A stretch of 64,000 bases of DNA. It comes from a virus. Both the position numbers and the translations under genes were made by a program. Shown piece after piece: positions 1-64,000 of the stretch (position 1 is the first letter of the stretch; every line of letters starts with the position of its first letter). Below the pieces are notes generated by a model. The model was not told where the DNA came from. It ran no database searches and saw only the letters and a list, made by a program, of their open reading frames with translations. The stretch covers positions 1 to 64,000 of the IMG/VR virus record IMGVR_UViG_3300032116_000033; one strand, 5' to 3'.

Positions 1-1
1 G

Positions 2-448
2 CGGTTTAGACTTGTTGTTGCTAATCCCTCAAGCCCGGTTGGGTATGGTAAGTCCAACTCTAACGAGTTTGGCCTGGTTGCCCCTAGAAGGGGACAACAG
101 GCGCTGACTGTGACGAGTACGCTCCCTAGTTGGAGCACAACTCGGGCCGTGGGCGTTTATTATCAAGACCAAGACGGAAACCACAGGCTTAAATTCAACT
201 TTACGGGGTCTTGTGCGGCGGGCGCGCGCACGTCCGGTACATGGGCTATTACTGGAGTTACGTGGAAAAACGTTGCTAACTTTTTGCAATGCGTTTCTGG
301 GTTTAGTAACGGAGGCGGTGCCGCCGTCGGAGCTTATACGACGCCGCCTAACGGCAACTCAATAAACCTGGAACATCTTTCTTCGACAACCACGCTGTAC
401 TGCATTTCCGGCGACGTCGAACTCGAATCTAGACCAAGCTGGGCATAA
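2..448 (+). CDS. partial (5'-truncated) tail-fibre/adhesin-like protein, C-terminal part
   Basis: Frame is open from position 2 to TAA at 448; S/T/G/A-rich beta-strand composition; next to similar virion genes. Confidence 0.55.
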   Translation, partial: RFRLVVANPSSPVGYGKSNSNEFGLVAPRRGQQALTVTSTLPSWSTTRAVGVYYQDQDGNHRLKFNFTGSCAAGARTSGTWAITGVTWKNVANFLQCVSGFSNGGGAAVGAYTTPPNGNSINLEHLSSTTTLYCISGDVELESRPSWA

Positions 449-451
449 GCC

Positions 452-520
452 ATGGAACATCTAGAGCGTGTTTTAGACAAACTAGACCGCATCGATGAGC
501 GCTTGGACTTAAGCAATTGA
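452..520 (+). pseudogene. 22-codon ORF MEHLERVLDKLDRIDERLDLSN, possibly the truncated start of a coiled-coil (XhlA/holin-like) gene
   Basis: ATG 4 nt after the previous stop; heptad-like LDKLDRIDERLD; early TGA. Confidence 0.25.
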
Positions 521-571
521 CGCCCTTGCCGGTTTAGCGTAAAGTAGGAACCGGCTCTTTTTTCTCAATAC

Positions 572-742
572 ATGGCCTCCATAAGGAGGACAGCGATAGT
601 GGGTTACAATAAAGATAGCCAGGTCGAGTTCGACTCGATAGACAGAGCCAGCATCGCCTTGCAGCGCGACCGGCGCACGATAGCTAAGGCGATCGAGAGC
701 AATAGATGTGTAAACGGGTATTTTTGAAAGTTTAAGGAGTAG
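572..742 (+). pseudogene. NUMOD1-like DNA-binding remnant of a homing endonuclease
   Basis: Translation MASIRRTAIVGYNKDSQVEFDSIDRASIALQRDRRTIAKAIESNRCVNGYF*KFKE; TGA at 725-727 sits where NUMOD1 motifs typically have Trp (GYxWK). Confidence 0.45.
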
Positions 743-744
743 AT

Positions 745-1578
745 ATGCCACAGTTTTTTCAAGACAACATCCCGCTGCTCCAGAGGGACACTGGAACGCA
801 GATCAGCATGCCAGCGACGTACAACGGCCAGCTAGCGCGCGCCCGCGTGGCCGGCCAAGGCTACCGCTGGTCCTCCGCCCTCGCCTGCAACCTAGCCACC
901 ACCGGACTCGGCGGCCTCGATACCGGCGCACTCGCGGCCAACACCCTGTACCACGTGTACCTCTGCGTCAGCAGCAACATCGTAGGACTGGTGGTCAGCG
1001 CCAACGGCCCCAGCACGGGACCGACCGGCTTCAGCCAGAACAGGTACGTCGGGAGACTTCGAACACAGAGCGGCAGCGCGAACGTGGCAGAGCTCGCGGT
1101 AGTCAACGTGATCGTCGGAGCTGGCGATGAGATCCCGATGCCGATAGTAGGGGAGTGGCAGAGTTATACGCCTACCGTTGTTAGCGGTTGGACCGGCGGA
1201 ACTTTGGGCGGGCGCTACAGACGAGTCGGTAGCAACATGGATGTTGAAATAAGTATTGTTTCTCCAACAAGCTGGACCGGCAATATTGAAGCGAGGATTC
1301 CTACGGGCTTTACTGTCGATACAACTGCCATCCCAGCAGCAGCTCCTGGAGAGCGCTTTCCAGTTGGTCAAGCCGTATTTGTCGATGACTCCGCTTCGAC
1401 TCGATACCTAGGTACGGTCGTCTATTATACGACTACATCAGTTCGCATCTGGTCAACTGCTGGGGTAGATGTCTGGGCACCCATCGCCGGTAGACCTGTT
1501 GCAGGACAAAACGGTGCCGATGCAATCCATTTGACAATGACCGTCCCCATCGCCGAGTGGCAAGGTCTCTTCTCCTAA
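745..1578 (+). CDS. tail-fibre/virion adhesin-like protein
   Basis: RBS AAGGAG; GGLDTGALAANTLYHVYL and WQSYTPT...GRYRRVG motifs typical of phage fibre modules. Confidence 0.65.
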   Translation: MPQFFQDNIPLLQRDTGTQISMPATYNGQLARARVAGQGYRWSSALACNLATTGLGGLDTGALAANTLYHVYLCVSSNIVGLVVSANGPSTGPTGFSQNRYVGRLRTQSGSANVAELAVVNVIVGAGDEIPMPIVGEWQSYTPTVVSGWTGGTLGGRYRRVGSNMDVEISIVSPTSWTGNIEARIPTGFTVDTTAIPAAAPGERFPVGQAVFVDDSASTRYLGTVVYYTTTSVRIWSTAGVDVWAPIAGRPVAGQNGADAIHLTMTVPIAEWQGLFS

Positions 1579-1617
1579 ACCCTTTAACTTAACGAACATT
1601 AAACGAGGATCAAGCAT

Positions 1618-2976
1618 ATGTCACTTACCGGCACCGGCAGCTTAAGCCTAAAGAAAACGGATTTGTCCTCCGACCGCACCTCCGGCACCTACCGCAAGGT
1701 GCAGTTCGCCCACAAGGCCGCCGGCGGCGAGACCGGCATCAACCTGGCGGCCATGACGCTGCCGTCCTCGGAGATGCCTGGGTTCGTCCAGCCGACGCAG
1801 GCGGAGCTCGCGGCGTGCCAGCTTCTCTTCAACCAGCGGAACCTGACGCTGACCTCGTCCGTGCGCGGGACGCTCATCCCGTTCATGAGCTACGTGGTCG
1901 GATCGTCCACGCAGATAAACTTCACCGACTCCTTCGGCACCGCGCTTCCGGGCGAGGTCTTCGTGGGCGTCATCGACGGCACCAACCGCGACGGCGTGAG
2001 CGGAGCCGCCGCGAGCAGCATCGTGGCCACCGGTACGCTTCTGGCCGGAGCCAGCGACTTCAACGTCGGCACCCCGTTCGTCACGAACCTCTATCCTACG
2101 CAGCAGATCGGCGCGGTTTTAGTCTATCTAGACGGCCAGCTGATGATGCGGAACTCCGGCAACGCGACGGCTGCGCCATCCGCGGACGGCAACTACCAGG
2201 AAGTAAGTTCCGGCGGCGGTTACTCGAACCTGATCCGCTTTAATATCGTCGATAACTTGAACGACCGCGCGGTGACGGTGGTCAGCAACGGTAGCATGGT
2301 CGAGCAGCCTTCGGGCAGCATCAAGGCCACGGTAGAGACCTTGGCCGGACAGCAGGACGCAGTGATCCAGACCGTAGCGGCATTGGCCGGCGTTCCTACC
2401 AGCAACTTCTACGCGGCGCCGAACAACGTCGATATGCTTAGTTTTGGAAACTCGGTCTTGGCGTTGAACCAGAGCGCGGCACTGAAGAACGTGAGCAACA
2501 CGTTCACGCAGCCGCAGAATATCCCAGGCAAAACGGATGGTACGGCGGTGGCTCCTGGGTACATTGGAGAACGCATCACCTGGGCTACTCCGCCGTCGCT
2601 TCAGGCTGCCACCACTTCTTTATCAGATTGGACAAATGCTAACATTGTTCTTACTCCAGGTACTTGGCAGATTTTTGGAAGTTTTTTTGTTACAGGAACA
2701 ACTGCTACATCCATTGGAGCAGCAGCTACTACAGTGGTACAAATTACGGACGCTTCAAACACAGTTGTGCAAAATATGGAAAGTCAAATGTATATAATTA
2801 ATTCCGGCTCTTCTGCCTTAACTATAGGTTCTACAGTGGCACTGTATGGAACGGTAAGTATTAACACAACAACAACATATAAAGTAAGATTACAGAAAGC
2901 AGAAGCTGCAGCAACTTGTCAAATTTATAATACTGCTTTTGCTCGCAGCGTGTTTTACGCCGTCCGCATCGCCTAA
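1618..2976 (+). CDS. tail-fibre/virion protein with C-terminal beta-sandwich module
   Basis: 452 aa; C-terminal GKTDGTAVAPGYIGE...FYAVRIA module paralogous to the next gene. Confidence 0.65.
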   Translation: MSLTGTGSLSLKKTDLSSDRTSGTYRKVQFAHKAAGGETGINLAAMTLPSSEMPGFVQPTQAELAACQLLFNQRNLTLTSSVRGTLIPFMSYVVGSSTQINFTDSFGTALPGEVFVGVIDGTNRDGVSGAAASSIVATGTLLAGASDFNVGTPFVTNLYPTQQIGAVLVYLDGQLMMRNSGNATAAPSADGNYQEVSSGGGYSNLIRFNIVDNLNDRAVTVVSNGSMVEQPSGSIKATVETLAGQQDAVIQTVAALAGVPTSNFYAAPNNVDMLSFGNSVLALNQSAALKNVSNTFTQPQNIPGKTDGTAVAPGYIGERITWATPPSLQAATTSLSDWTNANIVLTPGTWQIFGSFFVTGTTATSIGAAATTVVQITDASNTVVQNMESQMYIINSGSSALTIGSTVALYGTVSINTTTTYKVRLQKAEAAATCQIYNTAFARSVFYAVRIA

Positions 2977-3007
2977 ACTTAAACTAAATACTTGAAAGGA
3001 TAAAGAT

Positions 3008-3592
3008 ATGAGTATGGAACTTGTGCGTAAACCGGCTAGCTCATCCAACGACGGAGAGCTAGACTCATCCTCAGCACAGACGATAGCAGGAGCGAAGACG
3101 TTTACGGGAGCGTTGACTCCTTCAGGTGGGATAGTTGGAAGGACGGACGGGGTTGCGGTGCCGGCTGGGATGATTGGGGAGCGCGTTACTTGGGCGAGTG
3201 CTCCGGGAAACCAGGCAATGACCACGACAATGACCGACTGGACTAACGCATCTATATCATTATCCGCTGGTGTTTGGATGGTTTACGCTAACGTCCAGTG
3301 CATCGCAGAAACAGGCACAGCGGTATCTAACTTTAGCTCGGCCAACGTAGTAATAACAGATACCGGTAATGCTATTGTCCAGGAAATGGACCAACAATTG
3401 ATGTGCCGAACATCGGCGGCAGCTTCAGCCTTTCAAGCATGTACCTTGGCTTTCTCTTTTCTTGCTAATGTAAATAGCAGCACAACGTATAAAATTAGAG
3501 TTAGGCGTATTGACGGCGCGGGGACTGGCTCTGCTACGGTTTACAATCAAGGCACCAACAGGTCGCAATTTTACGCAGTCCGCATCGCGTGA
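3008..3592 (+). CDS. short tail-fibre-like protein
   Basis: AQTIAGAKTFTG fibre repeat; GRTDGVAVPAGMIGE...FYAVRIA module. Confidence 0.65.
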   Translation: MSMELVRKPASSSNDGELDSSSAQTIAGAKTFTGALTPSGGIVGRTDGVAVPAGMIGERVTWASAPGNQAMTTTMTDWTNASISLSAGVWMVYANVQCIAETGTAVSNFSSANVVITDTGNAIVQEMDQQLMCRTSAAASAFQACTLAFSFLANVNSSTTYKIRVRRIDGAGTGSATVYNQGTNRSQFYAVRIA

Positions 3593-3772
3593 GCCCAGCT
3601 ATGAACGAACAACACAAGGTCATCCTGCCCCGCAAGGGGTCTCTCCCTGCTCTCGGCGCTTAACGACCGCGGGGCAGAACGGCCCAAGGAAGTGTGCTAA
3701 GATAGATATGGATACTCTGCGCTTAATCGACTCAAAGATACTAGAAAAAGCCAACAAGAAAGGTATCGTGAA

Positions 3773-4837
3773 ATGACTACGCCACGCATAGACAACCTAA
3801 ATAGCTATAATAATATGATTATAGGTGGAAATTTCGACTTCTGGCAGCGCGGTACGAGCTTCACCGCCGTAGCGAACAACGCCTACACCGCAGATCGCTG
3901 GCAGTACACGAAAGTCGGAGCAATGGTCGGCAACATCACAAGGTCCACAGACGTTCCTACCGTGGCGCAGTCCGGCTTCGCATCTCAGTTTAGTCTCCTG
4001 TACACGATCACCACCGTGGACTCGTCTATCGCCGCGGGCGAGGTCAGTCTCCTGAACTACAAGATCGAGGGATCCGACTACGCGCTCATCCACGGCGGTC
4101 AGAGCGCTAGGCTTCAGTTCTGGGTGAAGTCGTCGGTTACAGGCACGTACGGCGTTGCGCTTAGAAACAACGCCGTAAACAGATCGTACGTCACGACCAT
4201 AGCGATCAACGCTGCGAACACCTGGGAGCGCAAGACGATCGACTTTACCACCGACACCGCGGGAACATGGCTCCTCGACAACTCGACGGGTCTTCAGATC
4301 TCGATCGTGCTTGATTCTGGCACGGATTTCAGGACCTCGACTCTGAACAGCTGGCAGAACGGCAACTTTGTTGCGGGCAGCACCCAGGCAAACTTCTCGG
4401 CCACCAACGGCGCCACCTTCCAGCTCGCACAAGTCATGCTCGTTCCCGGCAGCTACCGCGCCGCGACGAACCTCATCTTCAAGCGCGCGGGAAGAAGCAT
4501 CGGCGACGAGCTGCGGATGTGTCAGCGGTACTGCGTTGCAGCCGCCACACTTCTTCCTGCAGCAGGTGGTGATGTAGCCGCAAACACAATAAATTTCTGG
4601 TTTCCTATGCCTGTTTTTATGCGAGGAACGATTAACTGGGACGCAAACGGCACTACATATGGAGTAGATTATGCCGTGGTGAATATCAACGGTACTAGTC
4701 AAAGTGGTTTTACATTAGCCACAGCATCCGCATCAGGTCTGCGCGCCAGGGTTATTGGCACAAAAAACGCGCATGGATTAACCACTGGGGTCTCTTTAGG
4801 CTGGGGCGGACTGGCCTTTTTTGAATCGGAACTCTAA
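3773..4837 (+). CDS. tail-fibre protein with carbohydrate-binding-like domain
   Basis: NMIIGGNFDFWQRGTSF...YTADRW and ELRMCQRY motifs common in phage fibre proteins. Confidence 0.7.
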   Translation: MTTPRIDNLNSYNNMIIGGNFDFWQRGTSFTAVANNAYTADRWQYTKVGAMVGNITRSTDVPTVAQSGFASQFSLLYTITTVDSSIAAGEVSLLNYKIEGSDYALIHGGQSARLQFWVKSSVTGTYGVALRNNAVNRSYVTTIAINAANTWERKTIDFTTDTAGTWLLDNSTGLQISIVLDSGTDFRTSTLNSWQNGNFVAGSTQANFSATNGATFQLAQVMLVPGSYRAATNLIFKRAGRSIGDELRMCQRYCVAAATLLPAAGGDVAANTINFWFPMPVFMRGTINWDANGTTYGVDYAVVNINGTSQSGFTLATASASGLRARVIGTKNAHGLTTGVSLGWGGLAFFESEL

Positions 4838-4875
4838 TCTAGATATACTACTCCAAACATAAGGGAGAACAATAC

Positions 4876-7140
4876 ATGGCAAAAGTATCACCACAGATCA
4901 AAGACATCGATTCTGCCATAGGACTAGAGCAGGAACCACTTACGTTTCTTCCTAGGGTCTCGGCACCTTTCACCACGGTAGTAAACCGCGCGCCGGTGGT
5001 AAACTTCGCCGCCGACGGACTTCCTAAGTTCGGCGTAGAGCGTATCATGACCCAGGGCATCGTAGAGGTACAGGGCGAGGTCGGTCCCAACGGCGAGCGA
5101 GTTTGGAAGCCGATCAACGACGTGCACAACGCGGTTAGGTTCTACGGTCCTTGGACGAATCCAATTGACGTAAACGGACAAAGACCTCAAGGTTCTTCTG
5201 GAGCAGTCTGTGAAATTACATTTTACGGAACTGGGCTAAATTTACTGAGATATAACGACAGTAGTAATAGAACTTTCAGTTACACAGTCAACGGAGGAAG
5301 CAGCACTAACGTAACAGGCGCTTGGGCCGACACTATCTTGGCCAGAAGCTACAGTTCTAATATAGTTTTTCCGATAATTAGTGGGTTGACTTTAGGATTA
5401 CACACCGTACAGCTCACAAGCTCAAGTAATGCTTTCGGTGTGTTTGGCTACGAGGTCCTCAACACCTCCGCATCCATCTTCCTCCCGCAGACCACCTCGT
5501 ACATCGGCGGCAGAAGACTGTTCCAGAACTCTACCGGGACCATGTCTCCTACGACCGGCTTCGAGTCCGGCACCTTAGGAACTCGCGGCGGCCACGTGCT
5601 GGTCTATCAGAAGGCTGACGGAACCATCGCCAAGGCCGTTACGCCCACCAACGCCGCAGCAGCTTTCCTGTCGTCGGCCGACCACACCAACGAGGAAGAG
5701 ATCCGTCGGTACTTTCCTCGTGAGTTTGGTGCTGGTCGGGGCGATGATTTTAGCAGCTTGACGGCATCAGCAAGCAACCGCGCCTTTACTTTAGATGACG
5801 GTACGACTACATTGGTTGGAAGTAATGCACTTATAAACGATAGATTTGCTATTGGTTACGAATATCTAAATACTTCTGCTACTGGTGATTACGTTACGCT
5901 TACTTTTGTTGGAACTGGATTAGATTTAGATGTTGTTCCAAGCACCGCTGCAGCTACCTTGTCTATTGCTATAGATGGATCGGCTGTTTCAGGGTCAGTA
6001 ACTTTCTCTACCGCCAACGTTAGGACAATAAGGAAAATATGTTCTGGTCTTCCATATGGAACGCACACTGTAAAAATCAATTGGACAACTAATGCTGTCG
6101 GCATTAATAGCTTCATCGTCTACGGTCCTAAAACTCCTACACTTCCTGCAGGTGCGGTGGCGCTGGCTGATTATTTTGTGATGGGGGATTCTACTGCAAT
6201 ATCTACTGCAGCAATAGACAGTGTAACTTCTGGAGCACTAAGAAAATATTGTGCACGAGAGTTTATATATTCTGGAACCTGGGCAATAACAGCAGTTAGC
6301 CCAAGTACTTTTCAGTCTGGACTAAACTTTCAATCTACAACTAATGGCGGATTTTGGGAATATAGTTTTTTTGGAACAGGGTTTGAGGTAAGAACTATTT
6401 TTGAGAACGCTCAAACTATGGCCTTAACAATTTCTGTTAATGGTAGTAGCAATCTATCGGGTTTTACCACACAATTCGCTCAGCAAAGCACAGGCTTAAG
6501 TTTCACAGCAAGTCCTACAGCTACTATATCTGGCACCTCAAGTGCCGTTGGTGTTGGTGTTTTGAGGGTTACTGGTTTAAGTTTAGGTCGACATACCGTA
6601 AGAATTACTAGTGGAAATACTGGTAGATGGTATGCCGACTCGTTCGACATCATCACCCCTATCCACTCGCCCAAGATCAACCAGCCGGGAGATCTTCAGA
6701 ACACGCTTCCGGTCGGATCGTGCGCGATCGGTGATATGAGGAAGTTCAGCGCGGCAGCGGTCAAGCCGTTGACGAACTGGGCGCAGGCGATTGGGGTTAC
6801 GAGTGCACCTACGACAACAAGTACGAGCTACGTACCGCTGCCTGATATGAGTCTTACGCTTAAGACCAGCGGTAATCCGGTTTTTATAACTTTTGATGCG
6901 CTTGTAACCAACAACACCGTAGGTCAGACGACTGACTTTTTCATATATGTCAACGGATTGCAAATACCAAACTTAAGGCAGGCGATGCCTGCCGCAAGCG
7001 GATACAGATCAGTTGTCAGTTTTGCTATGATCCAGCCATTAGCTGCAGGCTTTCACAAGATAGATGTATATTGGAGTGTCAGCGCTGGAACTGGAACAGC
7101 AATCGGTACAAACCGCACACTTACAGCTCGGGAGCTATAA
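4876..7140 (+). CDS. multidomain receptor-binding/tail protein
   Basis: 754 aa; three repeats of xFxGTG(L/F)...GLxxGxHTV (ITFYGTGL, LTFVGTGL, YSFFGTGF) plus a C-terminal module. Confidence 0.7.
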   Translation: MAKVSPQIKDIDSAIGLEQEPLTFLPRVSAPFTTVVNRAPVVNFAADGLPKFGVERIMTQGIVEVQGEVGPNGERVWKPINDVHNAVRFYGPWTNPIDVNGQRPQGSSGAVCEITFYGTGLNLLRYNDSSNRTFSYTVNGGSSTNVTGAWADTILARSYSSNIVFPIISGLTLGLHTVQLTSSSNAFGVFGYEVLNTSASIFLPQTTSYIGGRRLFQNSTGTMSPTTGFESGTLGTRGGHVLVYQKADGTIAKAVTPTNAAAAFLSSADHTNEEEIRRYFPREFGAGRGDDFSSLTASASNRAFTLDDGTTTLVGSNALINDRFAIGYEYLNTSATGDYVTLTFVGTGLDLDVVPSTAAATLSIAIDGSAVSGSVTFSTANVRTIRKICSGLPYGTHTVKINWTTNAVGINSFIVYGPKTPTLPAGAVALADYFVMGDSTAISTAAIDSVTSGALRKYCAREFIYSGTWAITAVSPSTFQSGLNFQSTTNGGFWEYSFFGTGFEVRTIFENAQTMALTISVNGSSNLSGFTTQFAQQSTGLSFTASPTATISGTSSAVGVGVLRVTGLSLGRHTVRITSGNTGRWYADSFDIITPIHSPKINQPGDLQNTLPVGSCAIGDMRKFSAAAVKPLTNWAQAIGVTSAPTTTSTSYVPLPDMSLTLKTSGNPVFITFDALVTNNTVGQTTDFFIYVNGLQIPNLRQAMPAASGYRSVVSFAMIQPLAAGFHKIDVYWSVSAGTGTAIGTNRTLTAREL

Positions 7141-7141
7141 T

Positions 7142-7489
7142 ATGTACTCTATCAAACTAGAATGGAAATCTTTTAACCTTGACCTTCAGGCAGTCGACGC
7201 TTGGATGAAAGCAAACTGCGGCGACAACTACTTAGGAAACTCTGCTGACGTTGCCCTCACGCTCTGGTTCAAAGAAAAACCAGAGAACGAGGAAGACGTC
7301 CTCGCCTACTGGGAACTTCTCGACGAGGAATCCGACGAGGCGAAGTCCTACCTTCCGGCCGAAGCGATCGCTAATAAGATCGCCGAACTAAAGGAAGGGC
7401 TCGTTCTTAAGTCGTGGGATGAGATGTCTGCGGCAGAGCGGAAGCTTATGCTGGGCAAATCGCCTTCCAGAGAAGATCTCGGACTCTGA
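7142..7489 (+). CDS. acidic hypothetical protein (possible fibre assembly chaperone)
   Basis: ATG right after the previous stop; position downstream of fibre genes. Confidence 0.55.
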   Translation: MYSIKLEWKSFNLDLQAVDAWMKANCGDNYLGNSADVALTLWFKEKPENEEDVLAYWELLDEESDEAKSYLPAEAIANKIAELKEGLVLKSWDEMSAAERKLMLGKSPSREDLGL

Positions 7490-7492
7490 TCT

Positions 7493-7521
7493 AAGAGGAC
7501 CCGTCAGGGTCCTTTTCTTTT
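7493..7521 (+). terminator. rho-independent terminator between convergent units
   Basis: AGGACCC-GTCA-GGGTCCT stem-loop followed by a T tract. Confidence 0.7.
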
Positions 7522-7947
7522 CTCGTACAAAATTATCCGCACACCGTACGAGTCTTCCACGGGAAAGTTCTGCTGCATCGGCTGCTGGTATGCCCGATCC
7601 CAGTAGTCGGGCATCTCCTGCTCCATCACGTGCCGCGAGTGGTGCTCGTGAAACAGCTCGAACTGACCGATCCTGAAGCCGACCTCGTACCTCCATCCTA
7701 CCGTCATGAACTTCGAGTACGTTCCTTCACCGTGGATCTGGTTGCGCCAGAATCCGTTCCTCAGGAACGAGAGGTCGAAGTCGGTCGCGATCCTGCCGCG
7801 GTACTGATCGCACGGGATGTCGGGCGTCAGCATCTCGCGGTTGCACGTGAACTGCATAAGCTTCAGAGAGAACCTGTCGAGATCCAGGTACCGAGCCTGC
7901 GCCTCGGTTGCAAGGAGCATGACTATCGCGATAAGCAGAGTTTTCAT
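7504..7947 (-). CDS. secreted hypothetical protein (possible outer-membrane protein)
   Basis: Signal peptide MKTLLIAIVMLLATEAQA; aromatic alternating beta-strands. Confidence 0.6.
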   Translation of the reverse strand: MKTLLIAIVMLLATEAQARYLDLDRFSLKLMQFTCNREMLTPDIPCDQYRGRIATDFDLSFLRNGFWRNQIHGEGTYSKFMTVGWRYEVGFRIGQFELFHEHHSRHVMEQEMPDYWDRAYQQPMQQNFPVEDSYGVRIILYEKRKGP

Positions 7948-8276
7948 CTCTTCCTCCTGTAAAGTGGAAGGAGCCCGTGCTCCAATGCCCTTATAACCGC
8001 CTCTTCCTGGCCGTCCTCCATCGCGTACTTGTGACCGCTGAGGAACAAGACCATGTGACAGATCTCGTGGAACACCGTGCGCTCCATCTCGTCTCTAGGC
8101 TGATCCAGGTTGATGTAGATCCGCTTCTCGTTGTGGTACGTGACGCCGAACGTGTCTACGTACCCCTTCGGCATCTCGTGGCAGTAGATGATCTCCACGG
8201 CATGCCCGTATACGAGCACGCGCGACGGAAAGCCGCTGGGTTTTCTGCCGCGCTTCACTTTCGGGTGTCTAGCCAC
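7944..8276 (-). CDS. small HExxH zinc-metallopeptidase-like protein
   Basis: TVFHEICHM motif with downstream EE. Confidence 0.6.
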   Translation of the reverse strand: MARHPKVKRGRKPSGFPSRVLVYGHAVEIIYCHEMPKGYVDTFGVTYHNEKRIYINLDQPRDEMERTVFHEICHMVLFLSGHKYAMEDGQEEAVIRALEHGLLPLYRRKR

Positions 8277-8306
8277 GATGTTCTCCTGGTCTGTCTGGGC
8301 GATATT

Positions 8307-8630
8307 CTACTCGACGCCCATGTACATCGATATCACCGCTGCGATGGCCAAGCCGATACCGAGCCAGAACATCCAGTTCACCGACATCCCCCGCACGAGG
8401 TACGGGTACGCCGCCGTTATGATGACGAGCCCGAGCTCCCAGGCGACACCGTAGAACGATATCCAGCTGGCGCGCTCGAGCCATCTAGCAAGAAGGATCC
8501 AGATCAGGTTCATGGTCAGCGCGGCCGCGAGCCCGAGCCAGACGCTGCCGCCGCCGAACACGATGCTGCAGTACCACCAGTATACGGCAAGAACGATCGC
8601 TATGGAAAAGACCGGTATGATTATAGGCAT
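8307..8630 (-). CDS. small four-helix membrane protein
   Basis: Four hydrophobic segments in 107 aa (SMR/EamA-half-like size). Confidence 0.6.
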   Translation of the reverse strand: MPIIIPVFSIAIVLAVYWWYCSIVFGGGSVWLGLAAALTMNLIWILLARWLERASWISFYGVAWELGLVIITAAYPYLVRGMSVNWMFWLGIGLAIAAVISMYMGVE

Positions 8631-8635
8631 GTCTT

Positions 8636-8986
8636 CTACTCGAACATCACGTCTACGACGCTTACGGTTATTGTCTCACCCCGGATGACGACCCGAAGTC
8701 CCTCGAGCCTAAGGTCCTCGATCTCCTCGCCGAACCACTCCATCTCGACCGTCACGGCAGGATCGAACCTCATCAGCTGCTTGACCAGCACGTCCGGCTT
8801 CTCCTGGATCAAGAAATAGCGTGCGACCGCGCTCTTGGTCCTAGAGAGCTCGTCGTCGAACTCCTTCAAGAACCGCAGGCACACGTCGCGCACGGACTCT
8901 TCTGGATGCTGGGGTCTGTCCGACCGCGCCTTGGAGACGCGCCTTCGGATCATGGCCTGCACGAGCTCGCGGGGCGTACTCTTCAT
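8636..8986 (-). CDS. hypothetical protein
   Basis: Start MKSTPRE overlaps the upstream stop; tightly packed operon. Confidence 0.5.
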   Translation of the reverse strand: MKSTPRELVQAMIRRRVSKARSDRPQHPEESVRDVCLRFLKEFDDELSRTKSAVARYFLIQEKPDVLVKQLMRFDPAVTVEMEWFGEEIEDLRLEGLRVVIRGETITVSVVDVMFE

Positions 8987-9171
8987 CTGTCGATCCTGAT
9001 GCACGAGATGCTGCTCCCGTCGCTGTCGCGGTACACGTAGCACGTCGTGTCTCTGTTCCTGTCGTCGAACCTAGAGAGGCCGTTATCGACCACCCTATCG
9101 GTCATCCTCGACCAAGGGCTGGTCGCACATCCGGTCAAGGCAAGAGCAAAAGCCATCGTAAGAACTCTCAT
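8983..9171 (-). CDS. small lipoprotein
   Basis: MRVLTMAFALALTGC lipobox; GGAG RBS upstream. Confidence 0.6.
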   Translation of the reverse strand: MRVLTMAFALALTGCATSPWSRMTDRVVDNGLSRFDDRNRDTTCYVYRDSDGSSISCIRIDR

Positions 9172-9869
9172 GCGTCGTCTCCTTGTGTTAATAATATTTT
9201 GCTTCCTTTGGAAAGATTCTCTGACTCCCACAGAGGCTGAAGATTGGTATAATGAAAGGCTTTAAAAAACTCATCAGGATTTGATAGATCGAAACTTGAC
9301 ACTGGAAGTATATGATCGATATGCCAGCCTTCTCTACCCCAATTGTCCCACGTCATACCGGGCTTAAATTTAGCCTCAAGATGAGCCTTTAGATCTTCAG
9401 TGCTGCACCCTATATACTGCTCATACTTTCCTAGCTTAGAGCCGCCTTTTATTGCGATTGACGTACGGCATCTAATCTGATTCTCAATCCTTTTTAAGAG
9501 ATTCTTTCTCTTGTTTCTCTCAAACTCTCTTGCTCTGTTTCTTTTCTTCTCAAGCCACTGAGGATCTTGGGCTCGTCTTGCATACATTTCTTTACGCTCT
9601 TCTTGAGAGTAAGTCTTTCTCTTTTCTTCTTTATCAGTGCCTTTGTTTCTTAATCTTCTTAAGCGTTTATTTTCTCTTTCTCGTTCCGGATTTTCCGCCA
9701 TCCATTTTGTGCGATGGTCTTTGTATCTTTGTTTATTGTTTTTAACATATTCACTTGCTTTTATATTACGGCACTTTTTACATTGATTTTGAAGTCCGTC
9801 TTTTGCTTTACTAGAGCAATGAAAGTCAGAACGATCTTTTTCAAGTTTACAGTTAGTGCAAGTCTTCAT
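9168..9869 (-). CDS. HNH-type homing endonuclease
   Basis: N-terminal CxxC...CxxC; C-terminal GMTWDNWG..WHIDHILP...HYTNLQPLW; AT-rich. Confidence 0.8.
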   Translation of the reverse strand: MKTCTNCKLEKDRSDFHCSSKAKDGLQNQCKKCRNIKASEYVKNNKQRYKDHRTKWMAENPERERENKRLRRLRNKGTDKEEKRKTYSQEERKEMYARRAQDPQWLEKKRNRAREFERNKRKNLLKRIENQIRCRTSIAIKGGSKLGKYEQYIGCSTEDLKAHLEAKFKPGMTWDNWGREGWHIDHILPVSSFDLSNPDEFFKAFHYTNLQPLWESENLSKGSKILLTQGDDA

Positions 9870-10921
9870 GGCTCTTCAACATCCATCTTCGACACCATGT
9901 CGTTTATCGCGTCTATCTGGGCCTGATCCTTCAGTTCCTGAAGTTCCTTCTTTGAGACGTACGTGAACCTGCCGTTCTCGTACCGACAGGACACGGTGAC
10001 CTCAGCCTTTGAGAAGCGGCCTTTGGCCACGTAGAAGTTCGATACCGGTATGCCCTTGACCTTTATGATCTCGATCACGGCGGCGGCGGCCTCGTAGAAC
10101 CCGCGAACCCACTTTATACGCGTCTCAACGTTTCTCTCTGTCTCGTCTGACGATATCGGGATCAGCTGGGTCATCACTATCACCGGAGTCTTTGCGTACT
10201 GTGCGTAGTCCGTGATCAGATCCTTGAATCGGTATAGGGCATCCGTCCGTTCGATGCCTGGCACCACCACTGACTTGTTGATGCGCTGAAGGAAGTCCAC
10301 GATGACCGCCTGGTAGGCGCCGGACTCGTTCACCTCCTTGAGGATTGACTCGATCTTCTCCAGCGTCGTGCTCGCTATGGGATCGTCCATCACCGTGACG
10401 TACGGCTCGATCTCCAGGATCTTGTGTGCGATCTGCTTCCTGAAGCTCGCCGGTAGTTTGTCTTGGATGTAGAGGTTGAAGTCGATGCCGAGGTCCACGC
10501 ATGCCACGCGCGCGATGATCTTTGCTTCCGTCTCCTCGTTCGAGACGATGAAGGACCTCATGCCTTGCGCGTAGAGCCCGTGTGCGATCGCGGCCGTCGT
10601 AGTAGACTTGCCCGTGCCTGAGGCAGCACCCATCAGGTACACGGCACCCGGACACAGCGGGCATACCGTGCTCAGGGCAGAGTTTATGAAAGGCACCGCC
10701 TTACGAATCAGGTCCGCGTCGCGCTCAAGTATGCCGACCAGGCGCTTGGCGTTGCCCGAGCCTTTGCGGGCCTCGATCTCGCTAAGCGAGTAGTTCTCGA
10801 GTCTTTCCTGCAAGGCTTTCTTCTGGTTCAGCTTCGCGATGCCTTCCTGAACCTTCGCCTTCTCGAGTTCCTGCTTGGCCTCGAAAAGCTCGACCTTTGA
10901 GTTTATCTTAGGCTCACTCAT
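9866..10921 (-). CDS. DnaB-like (SF4) replicative helicase
   Basis: Walker A GAASGTGKS, catalytic SNEE, Walker B VIVDFLQ, MTQL and AKGR motifs. Confidence 0.75.
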   Translation of the reverse strand: MSEPKINSKVELFEAKQELEKAKVQEGIAKLNQKKALQERLENYSLSEIEARKGSGNAKRLVGILERDADLIRKAVPFINSALSTVCPLCPGAVYLMGAASGTGKSTTTAAIAHGLYAQGMRSFIVSNEETEAKIIARVACVDLGIDFNLYIQDKLPASFRKQIAHKILEIEPYVTVMDDPIASTTLEKIESILKEVNESGAYQAVIVDFLQRINKSVVVPGIERTDALYRFKDLITDYAQYAKTPVIVMTQLIPISSDETERNVETRIKWVRGFYEAAAAVIEIIKVKGIPVSNFYVAKGRFSKAEVTVSCRYENGRFTYVSKKELQELKDQAQIDAINDMVSKMDVEEP

Positions 10922-11816
10922 CTTCCAGCACTCCTTGTCTAGGTCCGCTAGACATTATCCGCTCGTGCTCCCGCATCATCTCCTCGATGACGTCGTCGTC
11001 TGTCACCATCTTGAGCGCGGTCTCTATCGTTATCTGCCCGTCCATCTTCGATACCTTTACACCCCGTTCCTCTCGAACCTCAGGAACCGCAAGCTCGATG
11101 TCAGCGTTGAACGTCGCGCCTAGAGCTTTGTCCCACCAGTCCTCGTGGCGCTGCGGGAACTTAGATCTCTCCCAGCGGCGCAGGATCTTCTTCTTGAAGG
11201 AAGGTGAGATCTCGGCGGAGGAGAAGCCAGCGGTCTTCAAGGACTCGAACAGAACCAGGAGCTCATCGTAGCAGGACTTGAAGTCTGGTCTCTCAGGAAC
11301 CTCAGCTAGCCATCTCCGGTAGATGTCTTCCTGCGAAAATTTCGTCTTCTCTTCTTTCTTTTCTTCTATTCTTATTTGTGTGCCAGTTTTGTAACCCCCG
11401 TGGTCATGATTTGTAACCCCCGTGGTCGTGTTTTGTAACCCCCGCCCCTTGTTTCCTTGCAGGATGTCTATGATTGCTTCGTCGTTTAGGCAGTAGTAGT
11501 TGACTGTTTGTATTCCTTTAGAAGGAACTGAAGTTTGCTTAGAGTGGACCAATACAAGACCCTTTTCCTGAAGGTCTTTTGTGGCACGTCGTCGCATCTG
11601 AGCTCCCATAGCAAGATCTTCTTCTATGGTCTCAGAAAGCACATAAAAAGATCCGTCTTCAGTCAGATCTCCTCGAGAAGCGAAATATTCTCTTCTTTGG
11701 ATAAGATCCGACAACAGCACGACTGCGCTATAGTTGCCTTCAAGTGTTTTGACTAAATGTTTGTTTATAAGCCAAAATGAAGTCTGGCCTAAAACATTAG
11801 CAAGCAAAGATCTCAT
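10914..11816 (-). CDS. replication initiator protein (lambda-O-like architecture)
   Basis: N-terminal winged-HTH-like region; internal iterons; located between primase and helicase. Confidence 0.65.
   Translation of the reverse strand: MRSLLANVLGQTSFWLINKHLVKTLEGNYSAVVLLSDLIQRREYFASRGDLTEDGSFYVLSETIEEDLAMGAQMRRRATKDLQEKGLVLVHSKQTSVPSKGIQTVNYYCLNDEAIIDILQGNKGRGLQNTTTGVTNHDHGGYKTGTQIRIEEKKEEKTKFSQEDIYRRWLAEVPERPDFKSCYDELLVLFESLKTAGFSSAEISPSFKKKILRRWERSKFPQRHEDWWDKALGATFNADIELAVPEVREERGVKVSKMDGQITIETALKMVTDDDVIEEMMREHERIMSSGPRQGVLEDE
11388..11444. repeat. three iterons TTTGTAACCCCCG(TGGTC) at 22-bp period; putative replication origin
   Basis: GTAACCCCCG begins at 11391, 11413 and 11435; adjacent T-rich/pyrimidine tract 11340-11380. 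Confidence 0.8.
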
Positions 11817-11819
11817 ATA

Positions 11820-12713
11820 TCAAGCCTTCTTTAATGAAGCGGCAAGGTGCGACGCCGGATCGCCTCCCGCCTTCAGGATGTCGTTCCAGTCTACGCCCTC
11901 TTCTTTCACGAAGGCGTAGTGGGTGCAGGCTCCGGCTGCGGCCATCTTCTCGAAGGCCTTGATGCCTGCCTCGTCGTTGTCGAATGCTGCCACGACCTTT
12001 GTTCCTGATTCGATAAGCTCCCTGAGCTTTTCAGAGTGGTACTTTGATACGCTTGCGCCTGACGTTGATATGCATCGATATGGATTCTTGATAAGGTTAC
12101 CGTACCTTAGGTTCAAGGACTGCTGAATGCTGGCTGCGTTTATGGCACCCTCGGCCACGACCACGTACCTGACGTTCGTACTCATGACCTGCTGAGACCA
12201 GCTCCAGAACAAGTACCCGAGTCTTGTACCAGGAAGCGTGGTGATCTTCCAGTCGTTTCCGTCCTCGTCCTTGCGAGGGGTTATGAACCTGATCTGTGCG
12301 CCGACGAACGTGTTCTCGTAGTAGTACGGGAAAACGATGCCGTCTCGCTCGGTGTCGTAGTACATCTCAGGCGGAGACACCAGACCGCGCGACCTAAGGT
12401 AGGCCACGCCTCTCTCGGCCTTAGGGTCAGATAGGGCAACGAAAGACCTCGGCCACGCCATAGCAGAGACTTCCATGTCTTTAGCTTCTTCAAATGTGAT
12501 ATTAGATTTAAGGAAGTCTTTAAGAGTAATCCCTGCCAGGGAGCAATATTCATACAGCGAATAACCACGCTTACACTTACCTTGACACCACAGCCAGATC
12601 TCGCCTGTGTCAGGATCTTTGTGCGCATAGATGCAGTCGTTCTTTTTCTTAGAACTTCCTGCAACCACCTTGCATATCAAACATTTCTTAAATCCTATGT
12701 TCATGTCATTCAT
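11820..12713 (-). CDS. DNA primase (Zn-binding + TOPRIM)
   Basis: CLIC...WCQGKC, YLRSRGL, AEGAINA, AFDNDEAG and DWND motifs. Confidence 0.8.
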   Translation of the reverse strand: MNDMNIGFKKCLICKVVAGSSKKKNDCIYAHKDPDTGEIWLWCQGKCKRGYSLYEYCSLAGITLKDFLKSNITFEEAKDMEVSAMAWPRSFVALSDPKAERGVAYLRSRGLVSPPEMYYDTERDGIVFPYYYENTFVGAQIRFITPRKDEDGNDWKITTLPGTRLGYLFWSWSQQVMSTNVRYVVVAEGAINAASIQQSLNLRYGNLIKNPYRCISTSGASVSKYHSEKLRELIESGTKVVAAFDNDEAGIKAFEKMAAAGACTHYAFVKEEGVDWNDILKAGGDPASHLAASLKKA

Positions 12714-12725
12714 AACACTTTACTC

Positions 12726-12989
12726 TCACTTGAAGAAGTCAATAAGGCTAAAATCTTCTTCTTTATTTTTAACGCCGTAGTCTTCTGGCTGCGGAAACTC
12801 GTCTTTGCATGTCTTAAGATTCGTGACTACAATCTTGACACCGTTATCCTGGTCGTTGATCTTTACAAGATCGATACGGTACTCGTCGCCGATGTAGAAC
12901 GGGCGGCGCCTGTTTAGCCACCAGTACATCTTAGTGTCGACTGGTTTTTTAACATCTTTCTCGGTCGATACGGATTTCTTGTCTGACAT
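12726..12989 (-). CDS. small protein with weak CsrA-like core
   Basis: GGAG RBS before MSDKK; RRRPFYIGDEYRIDLVKINDQDNGVKIVV resembles CsrA [20 protein letters not shown]. Confidence 0.4.
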   Translation of the reverse strand: MSDKKSVSTEKDVKKPVDTKMYWWLNRRRPFYIGDEYRIDLVKINDQDNGVKIVVTNLKTCKDEFPQPEDYGVKNKEEDFSLIDFFK

Positions 12990-13010
12990 GTAGAATCTCC
13001 TCATAACACG

Positions 13011-14444
13011 TTGGAGTTTTTTATGCAAGGTGGTTATACGAACGATCACGAAGATATGGTCGCATACGTTACTAACGATATCATTCGCATAGACAACCCA
13101 CGAACGGATATCGAATCGGATATCATGACCGAGCTTTCCTATATCGACAAGTCCAAAGAGTATCAGCTCAAGCGCATGCAGAAGAACCCGTACGCCAAGG
13201 CGTCTCAGCAGTACGCCCAGCTTCAGAAAGAGTCTAAAGGAAATCTCTGCAAGAAGATAAACGATTCTTTGTTTATACCTTCGGGATTCATGAATCTTGT
13301 AAAAAGCAAAGTCAACACCGTCGTCGACACCCGGCAAGACACCGGGCCTCAGGTCTCGCTTCCGTGGGCTAATGCCTCATATTCCTTGAAGCTCAGAGAC
13401 TACCAGGAAGAGGCCGTGGAGCTGGCATCCCAGAGCTGGCGCGGCATCATCAACCTAGCAACCGGGCTCGGCAAGACCAAGACCGCCATAGCCCTCATAA
13501 GAAAGCTGAAGCGCAACACACTTGTAGTTTGTCCAAGCAAATCAATAGCCTTACAGTTCCACAGCGAGCTCGTCGAGGCCTTTGGAAAGTCCAAGGTCGG
13601 GTTCGTAGGAGACGGTAAGTATAAACCCTCTACAGTGACCGTCGGCATAGCAGCTTCCGTATGTAACCGCATCGACGACATCAAGGGCCTTAACCTTGGC
13701 GTTGTAGTCTTCGACGAGACCCACCACACTCCCGCAAACACCTTCTATGCTATCGCCGAGGGACTAGGTGCCGTGGGCCGTATATACGGACTCACGGCTA
13801 CCGCCTTCAGGTCAGACGGCAAAGACATCTTCATACACGCAGCATGCGGCGACATACTCGTGCAGCGCGATGTCTCCTGGGGCGTAGCGAACGGCTGGCT
13901 GTCTGATCCGTACTTCATAGTCAGGAAGGTGAAGACGGTAGGGAAAGACTTCAGAGACGATAAGCTCAAGTCATACAGAGCCCACGTCCTAGAATCAAAG
14001 GAGATGAACGACAGGATCATCTCAGACTGCAGAGCCTTCCACACTGCAGGAAAGTTTCTGCTCGTGCTGGTCGATCAGATCGAGCACGGCGACATCATCT
14101 CCTCAGCGCTCGGCATCCCGTTCGCGAACGGCAGGGACAAAGGCTCCGAAGTAAACATCCAGCACTTCAACGACGGCAATATAAAGGCACTTATCGCGAC
14201 CGATGGTCTGGTAGGCGAAGGCGTCGACACGAGGAACGTCGAGGTCCTCGTCGTAGCAAACTTCACAGCGTCTAAGTCGGCCGTGCTTCAAGCGGTCGGC
14301 AGAGGCCTCAGAAAGACACCCACCAAAGACAAGTGCATCATCCTAGACTACGTGCCAGAAGGATCGACGATGCTCGCCAGACACGCAAAGCAGCGGATCT
14401 CCTACTACCTCGAGATAACGGACAAGGTGAAGATCGTAGAATAA
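13011..14444 (+). CDS. superfamily 2 DNA helicase (UvsW-like); start codon uncertain
   Basis: LRDYQ, ATGLGKT, DETHH, TAT, QAVGRGLR motifs. Confidence 0.9.
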   Translation: MEFFMQGGYTNDHEDMVAYVTNDIIRIDNPRTDIESDIMTELSYIDKSKEYQLKRMQKNPYAKASQQYAQLQKESKGNLCKKINDSLFIPSGFMNLVKSKVNTVVDTRQDTGPQVSLPWANASYSLKLRDYQEEAVELASQSWRGIINLATGLGKTKTAIALIRKLKRNTLVVCPSKSIALQFHSELVEAFGKSKVGFVGDGKYKPSTVTVGIAASVCNRIDDIKGLNLGVVVFDETHHTPANTFYAIAEGLGAVGRIYGLTATAFRSDGKDIFIHAACGDILVQRDVSWGVANGWLSDPYFIVRKVKTVGKDFRDDKLKSYRAHVLESKEMNDRIISDCRAFHTAGKFLLVLVDQIEHGDIISSALGIPFANGRDKGSEVNIQHFNDGNIKALIATDGLVGEGVDTRNVEVLVVANFTASKSAVLQAVGRGLRKTPTKDKCIILDYVPEGSTMLARHAKQRISYYLEITDKVKIVE

Positions 14445-14459
14445 GATCGTCTGTAACAA

Positions 14460-14660
14460 GACAGGAGTGTCTGTTCCTCCGCTTCTATAAGAAAGTGTAG
14501 CAGGAGCGCCTTGTCGGTCAGGTTGTTGGGTGTTAAAGGCAGCGTCAATTATCTGCTTGGCGCTGTCCGCTCGAAAGGGCGAACTATAGATCGACCGTTA
14601 GGCTGCGTGGGCAGAGCACGGCAGTTAGACGCAACCTGGGCATGTTGACAAAAGGCCCAC
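14460..14660 (+). ncRNA. candidate structured RNA / leader
   Basis: ~240-nt gap between genes with several stems: GGCAGCGTCAA/TTGGCGCTGTC, CGCTC-GAAA-GGGCG, CAGGTTGT/GCAACCTG, GCCTTGTC/GACAAAAGGC. Confidence 0.45.
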
Positions 14661-14685
14661 CTTATCCCACACAAAGGAGATCTTC

Positions 14686-15135
14686 ATGGAAAAGAACGTA
14701 AGATGTCAGGTACTAGAGCACGGCAAACTTCCCGTCAAAGCACATGCCACAGACGCAGGCTATGACCTGTTCGCGACCGAAGACTTCGACATCTACCCAG
14801 GCGAGGTCGTAAAGCATCCGCTCAACATACGACTTGAGCTTCCTGACTCTACGTACGCAGAGGTAACGTCCAAGTCAGGAAACGGCGTAAAGGGTCTCCT
14901 CGTCTATGCCGGCATCATCGACGAAGGCTACCGCGGCATCGTCCACGTCATCATGACGAACCTAAACCACAACATACCGAGCAAGAAGCTCTCGATCCTC
15001 AAGGGGCAAAAGATCGCCCAGATGATAATGCACCCGTACTCAAAGCATTACACCATGGAGCAGGTAGAATCCGTAGACAGCAACACCGACCGAGGGGCAG
15101 GTGGATTCGGCTCGTCAGGAAATTCTCTTGCTTGA
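14686..15135 (+). CDS. dut: trimeric dUTPase
   Basis: AGYDL, SKSG, GIIDEGYRG, KIAQM, RGAGGFGSSG motifs. Confidence 0.95.
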   Translation: MEKNVRCQVLEHGKLPVKAHATDAGYDLFATEDFDIYPGEVVKHPLNIRLELPDSTYAEVTSKSGNGVKGLLVYAGIIDEGYRGIVHVIMTNLNHNIPSKKLSILKGQKIAQMIMHPYSKHYTMEQVESVDSNTDRGAGGFGSSGNSLA

Positions 15136-15142
15136 GGAGAGT

Positions 15143-15847
15143 ATGACTAATACTTCAACAATATTCGGCACTTCCATAAAGATCAATCAGACAAAGCTCT
15201 TTGATCCCGACTCCGTGTGGCCGCAGAACGTCGAGGTCTGCGTCACGCGCGTGCCAATAAGAAGGCGCGACGGATACTCTCAGGAGTTCATCAGGGGCTT
15301 TGCAAACAAGCTTAAAGGTTCTATGGTAAAGAACGGGGTCGTGTTTCTGGTCTGCTACGCACCCACAGAGGCAAAGTGGCGCCCTTTCGAGGTCGCAAAG
15401 GAGATGGTCGACGCAGGCTTCACGCACGTAGACAACATCGTCGTAGAGAAGACCTGGCTTCCAGGCAAGCGAGCAGAGAACATGCTCGTCAACAGCCACG
15501 ACTACGTTCTTTTCTTCTGCAACGGCGATGTGTGGAAGCTTGATCGCAAGCCGGTCAAGAAGTACTCGATGCTTGAGGAGTCTGTGCAGTGCATCGGCAA
15601 TACATGGCTGGTAGAGACCGGATCGCTTGACGAGGCGTACTCTGAAGACCTCGCAGAGCTTCTCCTGAGGACGGCAGATGCCCTTCCCGGCAGCAGTGTC
15701 TTCGATCCTTTCATGGGAAACGTTGCGTCGCTCAAGGCGTGCTTGAAGCTCGGCCATTCGCTGACCGGGTTTGAGACCGACCAGCGCAAGATCTCCCAGT
15801 ACAACAAGATCATACAAGACTTCAAGAAGAAAGGCGCGTTCGGATGA
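15143..15847 (+). CDS. N6/N4 DNA methyltransferase-like protein with degenerate catalytic motif
   Basis: VFDPFMG SAM-binding motif and HDYVLFF; expected (S/D)PPY replaced by RVPI. Confidence 0.65.
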   Translation: MTNTSTIFGTSIKINQTKLFDPDSVWPQNVEVCVTRVPIRRRDGYSQEFIRGFANKLKGSMVKNGVVFLVCYAPTEAKWRPFEVAKEMVDAGFTHVDNIVVEKTWLPGKRAENMLVNSHDYVLFFCNGDVWKLDRKPVKKYSMLEESVQCIGNTWLVETGSLDEAYSEDLAELLLRTADALPGSSVFDPFMGNVASLKACLKLGHSLTGFETDQRKISQYNKIIQDFKKKGAFG

Positions 15848-17547
15848 TGTACGTAAAGTCAAAGTCTAAGGATATGATAGACGATCGCGATCAGCTGCAG
15901 CAGATCGTGACTTCTACGTTGTCTCGTATGGCTGCCATCGCGGGTCGCACCTTAGGCCCTGGCGGAACTATTGTTCTTATCGAACGCGAGGGAATGCCTC
16001 CCCTTATGACGAAGGACGGCGTGACCGTGATCAAATCGCTGGGGATGCCTAATGCGGCAGCAAATACAGTTCTTGACACTTGCAAGGAGATTTCGCTTAA
16101 CACAGCGCGAGATGCGGGTGATGGCACGACTACTGCGATCGTTCTCGCGGATGCGATTGTAAAGGCTGGATCTCTTTTCATGATGAGGAACGCACGATAC
16201 AATCCTCAGCGCTTAGTAAACGAGCTCCGCAAGTGCTACGACAAGATCATCGTTCCTTACCTTAGCGAAGTCTCGATCAAGGTCAAGTCAGACGACGATC
16301 TAAGGCGTGTGGCCCTGATCTCGGCAAACGGCGACCACGACGTGGCAAGCGTTGTAGTCAAGGCTTTCCTTGCGGCAGGCGAGGACGGCCATATCCTCAT
16401 CCAAGAGGACCAAGGCGGCGGTATGAGAGTAGAGACCGTCGACGGCTTCATCGTGACGTCTGGTCTCAAGGATCTAGGGTCTATCGGCTCTGTCTTCATC
16501 AACGATCGCGCCAACCAGCAGGTCAGGATGGACGCAGGTCTGGTAGTGCTTTTTGACGGCACGCTCAACGATCTGGTTCTGCCGGCAGCGATCCAGACAG
16601 CATGCGAGTCAGATCCTGACTTCTTCGGCAAGCCTATCATCGTCATGGCCCACGGGTTCGCAGACCCAGTGATCGAGAAATGTCTAAAGACCTCCAAGTC
16701 AGGCGTCACGGTTCTTCCGGTAAAGGTTCCCAAGTCTACTCTTGCAAACTCACGAACCATGTTCCTCCATGATATGGCAGCTTACACCGGTGCCACGGTG
16801 ATGGATCCTGCAACTGCGGCAAGCTTCGACACGAAACATTTCGGAGCCTTTACATCTGCTAAAGTGAACACATACGAGACCTTCATCCAGTGCGAGTCAG
16901 ACGCCGATCTCATCGACGAGCGCGTGTCAGAGCTCAAGGCGATAATGGCCGCCGCACACTCTGAGCATGACCGCGCACACCTTCGTGCAGCCATCGCAAA
17001 ATTAACCGGCGGTATCTCTACTATATGGGTAGGCGGCATCACGGACGCAGAGATCCGCGAGCGTCGCGATCGCGTTCAGGACGCGGTCGAGGCCGTAAGA
17101 TCTGCAGTAGCAGAAGGCATAGTCGCCGGCGGATGCGCGACCCATATCGCTCTTGCCGACCGCATCAGGCGATCAGAGCCGACGCCGGCGTGGGAGATAC
17201 TGGCCGATGCTCTAGAAAAACCCTTCAGCGTTCTTCTGTCGAACTGCGGCGAGTACGACCGGTACGCTGAACTTACGTCGGCCATCAGAGAGTCCATGGG
17301 CACGTCCGGGACGCCGAAGGTCGTGTTTGACGCAAGCGCGCACGAGATCGTCGATCCGTTCGATGCAGGCATCGTGGAGCCGGCGAAGGTCCATCGCGTG
17401 GCGATAGGAAACGCGTTATCGGTGGCATCGCTGATGGTGACGCTTGGCGGCATCGTTGTGGCGCCGCGTGACTACAACCTTGAGACCCAGATGGAGCTCA
17501 GCAAGGCTGCGTTCAAGGACATGCTAAACGACACGGGTGAAGAATGA
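15844..17547 (+). CDS. groEL: GroEL-like chaperonin
   Basis: TLGPGG, TKDGVTV, AGDGTTTA, ISANGD, EGIVAGG, AGIVEP motifs. Confidence 0.92.
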   Translation: MMYVKSKSKDMIDDRDQLQQIVTSTLSRMAAIAGRTLGPGGTIVLIEREGMPPLMTKDGVTVIKSLGMPNAAANTVLDTCKEISLNTARDAGDGTTTAIVLADAIVKAGSLFMMRNARYNPQRLVNELRKCYDKIIVPYLSEVSIKVKSDDDLRRVALISANGDHDVASVVVKAFLAAGEDGHILIQEDQGGGMRVETVDGFIVTSGLKDLGSIGSVFINDRANQQVRMDAGLVVLFDGTLNDLVLPAAIQTACESDPDFFGKPIIVMAHGFADPVIEKCLKTSKSGVTVLPVKVPKSTLANSRTMFLHDMAAYTGATVMDPATAASFDTKHFGAFTSAKVNTYETFIQCESDADLIDERVSELKAIMAAAHSEHDRAHLRAAIAKLTGGISTIWVGGITDAEIRERRDRVQDAVEAVRSAVAEGIVAGGCATHIALADRIRRSEPTPAWEILADALEKPFSVLLSNCGEYDRYAELTSAIRESMGTSGTPKVVFDASAHEIVDPFDAGIVEPAKVHRVAIGNALSVASLMVTLGGIVVAPRDYNLETQMELSKAAFKDMLNDTGEE

Positions 17548-18293
17548 TTGCTATCCTAAACAACCAGTACGCTAGATACGCCATAGTCTTCTTTGCAGGC
17601 ATCGCCATGACGATCTTGCTCTATCCTAGTGAATCGACGTCGATCGTAGAGAAGGAAAAGATCCTTAATGAAACTCGCGCATCTTATGAGTCTAAGCTTC
17701 AAGAGTCCGAGAAGACCCTAAAGCAAGAGCGCGAGACGCATCAGAAAGATATCGAGACCGTTAGGCAAGAATCTTTCAGGCGTGAGCAAGAGCTTACGAC
17801 GAGGATCAGTTCTTTGTCCACCGAGAACTCTTCCTTGAAGCAGAAGACCAAGATGGTCACGGTAGAGAAGGTCCATCCAGACGGCACCGTGGAAAGAAAG
17901 ACCATCTCGACCTCCGAGCTCGAGTCTGAGACTCAAGTTATCGCTCAGATACAGAGAGAGGCCGAGGAGAAGATCGTGGACACAGTGTCTAAGCTCAAGT
18001 TCGAGCACGCCAGAGAGCTCAACGAGAAGACGTCCGTTCTTCAGACCAAGATCGACAAGCTCTCGCTGGAGCTTAACAAGAGCGAGAGTCTGCTAAAGGA
18101 AGAGCGCGAGAAGACATCGAGAACGACGTCTAATCCTAGACCGTTTGCGCTAGGACTAGGACTCAACACCGACAGACAGTACACTGTAGAGACCCATTAC
18201 ACCTTCTGGGGACCTGTCTACGTAGGTGCCTCGTATGATAGAGGGGGTATATCTAATGATAGAGCAGGCCTATCATTGGGGATAAGATTCTGA
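17544..18293 (+). CDS. membrane-anchored coiled-coil protein
   Basis: N-terminal TM helix, long heptad region, C-terminal beta-strands ending GLSLGIRF. Confidence 0.6.
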   Translation: MIAILNNQYARYAIVFFAGIAMTILLYPSESTSIVEKEKILNETRASYESKLQESEKTLKQERETHQKDIETVRQESFRREQELTTRISSLSTENSSLKQKTKMVTVEKVHPDGTVERKTISTSELESETQVIAQIQREAEEKIVDTVSKLKFEHARELNEKTSVLQTKIDKLSLELNKSESLLKEEREKTSRTTSNPRPFALGLGLNTDRQYTVETHYTFWGPVYVGASYDRGGISNDRAGLSLGIRF

Positions 18294-18646
18294 TGCCTAA
18301 GTACAGATTCACGTGCAGGCAGTGCGAGGCCGAGATCGTCAAGTACGTTCCGGCCTCTACTCTTTATGCGGTGTGCAGCGTATGCGGAGGCGATATGCAG
18401 CGACTTATACCGTCTACGGTCGAGCAGTCTACGGTAAAAGAGATGGTCGACTCTTATTCCGGCATCCACCTTGCACCAGACAACAAAGAGATCCTTGAGG
18501 CCAGAAGGTCTGAATACTTCTGGGCAGTAGAGGTTCCAAGACTGGTTCAAGAGTATCCGCCAGATCACTGCCTTAAAGAGGGCTGGATCTACTACGACGA
18601 GCAGGGCAACATAAAAGTTCACACAAAACCACCGCACAAGAGGTGA
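18293..18646 (+). CDS. FmdB-like zinc-ribbon protein
   Basis: MPKYRFTCRQC...CSVCGG. Confidence 0.7.
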   Translation: MPKYRFTCRQCEAEIVKYVPASTLYAVCSVCGGDMQRLIPSTVEQSTVKEMVDSYSGIHLAPDNKEILEARRSEYFWAVEVPRLVQEYPPDHCLKEGWIYYDEQGNIKVHTKPPHKR

Positions 18647-20398
18647 GTGATGCGCATATCATCGCTGACGATCGAGAACATACTGTCGATCGAGCACGCG
18701 CATATCGACTTTCCCGAGAGCGGTCTTGTTCTCGTAGAAGGCTGGAACCACGACACAAACTCTGCAAACGGCGCAGGCAAGACCGCCATATTCGAGGCGC
18801 TTGCCTGGGGCATATTCAACCAGTTCCCAAGGTCAACGACCGTGTCAGAGTTCGTGCGAATAGGCTCGAAGCAGTCTAGGGTCTGCGTCGCCATCCATAC
18901 TCAGTACGGCAAGATAGAGGTCGAGCGAAGCAGACCCAAGGGCTTCAAAGCCACCCTTGACGGTGCCATACTCATGGAGGAAGAGTATCTCAAGCTTCTG
19001 CCCATAAACTACCAGCAGTTCGTGATCGCTCAGTATGCATGTCAGACAGGAGGACTAAGGTTCCTAGAGCTGAATGACTCAGGCCGCAAGGACCTTATCC
19101 TGGAGCTCATGAGAGCCGACGGTTTCGCAGACGCGAAGTCAAAGCTTGACTCAGAGCTTAAGGACAAGAACGCAGAGGTCTTAAGGATGACGAACGAGAT
19201 CTCTAACCTTCGAGCAAAGGTCTCTGCTTACCAGGAGAGCCTCATAGACGAGAGCGCCTGCGAGACAGAGATGCAGCGCATAAAAGAATCTGTGCTAGAG
19301 TCGAGTGCCAAGGTGTCTGATCTAGAGTCTCAGATCGACGACGAAGAAGACTACAGATATCAAGACACCATGGGAAAGCTCACGAACAAGCTCAACGAGA
19401 TATCGGTCAACAAGGGCAGATTAAACGTCTACAAGAAGATGCTTAAGGACATGACCGCACCAGAAGAGAGCCTCTCTCCTGACGGAGAGTGCCCGTGCTG
19501 CGGGGTGGACATAGACGTCGTTGACGGTAGGTTCGTCAAGCACGACAAAGTTTCGCTTAAGGCCAAGGCCGACGAAAGAAAGGCCGCGTACGACAAGCGG
19601 CGAGAAGACATCGTGTCGAGCATCAAGGACATAGAGTCTAAGATCTCGAAAGAGCAGCAGATATCAGACGCTCTCGACAGCGTCAGGCAGACCATAAAAG
19701 ACAGAGAAAGAGATAACAGGTCCGTGAGCAACAGGATCGCAGAGCTTAAGGCTTTCGTTAAGCAGTCTGAGATAAGGATGCAGATGATGCAGGCTTCTTT
19801 AGACAAGCAGTCTATAGTGTCTGAAAAGATACAGCACATCTCGCGCGAGATCCTAAAGCTCTCAGAGAAGCTCGACGAGAGAAAGGCAAGGATCGAGCTC
19901 CTTCAGACAGGGTCTATGATCCTGTCCCCGCTGGGCGTTCCAGCGTACGTCATGGACTCTGTGGTTCAAGGCATAAACGACAGGATACACGACATAATCC
20001 AGGTCGTGTGGCCGAGCTCCTCGTACGAGCTGTTGTCCTTCAAGGAAAATAAGTCCGGCAAGGTTACGACTAAGATGTCCGACAGCTTCGTGGTAGACGG
20101 CATCAAGCGAACTATAGGGTCACTGTCAGGCGGCGAGAGGAAATGTCTGTCTATTGCTATAGACTTTGCCATACTCAGCGTAGTGTCGTCGTATACCGGA
20201 GCAGATCTTAACCCATTGATATTAGACGAACCTTTTGACCACCTCGATGCCTCTAACCGCACAAAGATCGTGGAACTTCTTCAGGAGATGGCAAAGGATC
20301 GCTGTATAATAGTGATTGATCACGCTGCTGAGGCAAAGGCGATGTTTGATAAGTCAATAAGCGTCGTGAAGAAAAGCGGCATAACAATGGTATCATAA
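18647..20398 (+). CDS. Rad50/SbcC/gp46-like ATPase
   Basis: NGAGKT, zinc hook CPCCG, LSGGE signature, LILDEPF. Confidence 0.9.
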   Translation: MMRISSLTIENILSIEHAHIDFPESGLVLVEGWNHDTNSANGAGKTAIFEALAWGIFNQFPRSTTVSEFVRIGSKQSRVCVAIHTQYGKIEVERSRPKGFKATLDGAILMEEEYLKLLPINYQQFVIAQYACQTGGLRFLELNDSGRKDLILELMRADGFADAKSKLDSELKDKNAEVLRMTNEISNLRAKVSAYQESLIDESACETEMQRIKESVLESSAKVSDLESQIDDEEDYRYQDTMGKLTNKLNEISVNKGRLNVYKKMLKDMTAPEESLSPDGECPCCGVDIDVVDGRFVKHDKVSLKAKADERKAAYDKRREDIVSSIKDIESKISKEQQISDALDSVRQTIKDRERDNRSVSNRIAELKAFVKQSEIRMQMMQASLDKQSIVSEKIQHISREILKLSEKLDERKARIELLQTGSMILSPLGVPAYVMDSVVQGINDRIHDIIQVVWPSSSYELLSFKENKSGKVTTKMSDSFVVDGIKRTIGSLSGGERKCLSIAIDFAILSVVSSYTGADLNPLILDEPFDHLDASNRTKIVELLQEMAKDRCIIVIDHAAEAKAMFDKSISVVKKSGITMVS

Positions 20399-20402
20399 GC
20401 AT

Positions 20403-20849
20403 ATGGAAACGTTGATTAAAAAACTCGCTCAGCTGTCTGACCTGCTCAAGGCAAGTCTGATGCCAAGCCTAAGGATGCCTTCAATTGATCCGCCAAAGCC
20501 ACCTAAGATGCCGTCTATGGCGCCAAAGTCTAAGAAGAACCCAATCAAGGTTGCGCAGCAGGTCGCGGCCCCTAGCGCAAAGGATTTTGCTATGCGACAA
20601 GCCACTTCTCAGGTCCAAGCGTCCAGTAACCCTCTTGCATACGCCACAAAATCCGAGGGCGAATCGCACCACTATCACATAACAGAGAACGGTCAGAGGA
20701 TCACCGACAAGCCTATGTCTCTGTCTGAGATCAACGCCAAGCACGGCGGGGTACAAAGACTCGAGTCGGCCGGCTTTCGGCTCGTCCCCGTCAAGAAAGA
20801 GAAGCTGACTCTCTCCAAGAACGGGCAGTGGACTCTCACAAAAGAGTGA
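20403..20849 (+). CDS. hypothetical protein with C-terminal NGQW tag (putative head-associated)
   Basis: Pro/Lys-rich; ends EKLTLSKNGQWTLTKE. Confidence 0.6.
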   Translation: METLIKKLAQLSDLLKASLMPSLRMPSIDPPKPPKMPSMAPKSKKNPIKVAQQVAAPSAKDFAMRQATSQVQASSNPLAYATKSEGESHHYHITENGQRITDKPMSLSEINAKHGGVQRLESAGFRLVPVKKEKLTLSKNGQWTLTKE

Positions 20850-21496
20850 CCGTGAAAACCATACTCGCGATCGATCCTGGCCAATCGTGCGGATACTCGG
20901 TAGTCAAGATCGACGGCGATCGCTGCGAGATCGTCGAGTACGGTTTCATAGACGTAGACAACTCCTCGCCGTACCTCGGTGACTGGTGCATAGACCTTCA
21001 AGACAGACTCACCTTAGTGCAAGACCGCATAAAAGCAGACGAGATCGCCGTAGAGGATTATTTCTACTCTACAAGGTTCAAGCAGGGCGCGAACGTTAAC
21101 CCAGCCTACAGGACCGCGATTCATATGTGGTGCAGAAAGCAGGGTCTTCACTACGAGGTCCTGAACATCTCTAACTGGAAGGTGTTCGCTGCCGGAAGAT
21201 CTACTCCCACCAAAGAGCAGAAATTGCGCTGGGGCAAAGAGCCGGCCAAGAAGCTTATGGTAGTAGAGGCACTGTGGAGAAGATTCAACATCCGCTTTCC
21301 TAACCACAGCATCTCAGAGGCCACCGGAAAGCCCATAATGTTCAGGTTCGACGTTGTCGACGCCGTAGCTCAGGGAATGTATGCCGCGTACCTTCGATAC
21401 AACTGCAAGACGTACACGAGCCTAGTTCCTGTGCCGCCAGACTTTACCTTCAAGAAGATCAGCAAGAAACAATTCGCGTACGACGATCTTGTATAA
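20828..21496 (+). CDS. RuvC-like Holliday junction resolvase
   Basis: ILAIDPG, IAVED and DVVDAVA acidic motifs. Confidence 0.8.
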   Translation: MDSHKRVTVKTILAIDPGQSCGYSVVKIDGDRCEIVEYGFIDVDNSSPYLGDWCIDLQDRLTLVQDRIKADEIAVEDYFYSTRFKQGANVNPAYRTAIHMWCRKQGLHYEVLNISNWKVFAAGRSTPTKEQKLRWGKEPAKKLMVVEALWRRFNIRFPNHSISEATGKPIMFRFDVVDAVAQGMYAAYLRYNCKTYTSLVPVPPDFTFKKISKKQFAYDDLV

Positions 21497-21532
21497 AGAC
21501 CCTCGATCAAATAAACAGCCACGGAGATCGAA

Positions 21533-21853
21533 ATGGCAAACAGCAAGGTCAACATCGGTAAAGCAAAAAACGTACTTTCTAAGGCGTTTGTCGAGAACAA
21601 CACCAGCATCACCCCAGAAGAAGCAGAGCACCTCATCGCAAAAGCAGAGCTCAAGATCAAGTTCCTGCGAGAAGAGAAAGCAGCAGACGACAAGCTCAAC
21701 GCTGCCAAGCAGATCGTCAAGGACCTCAACGAGGGCTACAACTCTGCTATCAAATACGAGAAGGCCAAGATCGACTTCCTTCTAGGAAAGATCGAGGAGA
21801 TCGAGTCTGGTGAAGTAAATCCGACATCAAGTCTTTCCCAAGCGTATCCGTGA
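21533..21853 (+). CDS. hypothetical coiled-coil protein
   Basis: GGAG RBS; codon usage like neighbouring genes. Confidence 0.6.
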   Translation: MANSKVNIGKAKNVLSKAFVENNTSITPEEAEHLIAKAELKIKFLREEKAADDKLNAAKQIVKDLNEGYNSAIKYEKAKIDFLLGKIEEIESGEVNPTSSLSQAYP

Positions 21854-21973
21854 CGCGCGGAATGGTGAGCCCATAAAAGAAGTTGTTGCTCTAAGCTGCT
21901 GAAATGTATCAGCTACGTTACAGCTGGATAAGGCCTGGGCATGCCTAACTGCCCACCTAATCTGCCCATGGCG

Positions 21974-22014
21974 TATAATAGTCTCTGAGCTTTGCGTTCC
22001 AAGGAGACAATATG
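21974..22014 (+). promoter_or_regulatory. TATAAT box and weak RBS-sequestering stem
   Basis: TATAAT 21974-79; GTCTC 21981-85 complementary to GAGAC in AAGGAGAC. Confidence 0.35.
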
Positions 22015-22614
22015 GCCACCCTGAAATCACTCTACTTAGACGGCAACAACGGCCTCAACGGCAAGCTGGCCGAGGCGTTCGATCTAGGCCGCAGATTCAT
22101 ACTTCCTAGGTACGACGATGTGGTTCTAGAAGATGCCGTAGACATCTCGACCACGTCTCCTATGTTCACCATCAAGAACTCAGGATCTAACGCGCCGATA
22201 CTAGCCGGCTACACGGTCCGATATCTCGACTCAGGTGATATGGTCGAAAGGATCGTAGAGACCCCGGTTACGGCAGGATCCACGTTCGACACCACCGTAG
22301 CACCAGACAACGCGCTCAGCGACAAATCGCTGAGATACTCTAGCCCTCGTCCAGCCTCGTACGCCACCCTTCTCAGCGGTCTTCAGGCTGCTGCAGCAGC
22401 AGGAAAATCTGTGTTCACTGTCACGGTGACGACGACAGACAACACCACGTACCTAAGGCTCAAAGGCAACTATATGAAGGCATACTTCGCCGGCATATAC
22501 TACGCCTTGAACAAAGAAGGAATCTTCAACACATACGAGGTTTCTCTGAGCCTTGACACTAGTCAGGTGTCTTCGACCGGCATAATATTCAGCTTCACGT
22601 TCACATATTCTTAA
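22012..22614 (+). CDS. hypothetical protein (possibly structural)
   Basis: AAGGAG RBS; T/S-rich 200 aa. Confidence 0.6.
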   Translation: MATLKSLYLDGNNGLNGKLAEAFDLGRRFILPRYDDVVLEDAVDISTTSPMFTIKNSGSNAPILAGYTVRYLDSGDMVERIVETPVTAGSTFDTTVAPDNALSDKSLRYSSPRPASYATLLSGLQAAAAAGKSVFTVTVTTTDNTTYLRLKGNYMKAYFAGIYYALNKEGIFNTYEVSLSLDTSQVSSTGIIFSFTFTYS

Positions 22615-22636
22615 TCCTATGCCTGTGAAAAAGTTG

Positions 22637-22668
22637 TAGAATAATCTCCAATATAGGAGAATATTATG
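22637..22668 (+). promoter_or_regulatory. -10-like box overlapping an RBS-sequestering hairpin
   Basis: TAGAAT 22637-42; AATA-A-TCTCC / GGAGA-A-TATT. Confidence 0.45.
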
Positions 22669-23001
22669 AACTGGGCAGAGCATAGACATCATTTCAACAA
22701 GATGATCGAAGAAGAGACAGAGCTTCTGTATAAGAAGGGTCTTGAGTATGCCGGAGCCTCTGATTCTCTTGGCAACTTTAAGGACTGCGACGACATCGGC
22801 GTAGACCCTAAGCAGAAGCTGTGGATATACTTGTCTAAGCATCTATCATCTATCAAGAGCTACATCAAGAACGGTCAAGTATACTCTAACGAGAGCATCG
22901 AGAGCCGAATAGCAGACGCAAGAAACTATCTTGCTCTTTTGTATATGCTCATCCAAGAAGAGAAAGAGCAGAAGATCAAACTCCTTGAAAAGGCAGAGTG
23001 A
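22666..23001 (+). CDS. all-alpha nucleotide-modification-associated/pyrophosphatase-like protein (DUF1599-like)
   Basis: KKGLEYA..DSLGNF...ESIESRIADARNY pattern. Confidence 0.55.
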   Translation: MNWAEHRHHFNKMIEEETELLYKKGLEYAGASDSLGNFKDCDDIGVDPKQKLWIYLSKHLSSIKSYIKNGQVYSNESIESRIADARNYLALLYMLIQEEKEQKIKLLEKAE

Positions 23002-24590
23002 TGAAAGACAAGAAGAGCCATATAGTAAAGACGTACGTCAAGCTTGCAAAGAAGCTCAAGCGCGATATCAAGATGAAAGATCTTCAGGAAGCGGACATCA
23101 CCAAAGATATGGTCTCTCACCATTTCGGATCTTTGTCTGCGCTCGAGCGCGTCGCGAGAAACTACAAGCCTGACGATTTCTTCGATGTCCCCGTAGAGAA
23201 CCTTTACTCTCCTAAGGCTCTTGCATCGCTCAGGGACGACGTAAAAGCGCACTCAAGGTTCGTTGTGACTACGGCAGTGACCGGGTGTAACGTTCACGAC
23301 AAGTTCTACGCGTCGATAAAGACGTACTGCAAGGAAAACAACGCGAAGCTTCTTATCCTGATGTCGTCTGATCCTGCCCACACTAAGTCTAGGGAATGGG
23401 GTACTATCGCATCAAAGCTCAAGGATGAGACCATCGTTCTCGAGGACACGAAGCTGAACTCGAACGTCTTCTTGTCTACGATCAAGCTTTCAGCAAAGCA
23501 CATAGACCCGACGACGGGCCTAGGTCGCATCGGCCAGCGAAACGGTACGTTCATATATGCCTCTCCTAAGCAGAGGCTCAAAGCCGTGCCTACGTCCAAC
23601 AAAGAGCTCCCGCACTTCATGATGACCACCGGCGCCATCACGGCTCCCAACTACGCATCTGACATCTACATGTCGCAGCGTACTGCCTACATCGCAGAGC
23701 ACGACCACGTCCTAGGCGCGATCGTCGTGGAGATCAAGGATGACGAGATCTACCACTTTCGCCAGATCCAAGCTGACTCAAAGGGCGCGTTTTTCGATCT
23801 CGGCACAAAGTACACGTCTACAGCAACTACTCCTAGTAGGCCAGAGGCCTTCGTGCTTGGCGACTGGCACGCAGGATCCACGGACCCTAAGGCTCGCGAA
23901 GCGTGGTTCGCCGTGTCTAAGGAAACGAGACCCAAGCGGATAATCTTGCACGACGCCTTCGACGGCGTTTCCATAAACCATCACGAGCAACACTACAAAC
24001 TCCTTAAGGCAAAGCGCGCCGAAAAGGGCCAGCTTTCTCTTGAAGAAGAGCTCAAGATCCTTGGAAGAGACCTTGACGATATCGCGGCCATAACAGACGA
24101 GGTCGTCATCGTAAAATCGAACCACGATCAGTTCCTAGAGCGTTACCTTCAGGAAGCGCGCTACGTTCAAGATCCCCACAACCATCGTGTGGCCCTGACG
24201 CTAGCGATCGAGGTCCTGGACGGAAAAGATCCGCTTAAGTCAGCCATCTCGCGCTTCGTGAAGGCAGAGACTGCCAAGAAGCTCACATGGCTGTCGATAG
24301 ACGATGACTACACCGTCGAAGGCATACAGTGCGGGGCGCACGGCCATCTCGGCGCAAACGGTGCCAGAGGGAGTCTTCAGTCTATGGAGTCTTCGTACGG
24401 AAACTCTGTATCCGGTCACTCTCATACGCCAGAGATCCTAAGAGGAGCATGGTGCGTAGGGACGTCGTCTTATCTAAAGCTTGAGTACAACAAGGGCAGC
24501 TCTTCGTGGCTCCACTCGTCGTGCCTCGTTTATCAGGGCGGTGCTCGTCAGCTCATCAACGCCATAGACGGCGAATGGCACGTAGGATGA
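22998..24590 (+). CDS. calcineurin-like metallophosphoesterase (T5 A1-like)
   Basis: GDWH, HDAFDG, SNHD, HGH, GHSH motifs. Confidence 0.75.
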   Translation: MMKDKKSHIVKTYVKLAKKLKRDIKMKDLQEADITKDMVSHHFGSLSALERVARNYKPDDFFDVPVENLYSPKALASLRDDVKAHSRFVVTTAVTGCNVHDKFYASIKTYCKENNAKLLILMSSDPAHTKSREWGTIASKLKDETIVLEDTKLNSNVFLSTIKLSAKHIDPTTGLGRIGQRNGTFIYASPKQRLKAVPTSNKELPHFMMTTGAITAPNYASDIYMSQRTAYIAEHDHVLGAIVVEIKDDEIYHFRQIQADSKGAFFDLGTKYTSTATTPSRPEAFVLGDWHAGSTDPKAREAWFAVSKETRPKRIILHDAFDGVSINHHEQHYKLLKAKRAEKGQLSLEEELKILGRDLDDIAAITDEVVIVKSNHDQFLERYLQEARYVQDPHNHRVALTLAIEVLDGKDPLKSAISRFVKAETAKKLTWLSIDDDYTVEGIQCGAHGHLGANGARGSLQSMESSYGNSVSGHSHTPEILRGAWCVGTSSYLKLEYNKGSSSWLHSSCLVYQGGARQLINAIDGEWHVG

Positions 24591-24593
24591 TCG

Positions 24594-24628
24594 TATAATC
24601 CGATGGAACAGCCATCGGAGAAGAGATG
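24594..24628 (+). promoter_or_regulatory. TATAAT box and hairpin covering part of the dnaE RBS
   Basis: TATAAT 24594-99; TCCGATGG-AACAG-CCATCGGA perfect 8-bp stem running into GGAG. Confidence 0.55.
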
Positions 24629-27600
24629 AAAGCCTACCTTTACCTCGACGTCGAGACCACGGGCCTCAACCCCACCCTCAACGACGTCGTCCAGCTCGCG
24701 TGCATCCCTATCATAAATGGCGTAGAGCATGCGCCTTTCAACGAGTTCTGTCAGCCCACAAACTGGAACAACATCGACGATGGAGCCGTAAAAGTACACG
24801 GCATCACGCGCGAGCGGATGCTATCGTTTCAGCCGTCCGCCGAGCTGGTCGACAAGTTCGTGCGATACCTTTCATCCTTCAACGTCAAGTTCGTGATGTC
24901 TGGCTACAACACAAACTTCGACAGATCCTTTGTTGCGGCTCTGTTTCAGAAAGCCGGCAGACAGAGCCATTTTTCTTCTTTGTTCTCGAGCGAGATCAGA
25001 GACGTCTACGCCAGGGCAAAGGGCGTAAAAGACAAGCTCAAGACGACCAAGTTCAAGCTCGTCAATCTGGCCGAAGAGTTCGGCATCGAGATAGATGCCC
25101 ACGAAGCCATGAGCGACATACGTGCCACGTATCTAGTAGACATGAAGATCGCAGAGATCGCAGGAGAAGAGTTCGCGGAGATCTCCATAGTAGACGAAGT
25201 AAGATCGCTCAACATCGCTCCGCTTCCTCAGCTCCACGTCCACTCTGAGTACAGCAACACGGACTCTGTGGTGTCGGTCGAGGACTGGATCCTATGGGCG
25301 CACAGCAACAGCGTCAGCGCGATATCGTTTCCAGACCACCACTGGGCTGCGTCTTTGTATAAGTCTATAAACAAGAAGTCCGTTCTAGACAAGATCAAGA
25401 AGCTCCACAAGATCTCGATCCCTGAGGATGCGATCACCGTGGTTCCGTCTATAAGCCTAAACGTGTCGCTCGACGGAAAGCTCGAGTACTTCAGGCTAAA
25501 CGCCTGGGCGACGTCTGACGCCGGTTACTACAACCTTCTAAAGCTGGCGTCTCTTGGCTGGGACGAGTCAAGAGAAGATTCCGAGGTAAGGATCGCGGTC
25601 GTTTCCCTAGACAAGATCTCAAAGTACAGAGAAGGCGTCGTGTTCGGCACCGGGTGCGAGAAGGGCCTTATAGGCAAGCTTCTGCTTGATGCTTCTATCG
25701 ATCTTGAGGGCTACGTAAAAGAGGTCAGGCGAAAGCTCGGATCTCTGGTCCTAGAGCTGATCCCAGTAGACGTCACAAAATACTTCAGCAAAGGCATCGG
25801 CTTCAGGTCCTATCAAGACGTGCCAAACCTAACGGAGCTCGTCAATCGCACTATATCAGGTCTGATAGACTCTCACGGCTACGACTTTATCATATCTTCT
25901 ACGGCTAATTTCATATCGCCCGACGACAAGGTGCTGCAGGACGTCGTCTCTAAGTCGTCGTTCAAGGACAAGCGCTTCTTCTACGAGTCTAGGCATCAAA
26001 GGTCCATGGACGAGCAGTATGCCATACTCAAGCGCCATCTTGGAGACTGGATGAGCCTAGACGTCGTTGAAAAAGCAAGATCTAACGCTATGAAGATAGT
26101 AGAGAGATCTAAGACAATCAACATAAAGCACGAATATCACTTGCCTAAGATAGAGATTCCGCAATCCATACTAGACAAGACCGACGACTACGACAAGCAG
26201 CTCTACTTTCTTCTTATGGCAAAGGTCAAAGAGCACGGTAGATGGTCAGACGATCCGGTCTACGTCGCGCGCTTCAAGAAAGAGCTCGAGGTCATATGGA
26301 AGAACCCTAAGCTCAACTTCCTGCCGTACTTCTTGATGTACGAGGATATCTGCGCGTTTGCCAGGGCAAAAGGCATACTACAGAACCTGGCTCGTGGTTC
26401 CGCCGGTGGGTGTCTGATCTCGTACTATCTGAAGATCATACACGTAAACCCCATAGAAGAAAAGCTGCCTTTCGAGCGGTTTCTAAGCCACGCCCGTATC
26501 AACGCAGGATCATTTCCTGACATCGACCTGGACCTCGGCAACAGGTCTCCGGTGCTCAAGTACCTTCAAGAGAAGTACGGCGTAGGCTTCGCGCAGATCG
26601 GCACGTTTCAGAGGTTCAAGACCAAGAACGCGCTCAAGGATGCCATGTTCGCTATATTCGGTAGGAGCCGCACCGACAAAGAGGTCATGGATATATGCTC
26701 GACGATACCAGACTCGCCGCAGGGCTTAGACGAGGCCGACTTTTTGTACGGATACGTAGACTCAGAGGGCGTATATCACAGAGGCCATCTCGAGACGAAC
26801 GAGACGCTTCAGAGCTTCTTCAGGCAATACCCAGAGATCGAGTACATCACCAAGCGATTGATCGGTCTTCCCAAGGGTATGGGTCGACACGCTTCTGCTT
26901 TCGTGATATCGACCTTAGACATCTCGCAGACGCGCGTGCCGACCATGGTGTTCGACGACGAGGAACTTGGTCCTGTGCCGGTGACCCAGTTTGAGGCTCC
27001 GATGGTCGAGAAGTCAGGCCTAGTGAAGGCAGACATACTAGGTCTCACGACCATCAAGACCATCGAACGAGTGGTAGATCTCGTGAAAACAAACACAGGC
27101 ATCGATCTTCTCGAGGAAGACGACAAAGGCGTTCAGATGCTCTATCGCCTGCCGGAAGATCCAGGCGTGTACGAGGACTTCTATAAGCGCAAGACCGACT
27201 CTTCGTTTCAGTTCAACACAGACCTCATCAAGAGCTACATCAAGCAGTTTGCTCCGGTGTGTCGAAAAGATCTTGCCGACCTTACGGCGCTGTGTCGCCC
27301 TGGTGCGTTGGACGTAGAATTTATCCCTGGTGTGTCGGCAACGCAGTTCTACATAGATGTCAGGAACGGAGCCCGCGAGCCGGAATACGTTCACGAAGAT
27401 CTCAAAGAGATCCTCGAGGAAACCAACGGCGTAGTCACTTACCAAGAGCAACTAATGGAGATCTTGGTTAAATTCTGCGGATACACGCTGGAAGAATCAG
27501 ACCAGATACGGTCGGCCATCGCTAAGAAGAAGCGCGATGTGATGACAAAGGCGTTTGATAAAGTTAGGACTGAAACCTCAAAGCATGGCTGGACGCTTCA

Positions 27601-28645
27601 GCAGGCAGAAGAGCTGTGTAAGGTTCTAGAAGCGTACTCGAACTACAGTTTCAACAGATCTCATTCGGCCGCCTACGGACACCTTGGCTACATAACGATG
27701 TATCTGAAACGAAACTTTCCTCTAGAGTGGTGGACAGCAGAGCTCAACAACTCAGGCGAGGAAAAGATCCGCCACTACGTTTCCATCCTCGGCAACACGA
27801 TCATACCGCCGTCTGTTAGAAATCCAGCCGACAGATTCACCATAGTCGGAAACAGGATCGCGGCTCCGCTGTCGACAGTCAAAGGTCTAGGTCCAGCGAG
27901 TATCAGGAACATAATCGACAAGGGTCCGTTCTCCTCCTTCGAGGACTTCGTTGCCAAGACCAACGGACCCATAAACTCGTCTCACTTCTGGGCTCTGTTT
28001 AAGGCAGGCGTTTTCGACGAGCTCGCCAACGAAACCGAGTCAATAGCAGAAGCTAGGGAGCGTTTTCTGTCGCACTACACAAAGCTAAAGAAGATCAAGA
28101 AGATCCCAGACGACGTGGTAGACGTCTCGCCGTTGAACATCTTCCTCAACCAGCGTGAGGTCTACAAGTGCTTCAACAAGGCCGTGCTCGACGATCAGTA
28201 TATAAGAAACCAGATCTCGGACATGTGGCCGGCGATGCGAGAGACCAAGCGAAAAGACATACCGCTGGCGTTCGGTACATCGCCAGCAGTCCCTGTCATA
28301 GCGTCTGTCAGTGTGGCCGAGAAGCTTGTGGCGTCGAGCGAGTCCTCAGAAAACGGCCATAACGTAAGGGTCGCGATGATAGGACTGTATCAGTCCTCGG
28401 AGCATGCGGAAGGCGTCTCCAAGAGCGGAAGACAGTGGTCTAGAGTCAGAGTGGTTCTGTCTGACGGTCTATCGACCATGGAGTGCATCAAGTGGGACCA
28501 GAAGAAAGCCTTTCGCTTTCCAGTAGACTCGCTGGTCTACGTCATGGGCAACCTGAAGCGCGGATGGAGAGGCTCACCAACGCTCGAGATACTCGAGATC
28601 GAGAAGGTAGAGAGAAACGACACCAGAAGCAAGAAGACCCTGTAG
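24626..28645 (+). CDS. dnaE: family C DNA polymerase (DnaE) with N-terminal DEDDh 3'-5' exonuclease
   Basis: LDVETTG...HEAMSD exonuclease; PHP HVHSEYS; RGSAGG, FERFL, PDIDLD, GRHASA, KADILGL, YSFNRSH. Confidence 0.93.
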   Translation: MKAYLYLDVETTGLNPTLNDVVQLACIPIINGVEHAPFNEFCQPTNWNNIDDGAVKVHGITRERMLSFQPSAELVDKFVRYLSSFNVKFVMSGYNTNFDRSFVAALFQKAGRQSHFSSLFSSEIRDVYARAKGVKDKLKTTKFKLVNLAEEFGIEIDAHEAMSDIRATYLVDMKIAEIAGEEFAEISIVDEVRSLNIAPLPQLHVHSEYSNTDSVVSVEDWILWAHSNSVSAISFPDHHWAASLYKSINKKSVLDKIKKLHKISIPEDAITVVPSISLNVSLDGKLEYFRLNAWATSDAGYYNLLKLASLGWDESREDSEVRIAVVSLDKISKYREGVVFGTGCEKGLIGKLLLDASIDLEGYVKEVRRKLGSLVLELIPVDVTKYFSKGIGFRSYQDVPNLTELVNRTISGLIDSHGYDFIISSTANFISPDDKVLQDVVSKSSFKDKRFFYESRHQRSMDEQYAILKRHLGDWMSLDVVEKARSNAMKIVERSKTINIKHEYHLPKIEIPQSILDKTDDYDKQLYFLLMAKVKEHGRWSDDPVYVARFKKELEVIWKNPKLNFLPYFLMYEDICAFARAKGILQNLARGSAGGCLISYYLKIIHVNPIEEKLPFERFLSHARINAGSFPDIDLDLGNRSPVLKYLQEKYGVGFAQIGTFQRFKTKNALKDAMFAIFGRSRTDKEVMDICSTIPDSPQGLDEADFLYGYVDSEGVYHRGHLETNETLQSFFRQYPEIEYITKRLIGLPKGMGRHASAFVISTLDISQTRVPTMVFDDEELGPVPVTQFEAPMVEKSGLVKADILGLTTIKTIERVVDLVKTNTGIDLLEEDDKGVQMLYRLPEDPGVYEDFYKRKTDSSFQFNTDLIKSYIKQFAPVCRKDLADLTALCRPGALDVEFIPGVSATQFYIDVRNGAREPEYVHEDLKEILEETNGVVTYQEQLMEILVKFCGYTLEESDQIRSAIAKKKRDVMTKAFDKVRTETSKHGWTLQQAEELCKVLEAYSNYSFNRSHSAAYGHLGYITMYLKRNFPLEWWTAELNNSGEEKIRHYVSILGNTIIPPSVRNPADRFTIVGNRIAAPLSTVKGLGPASIRNIIDKGPFSSFEDFVAKTNGPINSSHFWALFKAGVFDELANETESIAEARERFLSHYTKLKKIKKIPDDVVDVSPLNIFLNQREVYKCFNKAVLDDQYIRNQISDMWPAMRETKRKDIPLAFGTSPAVPVIASVSVAEKLVASSESSENGHNVRVAMIGLYQSSEHAEGVSKSGRQWSRVRVVLSDGLSTMECIKWDQKKAFRFPVDSLVYVMGNLKRGWRGSPTLEILEIEKVERNDTRSKKTL

Positions 28646-28686
28646 GTACAAACATACTGCACAGCAAATGTCTCAAGGAGAGAATA

Positions 28687-29397
28687 ATGAACAGCGTCTA
28701 TGTCTCTACAAAATCTCCCCCTAAGATCATCTCGCACCAGGAGATGGTCCTGGCTCCGCCGACCTTCGTAGAAGAGGTCAGAGCATGCTTCAAGAAGAAA
28801 GGCGGTTCCGCTATACTGGGCCCAAACTACCTTAGGGCGATAGCCGAAGAGATCGGCCGCAGGTACGACCGCAGCTTCAACGCGTACCGCAACGTCGTCC
28901 CGCACGACTACATGGGCCGATACTGCGCCTCAGACGAAGAGGTCGCACTGGTGGTTCACGAGATGTTTCAAGCGCGGTATCCCACCATCTACCAGAGATA
29001 CTATGAGACAGTCATAAAGGAAAGATCCTTAGATATCAAAGTCATATATTTCACAGGCGACGAGCAGGACGAGTCTGTCTTCTTCAGGCTCGGCATCGGC
29101 AAGATCGACCTCAGCGAGGCTGGTGCCCATCTCACGGTCGAGAAACCTGTGGAAGAGCGCAAGCCTTCCGTAGAGCAGGTGGTCGACAGGCTCAAGATCA
29201 TGGAAGAAGTGAAGATCGACAGATCTGAGCCAGAGCAACCCAAGCCAGATCCTGAGGTCTCTGAGGCGTTAGACCTTCTTGTAGAGATGGTAGAGCTTGA
29301 AGAAAAACCTGCACCGCTGCCTAAGCCAGAGAAACCCTCTAACAACCACCGCCGAAACCGAGAGCAAAAGGCATCTTCTCAGCCTGTCGATAAATGA
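28687..29397 (+). CDS. hypothetical protein
   Basis: AAGGAG RBS before MNSVYV. Confidence 0.6.
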   Translation: MNSVYVSTKSPPKIISHQEMVLAPPTFVEEVRACFKKKGGSAILGPNYLRAIAEEIGRRYDRSFNAYRNVVPHDYMGRYCASDEEVALVVHEMFQARYPTIYQRYYETVIKERSLDIKVIYFTGDEQDESVFFRLGIGKIDLSEAGAHLTVEKPVEERKPSVEQVVDRLKIMEEVKIDRSEPEQPKPDPEVSEALDLLVEMVELEEKPAPLPKPEKPSNNHRRNREQKASSQPVDK

Positions 29398-29405
29398 ATT
29401 GGATG

Positions 29406-29411
29406 TATAAT
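29406..29411 (+). promoter_or_regulatory. TATAAT box upstream of SSB
   Basis: GTATAAT in a short intergenic gap; same motif at 42831, 47782, 50194 and 56055. Confidence 0.5.
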
Positions 29412-29454
29412 ATCATTAGACATTGTGTCTATTCACTAAACTTAGGAGCTTAAC

Positions 29455-30504
29455 ATGTCAAAGACACCACTCAAGATCAACCTCGATTCTCTCAAAGAGC
29501 GCAAAGGCTGGAAACGCCACGAAGTAAACCAAGGAGACAACGTCTACCGCGTACTGCCGCCGTTCGGCGAGAACTCAGACGGCTACGCTTATCGCCGCTG
29601 GGTCGTAGCATGGCTGACCGACCCTCAGTCCGGCCGTCGTCGTCCGTACGCTTCTCCACGATCGTTCGGCGAAGATGCCTGTCCTGTTACCGAGTACATC
29701 GCTCGCCTCGAGAAGAAGCGCGAAGCCATCGAGACAGAGCTTAAGGCCCAAGGCCTAAGCAAGGAAGAGATCCGAGACCAGCTCAAGCCCATCAGCGACG
29801 TTATCTGGACCACCAAGCCAAAAGCAACGTACGTCTACAACGCCTGCAACAAGGCCGGCGAGGTCGGTCTTCTCGAGCTCAAGAAAACCGCGCACGACGC
29901 CATGAAGAAGCAGATGATGCAGTACGTGACAGACTACGGCCAAGATCCTACCTCTCTCCTGTCAGAGGACGACGACTCTGGCGTGTGGTTCAAGATCCGC
30001 CGAGAAGGCGAGGGCACATCTACCGAGTACTCGGTCTCTAAGAGTCAGGCCAAAGAGAAAACTGCCAAAGGCATCAGCTACATCGACGACCGTGATCCTC
30101 TGCCGCAGAACGTCGTAGACAACTACGACAATCTGGGCTACGATCTTACGACCCTCTACAAGCGCATGTCGTACGAGGAGCTCAAAGATGTCTTGATGGC
30201 AAATCTTTCCGTGATCTACCAGCAGAACCCAGACGCAGCGGTAGACGGCTTCTTGGTCGAGGAAGACGAGCTTCCAGCGCCTACACCCATCAAGAAGGCT
30301 CAGGCTCCAGCCGCAAAGAAGATCACGACCCGCTTCGACGACGCAGACGATGAAGAGACTCCTCCTTGGGAAGCCAAGAAGCCCGTAGCGCAAGCTCAGG
30401 CACAAACGCAAGCCAAAAAGCCTACACCGGCACCAGCCAGCAAAGCTCGCGCTTCGTCCGACGACGATATCTTCTCTTACGCAGAATCACTCCTCGACAA
30501 CTGA
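29455..30504 (+). CDS. single-stranded DNA-binding protein (gp32-like)
   Basis: YRVLPP, CPV, DPT...G.WF...EY pattern; acidic tail; adjacent to recA. Confidence 0.75.
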   Translation: MSKTPLKINLDSLKERKGWKRHEVNQGDNVYRVLPPFGENSDGYAYRRWVVAWLTDPQSGRRRPYASPRSFGEDACPVTEYIARLEKKREAIETELKAQGLSKEEIRDQLKPISDVIWTTKPKATYVYNACNKAGEVGLLELKKTAHDAMKKQMMQYVTDYGQDPTSLLSEDDDSGVWFKIRREGEGTSTEYSVSKSQAKEKTAKGISYIDDRDPLPQNVVDNYDNLGYDLTTLYKRMSYEELKDVLMANLSVIYQQNPDAAVDGFLVEEDELPAPTPIKKAQAPAAKKITTRFDDADDEETPPWEAKKPVAQAQAQTQAKKPTPAPASKARASSDDDIFSYAESLLDN

Positions 30505-30512
30505 GGTGAACC

Positions 30513-30986
30513 GTGTCTGTAGACCTTGCAACGATAGAGTCTACGCTGGAGGCGATCGACCTAAAGAAGATCGCCGAGTTCACCAGAAAGCTCAGCGACA
30601 TCGGACAAGGCTTCAACAAGATGATGGCTCCCGTGTATCTGCGGGAGTTCATCATCGCGTATGACGTCACGTCAGTGATGCACGCTAAAGCGGTTCAGGC
30701 AGAGCTCAACGCAAAATCAGCAGTAGATACAGCAGAAGCGATCGCATACCTAGACAGAGCACCAGACTTCTTCAGGCAAAGAAACGAGAAGCCCACGGTC
30801 GAGTCCCGTAAGGCGTACGTGGCACTGGACCCTGACGTTCAGCACGCCAAGGAAGTTCACGCCAGGGCACAAGCCATGTCCCTCCTGATGAGGAACAAGG
30901 TGCAAGAATTTAGGTTCGCGATCGATGCGGTAAAGAAACTGTCAGAAGATGGATACATGACGCCTTGGGAAGGCATGAAAGGATGA
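30513..30986 (+). CDS. UvsY-like recombination mediator (putative)
   Basis: Helical 157 aa between SSB and RecA; KAYVALDPDV resembles the UvsY pattern. Confidence 0.45.
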   Translation: MSVDLATIESTLEAIDLKKIAEFTRKLSDIGQGFNKMMAPVYLREFIIAYDVTSVMHAKAVQAELNAKSAVDTAEAIAYLDRAPDFFRQRNEKPTVESRKAYVALDPDVQHAKEVHARAQAMSLLMRNKVQEFRFAIDAVKKLSEDGYMTPWEGMKG

Positions 30987-30992
30987 AGTGTA

Positions 30993-31676
30993 GTGTCTGT
31001 GGATAAAACAGATTTTCAAATAAGGATTCAAAATAGCGGCAAAAGACAAAAGCTCTACAGACACTATTGTGATAAATGTGGTTTAGATAGGGGATATATT
31101 GTCTACTCTAAGATGAGTGATATTTCTTCTGCTGATAGGCCATGTAAAAAATGCAGAGATAAAGTGGTTGGTCTAGCTTCAATTGGTAGAGTCCCTACCA
31201 ACAAGGGCAAGCCAATGAGTGAAGATATGAAGCAAAAGCTTCGCAAAGCAAATCTAGGAAAGTCTCCCCCTAACAAGGGACAGAGCGTCTCAGAAGAAAC
31301 AAAGATAAAGATTAGTTGCAAGGTTCGTGGAATATCACTAGATGAGTTTGATGACTTTGGCTGGAAGCAGGAAGCCGTTAGAAAACAGCAGTTTGATATT
31401 AAACTTCGTAAGCAGTGTTTTGAGTTAGCAGACTATACTTGTGATTGTTGCTCTAAAAGAGGTGTGGCATTGAATGCTCATCATCTATACGATTATGCAA
31501 ATCATCCTCACCTTTTGAACGAGTTAAGCAATCTGGTATGTCTTTGCGAAACATGCCATAAAGAATTTCATGTCAGACACGGTAGAACGCAAAGAAATAA
31601 GAAGATCTTAAACACCAAAGAGCAATATTTAGAATTTAAGGAGCATAAAAATGTCGACAAACAAATGGATGTCTAA
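30993..31676 (+). CDS. HNH homing endonuclease with NUMOD3 repeats
   Basis: NKGKPMSEDMKQKL and NKGQSVSEETKIKIS; CDCC..LNAHH...NLVCLCETCHKEFH; AT-rich. Confidence 0.85.
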   Translation: MSVDKTDFQIRIQNSGKRQKLYRHYCDKCGLDRGYIVYSKMSDISSADRPCKKCRDKVVGLASIGRVPTNKGKPMSEDMKQKLRKANLGKSPPNKGQSVSEETKIKISCKVRGISLDEFDDFGWKQEAVRKQQFDIKLRKQCFELADYTCDCCSKRGVALNAHHLYDYANHPHLLNELSNLVCLCETCHKEFHVRHGRTQRNKKILNTKEQYLEFKEHKNVDKQMDV

Positions 31677-32739
31677 ACTAACAAGCGATATAGGCGTTGC
31701 TGTATCTAAGTTAAGATCTCAAACACCCTCGGCTATTCCTACTTGGTCTCCGTCTTTAAATTGGGCCACGTGCCAAGGCGGCTTTATCCCAGGCAAAGTG
31801 AATATTTTATATGGTCCAGAGAGCTCTGGAAAATCGATGCTCGCTATGATGGCGCTGATCGAGCTTCAGAGGCTTGATAAAGAGGCTTTAGCGATCTGGT
31901 TTGATGCCGAGTACTCCTTCAATTCACAGATGTTCATCAAACTAGGCGGCGACGCAGATCGTCTTGTCGTAAGGAAATCAAACGATCCGGTTAAGATCTT
32001 CGACTATATCGGCGGTGAGATGCTTGAGCTGATTCAGGATGGCGCACCGATCAAGGCCATTGTGATCGATTCGATTAAGTCGATCAGATATCCTAAGGAC
32101 GTACGCAAGCAGACCACTGACCAAATTATGGGTGGTAGTGGATCCCAGTACCTCGGCTCTGCGTTGAAACTCGTGGTCCCCGTAGTTGCAGAACATAAAC
32201 TATTAACCCTGTTTATTCAACAAGTTACGGCGCAAATGGACCCGATGAAGGCACTGCGCAACCCGTACGTCATCTCAGAAGGCCACGCGCTCAAGCACGC
32301 GGCAGATCTTATGCTTGAGATCACACGCGTTGACTCTAAGAAGGGCGTGATCGAGTCAGGCGAGACCATAACCGGCGCAGCGGCTCAAGTAGGCCACAAG
32401 GTTCGCGTAAAGGTGAAGAAGAACCGGATGGGCGCGCCTGCTCGCCAGGCAGAGTTCACGTTCCACTACGACCTAGGCGTCATCGACACGGGAGGCGAGA
32501 TCTTCGAGCTCGCTAAAGCATTGGGTGTCATCAAGCATCCTACAAACCCAGACACAGGCAGAGAGAACCCGCAGATGTGGTGCTTCGCAAACGAGGCACC
32601 GGTTCGCGGCGAGCAGAACATCAAGAACATGGTGATAGGGGACAAAGATCTCCAGAACCGTATCCTAAGTGCCTGCTACGAGCATCAGGACGCCAAGGTC
32701 GAGATCGACTCGTCTGGGTTTGTGGAAGACGACGTATGA
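31651..32739 (+). CDS. recA: RecA/UvsX recombinase
   Basis: YGPESSGKS, FDAE, IVIDSI, GHALKH, VKKNR. Confidence 0.9.
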   Translation: MSTNKWMSKLTSDIGVAVSKLRSQTPSAIPTWSPSLNWATCQGGFIPGKVNILYGPESSGKSMLAMMALIELQRLDKEALAIWFDAEYSFNSQMFIKLGGDADRLVVRKSNDPVKIFDYIGGEMLELIQDGAPIKAIVIDSIKSIRYPKDVRKQTTDQIMGGSGSQYLGSALKLVVPVVAEHKLLTLFIQQVTAQMDPMKALRNPYVISEGHALKHAADLMLEITRVDSKKGVIESGETITGAAAQVGHKVRVKVKKNRMGAPARQAEFTFHYDLGVIDTGGEIFELAKALGVIKHPTNPDTGRENPQMWCFANEAPVRGEQNIKNMVIGDKDLQNRILSACYEHQDAKVEIDSSGFVEDDV

Positions 32740-33043
32740 ACACCTTAGCGAACCACAACCTAAGACGATTAGTAAAGGGCCGTTTCCTGATTGTCAGGGT
32801 TGTGTACGCGTTCTGCAGACTCAAGATGAGTAGAAGCATCGCTATATCGGATCCAGAGATAGAGCGACTGCTTTCGATAGCAGGAAGTCGCGGTCTATGA
32901 TGCGTGATCCTGACGACGACTATGATCTAGACTCGTTTGAGGCATACATGGTGTATGTGTGCTTCATACGAGCCATAGAGCGACTCAAGATAGTCAAGAG
33001 CATCGACTCGATAAATCTCAGCTTCAAGATCTGAAGGAAAGAT

Positions 33044-34036
33044 ATGACTAGAATCCTGCTCATCGGCGACCCACATATCCGCCACACCCATCTTTCAGAG
33101 GGCAAGGCCCTACTGGAGTGGGTGGAGTTTATCGCCGAGACCAAGAAGCCAGACTTGATCGTAAACCTAGGCGACACGTTCGACACCCACGCCATTATCC
33201 GAGCAGAGGTGATGTGTACGGTCTCTAGGCATCTCGACCGTCTCCTCGAGCTCAAGATCCCGACCGTGCTTCTCCTAGGCAACCACGACATGCATAAACC
33301 CAACTCAAGCGAGTATCACGCGCTCGAGCCTTTCGAGAGTAAAAACCTGATAGTGGCCGACGTCGTCACCGTGGCAGACGGCATAACGTATGTCCCCTAC
33401 GTCCATGACCCAAGAGACTGGCCTAAGATCTCAACCAGCGTCGCGATAACGCACAACACATTCATAGGCGCAGACTATGGCTTCAAGACGGCTACTGACG
33501 GAATCTCAACTGATGTCTTGGATTGCGACCTTGTCGCATCTGGGCATATTCACAAGAAGCAGGTTCTCGAGTATGGACCGATGGGATCTGGCAGAGTTCT
33601 ATACCCAGGTACGCCTATGTGTCTATCTGCAGGCGATGCGGGACAGACCAAAGGACTCACCATACTAGACATATCCGATATGTCCCAGGAGTTCATAGAG
33701 TCACCCTTTCCTATGTGGCGGACCCTAGACTTCGAGGTCGGCAAAGATTCTGCTATGAACATAAACTCGACAGACATGTGGATAGTAAAACTTATAGGGC
33801 CAAGGGCAGAGGTCAAGGCCATGCTCGAGTCCAAAGAGATCAAGGAACTCAAGAAAGTGGCCCACGTGACCTTCAAGACCGAGTTCACGGACACGGCAAG
33901 ATCATCCAGGGTCTCTATATCGGCTCCTACGATCGAGACTATGACCGACCAGTACGTAGACAAGGTCTACGCTGGAGGAATCGACAGGGACACCCTTAAG
34001 TCAACCCTGAGACACTACACGAGGACGGATCGATGA
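33044..34036 (+). CDS. Mre11/SbcD/gp47-like nuclease
   Basis: GDPH, GDTFD, GNHD, SGHIH motifs. Confidence 0.88.
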   Translation: MTRILLIGDPHIRHTHLSEGKALLEWVEFIAETKKPDLIVNLGDTFDTHAIIRAEVMCTVSRHLDRLLELKIPTVLLLGNHDMHKPNSSEYHALEPFESKNLIVADVVTVADGITYVPYVHDPRDWPKISTSVAITHNTFIGADYGFKTATDGISTDVLDCDLVASGHIHKKQVLEYGPMGSGRVLYPGTPMCLSAGDAGQTKGLTILDISDMSQEFIESPFPMWRTLDFEVGKDSAMNINSTDMWIVKLIGPRAEVKAMLESKEIKELKKVAHVTFKTEFTDTARSSRVSISAPTIETMTDQYVDKVYAGGIDRDTLKSTLRHYTRTDR

Positions 34037-34458
34037 GCACGGTATCCAGCGAGTACCTAGACCAGCAGCGCTGGCTTATGAACAGCGGCCTCTTCACCGA
34101 CAACGCCAAAGACACGCTTTTCATGTACGGCAGCATCGTCAACAAGCACATTACAGCACTGGAACTATCGATAGATCCAGACAATAAGCGCGTACACTAC
34201 GTCTTGTATGCGGCCCCATCCTTGGTCAAAGCTTATAATAAGTATCAAGAGCTCAAGAGTCTAGGCTCTGTATGGGCTATGTGGAGAACAAGACGTATCC
34301 TTAGCAATAACGGAAACCTTGAGTTTCAGCAGTTGCTGTCGACGTTTGTGCGGTCGTATTGTGGCCCGGGATGGGCCACATCAATGGAGTTAAAGAAGAG
34401 TTCTGAGTATGAGGAACAAAGATCCAAAGATAATGATGATAAAGGAAAAGATCGATAG
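34033..34458 (+). CDS. hypothetical protein
   Basis: ATGA overlap with the upstream gene. Confidence 0.6.
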   Translation: MSTVSSEYLDQQRWLMNSGLFTDNAKDTLFMYGSIVNKHITALELSIDPDNKRVHYVLYAAPSLVKAYNKYQELKSLGSVWAMWRTRRILSNNGNLEFQQLLSTFVRSYCGPGWATSMELKKSSEYEEQRSKDNDDKGKDR

Positions 34459-34843
34459 ACTTTCGACCAACGAGGACGATCGTCAGGATCTTTGGGTGCG
34501 ATACCTAGAAAACCCTGACTCTGATTTATACAGTAATATCGAAGACATAAGCTTCAGAAACTCTATAAGAGACAGGATCGCCGACGACATAGTGAACCTC
34601 TACACCTCAACGCTTAAGGTCGGCTTTGTTCAGAATATACTCAGTAATTTCACCGACCTAGAGCGCTCAATCATAGTTCTCATCCTTTTAGGTCTATCCA
34701 ACGAGCAGATATCAAGGTATAAGATGATAGGGTTGCTGCGTCTAAATCAGACGCTGCACAACATCTCTTTGCACCCAGTGTGGGAGACCTTGCGTGTCGA
34801 AGAAAAAGCTAAGCTCGGAGCAGAAGCACGGGCTGACCGGTGA
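34409..34843 (+). CDS. small sigma-factor-like / HTH protein
   Basis: EDDRQDLWV (region 2-like) and FTDLERSIIVLILLGLSNEQIS (region 4-like HTH). Confidence 0.5.
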   Translation: MRNKDPKIMMIKEKIDRLSTNEDDRQDLWVRYLENPDSDLYSNIEDISFRNSIRDRIADDIVNLYTSTLKVGFVQNILSNFTDLERSIIVLILLGLSNEQISRYKMIGLLRLNQTLHNISLHPVWETLRVEEKAKLGAEARADR

Positions 34844-35405
34844 ACAGATCGCAGAGATCGAGCGTTACCTTCGTCAGCCGACTGCGTCAGGCGCGATAGA
34901 CAAACAAGAAGCATCACCGATATACGAGCTGTTCCTGATCGGCTACAGCACCGAGGAACTTGCCGCTCGATTTCCGCAGTACTCCAAGTCGCGCATACTG
35001 TACACGGCTGCCGCCGGCGGATGGGTGAAGGACAAGGAAAGGCTGGCGAGCTCGATATACGACCGCATCAGGGCCAGGATAATCAGGTCCACCGTAGAGC
35101 AGGTCGAGTTCCTGACCGACATGATAACCGTTTCGTCGGTCGAGAACGCGGACGAGATAAGGAAGTTCCTTGACGATCCCAAGAACAACCCGCTGCCGAA
35201 CATGCGCATAAAGAACTTCAAAGAGTACCAGCAGGTCATCGACACCTTGGCCAAGGTCACCGACTCGGTCCGCTCGCTCACCAACCCGAACGCGCAGCAG
35301 GAGGCGAGGGTGGTAAAGACTAAGTCGACGAAGAAGCTTCTGCCAAAGTCAGAAGAGGCCATGCTCCTTGAGCAGCTCGTGCAGGTAGACGACGATGGAC
35401 AGTAA
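34794..35405 (+). CDS. putative terminase small subunit
   Basis: HTH-like N-half; directly upstream of and overlapping terL. Confidence 0.5.
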   Translation: MSKKKLSSEQKHGLTGEQIAEIERYLRQPTASGAIDKQEASPIYELFLIGYSTEELAARFPQYSKSRILYTAAAGGWVKDKERLASSIYDRIRARIIRSTVEQVEFLTDMITVSSVENADEIRKFLDDPKNNPLPNMRIKNFKEYQQVIDTLAKVTDSVRSLTNPNAQQEARVVKTKSTKKLLPKSEEAMLLEQLVQVDDDGQ

Positions 35406-37650
35406 GAACAGGACATGCACCGTAGAAGGCTGCAGCAAACCGTTGAAGTCCAGAGGCTACTGCACCGGGCACTATAAGTCTATAATCGACCGACCAAAGA
35501 TCAAGCAGAAGAAGATCGAGGAGACCAAGGCTGCGCGCCAGGAGGTGATAAACCGCAAGATCTCAGAGAACGCGTCCAAGTTTACGCCAGAGCAGCTGGA
35601 GCGTATACTGCTAACGCCGTGCCGCACGGAGAAAGACCTCAAGAACTTTATCCGGTACTTCTTCAACCTACACCTGCCAGACTGCAAGGTCTCCAGGTAT
35701 GCAGACACCACTCCTTTTCATGCAGTTTGGGACGTGTACGACATATGCACGAACAACAACAATCCGCAAAATATCCAAGAATTACTGTATGTTGCAGGAA
35801 GGGGCAGCGGTAAGTGCGTTTCGCAAGATACTGTAATCATTACCAATAGTGGTACCAAATATGTACAAAACGTTAAGGTTGGCGATTTAGTTTGGACCGG
35901 CTGGTCCTGGAAACCCGTGGTCGAAACTTTTGACGAAGGCATTAAAGATGGCGTAACCATTACTACCAAACATCTTACCAAAGATGGCGCATGGTCTTTG
36001 ACTGGTTCCTTAAAGCATCGTGTTCAAGCCCTTGACCCCGAGACCGGCAAGATCGACTGGGTCTACATGAAAAATCTTATTCCGGGCCAGTTGATCTATA
36101 GGTCCTTAGAGTCACTAGGTGCCTTAGTAGACACGTCTTCTAACGATTACGAACTAGGATGGCTTGTTGGCTGCATAACCGGAGATGGTTCTGTTAGTCG
36201 CTTTGATAATGCCATATCTTTTGCCGCAAAAGATAAAGATCAATTAGCAATATATATAGATACTATAGTCAAACATTTTGGCGTAGAACCAAAAGTGAAA
36301 TATGACAAAAGATCGCCAAATCTCAGTATAGCTGGTATCTGTAGCAAGGCTTTAAGAGAATACTGCGACTCCATTATCGAGGGCGAACTCTGCTATTTCA
36401 AAAAGCTGAAGACATTGAACCATAGTCCAAGTTTTCTGGCTGGTTTTATATCTGGAATGATGGAGACCGATGGCTCCAAAGACTCGATAACGTTAGCCAA
36501 TCCAGAGCTCATAAAACAAATAGCTCAGATTTTGAATTTATTCGGTGTTCATGCCGTCATCAACAAAAAACGACGCAAGCCTTCTACAACTAAGTTTGTT
36601 AAAGACCACGTAGTGGAGTATCACTGCGTCGATTATAAAACCGCTCTACCAGAATATTTGATGCCATTGTTCTCTAAGCGCGAGGCCTTCAAGATCTACA
36701 GCGCTAAGATGAACGAGCAGTTTCGCTATCCGTCTAAATTGTTGAAACCCTTTGCATCTTTTATAAAAGACAAGTATGAGATCGCGAATGGATACTGGCG
36801 TCTCGAGGCGGGAAAAAAGACCCACTCCGATATAAAGTATTCTAAAGATCTTTGGGGATCTGGCGAGAAGGCTAAGGAGCTTTATGTCTACGGTTACAAG
36901 ATCGATTATTTCATAGATCTAGCGAAACGCCTAGAGGAATATGATTGGGCCGACTACCTTTCCTTCGTCAGGAGGGGGTGTTACGAGACCGTAGATTCAG
37001 TTGCCTTTGGCAAACATTACTTCTACGATCTTGAAGTAGACGTCGATCACGCGTACTGGTCGAACGGCTTCATCAGCCACAACACCCTCGGCATGGCCAT
37101 AGCTGAGCTTCTAGTGCTGATGCACGATCAGCGCGATGTGGTGCACGTGGGCGCGATCCTTTCTCAGGCAAAACGATGCTACGAGTATCAGCAGAAATTC
37201 CTTCTTTCAGACCGAATAAAGCCGATAGTGAACCCACCGAAGGTCAGCGAAGAGAACAAGATCCTAGAGAAGATGACGATGGAGAAGTCAGTGTTCAACA
37301 TCAAGAGTGAGAAAGTCACACTTGAAGTGCTCCCGTGCACGCTGCGAGCGTGCCTGGTTTCCTCCGCTACGTCAACCGATGTGCATGGTACAATAAGATC
37401 ATTGGCAGATTTCAAGCCAGGCGATTTTATCAAAGACACCACCGGCTTCGTCGAGGTCCTCGGCAACGAGCTAGAAGACGCCGAGTGCATAAGGATAGAG
37501 CTAGAAGATGGAAGAGTCATCGAAGGAACCCTCGACCACAAAGTCTGGACCCAGCGCGGATGGATCGAGCTTCAGCACCTCACCGACGCCGACGAGATCT
37601 CATCCTTGGAAAGCACCTCAACGCGAGCGCATGCAGAAGTTAAAGCGTAA
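35395..37650 (+). CDS. terL: terminase large subunit, N-terminal precursor (cis intein + split-intein N half)
   Basis: Walker A AGRGSGK|T interrupted by an intein; ORF ends in an intein N fragment. Confidence 0.88.
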   Translation: MDSKNRTCTVEGCSKPLKSRGYCTGHYKSIIDRPKIKQKKIEETKAARQEVINRKISENASKFTPEQLERILLTPCRTEKDLKNFIRYFFNLHLPDCKVSRYADTTPFHAVWDVYDICTNNNNPQNIQELLYVAGRGSGKCVSQDTVIITNSGTKYVQNVKVGDLVWTGWSWKPVVETFDEGIKDGVTITTKHLTKDGAWSLTGSLKHRVQALDPETGKIDWVYMKNLIPGQLIYRSLESLGALVDTSSNDYELGWLVGCITGDGSVSRFDNAISFAAKDKDQLAIYIDTIVKHFGVEPKVKYDKRSPNLSIAGICSKALREYCDSIIEGELCYFKKLKTLNHSPSFLAGFISGMMETDGSKDSITLANPELIKQIAQILNLFGVHAVINKKRRKPSTTKFVKDHVVEYHCVDYKTALPEYLMPLFSKREAFKIYSAKMNEQFRYPSKLLKPFASFIKDKYEIANGYWRLEAGKKTHSDIKYSKDLWGSGEKAKELYVYGYKIDYFIDLAKRLEEYDWADYLSFVRRGCYETVDSVAFGKHYFYDLEVDVDHAYWSNGFISHNTLGMAIAELLVLMHDQRDVVHVGAILSQAKRCYEYQQKFLLSDRIKPIVNPPKVSEENKILEKMTMEKSVFNIKSEKVTLEVLPCTLRACLVSSATSTDVHGTIRSLADFKPGDFIKDTTGFVEVLGNELEDAECIRIELEDGRVIEGTLDHKVWTQRGWIELQHLTDADEISSLESTSTRAHAEVKA
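35815..37083 (+). mobile_element. cis intein 1 (423 aa, LAGLIDADG) in TerL Walker A
   Basis: Starts CVSQDT; SLKH block B; LVGCITGDG and FISGMMETDG; ends FYDLEV...ISHN followed by Thr. Confidence 0.92.
37351..37647 (+). mobile_element. split intein, N half (99 aa)
   Basis: CLVSSA start; IELEDGRVIEGTLDHKVWTQRGW block B; stop codon with no C-terminal block. Confidence 0.88.
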
Positions 37651-38428
37651 AGCCGACTACTGTGAATCCTGCCAGAAGCCTCTCTACAAGAATGTCTACA
37701 CGACGTGCAAGGAATGCCGCCTAGATAAAGGCTGCACCAAGTGTGGTTCCTCTATCTTTCGCAGGGGCATGTGTAGGTCCCATTACGATAAAGATAGATT
37801 TGCAACTCGACCTAGATGCTCCGAATATGACTGCAAAGAAAATGCAAAGCACAACGGGCTTTGTTCTGTGCACTACAACGCCAACAAACTAAAACAGGCC
37901 CCAGAGTGCTCAATTTCTGGGTGCACAAAGAAGGTTGAGAAAAAAGGCTTATGTGGCACGCATTATCAAGCGTGGCGAATTAGGCAACCTAAAAAGAAAT
38001 GCTCCCATGCTTCATGCGACAACAATGCCTTCAAGCATAAACTTTGTTTTTCACACTGGAAGATATTCGATCCAGAAACGGCTTTCGTGCGCGGCATAAG
38101 GGTGAGGATAACCAACTCGATCAACAGGCGCTACAAGAAGAACGACAAGGCCGAGAAGCTGTTGGGGCTCAACATAGAGGGAGTTAGAAGACACCTGGAG
38201 TCCTTGTTCCAGCCGGGGATGTCGTGGGACAACTTTGGTAGCTGGCACATCGACCACATATGTCCTTGTTCTCAGGCTCAGAACGAAGAAGAGCTCATAA
38301 AGCTGCAGCACTACACCAACCTTAGCCCGATGTGGAAAGACGAGAACTTCGCAAAGCGTGACACTGCTACGGAGCAAGCAATAGCATCGTGCAGTAGGCT
38401 TCTGGGAAGGGGGTGGATTGGTCCATGA
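37631..38428 (+). CDS. HNH homing endonuclease with repeated CCCH zinc fingers, inside the fractured terL locus
   Basis: Cx4Cx9Cx2H(Y/W) repeats; GMSWDNFG.WHIDHICP...HYTNL; likely start MQKLKR overlaps the terL-N stop. Confidence 0.8.
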   Translation: MQKLKRKADYCESCQKPLYKNVYTTCKECRLDKGCTKCGSSIFRRGMCRSHYDKDRFATRPRCSEYDCKENAKHNGLCSVHYNANKLKQAPECSISGCTKKVEKKGLCGTHYQAWRIRQPKKKCSHASCDNNAFKHKLCFSHWKIFDPETAFVRGIRVRITNSINRRYKKNDKAEKLLGLNIEGVRRHLESLFQPGMSWDNFGSWHIDHICPCSQAQNEEELIKLQHYTNLSPMWKDENFAKRDTATEQAIASCSRLLGRGWIGP

Positions 38429-38481
38429 GCTGCTTTGTAAAAAAAATGCACCGTAATCAAGGCTAATTGATAAATATCGGG

Positions 38482-38514
38482 TATAATCCCTATGGCACTA
38501 AGGGGATTATATTG
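38482..38514 (+). promoter_or_regulatory. TATAAT in the 5' arm of a hairpin masking the RBS of the endonuclease gene
   Basis: TATAATCCC / GGGATTATA perfect 9-bp stem; AAGGGG RBS; in-frame TTG at 38512. Confidence 0.6.
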
Positions 38515-40170
38515 TCTAACGTCAGGACATCACCAGACAAGATACGGCAGCTTCTGCTGGAGAAGCACGGCGGCCTAGTGTCTATAGACGTCTCAACCTT
38601 CTGCGGCATGAACAAGAAAGCCAAGTTCATCGACGTAGACCACGGAGAGTGGTGGGCGACGCCTACGAAGGTGGTCACATGCGGCCAAAAGCACCCCAAT
38701 AGAAGAAAGATATCGCTTGCGGACATAATCGCCGCACTCGATACAAACCATCAAGGTCTAGTTTTTATAGACTCAAGCTCGTACTCTTCCTCCAACAAGA
38801 AAGCCAAGTTCATCGACGTAGACCACGGAGAGTGGTGGGCTCCGGTGTACAAGGTTGCTTTCTACGGTCAGTCTCATCCTGGAAGAAAGTCTAAGAAGCT
38901 GTCGGACAGCCGTGCGTCGACCCACACCACAGACGACTTCAGGGCAAAGATGAGTCAGAGGATAAAGGAAAAATACCACGACATAGCGAGCACGAACCTC
39001 CAGCGGTACGGCGTGTCCACTCCGCTGCTCCTGCCAGAGACGATAGACAAGAACAGGTCCCGCTTCCTTAGCCCTGAGGCCTTGAAGAAGAAAGAAGAGA
39101 CCAGAGCCGAAAGAAGATTAAGACTAAACGAGAGAAAGAGATCTAAAAGGACAAAGGCGGATCCAGCGGATAGGCTACGAAAACTTCAAGAGATCGGCGT
39201 AGCTAAGAGCTTAGACGGAAGATCCATCAAAGATATATGGAAGCTCAACTTCGCAGACAAGATAAGCTACTCGTTCGTGTGCAAGATCTATGCCAAGCAC
39301 CTACCAGCTACGGAGAGCGATTTTATCAGCCTAGTCGAAGAGCACTTTACCATGAGCGACATAGAAACGCTAATGAGCTCAAATCCTATGTTATCAAGGT
39401 TCGATAAGTTCCCGGCAAAAGGATGCAACATAAGACCTGACTTCAAGGTCTCCGATCGCGTCTACGTCAACGTCGACGGTCTATACTGGCACTCGGACAA
39501 AACATTACACAAGAAATACCACCTGAAGGCAAGGCTAAAAGCAGAAGAGTTTAACTTAAGGCTCCTGCAGTTCAGGGCAGACGAGGTGATCTACAAGCGG
39601 TCGATCGTCGACTCTATGATAGCGGTAAAGGCTGGCGCGGTGAAAGATAAACTCCATGCCAGGAAGCTTGATATAAGACAAGTGACCGCACCGGAGGCGA
39701 AGACCTTCCTCAAGGCCAACCATCTCATGGGGTTCGCGTCCGCTTCCGTGTATCTGGCCCTCAAGGACGTAGATCAGATAAAAGTCCTGCTCTCCTTAAG
39801 GTTCGAGGGCAGTCAAGTAAAAATAGTAAGGTTCGCTTCTGCGCTGAGCACCGTGGTCGTTGGCGGTTACTCCAAGCTGCTCAAGTATGCTATAAAGACG
39901 TTCGATATAGATAAGATCTACACGTTCGTCGACCTGCGGTACGGCGACGTCGCCTCGCTCAAGGACATGGGCTTCGTGCACGTCGGCACCACGCTGGGAT
40001 GGAAGTGGACCGACTACGACAAGACCTACAATCGTCTGTTCTGCAAGGCTAACATGGACGAGAGAAAATTGACACAGAAAGAGTACGCCAAAGAGCTTGG
40101 CTTGGTCAAGATCTACGACGCGGGTCAGGCGAAGATGGTCTTAAGCGTTGACAGAGGTTCAGATGGCTAA
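38512..40170 (+). CDS. putative homing endonuclease (Vsr/PD-(D/E)XK-like), paralog of 53015-54556
   Basis: TNLQRYGV repeat; RPDF...VNVDGLYWH; FVDLRYG; IYDAGQ. Confidence 0.75.
   Translation: MSNVRTSPDKIRQLLLEKHGGLVSIDVSTFCGMNKKAKFIDVDHGEWWATPTKVVTCGQKHPNRRKISLADIIAALDTNHQGLVFIDSSSYSSSNKKAKFIDVDHGEWWAPVYKVAFYGQSHPGRKSKKLSDSRASTHTTDDFRAKMSQRIKEKYHDIASTNLQRYGVSTPLLLPETIDKNRSRFLSPEALKKKEETRAERRLRLNERKRSKRTKADPADRLRKLQEIGVAKSLDGRSIKDIWKLNFADKISYSFVCKIYAKHLPATESDFISLVEEHFTMSDIETLMSSNPMLSRFDKFPAKGCNIRPDFKVSDRVYVNVDGLYWHSDKTLHKKYHLKARLKAEEFNLRLLQFRADEVIYKRSIVDSMIAVKAGAVKDKLHARKLDIRQVTAPEAKTFLKANHLMGFASASVYLALKDVDQIKVLLSLRFEGSQVKIVRFASALSTVVVGGYSKLLKYAIKTFDIDKIYTFVDLRYGDVASLKDMGFVHVGTTLGWKWTDYDKTYNRLFCKANMDERKLTQKEYAKELGLVKIYDAGQAKMVLSVDRGSDG
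38611..38840 (+). repeat. exact 47-bp direct repeat (38611-38657, 38794-38840)
   Basis: AACAAGAAAGCCAAGTTCATCGACGTAGACCACGGAGAGTGGTGGGC occurs twice, 183 bp apart, in frame. Confidence 0.9.
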
Positions 40171-40294
40171 GGTAACGAAAATCGAGCGCACGGGCATAAA
40201 GCAAATAGCGAAATTGGAGGTTCGTTCAAGCGACGATCCGACCAATCCGATGTCAAATTCGTTTGTTACAGCTGACGGCACCATCAACCACAAC
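40163..40294 (+). mobile_element. split intein, C half (44 aa)
   Basis: MAKVTKIERTGIKQIAKLEV...NSFVTADGTINHN followed by Cys. Confidence 0.88.
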
Positions 40295-42826
40295 TGCAAT
40301 GGACCACACGTGCCGCTGGTCGTGGTGGACGAGATTGATACAGTATCAGGCGAGGGGCTTAGAGCCTACAAAGAAATCTCCGGTATGCTCGACTCCAAGC
40401 GCGGCCGTAAGCCGCTGCGCGTGGGCATATCGACCAGAAAGTCGCGATACGGTCTCATGAACCAAGCCATCGAGAACGCCGAGAAGCAGGGCAGACATGT
40501 TCGTCGCTGGACCGCATTTGAGTTCACCGAGCGATGCCCAGACTCACGATCTGGAACGCAGCGCCAAGAATACTACATCGATCAGCAGTCGTTCGACGTG
40601 AGATCTCCGTCAGAGTTCGAGAAGCTCGGCGAGCAGAGGAAGAAAGAGTACGAGAGATACGAGATGTACATAGGCTGCGGGAAATGCCCACTCGCTCCTA
40701 TATGCCTCGGCGACGCCAAGAATCAAGTCTCAGAATCGCCGATGCTCAAGTCTATAGACGAGCTCGCGCAGAAGGTCTTGTCAGAGGGTCCTGACTGGGC
40801 GATGTCCCAGCTGATGAATCTAAAGCCGTCGGTCGAGGGGATCATCTACAAAGAGTTCGACGAGCGCATGCACGTCAAGACCTGGAACCAGATGTGGTTG
40901 TCGCTGACCGGAAAAGAGTTTCCTGGCGAGTGCAACCACGATATATTCGTCAAGAAATGCTTCAGTGACGACACTGAGGTTTTGACGAACAACGGCTTTA
41001 AGCTTTTTAAAGATCTTACTGAGTATGACACTCTAGCCACCCTAGACAACGGTGGTGTGTTAAACTACCAGAAACCGATAGAGCACATCTCGTATCACTA
41101 TAAGGGAAAGATGGTAAACCTTTACAATGAGATAGGCGGAGGCAAGCACCATCTCGACCTTCTGGTTACTCCCAACCACGATGTCGAGTACCTTCACGGT
41201 AGAAACTTCAGAAAGAAGCAAGAGATAAAGCTTTTGAAGCAGCGAGCAGACTCTCTTGACGAGCTGAACGATTTTTACATACCGGCTACCTGGCTTTCCG
41301 GCTCTACAGCAAACAACATGGACATAAAATCTCCTATAAGCTTCATGACCGGCGATCAGTTTATGGCCTTCATGGGGCTTTGGCTGAGCGAAGGCTCTAT
41401 GAGTTCGACAAGAGCAAACGACGAGTGGGGGCACAACAAGGTAGAGGTTTCTCAGTCTAAGAGCAGAGACGCCTCTGACAAGGTTGAGCGGCTTATGGCA
41501 TCGATAGCTTGGCCCAACAAGCTTCACAGAGAGTCTGATGCTCGGGATCAGGTTGACTATACGACAAACTGGTCCGTATACAACAAAGAACTATATAATT
41601 ACTTAAAGCCTTTAAAGTTTGCCGTCAACAAGTTGATATCTAGGAACATACTTGAACAAGCTTCCCGCAGGCAGCTATCGATCCTTTTGGAGTGGCTATG
41701 CTTCGGGGACGGCTCGTACATGTTCGACGGATCAAGGCAACAGCCTTATTATTCAACAGGCTCTGAGCAGCTTGCCAACGATGTTCAAGAGCTATGCTTT
41801 AGATTGGGATATAAGAGTTCTCTTTCAATGCAGGGTAATCAAGGCAAAACGCACAAGAACACAGGGACTGAGTACCTAAGACGTTTTAGAGTTAATTTTC
41901 ACTTTAAGACAAACAACAAGCCAGCAGATCGTTCGTACTACATCAACAACGGAACCAACAAGAGCGAATATTCTAATAAAACACAAGGAAACATAGGTGA
42001 AGTAGACTACGATGGAATGGTCTATTGTGTAACGATGCCCTCGTCTAGGTTATTTGTTCGCCGCAACGGAGTAATATCGCTGAGCGGCAACTGTCACAAC
42101 ATGGGTCTTCCAGCGTACGCCGGCATCGACTGGGGATGGTCAAACCCGCACACGCTCGTGGTATTTTTCGTGGACGCAAAAGAGAACATATACGTCGTAA
42201 GATGCGACGGCATGACGTATATATCAAGGCCCACGTGGATGCACCACATCAAGAACAAGTGGCATCAGCCATACCGTATCCAACTCTACTTTCCTGACCA
42301 AGCGGATCCTGGTGACGCAGTAGAGATGAGGAAGCTTGGCCTTCCGACTTCGACAAACACAGACAAGGGCAACATCAACACCGGCATACAGATCATAAAG
42401 AAGTGGCTTAAGATTCCAGGCACTGCCGAGTCTAAGCTTTTCATTGCTCAGGAGACATGTCAGGCTCTGATAAGGGAGTTCCAGCTCTACCACTACAAAA
42501 CCGATGCCGCTGGCCAGATATCAGACACTCCAGACAGCGAGCACGATCACTGGCTGGATGCTTTACGATACCCGCTGACGAACCTTTTCGGCAAGAACCA
42601 GATCGTGCTTTCATCTGCCGGTTTGGACGTCGATATGGCAAAACTGGTTGATAACAATGGAAATTTCTTCAAGGCGCCCACTCCAGAAGAGTACGCGAAA
42701 CTCAACAACCTGCCGTTTAATCCAGAGGTTAATGCCGATAAGCTTGGTAAAATAGGAAGGCTGTCTGAGATCGATGACGAGGAAGACGATAAGTCTGTAG
42801 ACGGTGGATTTCTTTGGACGTTTTGA
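40163..42826 (+). CDS. terL: terminase large subunit, C-terminal precursor (split-intein C half + cis intein)
   Basis: GAGG RBS and ATG; Walker B VVVDEID; ISTRK coupling motif; nuclease GIDWG and DHWLDALRY; portal follows. Confidence 0.9.
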   Translation: MAKVTKIERTGIKQIAKLEVRSSDDPTNPMSNSFVTADGTINHNCNGPHVPLVVVDEIDTVSGEGLRAYKEISGMLDSKRGRKPLRVGISTRKSRYGLMNQAIENAEKQGRHVRRWTAFEFTERCPDSRSGTQRQEYYIDQQSFDVRSPSEFEKLGEQRKKEYERYEMYIGCGKCPLAPICLGDAKNQVSESPMLKSIDELAQKVLSEGPDWAMSQLMNLKPSVEGIIYKEFDERMHVKTWNQMWLSLTGKEFPGECNHDIFVKKCFSDDTEVLTNNGFKLFKDLTEYDTLATLDNGGVLNYQKPIEHISYHYKGKMVNLYNEIGGGKHHLDLLVTPNHDVEYLHGRNFRKKQEIKLLKQRADSLDELNDFYIPATWLSGSTANNMDIKSPISFMTGDQFMAFMGLWLSEGSMSSTRANDEWGHNKVEVSQSKSRDASDKVERLMASIAWPNKLHRESDARDQVDYTTNWSVYNKELYNYLKPLKFAVNKLISRNILEQASRRQLSILLEWLCFGDGSYMFDGSRQQPYYSTGSEQLANDVQELCFRLGYKSSLSMQGNQGKTHKNTGTEYLRRFRVNFHFKTNNKPADRSYYINNGTNKSEYSNKTQGNIGEVDYDGMVYCVTMPSSRLFVRRNGVISLSGNCHNMGLPAYAGIDWGWSNPHTLVVFFVDAKENIYVVRCDGMTYISRPTWMHHIKNKWHQPYRIQLYFPDQADPGDAVEMRKLGLPTSTNTDKGNINTGIQIIKKWLKIPGTAESKLFIAQETCQALIREFQLYHYKTDAAGQISDTPDSEHDHWLDALRYPLTNLFGKNQIVLSSAGLDVDMAKLVDNNGNFFKAPTPEEYAKLNNLPFNPEVNADKLGKIGRLSEIDDEEDDKSVDGGFLWTF
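40958..42091 (+). mobile_element. cis intein 3 (378 aa, LAGLIDADG)
   Basis: CFSDDTEVLT start; VTPNH; GLWLSEGS and WLCFGDGS; ends VYCVTM...LSGN followed by Cys. Confidence 0.9.
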
Positions 42827-42865
42827 TAAGTATAATAAATAAAAGCGCATATTATTGGAGACTTT

Positions 42866-44785
42866 ATGTCTTGGATTGAAGATATCAAGAAAGCGGTTAC
42901 CGACTCGATTCGCAAGGACATAGAGGACTTAACAAAAGTCGACGCAGACGACGCGCCAGACAAATCCCAAAGTCAGCCGGGCACCGGCGAGCTCGTAGGC
43001 GCCAAGGCCATACTGACCGACCCGTTCTACGACCACGCGGTCCACAACTACTTTCTCTCAAAGAGCAGGGTCTCTCGCATATCTAACAGAACCCTGCGCG
43101 AGATATCGATGCGCGACTGGCTCGTGAACACGATCCTTCAGATCCGCTGCGATACGGTCCTGAGGTTCTCTCGCCCCCAGCACAAGCGCTTCGACATGGG
43201 ATACAAGTTCGTCAAGACAGACCACTCGGCCATGTCTCAGGAAGACATCGACAACATCCGCATGCTGGAAGACTTCGTCTACCACTGCGGTCGCATAGAC
43301 GGAACGCCTCGCGGCGAGGAGATGCTCTTCGGCGAGTTCGTCAAGCTCATCGTGTGGGACGCGCTCTGCTTCGGCCACATCGCGTGCGAGAAGGTCCTGA
43401 CCAGGAAAGGCGGCCTTCACAGGTTCCGTCCCCTGCCCGCGGAGACGGTCTACAAGGTAAACCCCAACATCAACCGAGCCACGGTAGAGGGCCAGGCCAA
43501 GGTCGCCGTAGACCTGTATCACAAGAAAAGATCCGACAACGACTCGTCTAACCGCGGCCACGTAAACACGCCCGAGATCGAGTACTTCAAGTACGTCCAG
43601 CAGTCGGTCGACAACCGAGTCCTCAACGTCTTCGGCGACGAGGACATGATCTTCAAGCTGTTCAATCCCAAGAACTTTGCAGACTCGAACGGTTACGCCA
43701 TATCCATGGTCGAGCAGTCGGTGATAATGATCACGAACCACCTTAACGTGGAATCATACAATGCGAACTACTTCACCCATGGCTACGCTGCACGAGGAAT
43801 ACTACACCTTAAGGGCACGGTTACTCAGAACACTCTTGCATCTTTCCGTCGTCAGTTCTACAACACTATATCAGGATCCAACAATGCTTGGCGGACGCCT
43901 ATAGTCGCCGGCCTAGACGACGTGCAGTGGATACCGATGTCTGGTTCGGCCAAGGAGATGGAGTACATCAACTTCAACTCCCACATCATGCGAAGCATAT
44001 GCGCGCAGTTCCAGATCGACCCCATCGAGGTCGGCCTCGACTACCTTACCACGGCGAACGGTCGCGCGGCCTCTCAGGCCAAAGAGTCAGGCCAGTTCAA
44101 GATCACGTACTCTCGCGAGCGTGGTCTGCTGCCGATACTGTTCTTCATCGAGGACCTGATAAACCAAGATGTCGTTCCTGCGCTGGACAAAACGCTGGCA
44201 GAGCGCTATAAGTTCAAGTTCGTAGGCTACACGGACGATACACCTCAGACAGATATATCGCTCAGACAAGCGCAGCAGACAGTTTTTGCTTCTATGAACG
44301 ATCTTCTGAAAAATGAAGACAAAAAACCCCTTAGTCATCCAATTGCAGATCTTCCTCTTAATCAGTCGTTCTGGACTCTTGTAGACAAGATGATGACCAA
44401 GGGAGAGCAACGTGAGTTCTTTCTGGGTGATACTGGAGCAACAAATAGAAATGAATTAAAATATCTACCAGGCGATCCTATGTTCCTTCAATTTCAAAAT
44501 CTGCTTATGACAAAGCAGGCCCATAAAGAAGCAAAAGATCAACAGCAGCAACAGATGGAAATGCAGCAGCAACAGCTTCAGTCTCAGCAAGATGTCGTCG
44601 ATGGTCAGGCTGAAAGACAAAAACAAGCAGATGCTCAGGCAGCGGTTCGGCAAAGCAAGCAAGAGTCTCCTGTACAGCAGCTTCAGGAATCCGCTAAGCA
44701 GTACGGCGCAACTCGAGCTGGAAGCGTAGAAGGCCAGGTCATGCGCAACCCGATAAACGCCGCCGCAGAAGCCGAAAAAGAGTGA
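42866..44785 (+). CDS. portal protein
   Basis: Follows terL; NYFTHG..ARGIL, FRRQF...G.NNAWRTP, EMEY, ICAQFQIDPIEVG portal-like motifs. Confidence 0.85.
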   Translation: MSWIEDIKKAVTDSIRKDIEDLTKVDADDAPDKSQSQPGTGELVGAKAILTDPFYDHAVHNYFLSKSRVSRISNRTLREISMRDWLVNTILQIRCDTVLRFSRPQHKRFDMGYKFVKTDHSAMSQEDIDNIRMLEDFVYHCGRIDGTPRGEEMLFGEFVKLIVWDALCFGHIACEKVLTRKGGLHRFRPLPAETVYKVNPNINRATVEGQAKVAVDLYHKKRSDNDSSNRGHVNTPEIEYFKYVQQSVDNRVLNVFGDEDMIFKLFNPKNFADSNGYAISMVEQSVIMITNHLNVESYNANYFTHGYAARGILHLKGTVTQNTLASFRRQFYNTISGSNNAWRTPIVAGLDDVQWIPMSGSAKEMEYINFNSHIMRSICAQFQIDPIEVGLDYLTTANGRAASQAKESGQFKITYSRERGLLPILFFIEDLINQDVVPALDKTLAERYKFKFVGYTDDTPQTDISLRQAQQTVFASMNDLLKNEDKKPLSHPIADLPLNQSFWTLVDKMMTKGEQREFFLGDTGATNRNELKYLPGDPMFLQFQNLLMTKQAHKEAKDQQQQQMEMQQQQLQSQQDVVDGQAERQKQADAQAAVRQSKQESPVQQLQESAKQYGATRAGSVEGQVMRNPINAAAEAEKE

Positions 44786-44794
44786 CATCTCAAA

Positions 44795-44839
44795 CATATA
44801 GATCCCATGTGTATAATATGATGCATGGAGGTCTATATG
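44795..44839 (+). promoter_or_regulatory. long hairpin with TATAAT in the loop, masking GGAGG and the ATG
   Basis: CATATAGATC-CCATGT / GCATGG-A-GGTCTATATG; TATAAT 44812-17. Confidence 0.65.
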
Positions 44840-45655
44840 GCTCTGATCATAATCGAAGGCATCGATCGTTCGGGCAAGAGTACGCTTGCGAAAGCATATG
44901 AGGCCCAAGGCTACCGCTACATTCATTTCTCCGCTCCTGATAAAAAATACTACCAGCCAGGCTACACTGGGCCATCATATCTTGACGATATGATCGATAC
45001 CCTAGTGTCATTGTCTGGGCAAGATGTCGTACTAGACAGATCGCACTACGGTGAGTGCGTGTGGCCTTACGTATACCGGCGAAATCCGCTACTCTCAGAC
45101 GACGATCTAGAGATCCTTCGCGAGATCGAGCAGCAGAACGACGTCACCCGCATCCTGATGTACGATGACAACATCGAGGCGCACTGGAAAAGGTGCGTCG
45201 ACAACAACGAGCCCCTGACGCGAACAGACTTTGATTCTGCCATTCAGCTCTACGATGCGCTTGCCTATAAGTACGGTTTCGTAAAACTGACTAAGCAAGA
45301 CATCGCCCCGATACTCAATGAAGCCAAGACGTCAACACCCGAGAAGGTAGAAGATATGGCACAGGCACAGGAAAAACTTCCAGAGTCAAACGTCGTGAAG
45401 ATAGACACTACATCCAAGCTAACGCCAGAGCAGCTCAAGCTGCAGCAAGCCAACGCGATCAACGATATCCTGTCGTCAAGGATCATCAAGCGCAAGGGCA
45501 ACGAGTACGAGATCATCGAGAACAAGATCAGAGAGTTCTTGAACGTAGAGCTGGCCCAGCTGCTGGGTACCGGCAGATCCGTTCCTCAGCTGTCTACAGA
45601 AGACATCGCCATACTTAAGGCACTAGCAGACCGAGTCCGCGAGAAGCGAGCTTGA
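44837..45655 (+). CDS. thymidylate/dNMP kinase-like P-loop protein
   Basis: IIIEGIDRSGKST; VVLDRSH. Confidence 0.8.
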   Translation: MALIIIEGIDRSGKSTLAKAYEAQGYRYIHFSAPDKKYYQPGYTGPSYLDDMIDTLVSLSGQDVVLDRSHYGECVWPYVYRRNPLLSDDDLEILREIEQQNDVTRILMYDDNIEAHWKRCVDNNEPLTRTDFDSAIQLYDALAYKYGFVKLTKQDIAPILNEAKTSTPEKVEDMAQAQEKLPESNVVKIDTTSKLTPEQLKLQQANAINDILSSRIIKRKGNEYEIIENKIREFLNVELAQLLGTGRSVPQLSTEDIAILKALADRVREKRA

Positions 45656-45674
45656 TCAACATAAACCGGGAGGC

Positions 45675-46259
45675 ATGATGAGAATTATGGACCACAAGAA
45701 CAAGAAACGAGTAGTGAGCACCTCGGAGAGACTCGAAGCCCTCGAGAAAGAGGCCACGAACCTTTCCTTGGCCATCAGAGTAAATCAGGCGCTGATGAAG
45801 CAGCTGATGGAGCAGCTCCGCCCGATGCAGGACGATCTTACCCGCTTCTACGGGGCGCTGAACGACACCCAGTACAAGCTAAACGCGATCGTCTCTACGC
45901 TGAACGTAGACAAGACCCTACTAGCAAAAGAGGCAGACAGGTTCAAGCTCGAGGACTGGCAGTCGGCGTCGGACCGAGACGACACCGCTCGCGGACTGGA
46001 AGCCGCCACGGTCGTGTCCTCTCCTGAGGACATCGTCATCATCACGTCGACGACGCCCGACGAGCCCGAAGACAGAGGCATCTTCAGGTCAAAGACCGCG
46101 CTGAGCGAGATCTCTAACAAGGACATCGTGGACGGTTTCCTGGGCAAGTCCGTCGGCCACACGGTCGAGACGAGCATCAACGGATCACGCCACATCGTAG
46201 AGCTTATCGGTGTCAGGTCGGCACCTAAGGCAACAACCCAGCAAGCAGAGGCACAGTGA
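45675..46259 (+). CDS. coiled-coil protein with GreA/GreB-C-terminal-like domain
   Basis: N-terminal heptads; FLGKSVGHTVETSINGSRHIVELIGV. Confidence 0.5.
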   Translation: MMRIMDHKNKKRVVSTSERLEALEKEATNLSLAIRVNQALMKQLMEQLRPMQDDLTRFYGALNDTQYKLNAIVSTLNVDKTLLAKEADRFKLEDWQSASDRDDTARGLEAATVVSSPEDIVIITSTTPDEPEDRGIFRSKTALSEISNKDIVDGFLGKSVGHTVETSINGSRHIVELIGVRSAPKATTQQAEAQ

Positions 46260-46462
46260 TGAAAGTAGATCTAAAAGTTTTACTGCGATACGCGTCGGCG
46301 ACGATCCTGGCCCTGGTGGTCGGGTTCCTGCTAGGAGACGAGGTCCTTAACCGATTAGACCGCCACGTCTACCGCGACCGCTGCGTAGACATGCACGTTC
46401 AGACCATGGGTGCAGAAGCCCTGCCGCTGATCGAGATGAAGTGCCACCAGCTCTTTCCCTGA
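46256..46462 (+). CDS. small membrane protein
   Basis: Single TM helix; GAGG RBS. Confidence 0.5.
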   Translation: MMKVDLKVLLRYASATILALVVGFLLGDEVLNRLDRHVYRDRCVDMHVQTMGAEALPLIEMKCHQLFP

Positions 46463-46474
46463 TAGGCTTCAAAG

Positions 46475-46639
46475 ATGTCTGACGAAGAGAACCTCTTCAA
46501 CCTAGACGACTACCGACGCATATGGTGCGTCGGTTTTCTCGAATGCCGATCCTGCCGCCATCAGCAGATAACAATATGGAAAACAGGAACAAAGACGCTG
46601 GAGTGCCCGTGCTGCGGGGGTCCGATAGACCTTTCGTGA
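46475..46639 (+). CDS. 54-aa zinc-ribbon protein (not in the ORF track)
   Basis: MSDEENLFNLDDYRR...CRSC...CPCCGG. Confidence 0.55.
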   Translation: MSDEENLFNLDDYRRIWCVGFLECRSCRHQQITIWKTGTKTLECPCCGGPIDLS

Positions 46640-46688
46640 GTATAACTTTGCTGACTGCGCAAAAAAGCAGACGTAAAGTGAGGATTCA

Positions 46689-47339
46689 GTGGGCGATCTA
46701 GAATTTAATCAGCAATGCACATGCGGACAGCCTGTATCTCATAAAAGATATAGGCTGTGTAGCAATTGCTATAAAGATAAAAGAAAACAAGATTGGAAAA
46801 TAAACGAACAAATTCGTAGAGCAAATGATCCAGATAGAGTTCGCAAAATATCGGAAGCAAAATCAAATAAATATAAAGAACTTAAGGTCCTTAGACCTAA
46901 AGTGCCTAAAAAATGTGCATGCGGAAACGTTGCTCTAAAAGGATCTAGGCGTGTATTGTGTGAAACCTGCTCGAAAGAAAATAGAAGAACTAAGAAAATA
47001 AAATATCAAAACAATAGAAAGAAAACTCACACACCCTCAAAGATTCGTGAAAATATTAAAAGTAGACTCAAAAGAGCATTAAAAAGCAATAAGTCTATGT
47101 CTATTGTTGAATACTTAGGTTGCTCTATGGATTTTTATATAAAATACTTAGAATCTAAATTCTTACCCGGCATGACTTGGGAAAACTATGGTATAAATGG
47201 ATGGCACATAGATCATATAATTCCATTAAGTACAGATTATAGTAATTTAGATTTGCATAACTATAAGAATACTCAGCCTATTTGGGAAAACGACCACTTA
47301 TTAAAAACCTCACAAGAAAACAAAAGAGAGGGAACTTAA
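46689..47339 (+). CDS. HNH homing endonuclease
   Basis: GMTWENYG..GWHIDHIIP; strongly AT-rich. Confidence 0.8.
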   Translation: MGDLEFNQQCTCGQPVSHKRYRLCSNCYKDKRKQDWKINEQIRRANDPDRVRKISEAKSNKYKELKVLRPKVPKKCACGNVALKGSRRVLCETCSKENRRTKKIKYQNNRKKTHTPSKIRENIKSRLKRALKSNKSMSIVEYLGCSMDFYIKYLESKFLPGMTWENYGINGWHIDHIIPLSTDYSNLDLHNYKNTQPIWENDHLLKTSQENKREGT

Positions 47340-47340
47340 A

Positions 47341-47754
47341 GTGGGTGATCTGGACAAAAGATTCAAGGCCAGATGCCCGAGGCAGCTTAAGGCGCTGCCG
47401 GACACGTGGTGCCCTTTGGCCGTGCTTAGGCTGAAGACCATAAAGGCACTTGGTCGTGAACCCACAGAAGACGAAGAGGCAAGGATGCCGGGCTGCCCCT
47501 GGGCCATCGCGCACCAACTTTCAGGATACTGCTGGTTCAAGTACGAGGCCCACTTCATGTACGACTCACCCTCGTCCGACCTCGACATCGCCGCGCTCCT
47601 GCAGATCTCCGTAGACACCGTCAAGAAAACATCAGAGAAATCAATCGCTAAGCTTCAAGACAAGACCAGCGTGGCAGAGCTGAAGTCATTGTTCAACGAC
47701 GAGAGCGTCATAGAGGACTCATCGATAAGCGACGACAGCATATACTGCGAGTAG
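47341..47754 (+). CDS. Cys-rich protein with HTH
   Basis: CP..CP..CP..C; DIAALLQISVDTVKK. Confidence 0.6.
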   Translation: MGDLDKRFKARCPRQLKALPDTWCPLAVLRLKTIKALGREPTEDEEARMPGCPWAIAHQLSGYCWFKYEAHFMYDSPSSDLDIAALLQISVDTVKKTSEKSIAKLQDKTSVAELKSLFNDESVIEDSSISDDSIYCE

Positions 47755-47827
47755 CAGTGTCAGCGTAAGGCTTTGATATGGTATAATAAAGATGCCTATT
47801 TAGGCTATTTTTATTATTGAGGTGTAT

Positions 47828-48604
47828 ATGAGGAAAGCTTGGAACTACGTAGAGATAGAAGCTGGCACTAGATTTGGTCAACTGGTTGTCGTAGAAGAAA
47901 CAAGTACCGATCGTCAAAATAGACGCTTTAAATGCTTATGCGACTGCGGAAAAGAACACGAAACAAGCTATGCCTGCCTGCGATACGGCAAGTCTAAATC
48001 TTGCGGCTGCTTAAAAATAAGAGAAACAATAGAACGACACAACTCAACCCGCGGCTCTACTGTAGTCGGTCTTGCTAACGGTTCATGGGTGGTTTTCTCT
48101 TATTCTGGTCGCACGTACAATTGTCGCTGCGAAGTTTGCGGCAGCGAGAAAAGCTTCAACGAGTCATCCTTTAAGTGCGGCGGCATATCGTCGTGTTGTA
48201 GACCGGTCTCTAGGAATCATGTCTATTACAAAAGATCGCTGCGGACGTGCATCGGCATGGCTATAGGCAAGCAATATAAGAAAACTCAAAAATCCGCGGA
48301 TATGCTTGGTATGCCTATAGACGAAGTGCTTAAGCACATAGAGTCGCTGTGGCAGCCTGGCATGAGTTGGAAAAATAAAGGCAAACGTGGACCAGATGGC
48401 TGGGACATCGATCATATATGTCCTTGCTCTCAAGCGCAGAACGAAGAAGAGCTAATAAAGTTACAGCATTACACAAACTTGAGGCCGATGTGGGCGATCG
48501 ATAACAGGACTAAGAATGATTTTAAAACCCCAGAGGGAGAAGACATATGCCAAAAACTTCTGGGGCGAGAGTGGATAGATAAACCTAAGTGGTACAATCT
48601 ATAA
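47828..48604 (+). CDS. HNH homing endonuclease
   Basis: GTRFGQLVV...CLCDCG...SKSCGC; WDIDHICPCSQAQNEEELIKLQHYTNL. Confidence 0.8.
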   Translation: MRKAWNYVEIEAGTRFGQLVVVEETSTDRQNRRFKCLCDCGKEHETSYACLRYGKSKSCGCLKIRETIERHNSTRGSTVVGLANGSWVVFSYSGRTYNCRCEVCGSEKSFNESSFKCGGISSCCRPVSRNHVYYKRSLRTCIGMAIGKQYKKTQKSADMLGMPIDEVLKHIESLWQPGMSWKNKGKRGPDGWDIDHICPCSQAQNEEELIKLQHYTNLRPMWAIDNRTKNDFKTPEGEDICQKLLGREWIDKPKWYNL

Positions 48605-48629
48605 AGATAGTAAGGTAGGGAGATCTATA

Positions 48630-49517
48630 GTGGCCACAAAATTTGATGCAGTTGCTGGATCCCAGCTACGAGATACACAAGGCGAGATCCTTGATGTTGG
48701 AGGCGCTGATATTTCAGAACTTGAAGCTGGTCGTGGCATAATAAATGATAACCATTCTAATAAGTTACCTGATGTAATCGGTCGTATTACTGGTGTAAAG
48801 AAGATCTTTGGTTTAGAAGACTGCGATACCGATCGTCACAGATACTACTGGAACAAGATAAAGGCACCGTATATCTACACAGAAGGTCTACTCTTCGACG
48901 ACGAAGACCATCGCTCTGCCAAAGCCGCTGCCGCTATAATCAAGCACCAGTTCAGAACTGATTCTCCGCTTAAGATGAAATGCTCGGTCGAAGGCGGCAT
49001 CGTCGAACGCGGCAAGAAGGACGAACGTATACTGGCCAGGACAAAGATCAGGGGGCTAGCGCTTACGTTTACGCCGGCAAACAACGCCACCCTAGTCGAA
49101 GGCCTAGACCTCGCTAAGTCTGCCCCAACGCTCGACGAGATCGACCTGATCAAATCCTACGCGCCGTATGCTACAGTCAACGTCCCGGCCCTTATCGACC
49201 TTTCCCAGAGGTCCTCGATCGCCAAGATCCGCGGCAACATCGAGAAGATCCACGACATAGTTGATGGCTTAAAAAAAAACAGTAGATTAGATAAAGCCCT
49301 AACCGCTGGTTACGGCGGAGCAGGATCGCCCACCAGCCTCACCGGGGGCGGAGTGTTTCAGACCGAGAGCGTAGAAGGATCAAGGACTTTCAAGTATATC
49401 GACTGCCCGGCTTGCGGAAAAGAGCAGCCGTACATGAAATACCAAGTGAAATGCCGATCCTGCGGCAAGAGTCTGCCGTTCGACACATTGGCAAAGTTCT
49501 TTATATCGCACAAGTGA
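48630..49517 (+). CDS. prohead protease
   Basis: INDNH, CSVEG and LALTFTPAN (HK97/U9-like protease motifs); upstream of scaffold and capsid. Confidence 0.8.
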   Translation: MATKFDAVAGSQLRDTQGEILDVGGADISELEAGRGIINDNHSNKLPDVIGRITGVKKIFGLEDCDTDRHRYYWNKIKAPYIYTEGLLFDDEDHRSAKAAAAIIKHQFRTDSPLKMKCSVEGGIVERGKKDERILARTKIRGLALTFTPANNATLVEGLDLAKSAPTLDEIDLIKSYAPYATVNVPALIDLSQRSSIAKIRGNIEKIHDIVDGLKKNSRLDKALTAGYGGAGSPTSLTGGGVFQTESVEGSRTFKYIDCPACGKEQPYMKYQVKCRSCGKSLPFDTLAKFFISHK

Positions 49518-49524
49518 TCATAGC

Positions 49525-50169
49525 ATGAAGACGTGCAGTAAGTGTAAAGAGTCTAAGAGTTTAGATAGTTTTGCAGGAGACAACAAAAGATCCGACGGAA
49601 AGCGCCCTTCCTGCAAGCAGTGCAATAGGGCTTTCTATAAGCAAAACTACAGCAAGGGCGACATACCGACGCCGATGACCGAAGAAGAGAAGCGCAAGAT
49701 AAGATCAGACTACTACAAAGACAACAAAGATATGCTGCTGGCCAAACATGCCAAGTGGAGATCAGAGAACAAAGATACAATAAAAGGGCTGAATCGCGCC
49801 TGGTACGAGAAGAACGGCAAGCAGTACTATAAAGACCGCTATGAAAATGATCTAAACTTCAGGATGTTGAAGGTGATAAGGTCTCGCTTAAACTCCGCGA
49901 TAAAAAACTGCGCCAAGACCGGATCGGCGGTGTCCTCGCTTGGCTGCTCGATAGAGGAGCTCAAGTCGCACCTGGCCGAGATGTTCCAGCCTGGTATGTC
50001 GTGGGACAACTGGGGCAAAGGCGATGGAAAATGGAACATAGACCACATCATTCCATTGAGCTCGTTCGACCTGTCGAATCCTGACGAATTCAACAAAGCC
50101 TGCAATTATAAAAACTTACAACCGCTGTGGGAGTTTGACAATCTTTCCAAGAAAGACAGACTAATTTAA
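49525..50169 (+). CDS. HNH homing endonuclease
   Basis: MKTCSKC; GMSWDNWG...WNIDHIIP...NLQPLW. Confidence 0.8.
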   Translation: MKTCSKCKESKSLDSFAGDNKRSDGKRPSCKQCNRAFYKQNYSKGDIPTPMTEEEKRKIRSDYYKDNKDMLLAKHAKWRSENKDTIKGLNRAWYEKNGKQYYKDRYENDLNFRMLKVIRSRLNSAIKNCAKTGSAVSSLGCSIEELKSHLAEMFQPGMSWDNWGKGDGKWNIDHIIPLSSFDLSNPDEFNKACNYKNLQPLWEFDNLSKKDRLI

Positions 50170-50287
50170 AATAAAGCATACTACTAGCGATAGTATAATC
50201 TTGAGGTTATAGGTTTGCTGCTTAACTACAGCAGCGTGATATAGTAAATTACGAATGTTTAAATGCATTCACTTAAAGGAGTGAAAA

Positions 50288-50671
50288 ATGAGCAATCCAG
50301 TTCAAGTACTCGACAAAATTAAGAGAAACCTCGACGCAGTAGGCGTTGCGGCTACTCGAAATGCTACCTCAGTTACAGCAGCTGGTTTGACCATCAGCTA
50401 CACAGACGCGTCGATCCAGTCCCCGATGGGCGGCATCAACGACACAACATCTCCTTTCCTAGGTATCGGCATCGGCAACCCAGGGACGATCAAGATCAAA
50501 GGTGCAGCCGGCGAAAACAGCATCGCAGCCATCTTTGTGAACGCCTCAGACCTTGCAGTACTCGCTTGCTGCACCCGCTTCACTAACGACGTAGTCCTCG
50601 AAGCCGGTGACACGACGACCGAACTCGCTCGTCTTGCTGGTCACCCAGATATGAAGATGATGGGCCAATAA
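50288..50671 (+). CDS. small virion protein (possible head decoration)
   Basis: AAGGAG RBS; first gene of the capsid operon. Confidence 0.6.
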   Translation: MSNPVQVLDKIKRNLDAVGVAATRNATSVTAAGLTISYTDASIQSPMGGINDTTSPFLGIGIGNPGTIKIKGAAGENSIAAIFVNASDLAVLACCTRFTNDVVLEAGDTTTELARLAGHPDMKMMGQ

Positions 50672-50691
50672 GGTTAAAGAGGAACAAACCG

Positions 50692-51390
50692 ATGGAAAAC
50701 AATCTCGCTAAAAGTCTCACCGATCTGATCGACGAGACGCTGGCTGAGATCGAGGCCCTTAAGAAGAGCGATCGCTTCGCAGCAGAAGAGATCGAGATGG
50801 GCCACGACGCAGACGGCGACATGCGCACTGAAGAAGTTGCAGCAAAAGCAGAAGACGAAGACGAAAAAGAAGAAGAGCACGAAGACGAAGAAGAGCACGA
50901 AGACGAAGCCAAGAAAGCTGAAAAAGCTTATTCTAAAGCAGAAGAAGAGTGCGAAAAAGCCGAGCACGCTTACAAAGAAGCTATGAAGAAGCGCGAGATG
51001 TGCAAGGCTGAGTGCGACAAATACATGGGCAAGAAAGAAGACAAGGACGACAAGGACGACAAAGAAGACAAGAAAGAAGACAAGGACGAGCTTTCCAAGT
51101 CGATCGACGCCAAGATCGCTCCTATCCAAAGTCAGATCTCTGAGCTTCTTAGCGCGGTAAAGCAGCTGGCGGAAGCGCCTGTTCCTGCTCGCGGCGCAAC
51201 CTACAAGCACGTTCAAGCCTTGGCTAAAGGTGCAGTAGAAGAAGAGCCGCTCAACAAGGCCCAGGTCCTGAACGAACTGATCACACTCAAGAAATCTGGA
51301 AAAGAAGTTTCTATCGAGGACGTCCTGAAGGCTGAGATCGGCGGAGCCGGCGAGCTTCAAGACATCGCTAACAAGTACGGCATCAAGTAA
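50692..51390 (+). CDS. capsid scaffold protein
   Basis: Highly charged coiled coil directly before the capsid gene; many LxK(S/A) sites. Confidence 0.7.
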   Translation: MENNLAKSLTDLIDETLAEIEALKKSDRFAAEEIEMGHDADGDMRTEEVAAKAEDEDEKEEEHEDEEEHEDEAKKAEKAYSKAEEECEKAEHAYKEAMKKREMCKAECDKYMGKKEDKDDKDDKEDKKEDKDELSKSIDAKIAPIQSQISELLSAVKQLAEAPVPARGATYKHVQALAKGAVEEEPLNKAQVLNELITLKKSGKEVSIEDVLKAEIGGAGELQDIANKYGIK

Positions 51391-51408
51391 CTAAGGGAGA
51401 TATGAGAG

Positions 51409-52863
51409 ATGTATCAAGACGCAATGAATCAGATTATGCAAGGCTTGGAGCAGGGTCTCGTCTCCCAGGCTGAGATCGAGAACCTCAACAAGGCCCTCAG
51501 CGCTGGCTACGGCTACGCTGGTCGTCCGACCGACCTCACCTACGGTGGCGTTATCCAAACTGAATCGCTGGAATCTACTCTCAAAGTAGTGACCTTCGAC
51601 ATGAAGAACCTGAAGCTGTGGCCTGCCCTCAGCATCGACAAAGCCTACAACCTGTTCGAGCAGTACAACCGCTTGGTAGGCTACGGCTCCGACGCTTCTC
51701 CGTACATCGGCGAAGGCGGCAGCGGACAAGAAGAAGATTCAACATACGTACGCGACGGCCAACGGATCGCTTTCTTCAGCAAGCGTCGTAAGGTCTCGCA
51801 CCAGATGACACTCGTTCGCACCTCCGTAGGCGACGTAGTTGCTCAGCAGGCAAAAGAAGGAACGATGGACCTTCTGAAGAACGTCGAGCGCGAACTCTAC
51901 TGGGGCCACGCACACTTCACCGACGCCAACGGCGACCAGACCGGTGCAACCGCCGATCTTCCAGTAAACAGCATCGCGATGTCCGGCCTTCTCCAGCAGA
52001 TCCTGAAAGGTGACCGCGACAGCCAGTTCATCTCTAAAGACTTTGAAGGCTGGGGCGCTGAGTCGACCTCGATCGTCAAAGACCTCGCCGGCGCAAGCTT
52101 CGCGCAGGACGACGTAGAAGACCTCGCAGTAAAAGCACTCGAGAACTTCGGTGCACCGACCCAGTTCCACGCCGAGCCGCTCGCGATCTCGACCTTCGTA
52201 CGCCAGTTCTATCCTCAGTTCCGTAGCGAGCCAGGTCTCTCCGGTCAGACCGTAGGTTACGACGTTTCTAAGGTTACGACCACGGCGGGCGCGATCGACC
52301 TCAAGCCGAACCTCTTCCTCCGTCCTCGTCAGCAGGTTCGCTCGAGCGCAGTAAACGCAAGCGCACCAAGCATCGCAGGCCTCAGCATCGCTGGTACTGC
52401 TGCTGGTTCAGGATCTGATCTCGCCGCTGGTGCTTACAGCTACGCGTTGACCTTGGTTAACGACTTCGGTGAGTCTGCTCCAGTGTTGACTGCATCGGCT
52501 GTCAGCCCAACGGCTGGCCAACGCGTGACCATCGCCATCACCGGCTCGGTTCCGTCTACCGCCAAGTACTACAAGCTGTACCGCTCGGCTAACGGCGCCG
52601 CTGCTAGCACGGCTCAGTTCATCGGTAACTACCGCGTAGGCATCTCGGCTATCGTTGATGCTGGTCGTAAGCGTCCAGGCCTCGGCGAAGCATTCTTGCT
52701 GGATCTCGGCGCTGAGTCGATGAAGTTTAAGCAACTTGCCCCATTGGCTAAGATGAACCTAGCGGTAGTCACTACTGCTTTGGAATTCTTGCTCTTGATG
52801 TACGGAGCGCTTTTCGTGTATGCTCCTCGCTTCCAAGGCGTCATGAGAAACGTTGGCAAATAA
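51409..52863 (+). CDS. major capsid protein
   Basis: KALSAGYG...ESLE N-terminus of the SPO1/Twort-like type; Ig/FN3-like insertion YSYALTLVNDFGESAP; biased codon usage; terminator follows. Confidence 0.88.
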   Translation: MYQDAMNQIMQGLEQGLVSQAEIENLNKALSAGYGYAGRPTDLTYGGVIQTESLESTLKVVTFDMKNLKLWPALSIDKAYNLFEQYNRLVGYGSDASPYIGEGGSGQEEDSTYVRDGQRIAFFSKRRKVSHQMTLVRTSVGDVVAQQAKEGTMDLLKNVERELYWGHAHFTDANGDQTGATADLPVNSIAMSGLLQQILKGDRDSQFISKDFEGWGAESTSIVKDLAGASFAQDDVEDLAVKALENFGAPTQFHAEPLAISTFVRQFYPQFRSEPGLSGQTVGYDVSKVTTTAGAIDLKPNLFLRPRQQVRSSAVNASAPSIAGLSIAGTAAGSGSDLAAGAYSYALTLVNDFGESAPVLTASAVSPTAGQRVTIAITGSVPSTAKYYKLYRSANGAAASTAQFIGNYRVGISAIVDAGRKRPGLGEAFLLDLGAESMKFKQLAPLAKMNLAVVTTALEFLLLMYGALFVYAPRFQGVMRNVGK

Positions 52864-52893
52864 GTTCTTAAGATTGTTGACTAAATGATCTTT

Positions 52894-52926
52894 AGGGTAC
52901 CGTTTATACGGTACCCTTTTTCTTTA
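52894..52926 (+). terminator. rho-independent terminator
   Basis: AGGGTACCGT-TTAT-ACGGTACCCT followed by a T tract. Confidence 0.85.
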
Positions 52927-52979
52927 TCAGTATACGAACAGCGTGCCATATAAGATCTCCATTTCTCCCACTGCTTAAT

Positions 52980-53017
52980 TCATCTTCTGTGTATAATAAT
53001 ACCAGAGGTGAGATATG
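52980..53017 (+). promoter_or_regulatory. hairpin containing TATAAT and masking the GAGGTG RBS
   Basis: TCATCTTCTG-T-GTAT / ATAC-CAGAGGTGA; TATAAT 52992-97. Confidence 0.55.
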
Positions 53018-54556
53018 TCTAGACTTACAGCAAAAGCAAACGATAAATACAATAGATGGACTTTCGTAGAAAAGAAACTTGGAGACGACGGTCGCCAGGT
53101 TGGATGGATCTGTAGGTGTGACTGTGGAACAGAGCGATTGATAAAGACGCCCAACACTATTCTTCACGGTAAGTCTCAGTCTTGTGGCTGCTACAAATCA
53201 GAGTTCTTTTCTGAAAACAATCCAATGTACAGAGAAGATATTGTTGAAAAAGTAAGACAATCTATGAAGTCTGATCCTAACAGACCAGAGATCTTAAAAA
53301 GGGCAGTCGAAGCCTCCAAGTCTCAACAGACCAAAAACAAAAGAAAGTCCACTAATCAGCTCAAATACGGCGGAGCAGCTCCTGCATGCAGCCCTGATAT
53401 CAAGGATAAGATCAAGTCTACCAATATTGACCGCTACGGAACTTCTGCTCCAAGTCAAAATAAAGAAGTGTTCGCAAAGATGTCTATGACAAACTTAGAA
53501 CGCTACGGTGTAGAAAATGCTATGCTCAACAAAGACGTAGCAATGAAGGTTGCAAGTTCTATATCTCAAACTCTAAGAGAAAAGGGAATTCAATCTTTTC
53601 CAGATGGCAGGATAGTCGTCGATTCCTGTAAAGAAAAAGGAGTAAGGCCTACTTCGCTTCGCAATGTCGCTAGAGAGCTTGGATGGGACGCTGCGCAAGA
53701 CTGGTTGGATAATTATCATAAACATCGTTCTTCTTTGGAGCTTCTGTCAATAAACATGTTTAAGAACAGCGGGTTAGATGCAGAGGCTTACAATCTTGGC
53801 GTCCCAGAGATGCTGGAAAAAGGTATTAGATATAGGCCAGATATCATATTGAAGCACGACAATAAAACTATATATGTAGATGTAGACGGACTATATTCAC
53901 ACTCGATGCGCGACAAACAATACCACATTAAAAAGGCATATACATATAAAGAAAACAACGTGCGTCTACTTCAGTTTCGCCAGGACGAAATAAAGAATAC
54001 TCCTGACATAGTCTGTTCTATGGTCGCCAATGTATTGGGTTTAAGCAAAAAGATAGGAGCTAGAAAACTTGAAGTTAAAAGCATCTCGGTCGACGATGCC
54101 GCTGCCTTTATGCAAAGCAACCATCTTATGGGCTCAGCAAGATGCTCGACTGCTATTGCTTTGGTCCTTAACTCAGAACCAATGATGGTTATAACGTATC
54201 GTCGTCACAAGGATGGCATAGACTTGGTCAGAGTCGCAACAAAGATTGGTTTTCAGATTCAGGGCGGATTGTCTCGTCTTCTGAAGCGTATAGAAACGTT
54301 ATCTAAACCACGATTCATTCAGTCGTTTGTAGATCTGCGCTACGCTGACGGTTCCAGCTTAAAGGCTGTAGGTTTTAATTTGATGTCTGTGACCTTAGGA
54401 TGGCAGTGGACAGACAATCATAATACGTTTAATAGACTGCGTTGTCGCGCAAATATGGACGACAGGCTGCTGTCAGAGAAACAACACGCAGAAGAACTTG
54501 GATGGACAAGGCTATATGACGCAGGTCAGGCAAAGTATGTTATGTATTGTGTTTAA
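53015..54556 (+). CDS. putative homing endonuclease (Vsr/PD-(D/E)XK-like)
   Basis: CRCDCG..SCGC; three TNxxxYG repeats; RPDI...VDVDGLYSH; FVDLRY; LYDAGQ. Confidence 0.75.
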   Translation: MSRLTAKANDKYNRWTFVEKKLGDDGRQVGWICRCDCGTERLIKTPNTILHGKSQSCGCYKSEFFSENNPMYREDIVEKVRQSMKSDPNRPEILKRAVEASKSQQTKNKRKSTNQLKYGGAAPACSPDIKDKIKSTNIDRYGTSAPSQNKEVFAKMSMTNLERYGVENAMLNKDVAMKVASSISQTLREKGIQSFPDGRIVVDSCKEKGVRPTSLRNVARELGWDAAQDWLDNYHKHRSSLELLSINMFKNSGLDAEAYNLGVPEMLEKGIRYRPDIILKHDNKTIYVDVDGLYSHSMRDKQYHIKKAYTYKENNVRLLQFRQDEIKNTPDIVCSMVANVLGLSKKIGARKLEVKSISVDDAAAFMQSNHLMGSARCSTAIALVLNSEPMMVITYRRHKDGIDLVRVATKIGFQIQGGLSRLLKRIETLSKPRFIQSFVDLRYADGSSLKAVGFNLMSVTLGWQWTDNHNTFNRLRCRANMDDRLLSEKQHAEELGWTRLYDAGQAKYVMYCV

Positions 54557-54596
54557 TTTAAAAAGCACCTCCGACGAAGTACTCGCATACCTTCGC

Positions 54597-55517
54597 TCAG
54601 TATATCCCAAGCGAGTCTAGTCCGTCTATGAACCTCGCAGCGGTCATCTTGGTCACACACTCCGCAAGATCCATCTTCCTCGGGCAGTTGTTGAAGTTCC
54701 AGAAGTTAAGGTTCCAGTCTGACTCGCAGAAGTTACAGTGAATGTTCGGCACCACCGCTATTGTCTTTGCGTTGCCCCTGAACGGTACGCGATACTCAGG
54801 CCGAACCGTCGTAAATCCGCACACCACCGGGGTCTGGGTCGTGAAGGCGATGTGTATGGGCCCGCTGTCCATGCCGACGACGGCTTTCGACCTTGCCATC
54901 ACCGAGGCCAGCTCGCGGAACGTGGTCTGATTCCGTAGGTCAACGCCGAATCCTGGATACTCGAAGTCCGATATGGCCAGGTTCTTCTTCCATATGCTTA
55001 TCGCACCGGTTTTTCCGACGTACACCGGCGTCAGTCCCTTCGAGGCGACGTACTGCGAGATCTTGAGGATCTCGTCCGGCAAGATGCTCCGCTGTCTGTC
55101 GCGGTAAGTCGTTATTATGACTACTGCTTTATCGAAGTCTACGCCGTAGCGCGAGACGTCCACCGGCTCCAGCGGCACGTACTGCAGCTCGACGTCGTTC
55201 AGGACCTTGGCCATTAAGTTTATCGACCCGTAGTGCGCGAGCTTCATCCTGGACGGCGTAATCTTGCAGACGTTGCTTTTGTCTCTGGGCGGGTTCAGGA
55301 AGCGGACCGAGTAATCGCTGGGATAGTCTGGCGTTATGGCCACGAACCTGTCCGCCGGCACGAACGGAAACAGGTCCTTGAAGTCGTCGTATATCCCCAC
55401 CAGGTACGGTGTCTTGGCGTGGTAGTTGTCTATGGTGTACTTCAGCGTCGGTGCGGCCGCCACGAGATCGCCCACCGCGGCGCTGTTTAGTGCGTATACG
55501 GTCTTGTTGGCGAACAT
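54597..55517 (-). CDS. GT9-family glycosyltransferase (heptosyltransferase-like)
   Basis: AVGDLV; DLRNQTTFRELA; VGMDSGPIHIA; CxxC...C...C. Confidence 0.85.
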   Translation of the reverse strand: MFANKTVYALNSAAVGDLVAAAPTLKYTIDNYHAKTPYLVGIYDDFKDLFPFVPADRFVAITPDYPSDYSVRFLNPPRDKSNVCKITPSRMKLAHYGSINLMAKVLNDVELQYVPLEPVDVSRYGVDFDKAVVIITTYRDRQRSILPDEILKISQYVASKGLTPVYVGKTGAISIWKKNLAISDFEYPGFGVDLRNQTTFRELASVMARSKAVVGMDSGPIHIAFTTQTPVVCGFTTVRPEYRVPFRGNAKTIAVVPNIHCNFCESDWNLNFWNFNNCPRKMDLAECVTKMTAARFIDGLDSLGIY

Positions 55518-55602
55518 TCATCGTCTCCTGGTGATGTGCGTCGTTTGTGCACATCGTGTTTGTACAAAGTATAAGATCGTAGTAACGCAACGTGAGGATC
55601 GT

Positions 55603-55971
55603 ATGGCGCTCGTTACCTTATCAGCATCGGCATCAAAAGGCGGTTCCGTGGTCGTGACCCTGGACAAGACTACACTTTTTGGACTATCGCCCGTTTCCGG
55701 CGACCCGTACTGGTCGGACGACTTCAACGTCGACCGCGTGCTCGTCCACTACGCGTCTGCTGCAAACAAGCAGCGCAAGATCTTGACTTTTCACGTAGAA
55801 GACGCCCAGCCAGAGGCCGATGTATTCTTCTCGCTGTCGGCGGACGACGAGTTTCAGCTGGACCTGATAACCCTTATCGACTACGACGGCGCGACCTTCA
55901 CCTTAGGCAGACCCGCGCTCGCCACCGCCATACCTACCATCTCATCGCTGGACATAAGCGTAGGCGAGTGA
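55603..55971 (+). CDS. hypothetical protein
   Basis: GAGG RBS before MALVTL. Confidence 0.6.
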   Translation: MALVTLSASASKGGSVVVTLDKTTLFGLSPVSGDPYWSDDFNVDRVLVHYASAANKQRKILTFHVEDAQPEADVFFSLSADDEFQLDLITLIDYDGATFTLGRPALATAIPTISSLDISVGE

Positions 55972-55992
55972 ACGCAGTGAGATCCTCCTTTT

Positions 55993-56027
55993 GGGTTCGG
56001 CCTTTAGGTCGGACCTTTTTGCTTTTT
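55993..56027 (+). terminator. rho-independent terminator
   Basis: GGGTTCGGCC-TTTA-GGTCGGACCT followed by T runs. Confidence 0.7.
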
Positions 56028-56088
56028 ACCGATGTCATTAACTTCGGTTGATAGTATAATTGATATAGCTTTGATAAGGAGAGCCTAG

Positions 56089-56400
56089 ATGGCACGCGCT
56101 ATAAATTTACCAACCGGAGCGAGCAGGATCGCAGACGTTGGGCTGGTTTGGCAAGAGATCAAGTCCGGCGGTGGATCGACCACCTTCGAGGTTCCAAAGT
56201 ACTGCGCCGTTCGCGTGCGGTCTGCCATCGCGAGCCTTACGGTCTCGTTCGACTCTGTTCTTTCGGCGACGATGGCGGACACAGAGGTCCTGATCTTCAA
56301 CAGCGGTCGCGGATTGAACTCCGACACGAAAGACACCGTCACCCTTACGGTCAGCGGCAACTGCTTTATCCAACTAGGCATAGAAGTAGACAGGGCATAA
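56089..56400 (+). CDS. small beta-rich virion protein (putative)
   Basis: TATAAT 56055 and AAGGAG upstream. Confidence 0.6.
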   Translation: MARAINLPTGASRIADVGLVWQEIKSGGGSTTFEVPKYCAVRVRSAIASLTVSFDSVLSATMADTEVLIFNSGRGLNSDTKDTVTLTVSGNCFIQLGIEVDRA

Positions 56401-56401
56401 C

Positions 56402-57475
56402 ATGCGCACTCTTGCTTCGTTTCGCGAGCTTCTGCTCAGGAAAACAGACGACAACGATTTACGGTATCTGATAAAGACGGCCGCAGACGAAGTCATAGCG
56501 GATCATGTTCTCGAGTCGCTCGAGAAGATGGCGACGAACAAGAGCGCCGGATCTCACGCGAACGCCGCGATCCGGGATCTGGGTTCGCAGATGGACCCAG
56601 AGCTCGAGCCAGCGATGATACGCGAAGCGCTCGGGCACCACGCGTCTCGCTACAAAGCTGCGCTGCAGGGCGAAAATCAGGGCATGGCAAACAAGCACGC
56701 CGAGCAGTTCTTTAAACTACTGGACATGGTGCACAAGCTTCAGCCTCACTCTGGCGGAAAACTTCACGCCGACGCTGTAGACATAAAGCCGTGGGAGCGA
56801 ACGCATTCCTCTAAGTCCGAGACTTTCGCGCAGCGCATAGCACGCGATCCTGAGTACGCCAAAGACAACCCGGTCACTCGCGGCAAGAAAAAACCGCACC
56901 AGTTCGTCAACGACACAGAAGGCTTCTCCTTCAAGCCTAAAGGAAACGACTGGTCCTTCCTTCAGGGCAACCCTCACGAGGCGTACGCAGGCGAGACGCT
57001 CAAGACAGGCCACACCGGCGCATACCCGATGGAGCGGACCAAGATCAACGGAAAACACATTCCCATAGAAGACGTGTCAGAGATTCACGACGGAAATTTC
57101 AACCATCCGTTCGACCATCACCCTATAATGTCTCACTACAACGAGTCTAGCAAGAGCCGCTCTCCTGAGCGAGACTCTCAGTATGTCTCTCAAAGAGACG
57201 CGTATATGGACTCTGAGCATGTCGGACGCCATCTTCAGCACCAAGAAGATCTTCACGGCTCTGGTCAGCTCGAGGGAAGAGGCCGTACGTTCGGCGCACC
57301 GGTCCACGGTGAAAAAACACCGGCGCCAGCACAACCGGTTCCAGCACCAGCGCAACCGGCTCCAGCCCAGGCGCCTGTCGTTCGCAGATCCGCCGGTTCA
57401 GCCGTGACTCCGTCCGGCGACGTCGATATGTCCAAGCTTTCACCCGCCGCACGCGCGTTGCTCGGAGGTAAATGA
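56402..57475 (+). CDS. hypothetical protein (putative internal head protein)
   Basis: His-rich; PAQP repeats in the tail. Confidence 0.6.
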   Translation: MRTLASFRELLLRKTDDNDLRYLIKTAADEVIADHVLESLEKMATNKSAGSHANAAIRDLGSQMDPELEPAMIREALGHHASRYKAALQGENQGMANKHAEQFFKLLDMVHKLQPHSGGKLHADAVDIKPWERTHSSKSETFAQRIARDPEYAKDNPVTRGKKKPHQFVNDTEGFSFKPKGNDWSFLQGNPHEAYAGETLKTGHTGAYPMERTKINGKHIPIEDVSEIHDGNFNHPFDHHPIMSHYNESSKSRSPERDSQYVSQRDAYMDSEHVGRHLQHQEDLHGSGQLEGRGRTFGAPVHGEKTPAPAQPVPAPAQPAPAQAPVVRRSAGSAVTPSGDVDMSKLSPAARALLGGK

Positions 57476-57476
57476 T

Positions 57477-58838
57477 ATGCCAAAAGGTGTCGTAGAGACT
57501 CAAGCCCAAGAGAAGAAGTGGGAGCGAGCAAAAGACATCGCAGAGAAGCAGGGCAAAGGAAAGCGGTGGCCCTTGATAATGCACATCTTCAAGGAACTTG
57601 GAGGCATGTCAAAGGTCGAGGGCGAGGACAGGAACGTGCTCATCGAGCGCGCCCTTGAGCGCCAAGGAAAAAAGACCGTCATGCCAGACGAGGTTCATCA
57701 GGTTCTTCACTCGTGGTGGAACGACAACAATGCAAAGAAGCTCACACATGAGCAGCATCAGGCTTTAGCGGACATCAAGACCGCAAAGAACAAGCCAAAG
57801 CCTAACTTGAAGCTCGCTAAGGCGCGCGAGCTAGAGGGCCTGTATGGTGCACTTAGCGCGCTTCGTCAGGTGATCGCAGAAGACCTGCGCAAAGACAGCA
57901 AGAAGTCATCGTCTCGCGAGTGGGAGATGAGCAAGAACCACACTCCTCAGGAGATGGCCGAGATGAACAAGCTGATCCAGGAGGGATACCATCCTCGCGA
58001 GGCAGCGCATCTTGTGTCTAAGGGACTAGGCGGCCGCGGCGAGCCTCGCGACTTCATGCGTGCTCTGACCAGCGGTGTAAAGCCAACCATGATGTCAGAC
58101 AAGATGATGGGCGAGATGCGCGACGTCGCCAGACAGTGGCTCGACAACTACCACACCAAGACGGCAAAATACCTCGAGCCAGAGAAGAATCCCATCAAGC
58201 ACGCTTCGGCGCAGATGAAGGCAGCTCACCAGGGCAGATCGGCAAAGTTCGACAAAGAGTTCTCAGATTTCCTTGCTTCGGACGAGCTCAAGGGAAAATC
58301 TCCCATGGAGCGACACAAAGCGGTCCAAGCCTGGAAAACCGACTGGCGCTCCAAGAACCCAGAGCACGACGCCTCGATAGTCGACGTAAACCAGGCCGGA
58401 AAGCAGTTCAAGGAATCTGAGGCCGCTCGTCGTCAACACGTCGACGAGATCAAGGCGCATCTCGTTCACGGCGGCATGCCGGTCGAGTCTGCGTCTGGCG
58501 AGGAGTTCGAATCTGCACCGATGACCGGTCGCGCGGTGGCCGAGCACATGGGCCTAAAGCAGGACGAGGAAGGCGGCATGCAGTACGCTACGACAAAAGA
58601 TCCTGCGATGCAGTTTGCCGGTGCCCACAAGAAGTTCATCGAGAGCCAGCTTGCTCCTCAGGTTCGCGCAAAGCAGGCACAGCAAGCACCCGCAGCGCCC
58701 GTAGCAGTGTCGGCAGAGCCGAAACCCGCAGCGCCGGCTGAGCCAGCGAAAGCAGTCATAAGACGCCGAGCCTCGCCAGAGCAGGTCGAGCGAATGTCCC
58801 GCATAGACGCAGCCAAGATGGCAGAGAAGAAGGGGTAA
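57477..58838 (+). CDS. hypothetical protein (putative internal head protein)
   Basis: Charged and helical; EKKWERAK motif; Ala/Pro tail. Confidence 0.6.
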   Translation: MPKGVVETQAQEKKWERAKDIAEKQGKGKRWPLIMHIFKELGGMSKVEGEDRNVLIERALERQGKKTVMPDEVHQVLHSWWNDNNAKKLTHEQHQALADIKTAKNKPKPNLKLAKARELEGLYGALSALRQVIAEDLRKDSKKSSSREWEMSKNHTPQEMAEMNKLIQEGYHPREAAHLVSKGLGGRGEPRDFMRALTSGVKPTMMSDKMMGEMRDVARQWLDNYHTKTAKYLEPEKNPIKHASAQMKAAHQGRSAKFDKEFSDFLASDELKGKSPMERHKAVQAWKTDWRSKNPEHDASIVDVNQAGKQFKESEAARRQHVDEIKAHLVHGGMPVESASGEEFESAPMTGRAVAEHMGLKQDEEGGMQYATTKDPAMQFAGAHKKFIESQLAPQVRAKQAQQAPAAPVAVSAEPKPAAPAEPAKAVIRRRASPEQVERMSRIDAAKMAEKKG

Positions 58839-58841
58839 GAC

Positions 58842-59675
58842 ATGGCAATCAGCAACTCGCCGAACAATCCTCCGTTTCCGTTCATGGAGGGCGAAGAGAA
58901 AGAACCAGGGAGTGTGACCCGCTACCTGTCGCTTCCTACTGCCCAGACGCTCAAGGATACTAGTCTGTTCGGCATACCGCTGAAGTCTGCGCTCACCGGG
59001 CAGACCTTGTCAGACGACACGCTCGATAAGTACATCATTAAAGCGATCTCGAGCCTAGAGCACACCCTCAATATGTTCATAACTCCTGTGCACTTCGAGG
59101 AGAGACACGACTACGATCGCGAGATCTGGACGCAGCAGTACGCCTGGGTTAAACTGAACAACTCGCCCATACTCGACGTGCAGTCGGTCCAGCTCAGCTT
59201 CGGCAACGGAACCCCGCTTCCTCCGCTGGTAGAATTTCCTTTGGAATTCGTGTACGTCAACGGTCAAGAAGGTGCGATTCGTTTAGTTCCTGTTTTAGGA
59301 ACGCCTACGTCTGGTTTTGTTCTGTCTTCTTTCGCGGGCGCGCAGTTCATGGCTTTGATCGCCATGGGGATCTGGAACTTTCCTGGTGCGGTGCTTGTTA
59401 AATATCGCGCTGGATTCGAGCCAAACAAAGTCCCAGCGATGATATCGGGCTTGATAGAGAAGATGGCAGCGTACATGGTTTTGAGCACGATAGGGCATCT
59501 ACTGTTTCCATACAGTTCGGTAGGGATATCACTAGACGGGACCGGGCAAAATGTGGGCCTTCCCGGCCCGCAGTTTCTAGCAGCCAGACTGCAGCAACTG
59601 CAACAGCAGATTCAAGAAGAGACCGATGCGGCTAAAAACTACTATTTAAAGAAGTTCCTGATCGACCATATCTGA
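58842..59675 (+). CDS. head-tail connector/neck protein
   Basis: YIIKAISSLEHTL...PILDVQSV...VKYRAGF...SVGISLDG pattern. Confidence 0.7.
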   Translation: MAISNSPNNPPFPFMEGEEKEPGSVTRYLSLPTAQTLKDTSLFGIPLKSALTGQTLSDDTLDKYIIKAISSLEHTLNMFITPVHFEERHDYDREIWTQQYAWVKLNNSPILDVQSVQLSFGNGTPLPPLVEFPLEFVYVNGQEGAIRLVPVLGTPTSGFVLSSFAGAQFMALIAMGIWNFPGAVLVKYRAGFEPNKVPAMISGLIEKMAAYMVLSTIGHLLFPYSSVGISLDGTGQNVGLPGPQFLAARLQQLQQQIQEETDAAKNYYLKKFLIDHI

Positions 59676-59693
59676 AACACCAAGGATCGACGT

Positions 59694-60554
59694 ATGCCGA
59701 AAGCACTGCATAAAAAGAAATGGCACAATATCTCAGACATCGAGAAGTGCGAAGACGGCTTCAGATACCAGCTCGAAGGCATCGACGGCAAAGTTTACGC
59801 CAAAGACATCGACGACGTGAAGATGTCTAAAGCTGAGATGCACGAGATCAAGAACCCAGACGGATCCATCACGAGAGGCCCTGGCAAAGAACCGCTCATG
59901 AAGCCGATGAAGAAATCCATCCACGAGCGGTGGGAGATGATAAAGGCGATGATAAGCCACGAGCAAGCTTTCATGCCCATGGAAGATCAAGACGAAGATC
60001 AGCAGCCTCAGGAAGATCAAGACCAACCTACGCAGGCTGGCATAAAGGGCCCAGACGTGGACGACGCGTCAGATGCGGTGGACGCCAGCCAACTAGGAGG
60101 ACAAGATGGTCTGGTATCGGGAGGAAGCGATGATGGACAGCAGCTCCAAGGCGATGCTGTTCAGGATGGTGCTGGCGTCGCTCAGGATAGTGGCGGGTCC
60201 GAAGTGGACCAAGATGCCGGTTCAGACCTACTCGGTGAAGAGGAACTCGCCCAGCTCCTAGAGCAGGAAGGGTACTCTCCAGCAGAGATTGCCCACATCG
60301 TCCACGGCCACACACCGGTGCAAGACCCAGCCGCGCAGCAGATGGATCTTGAGCAGGCGCGCGAGCAGGAGAAGCATGACCACAAGATGGATCACAGCCG
60401 CAGCGAGAGCGACTTAAAGCTCGACCACGCAAAGCGCATGGCAGACCTGGAGCACGACCACGCCAAGCGCGAGAAAGAGATGAGACTTAAATATCTAGAG
60501 GAAGAGCTCAAATCAAAAGTTGAGAACCTCAAGAACAGATCTAAAGGTGAGTGA
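59694..60554 (+). CDS. acidic hypothetical protein (putative head protein)
   Basis: D/Q-rich middle; GYSPAEIAHIVHG; C-terminal coil. Confidence 0.6.
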   Translation: MPKALHKKKWHNISDIEKCEDGFRYQLEGIDGKVYAKDIDDVKMSKAEMHEIKNPDGSITRGPGKEPLMKPMKKSIHERWEMIKAMISHEQAFMPMEDQDEDQQPQEDQDQPTQAGIKGPDVDDASDAVDASQLGGQDGLVSGGSDDGQQLQGDAVQDGAGVAQDSGGSEVDQDAGSDLLGEEELAQLLEQEGYSPAEIAHIVHGHTPVQDPAAQQMDLEQAREQEKHDHKMDHSRSESDLKLDHAKRMADLEHDHAKREKEMRLKYLEEELKSKVENLKNRSKGE

Positions 60555-60555
60555 T

Positions 60556-60906
60556 ATGGAAAAGCTTATCAAGTCAGACAACGGCCAGTGGGCGCTGGTA
60601 AAAGCGGCACCAAAGGGCGTAAACAAAGAAAAATGGGATCGCTGCGTAGAAGACGTCAAGGCAGAAGGTAAAGTAGAGAGCCCGCATGCTGTCTGCACCG
60701 CTGCTATGGCAAAGGAAGAAGACCACGACTCGAAGATGCTCTTCTCACAGCTCGAGGCGATCATGCACCATATCAAAGAAATAAGAGAAGCGATGTCTCC
60801 TGAGGAAGATGCTCCGGACTGGGTTGATGCCAAGATCACAGAAGCGGCCAAGCAGTTGTCAGACGTCGCGCACTACATCCAGGGCGAGAAAGCCGCGAAG
60901 AAGTAA
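60556..60906 (+). CDS. hypothetical protein with N-terminal NGQW tag
   Basis: MEKLIKSDNGQWALVKA; KWDRCV..VK..AVC and PDWVDAKIT mini-domains. Confidence 0.65.
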   Translation: MEKLIKSDNGQWALVKAAPKGVNKEKWDRCVEDVKAEGKVESPHAVCTAAMAKEEDHDSKMLFSQLEAIMHHIKEIREAMSPEEDAPDWVDAKITEAAKQLSDVAHYIQGEKAAKK

Positions 60907-60916
60907 GGACAGCAAC

Positions 60917-61594
60917 ATGTCAGAAGTCGAAAAGATAGCGGATCTACTGAAAGCGATGCTTAGGAGCGACCAGCCTAACGTCCGCAAGCCTACTCCTTCT
61001 CAGTGGAAGAGCTTGAGCCAAGGCCAGCTGCAGCAGATGGGCACCAAATGGAAAGACACCATACCAAAAGATCATCCCGATCACGCGGCGATGGTCTCTC
61101 ACGTAAACTTTCTGATCGGCTCGGGTAACATACAGGACGCTGGGCAGCTAAGCGATCGGTACCTCACAGGCGGCGGGGACCACGCCAAAGACAGACCCAT
61201 GAACAAGTCCTTAGACGATTCTTCAATAAACATAATAGCTTACTCAGACGGTACCGTGGATCTAGAGTTCGGTCCTGACGTTTCAGAAGTCTTAGAAAAG
61301 TCCGCTGTAGAATATATAAGGTCTCAAGGTTACGAGGAGATACTGGACAAAGGCCTTAAGGCAGAGCACAAGAGCCCCAAAGGCGGCATGACCGCTGCTG
61401 GAGTAAAGGCTTACCGCCGCGAGAATCCAGGATCAAAGCTTCAGACCGCGGTCTCAGAGAAGAACCCAAAGGGCAAGCGGGCCAAGCGCAGGAGATCTTT
61501 CTGCGCCAGGATGTCCGGCATGCCGGGGCCGATGAAGGACAAAAAAGGTAGACCGACCCGCAAAGCTCTAGCACTTAGGAGATGGCGATGCTGA
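60917..61594 (+). CDS. hypothetical protein with basic C-terminal domain (DUF6321-like)
   Basis: KSPKGGMTAAGVKAYRRENPGSKL...RRRSFCARM...ALRRWRC. Confidence 0.65.
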   Translation: MSEVEKIADLLKAMLRSDQPNVRKPTPSQWKSLSQGQLQQMGTKWKDTIPKDHPDHAAMVSHVNFLIGSGNIQDAGQLSDRYLTGGGDHAKDRPMNKSLDDSSINIIAYSDGTVDLEFGPDVSEVLEKSAVEYIRSQGYEEILDKGLKAEHKSPKGGMTAAGVKAYRRENPGSKLQTAVSEKNPKGKRAKRRRSFCARMSGMPGPMKDKKGRPTRKALALRRWRC

Positions 61595-61902
61595 CCGTTA
61601 AGGAAGAGTTGATGGCCCTTTACAAGGCAAAGCCGGAGCTTATCGAAGAGCATAAGCGACTGGTCGGCGTACTTCGTTCTGGCTCTAAAAAAGAGCAGAT
61701 CGACGAAGCCAAGCGTCAGCTAAAAGAACTTAAAGAGATGATGGCCAAGAAAGAGCGCTGCTGGGAAGGCTACGAGCCCACCCCAGGTAAGAAGCCTTAC
61801 GAGAAGGGCTCATGTCAGCCGATCAAGAAAGACGACGAGGTCCTCAAGGTAGAGACAAACGGCCAGTGGTCGTTGGGTAAGTCTAAATTAAGATATAAAT
61901 AA
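61588..61902 (+). CDS. hypothetical protein with C-terminal NGQW tag
   Basis: CWEGYEPTPGKKPYEKGSC; EVLKVETNGQWSLGKS. Confidence 0.65.
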   Translation: MLTVKEELMALYKAKPELIEEHKRLVGVLRSGSKKEQIDEAKRQLKELKEMMAKKERCWEGYEPTPGKKPYEKGSCQPIKKDDEVLKVETNGQWSLGKSKLRYK

Positions 61903-61946
61903 TATTGTCTTATTAAGAGCTAATAGTGGCTTAAGGATTTCTAAAT

Positions 61947-62528
61947 ATGCAGGTAATTGTTTGCAACAATTGTAAAAATACAAAATCTATAGATTGTTTC
62001 TATAGTTATAGTTTAACTAAATGTAAAGCTTGTTTTTCTGAATATCAAAAAGCATATCATGCTGCGAACAAAGACAAAAGATCAGAATATGCAAAAGAGC
62101 ATTATAAAGCAAATAGAGAAAATCATTTACTTAAAAACAAACAGTATTATTTAGAAAATAAGCTCAAACACCAAGAGGCATGTAGGTTAAGATCTCTTGA
62201 AAGAAGGCGCTCTGATATACAATATAAGTTGACTAAATTGTTAAGAAAAAGATTAAATAGCGCCATAAAGAACAAAGCTAAATCAGGCTCTGCTGTTAGA
62301 GATGTTGGGTGTACAATTGAGGAATTAAAGACTTATTTGGAGTCTAAATTTCAACCTGGCATGACATGGGAAAATTGGTCGCTAACTGGCTGGCACATAG
62401 ATCATATAGTTCCATTAAGTAAATTTGATCTAACCGATTCAGATCAACTAAGAAAAGCATGTCATTATACTAATTTGCAACCAATGTGGGCGAAAGACAA
62501 TCTTATAAAGAGTAATAAATATGTCTAA
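61947..62528 (+). CDS. HNH homing endonuclease
   Basis: GMTWENW..GWHIDHIVP...HYTNLQPMW; very AT-rich. Confidence 0.82.
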   Translation: MQVIVCNNCKNTKSIDCFYSYSLTKCKACFSEYQKAYHAANKDKRSEYAKEHYKANRENHLLKNKQYYLENKLKHQEACRLRSLERRRSDIQYKLTKLLRKRLNSAIKNKAKSGSAVRDVGCTIEELKTYLESKFQPGMTWENWSLTGWHIDHIVPLSKFDLTDSDQLRKACHYTNLQPMWAKDNLIKSNKYV

Positions 62529-63015
62529 TGAAAAAATAATCACATCGCCAAATGGCCAATGGTCTCTTGTTAAATCCAACTACGGCCCCAAGGACATGGG
62601 TCTCTACAACCCTGTAGACAACATCAAGCGCAAGCAGACCAGGACCGGCGAAGAGCTGGAGCACGTAGGGCAGAACAAAGGCGTCCGCGAGTACACTTCT
62701 GCTCTGCAGGGTACCGCTAGCCAGCAGGCGTCCGCCCAGGCAAAAGCAGACAAGAAGCGCTCCAAGGAAAACCCCGTCAAGACCATGAAAGACATGACTT
62801 CTGAGGAACTGGAGTCTATAAAGGCAAAGTACGCTTCCAAGGCAGAGCTGCACAAGACTCTCACAGATGCAGAGGCTGCAGATCTTATGCGCCATGTGTC
62901 TATGCGTCAGCCGTCCGACAGCGAGATCGCCATGCTGCTTGAGTACAACCATAGAAGAATCGAGCAAGCACAGCAAGCTCAAGTCAAACAACCAGAGGAA
63001 GAGTTCGGATACTGA
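62521..63015 (+). CDS. hypothetical protein with N-terminal NGQW tag
   Basis: MSNEKIITSPNGQWSLVKS. Confidence 0.65.
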   Translation: MSNEKIITSPNGQWSLVKSNYGPKDMGLYNPVDNIKRKQTRTGEELEHVGQNKGVREYTSALQGTASQQASAQAKADKKRSKENPVKTMKDMTSEELESIKAKYASKAELHKTLTDAEAADLMRHVSMRQPSDSEIAMLLEYNHRRIEQAQQAQVKQPEEEFGY

Positions 63016-63016
63016 T

Positions 63017-63766
63017 ATGCTAGAGAAATTCTGGAAAGAGGTGCCATCGCAGTTCTTTACCGCCACCGGAACATCGGACGGCGTTGTGACCGTTGCTGCG
63101 ACCTCACCGTTCAAGATCAAGCAGTTCGTGGTCGTGCTTAACCCGAGTCTTCCGTCCATAGTCGGCGAGATAAAGGCGATACTGTCCGAGACGCAGATTG
63201 CCATCGGGCCTCAGGGGCCAAACCCCAACATGCGCATAGATTTCTCTTCCTACGGAACCAGCTCGACCATAAGTGCGCCGGAGCAGCCTAGGCCGTCGAT
63301 CCCCATCCAGGAGATCGATCGCTGGACCTACGAGGAAGAGCCGACCGTTGCTCGCAGGACCATACCCGTCGACGAAGCGGGCAATATCCTGAAGTTCGTG
63401 AGATCTGCACCGGGCCAGGCTAAGAGCATGGCGGTAAACGTAGACAACCTTACCTTCACCACGTTCAACGAGGCAAGGGTATCAGACTCGCTGCAGGGCA
63501 ACGCTCAGGGGCAGGCTATAAGCGTAGGCAACAGCCCCATAGAGGCTAAAGGCGGCGCTACCGCGCTTGCCACTCGCAAGGGCCTCTTCATCATGCCCAT
63601 AGACAAGAACATGTACATGGGATTCAGCAACGCTGTGACTGTCGTCAACGGCATGCCGATCTTCATAAACCAGATGATCTATATCCCTGCCACCGCTCAG
63701 ATGAGCATATGGCTCGTGCACAACCACTCAGGAAGTGCTGAAGCTAGGATCTGGGAGGTCGGTTAA
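63017..63766 (+). CDS. hypothetical virion protein
   Basis: Start MLEKFW right after the previous stop; beta-rich. Confidence 0.6.
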   Translation: MLEKFWKEVPSQFFTATGTSDGVVTVAATSPFKIKQFVVVLNPSLPSIVGEIKAILSETQIAIGPQGPNPNMRIDFSSYGTSSTISAPEQPRPSIPIQEIDRWTYEEEPTVARRTIPVDEAGNILKFVRSAPGQAKSMAVNVDNLTFTTFNEARVSDSLQGNAQGQAISVGNSPIEAKGGATALATRKGLFIMPIDKNMYMGFSNAVTVVNGMPIFINQMIYIPATAQMSIWLVHNHSGSAEARIWEVG

Positions 63767-64000
63767 TGTTTAACACGTTCTTTACACCGACCGCTGAGTC
63801 TATTCCGGTATCCGGAAGCGGTCTTGGTTCATTGAACGTGCTAGACGCGTTAAAGAAGCTCGCGTTCCTGACGCAGGCGTCTAACCTTCTGAACCAGGAC
63901 GGAGACATCGTCCTAAGGATCGGCGCCTCACCGACCTCGGTGATACTGTCTAGTCCCGTAGGGCGCTGGGAGGTTAAGGCGACCGACGAAGGCGAGCTCT
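63766..64000 (+). CDS. partial (3'-truncated) hypothetical protein
   Basis: GGAGG RBS; TAATG overlap; frame open to the window end. Confidence 0.55.
   Translation, partial: MFNTFFTPTAESIPVSGSGLGSLNVLDALKKLAFLTQASNLLNQDGDIVLRIGASPTSVILSSPVGRWEVKATDEGEL

Follow-up and report, generated by a model that had tools for sequence, protein, structure and literature searches.

The window analyzed here, i.e., the whole stretch of 64,000 nucleotides under study, comes from an uncultured freshwater phage whose record of 134,893 bp (135 kb) is estimated to be 81% complete. Its gene order is that of phages like Myxococcus phage Mx1, in which an intein-free gene for the large terminase subunit (TerL) is surrounded by genes in the same order as in this phage. 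The sole TerL of the record is split over two ORFs in different frames, ORF A and ORF D, with 2,512 nt between the stop codon of the former and the ATG of the latter, as an earlier note on this DNA had recognized (~2.5 kb); a second, intact TerL may lie on the missing part of the record. All four ORFs of the locus (A-D) are intact, and the following features can be delineated, with a slash marking the junctions between inteins and exteins:

35395-37650, + strand: ORF A, the N half of TerL, 751 aa
35395..35814, + strand: TerL extein 1, ORF A residues 1-140, ending in Walker A GRGSGK
35815..37083, + strand: intein 1, a 423-aa cis intein with a LAGLIDADG domain, between the P-loop Lys and Thr (GSGK/C...FISHN/T)
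37084..37350, + strand: TerL extein 2, 89 aa, with the C-terminal end ..LEVLPCTLRA
37351..37650, + strand: IntN, N-terminal half of the split intein, 99 aa (37351-37647) plus stop, TLRA/CLVSS..TLDH
37508..38428, + strand: ORF B, free-standing, putatively HNH-type endonuclease gene, 306 aa (ATG 37508) or 265 aa (ATG 37631)
38467..40170, + strand: ORF C, free-standing homing-endonuclease-like gene, 567 aa, its stop overlapping the ORF D start by 8 nt
40163-42826, + strand: ORF D, the C half of TerL, 887 aa counted from the ATG
40163..40294, + strand: IntC, C-terminal half of the split intein, 44 aa with its own ATG, ending ..TINHN and followed by CNGPH
40295..40957, + strand: TerL extein 3, 221 aa, from CNGPHVPLVVVDEID (Walker B) to ..DIFVKK
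40958..42091, + strand: intein 3, a 378-aa cis intein with a LAGLIDADG domain, FVKK/CFSDD..TPNH..LSGN/CHNMG
42092..42826, + strand: TerL extein 4, 244 aa plus stop, with the RNase H-like nuclease domain (..AGIDWGWS..)

The four extein pieces align, in order, to Mx1 TerL and to intein-free proteins of 640-700 aa, and they carry, in order, the Walker A (GRGSGK/T), Walker B (VVVDEID) and nuclease (GIDWG) motifs of a TerL. Extein 1 aligns with residues 5-101 of Mx1 TerL, extein 2 with residues 96-148 (49-87% identity across related loci), extein 3 with residues 186-420 (31% identity, E 9e-27; 59-97% identity in related loci) and extein 4 with residues 436-601. Additionally, extein 4 matches PHROG 5653, ‘terminase large subunit’ (E 1e-20), and, under the cut-off, PF17288 (E 4e-4), while the A2 profile matches the terminase 5oe8 (E 1.4e-4). 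A phmmer search of the PDB with ORF D found nothing, and the locus as a whole had no megablast match among 50,697 phage records. The initial ~60 aa of extein 1 form an extension specific to the subclade, with a zinc-finger-like motif (CxxC..GYCxxHY) and a weak match to Zf_WRKY19 (E 0.0039) that lies under the Pfam cut-off.

Comparison with relatives fixes the junctions. Contiguity across RA/CNGPH in homologs had been set in advance as a test of the split, and both Mx1 TerL and the intein-free loci run straight through: at the junction TLRA/CNGPH the exteins abut with a gap of 0 nt in 24 of the 41 related metagenomic loci that hold both flanks. The remaining 17 have the same split intein, in 10 distinct sequences. 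The sites of the two cis inteins are likewise found without an insertion in relatives. Intein 1, placed in Walker A by the earlier note and located here at GSGK/T, is present in 11 of 40 related loci with both flanks, and in the other 29 extein 1 abuts extein 2 with zero gap. Intein 3, at the FVKK/C site just upstream of the nuclease domain, where the note had put it, is present in only one of 46 related loci (L030, 91% identical), with zero-gap absence in the rest. A zero-gap match at exactly these junctions is far beyond chance. Since the extein pieces abut in this way in relatives, each of the three splice junctions is exact, giving a product of 694 aa, which is also the sum of the four exteins and the length that had been estimated for the joined TerL.

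Inspection of the two halves of the split intein reveals the conserved residues of a HINT domain. The boundaries computed for IntN and IntC agree with those first proposed, as do an acidic IntN (net charge -11) and a basic N-terminus of IntC (net charge +4 over its first 21 residues). In an alignment of 41 N-halves, Cys1 of IntN (C653 of ORF A) is found in every row, and within block B (TLDH, residues 712-715) T712, D714 and H715 are conserved in at least 90% of the rows. In the 26 rows of the C-half alignment, which includes the window's own sequence, the terminal Asn of IntC (N44) and the +1 Cys (C45) are invariant, and the penultimate residue is His in 21, Ala in three and Lys or Arg in two. 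A stop codon follows IntN in all 17 split loci, the start codon of IntC (ATG or TTG) keeps a constant position in these loci, and in this phage the ORF D start is preceded, at a distance of 5 nt, by the sequence AGAGG, in keeping with the proposal that the second ORF has a ribosome-binding site of its own. The +1 residue is Cys in 17 of 17 split loci, as opposed to Leu (16), Val (4) or Cys (4) in the 24 contiguous ones. Beyond these loci, the same split intein occurs in 40 other N-half proteins, and C-halves make up 26 of the best 120 C-side matches, the window's own included (25 others). Identity among the 17 split loci ranges over 48-75% for IntN and 48-93% for IntC, and dN/dS has a median of 0.115 for IntN (28 pairs, 13 of them usable) and of 0.106 for IntC (8 of 28), values that are rough on account of dS near saturation. 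Residues ~87-99 of IntN constitute a tail that is present only where ORF B comes next.

A search of both halves with intein models gave a divided result: IntN is matched by the NCBIfam models RtcB_rel_intein (E 3.5e-6) and, under the cut-off, intein_Nterm (E 0.0016, at block B), whereas no family model matched IntC by itself, which is too short. A profile of the 41 N-halves matches the gp41-1 intein 6qaz (E 6.7e-5, ~69 residues) and gives weak matches to the DnaE, RecA and DnaB inteins (E 0.06-0.5). By profile search, IntN thus has its closest solved relative in gp41-1 (PDB 6qaz, 6riz), likewise the product of a phage gene that is fractured, but the host protein of gp41-1 is a helicase rather than a terminase, and in the present intein Cys occupies the +1 position. 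The distance of this relationship implies that IntN/IntC represent a different intein family. Structure prediction of the IntN+IntC complex scored 0.57 against 0.00 for the best of three controls and is to be read as ‘weak support’: of 80 solved complexes 58 attained the mark, as did 2 of 110 mismatched pairs, and at scores of 0.60 or less it was attained by only 7 of the 80 solved complexes, yet by both mismatched pairs. At least 93% of contacts are shared between runs, with a partner pLDDT of at least 70, and the prediction may owe its pass to likeness to solved split-intein structures.

Both cis inteins have matches to PF14528 (LAGLIDADG_3), at E 1.4e-9 for intein 1 and E 4.2e-6 for intein 3, and intein 1 additionally matches TIGR01443 (intein_Cterm) at residues 542-564. 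At the intein 1 site, the relative P0013 has a mini intein of 129 aa. The penultimate residue of intein 3 is Gly, not His, and its SGN/C ending is kept in P0020 and P0078. Penultimate residues other than His (Ala or Lys/Arg, as well as the Gly-Asn ending) can slow splicing in other inteins.

The gap between the TerL halves holds two endonuclease genes that the earlier note had taken to be unrelated, an assessment in keeping with their assignment to different families (PHROG 5351 versus PHROG 3339). ORF B matches PHROG 5351, ‘HNH endonuclease’ (E 2e-7), with the pattern ..WHIDH..N..N.. visible near its C-terminus, and its C-terminal domain has eight paralogues elsewhere in the phage genome. Against Pfam it had no match at E up to 0.01, and the single phmmer match in the PDB (E 0.96) is taken as chance. 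ORF C matches PHROG 3339, ‘homing endonuclease’ (E 1e-38), and has one paralogue at 53315-54544. It probably belongs to the Vsr-like family, to judge from its visible motifs RPDF, (VD)GLYWHS and FRADE and a weak NCBIfam Vsr match (E 0.11); Pfam (E up to 0.01) and the PDB (phmmer) yielded no match to it, and its homologue in L020 (36% identical) reaches the cut-off of Pfam DUF559. The AlphaFold model of ORF C, built from seven sequences, is mediocre (pLDDT 67.7), and Foldseek relates it not to Vsr but to GNAT acetyltransferases at an rmsd of 8-12 Å, matches that plausibly stem from the C-terminal part of the modelled protein.

The presence or absence of each element is independent among relatives, and the gap cargo varies. 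ORF B is present in some gaps and absent from others, and ORF C may be the sole gap gene, share the gap with ORF B or lie in reversed orientation. Two gap genes are found in L020 and L045, intein 1 together with IntN in L019 and L020, and IntC together with intein 3 in P0020, P0059 and P0080. The earlier description of the arrangement as unusually nested hence holds for the complete set of five elements, seen only in this phage within the sampled relatives, but not for partial combinations, which also occur among its relatives. Further, P0028, P0037 and P0092 have a contiguous LAGLIDADG intein of 386 aa at the identical site (TLKA/C..SHN/CNGPH), which makes the site a proven intein home. This contiguous intein was considered as a close precursor of the split one and set aside, its N part being only ~30-33% identical to IntN.

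The order of elements, i.e., TerL-N/IntN, HNH ORF B, ORF C and IntC/TerL-C, is that of a ‘fractured gene’ as defined by Dassa, London, Stoddard, Schueler-Furman and Pietrokovski (Dassa 2009). We read the locus as a single TerL gene of this kind, colonized by five selfish elements, the two-polypeptide product of which would be joined by splicing, and put the probability of this reading at roughly 0.88. ORF A would yield a polypeptide of extein 1, the P-loop LAGLIDADG intein, extein 2 and IntN, and ORF D one of IntC, extein 3, the second LAGLIDADG intein and extein 4. The contiguous inteins 1 and 3 would excise themselves in cis, while the acidic IntN and IntC with its basic N-terminus would come together as a single HINT domain that splices in trans, joining ..TLRA to CNGPH.. 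just before Walker B to give the 694-aa TerL. The gap genes, one of HNH type and the other probably Vsr-like, would be free-standing homing endonucleases riding in the break, with no need for their removal. Splicing, including that of IntN and IntC in trans, is what we infer from these genes, as are the activity and the targets of the endonucleases.

The halves could instead assemble non-covalently, with IntN and IntC serving as a dimerization module only and TerL functioning as a two-chain enzyme. The charge complementarity and predicted association of IntN and IntC would suit mere binding equally well, and a precedent exists in the endonuclease-split NrdA of an Aeromonas phage, which, as reported in PMC3045599, assembles via interaction domains. 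However, Cys1, the terminal Asn and the +1 Cys are invariant, and the block B Thr and His at least 90% conserved, across the 41 and 26 diverged rows, while Leu or Val at the +1 position is confined to sites without an intein. Residues that serve chemistry alone and are unneeded for binding would not be so conserved, and a purely non-covalent assembly is hence improbable. A loss of function, in which the endonuclease insertions inactivated TerL and the locus is decaying debris of a defective phage or an assembly artefact, might be entertained given that the record is an incomplete metagenome assembly and the joined product is predicted from the genes. Against it stand the four intact ORFs and the retention of the split, down to ~50% identity and at a dN/dS of ~0.1, across 17 loci and dozens of proteins. 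Further, the stretch is represented at 0.97-0.99 of sampled words in 17 DNA runs (2017-2025); 16 of these carry a flag as possible sources and hence do not count as independent, but contigs from the unflagged run, X17, span the whole stretch without indels or joints. Inactivation thus appears very improbable.

Removal of the gap as RNA, through a group I or II intron or RNA trans-splicing, would make the intein-like ends coincidental or relics. Group I introns with endonuclease ORFs do occur in phage genes, and Vsr-like ORFs are among those found in group I introns according to the relevant section of Dassa 2009 (PMC2677866). However, an Rfam search of 35000-43200 found nothing at E up to 1, HINT motifs with conserved catalytic residues lie precisely at the boundaries, and IntC has a conserved start codon of its own. 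Additionally, contigs from three RNA libraries match at 100% identity inside intein 1, inside ORF C and across the boundary of ORF C and ORF D (40007-40302), so that they cover the gap and bridge into ORF D; no gap-skipping joint was seen among them, a weak point as DNA carry-over is possible. Segments that lack RNA contigs carry no weight either way. Taken together, RNA-level removal is scarcely credible, and splicing at the protein level is the reading retained below. A promoter and terminator scan of 34700-43000 remained at shuffle level, with nine promoters versus 7.3±2.3 and ten terminators versus 8.1±2.6, and hence does not bear on a division into separate transcription units.

As a crowded example of the known fractured-gene arrangement, the locus invites comparison with several described systems. 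AceL-TerL and GOS-TerL are natural split inteins in phage large terminases that are atypically split; in AceL-TerL, the N part is very short and the C part long. Unlike these, the TerL described here is split canonically. The fractured genes of Dassa 2009 (PMC2677866), in the sections of that paper drawn on here, include gp41-1, gp41-8, NrdJ-1, IMPDH-1, NrdA-2 and a terminase locus; fracture of a terminase by a split intein therefore has a precedent. The GOS terminase intein is described there as pairing a very short N part with a long C part, and the terminase in question is gp17-like, with an atypical split and a C part of 122 aa, in contrast to the Mx1-like TerL and canonical split of this phage. 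The same sections report endonucleases that include a Vsr-like family, an acidic N part and a basic C part, with N parts of 88-105 aa and C parts of 33-54 aa, to be compared with 99 and 44 aa here. Common to those loci and this TerL is a break at the usual endonuclease-insertion point between the HINT motifs. The difference, relative to the loci covered in these sections, lies in the two endonuclease genes of different families in one gap and in the two additional contiguous LAGLIDADG inteins.

The P-loop site of intein 1 has a counterpart in TerL1-a of mycobacteriophages, a ‘classic’ insertion in the pertinent part of Kelley et al. 2016 (PMC5050341). Both are located between the invariant Lys and Thr of Walker A, but the phage lineage here is another one, and intein 1 shares its protein with two more inteins. 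The combination of a split intein with further contiguous inteins raises the question of cellular parallels, for which the split dnaE of Trichodesmium erythraeum offers itself. Liu and Yang reportedly described, in 2003, such a combination in this one gene; it is cellular, however, and its halves are said to lie far apart in the genome with no endonuclease genes between them.

Since TerL is essential, reproduction of this phage would require three protein-splicing events, one of them between two polypeptides. The locus is a natural instance of an extreme load of selfish elements that is conserved and apparently well tolerated. The co-occurrence of empty, contiguous-intein and split-with-cargo alleles in one phage family bears on how inteins become split, and their variety bears also on the use of the break by free-standing endonucleases and other genes. 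On account of its canonical split, Cys1 and Cys+1, distance from gp41-1 and dozens of variants, the IntN/IntC pair is a plausible candidate for an orthogonal ligation tool, judging from sequence.

Cargo at the break in relatives consists of the HNH gene, the Vsr-like gene in either orientation, or both, and elsewhere of a mini Pol X-like nucleotidyltransferase with an ORF of 292-299 aa, or of a trypsin-like protease; the other alleles of the site are empty or have the contiguous LAGLIDADG intein. It is tempting to suggest, at odds slightly short of even, that the TerL break might act as a stable landing pad for any gene, beyond the endonuclease that gave rise to it, with quick turnover, once a split intein makes continuity of the gene unnecessary.

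The junction of IntN and ORF B may connect host gene and cargo as well. The 5' end of ORF B lies within the coding sequence of IntN, in the +1 frame, and the start codon of the HNH gene appears to be an ATG among the conserved codons of IntN block B, an arrangement that would couple expression of this gene to that of the terminase half. In all four loci with ORF B the +1 frame is open from this internal ATG, whereas among the seven ORF-B-free loci six have the internal ATG, and in these six the +1 frame closes within 3-31 codons.

The region 35395-42826, within an IMG/VR phage record of 134,893 bp (estimated 81% complete) whose first 64 kb form the window, is occupied by four ORFs, all on one strand, with the following computed intein boundaries (slashes mark splice junctions):

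35395-37650, ORF A, 751 aa
37508 or 37631 to 38428, ORF B, 306 or 265 aa
38467-40170, ORF C, 567 aa
40163-42826, ORF D, 887 aa
ORF A residues 141-563, intein 1, GSGK/C..SHN/T
ORF A residues 653-751, IntN, N-terminal half of the split intein
ORF D residues 1-44, IntC, its C-terminal half
ORF D residues 266-643, intein 3, FVKK/C..SGN/C

Family scans detect LAGLIDADG domains in both ORF A and ORF D, accompanied by intein splicing blocks in the former and by a terminase nuclease domain (PHROG 5653, E 1e-20) in the latter. A tblastn search against phage records recovered Myxococcus phage Mx1, which shares the gene order phosphoesterase, two hypotheticals, large terminase (TerL), one hypothetical and portal, and whose 667-aa TerL is intein-free. 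The Mx1 TerL aligns collinearly with residues 63-143 and 561-613 of ORF A and 29-258 and 652-819 of ORF D, and TerL matches in the record are confined to these four places. On this sequence evidence, ORF A and ORF D are one terminase in four pieces, confirming the observation in the earlier note of a TerL encoded by two ORFs and supporting its interpretation of a gene fractured by a split intein. The four exteins total 694 aa, the product length it had estimated, and the gap between the halves does hold two unrelated endonuclease genes, ORF B resembling PHROG 5351 ('HNH endonuclease', E 2e-7) and ORF C PHROG 3339 ('homing endonuclease', E 1e-38).

Scanning viral contigs with IntC and extein 3 yielded 46 related loci, proportions among which are biased because one of six search patterns was IntC-specific; the presence of individual elements was called by local tblastn of ten parts against these loci. 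Both flanks of the split site are held by 41 loci, of which 17 carry the same split intein, while in the remaining 24 extein 2 adjoins extein 3 with a gap of 0 nt, giving the contiguous alignment across RA/CNGPH that the earlier note had proposed as a check. Likewise, intein 1 is found in 11 of the 40 loci with its flanks, one of these copies being a mini form, and intein 3 in one of 46 (L030, 91% identical), and the exteins abut exactly wherever either is missing, in agreement with their placement in Walker A and before the nuclease domain, respectively. The predicted splice junctions are thereby fixed by population evidence.

A large protein search gave 445 matches at E <= 0.001. Among the best 120 are 75 plain intein-free TerLs (640-700 aa), 26 C-halves starting with IntC and four proteins with a contiguous intein at the split-intein site; intein 1, intein 3 or a zinc-finger N-terminus characterises the rest. 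The C-halves include that of the window itself and five whose IntC has diverged beyond the reach of BLAST. A further protein search recovered 40 N-half proteins of 248-341 aa ending in IntN. One C-half (P0002, 509 aa) is 99% identical to ORF D yet lacks intein 3, suggesting that this element was gained or lost very recently. Three contiguous TerLs (P0028, P0037 and P0092, 1028-1029 aa) carry a 386-aa LAGLIDADG_2 intein at the split-intein site (TLKA/C..SHN/CNGPH), the N part of which is only 30-33% identical to IntN; hence, two distantly related inteins share one home.

The split intein bears several signs of function. Cys1 is invariant in 41 of 41 N-half rows, with the block B T, D and H at least 90% conserved, and the terminal Asn of IntC and the +1 Cys are invariant in 26 of 26. 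At position +1, each of the 17 split loci has Cys, as against Leu (16), Val (4) or Cys (4) for the 24 empty alleles, indicating that the nucleophile is held only where splicing would need it. Median dN/dS (Nei-Gojobori, eight distinct loci) is 0.115 for IntN and 0.106 for IntC, with ~0.05 for the flanking exteins, values that are rough as synonymous sites are near saturation. IntN is matched by NCBIfam intein regions, and the N-half profile retrieves the gp41-1 split-intein structure (E 6.7e-5) and, weakly, other inteins. Net charge is -11 for IntN and +4 for residues 1-21 of IntC, the opposite charges described for natural split inteins in passages of Dassa et al. 2009 (PMC2677866). A complex prediction for the two halves scored 0.57 ('weak support'; best control 0.00), with at least 93% of contacts agreeing between runs and a partner pLDDT of at least 70; of 80 solved complexes 58 reach the mark, as do 2 of 110 mismatched pairs, but with a score of 0.60 or lower only 7 of the 80 do so, along with both mismatches, and the pass may stem from likeness, as split inteins are already among solved structures.

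From these features we infer that IntN and IntC splice in trans. As to removal of the gap at the RNA level instead, Rfam gives no match at E <= 1 across 35000-43200. One DNA run that carries no flag as a potential source provides contigs spanning the whole stretch without indels or joints. Contigs of low depth from three RNA libraries also lie, at 100% identity and with no joint, inside intein 1, inside ORF C and over the boundary between ORFs C and D, although they weigh little because DNA carry-over is possible. A dead TerL gene is difficult to reconcile with how well the split intein is conserved, and non-covalent assembly of the halves would leave its conserved catalytic residues unexplained.

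One gene with both split and contiguous inteins reportedly has a precedent in Trichodesmium dnaE. Passages of Dassa et al. 2009 (PMC2677866) define fractured genes and list a phage terminase among the hosts; however, the terminase intein described there is interrupted at an atypical position and has a C part of 122 residues, whereas the TerL intein here is broken at the canonical position. Intein 1, at the P-loop Lys/Thr, corresponds to the 'classic' insertion in passages of Kelley et al. 2016 (PMC5050341). In those parts of the literature on split inteins and terminase/TerL covered by our search, neither a canonically split TerL intein nor the present combination is described. What makes the locus interesting is that a single essential gene bears five selfish elements, and that the three sites are polymorphic across the family.

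The gap cargo varies among relatives:

ORF B alone, L008
ORF C alone, L015, L017-L019, plus L016, truncated by the end of its contig
ORF B with an ORF C-like gene, L045, and L020, where the latter is reversed
Reversed ORF C-like gene only, L021
Pol X-like nucleotidyltransferase (179-182 aa) with an uncharacterized 292-299-aa ORF, L006, L007, L009-L014
Trypsin-like protease, L038

Some of this cargo is thus not nuclease: the nucleotidyltransferase, which with its companion ORF occupies L006:6501-7908 and L009:6502-7933, matches PF14791 (E 3e-12), and the 247-aa protease (L038:7251-7994) PF13365 (E 1.5e-6), with an N-terminus that appears hydrophobic by eye.

ORF C carries two ~60-aa N-terminal repeats (FIDxDHGEWWA..GQxHP) and Vsr-like motifs (RPDF, GLYWHS, FRADE); it matches Vsr weakly (E 0.11), and a 36%-identical homologue matches DUF559. 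Its assignment to a Vsr-like family is only probable, as the mediocre predicted structure (pLDDT 67.7) gave GNAT acetyltransferases instead in Foldseek (~180-190 columns, E 6e-5, TMt ~0.5), as well as phage Mu Mom (E 3e-3); at a guess, the GNAT-like match sits in the C-terminal part. ORF C has one paralogue (53315-54544, a 514-aa open frame, 35% identical over residues 164-559), and for the C-terminal, HNH-type domain of ORF B there are eight, 31-57% identical and scattered through the genome, several near structural genes; both thus behave like multi-copy free-standing homing endonucleases. The ORF B domain copies are:

9204-9473, minus strand, window
46893-47312, window
48224-48577, window
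49861-50160, window
62232-62516, window
82880-83149, minus strand, whole record
86343-86621, minus strand, whole record
126416-126688, whole record

In its longest form, ORF B begins at an ATG made by the Asp-Gly-Arg codons a short way upstream of IntN block B (TLDH), overlapping ORF A at 37508-37650. The +1 frame from this internal ATG into ORF B is open in all four ORF B loci; among seven others it closes within 3-31 codons in six, and L006 is without the ATG. IntN is 91-99 aa long with ORF B next, 84-86 aa elsewhere and 108 aa in L021. Given the frame and these lengths, translation of the HNH gene may begin within the sequence that encodes IntN. TerL itself starts (35395-35580, ~60 aa of ORF A) with a subclade-specific N-terminal extension, absent from the Mx1 TerL and, in the related-loci set, from the more distant relatives L038-L050. 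Its zinc-finger-like CxxC..GYCxxHY motif weakly matches Zf_WRKY19 (E 0.0039, below cut-off; 25 bits in the relative P0007), and at least four repeats of it are present in ORF B, within its N-terminal half.
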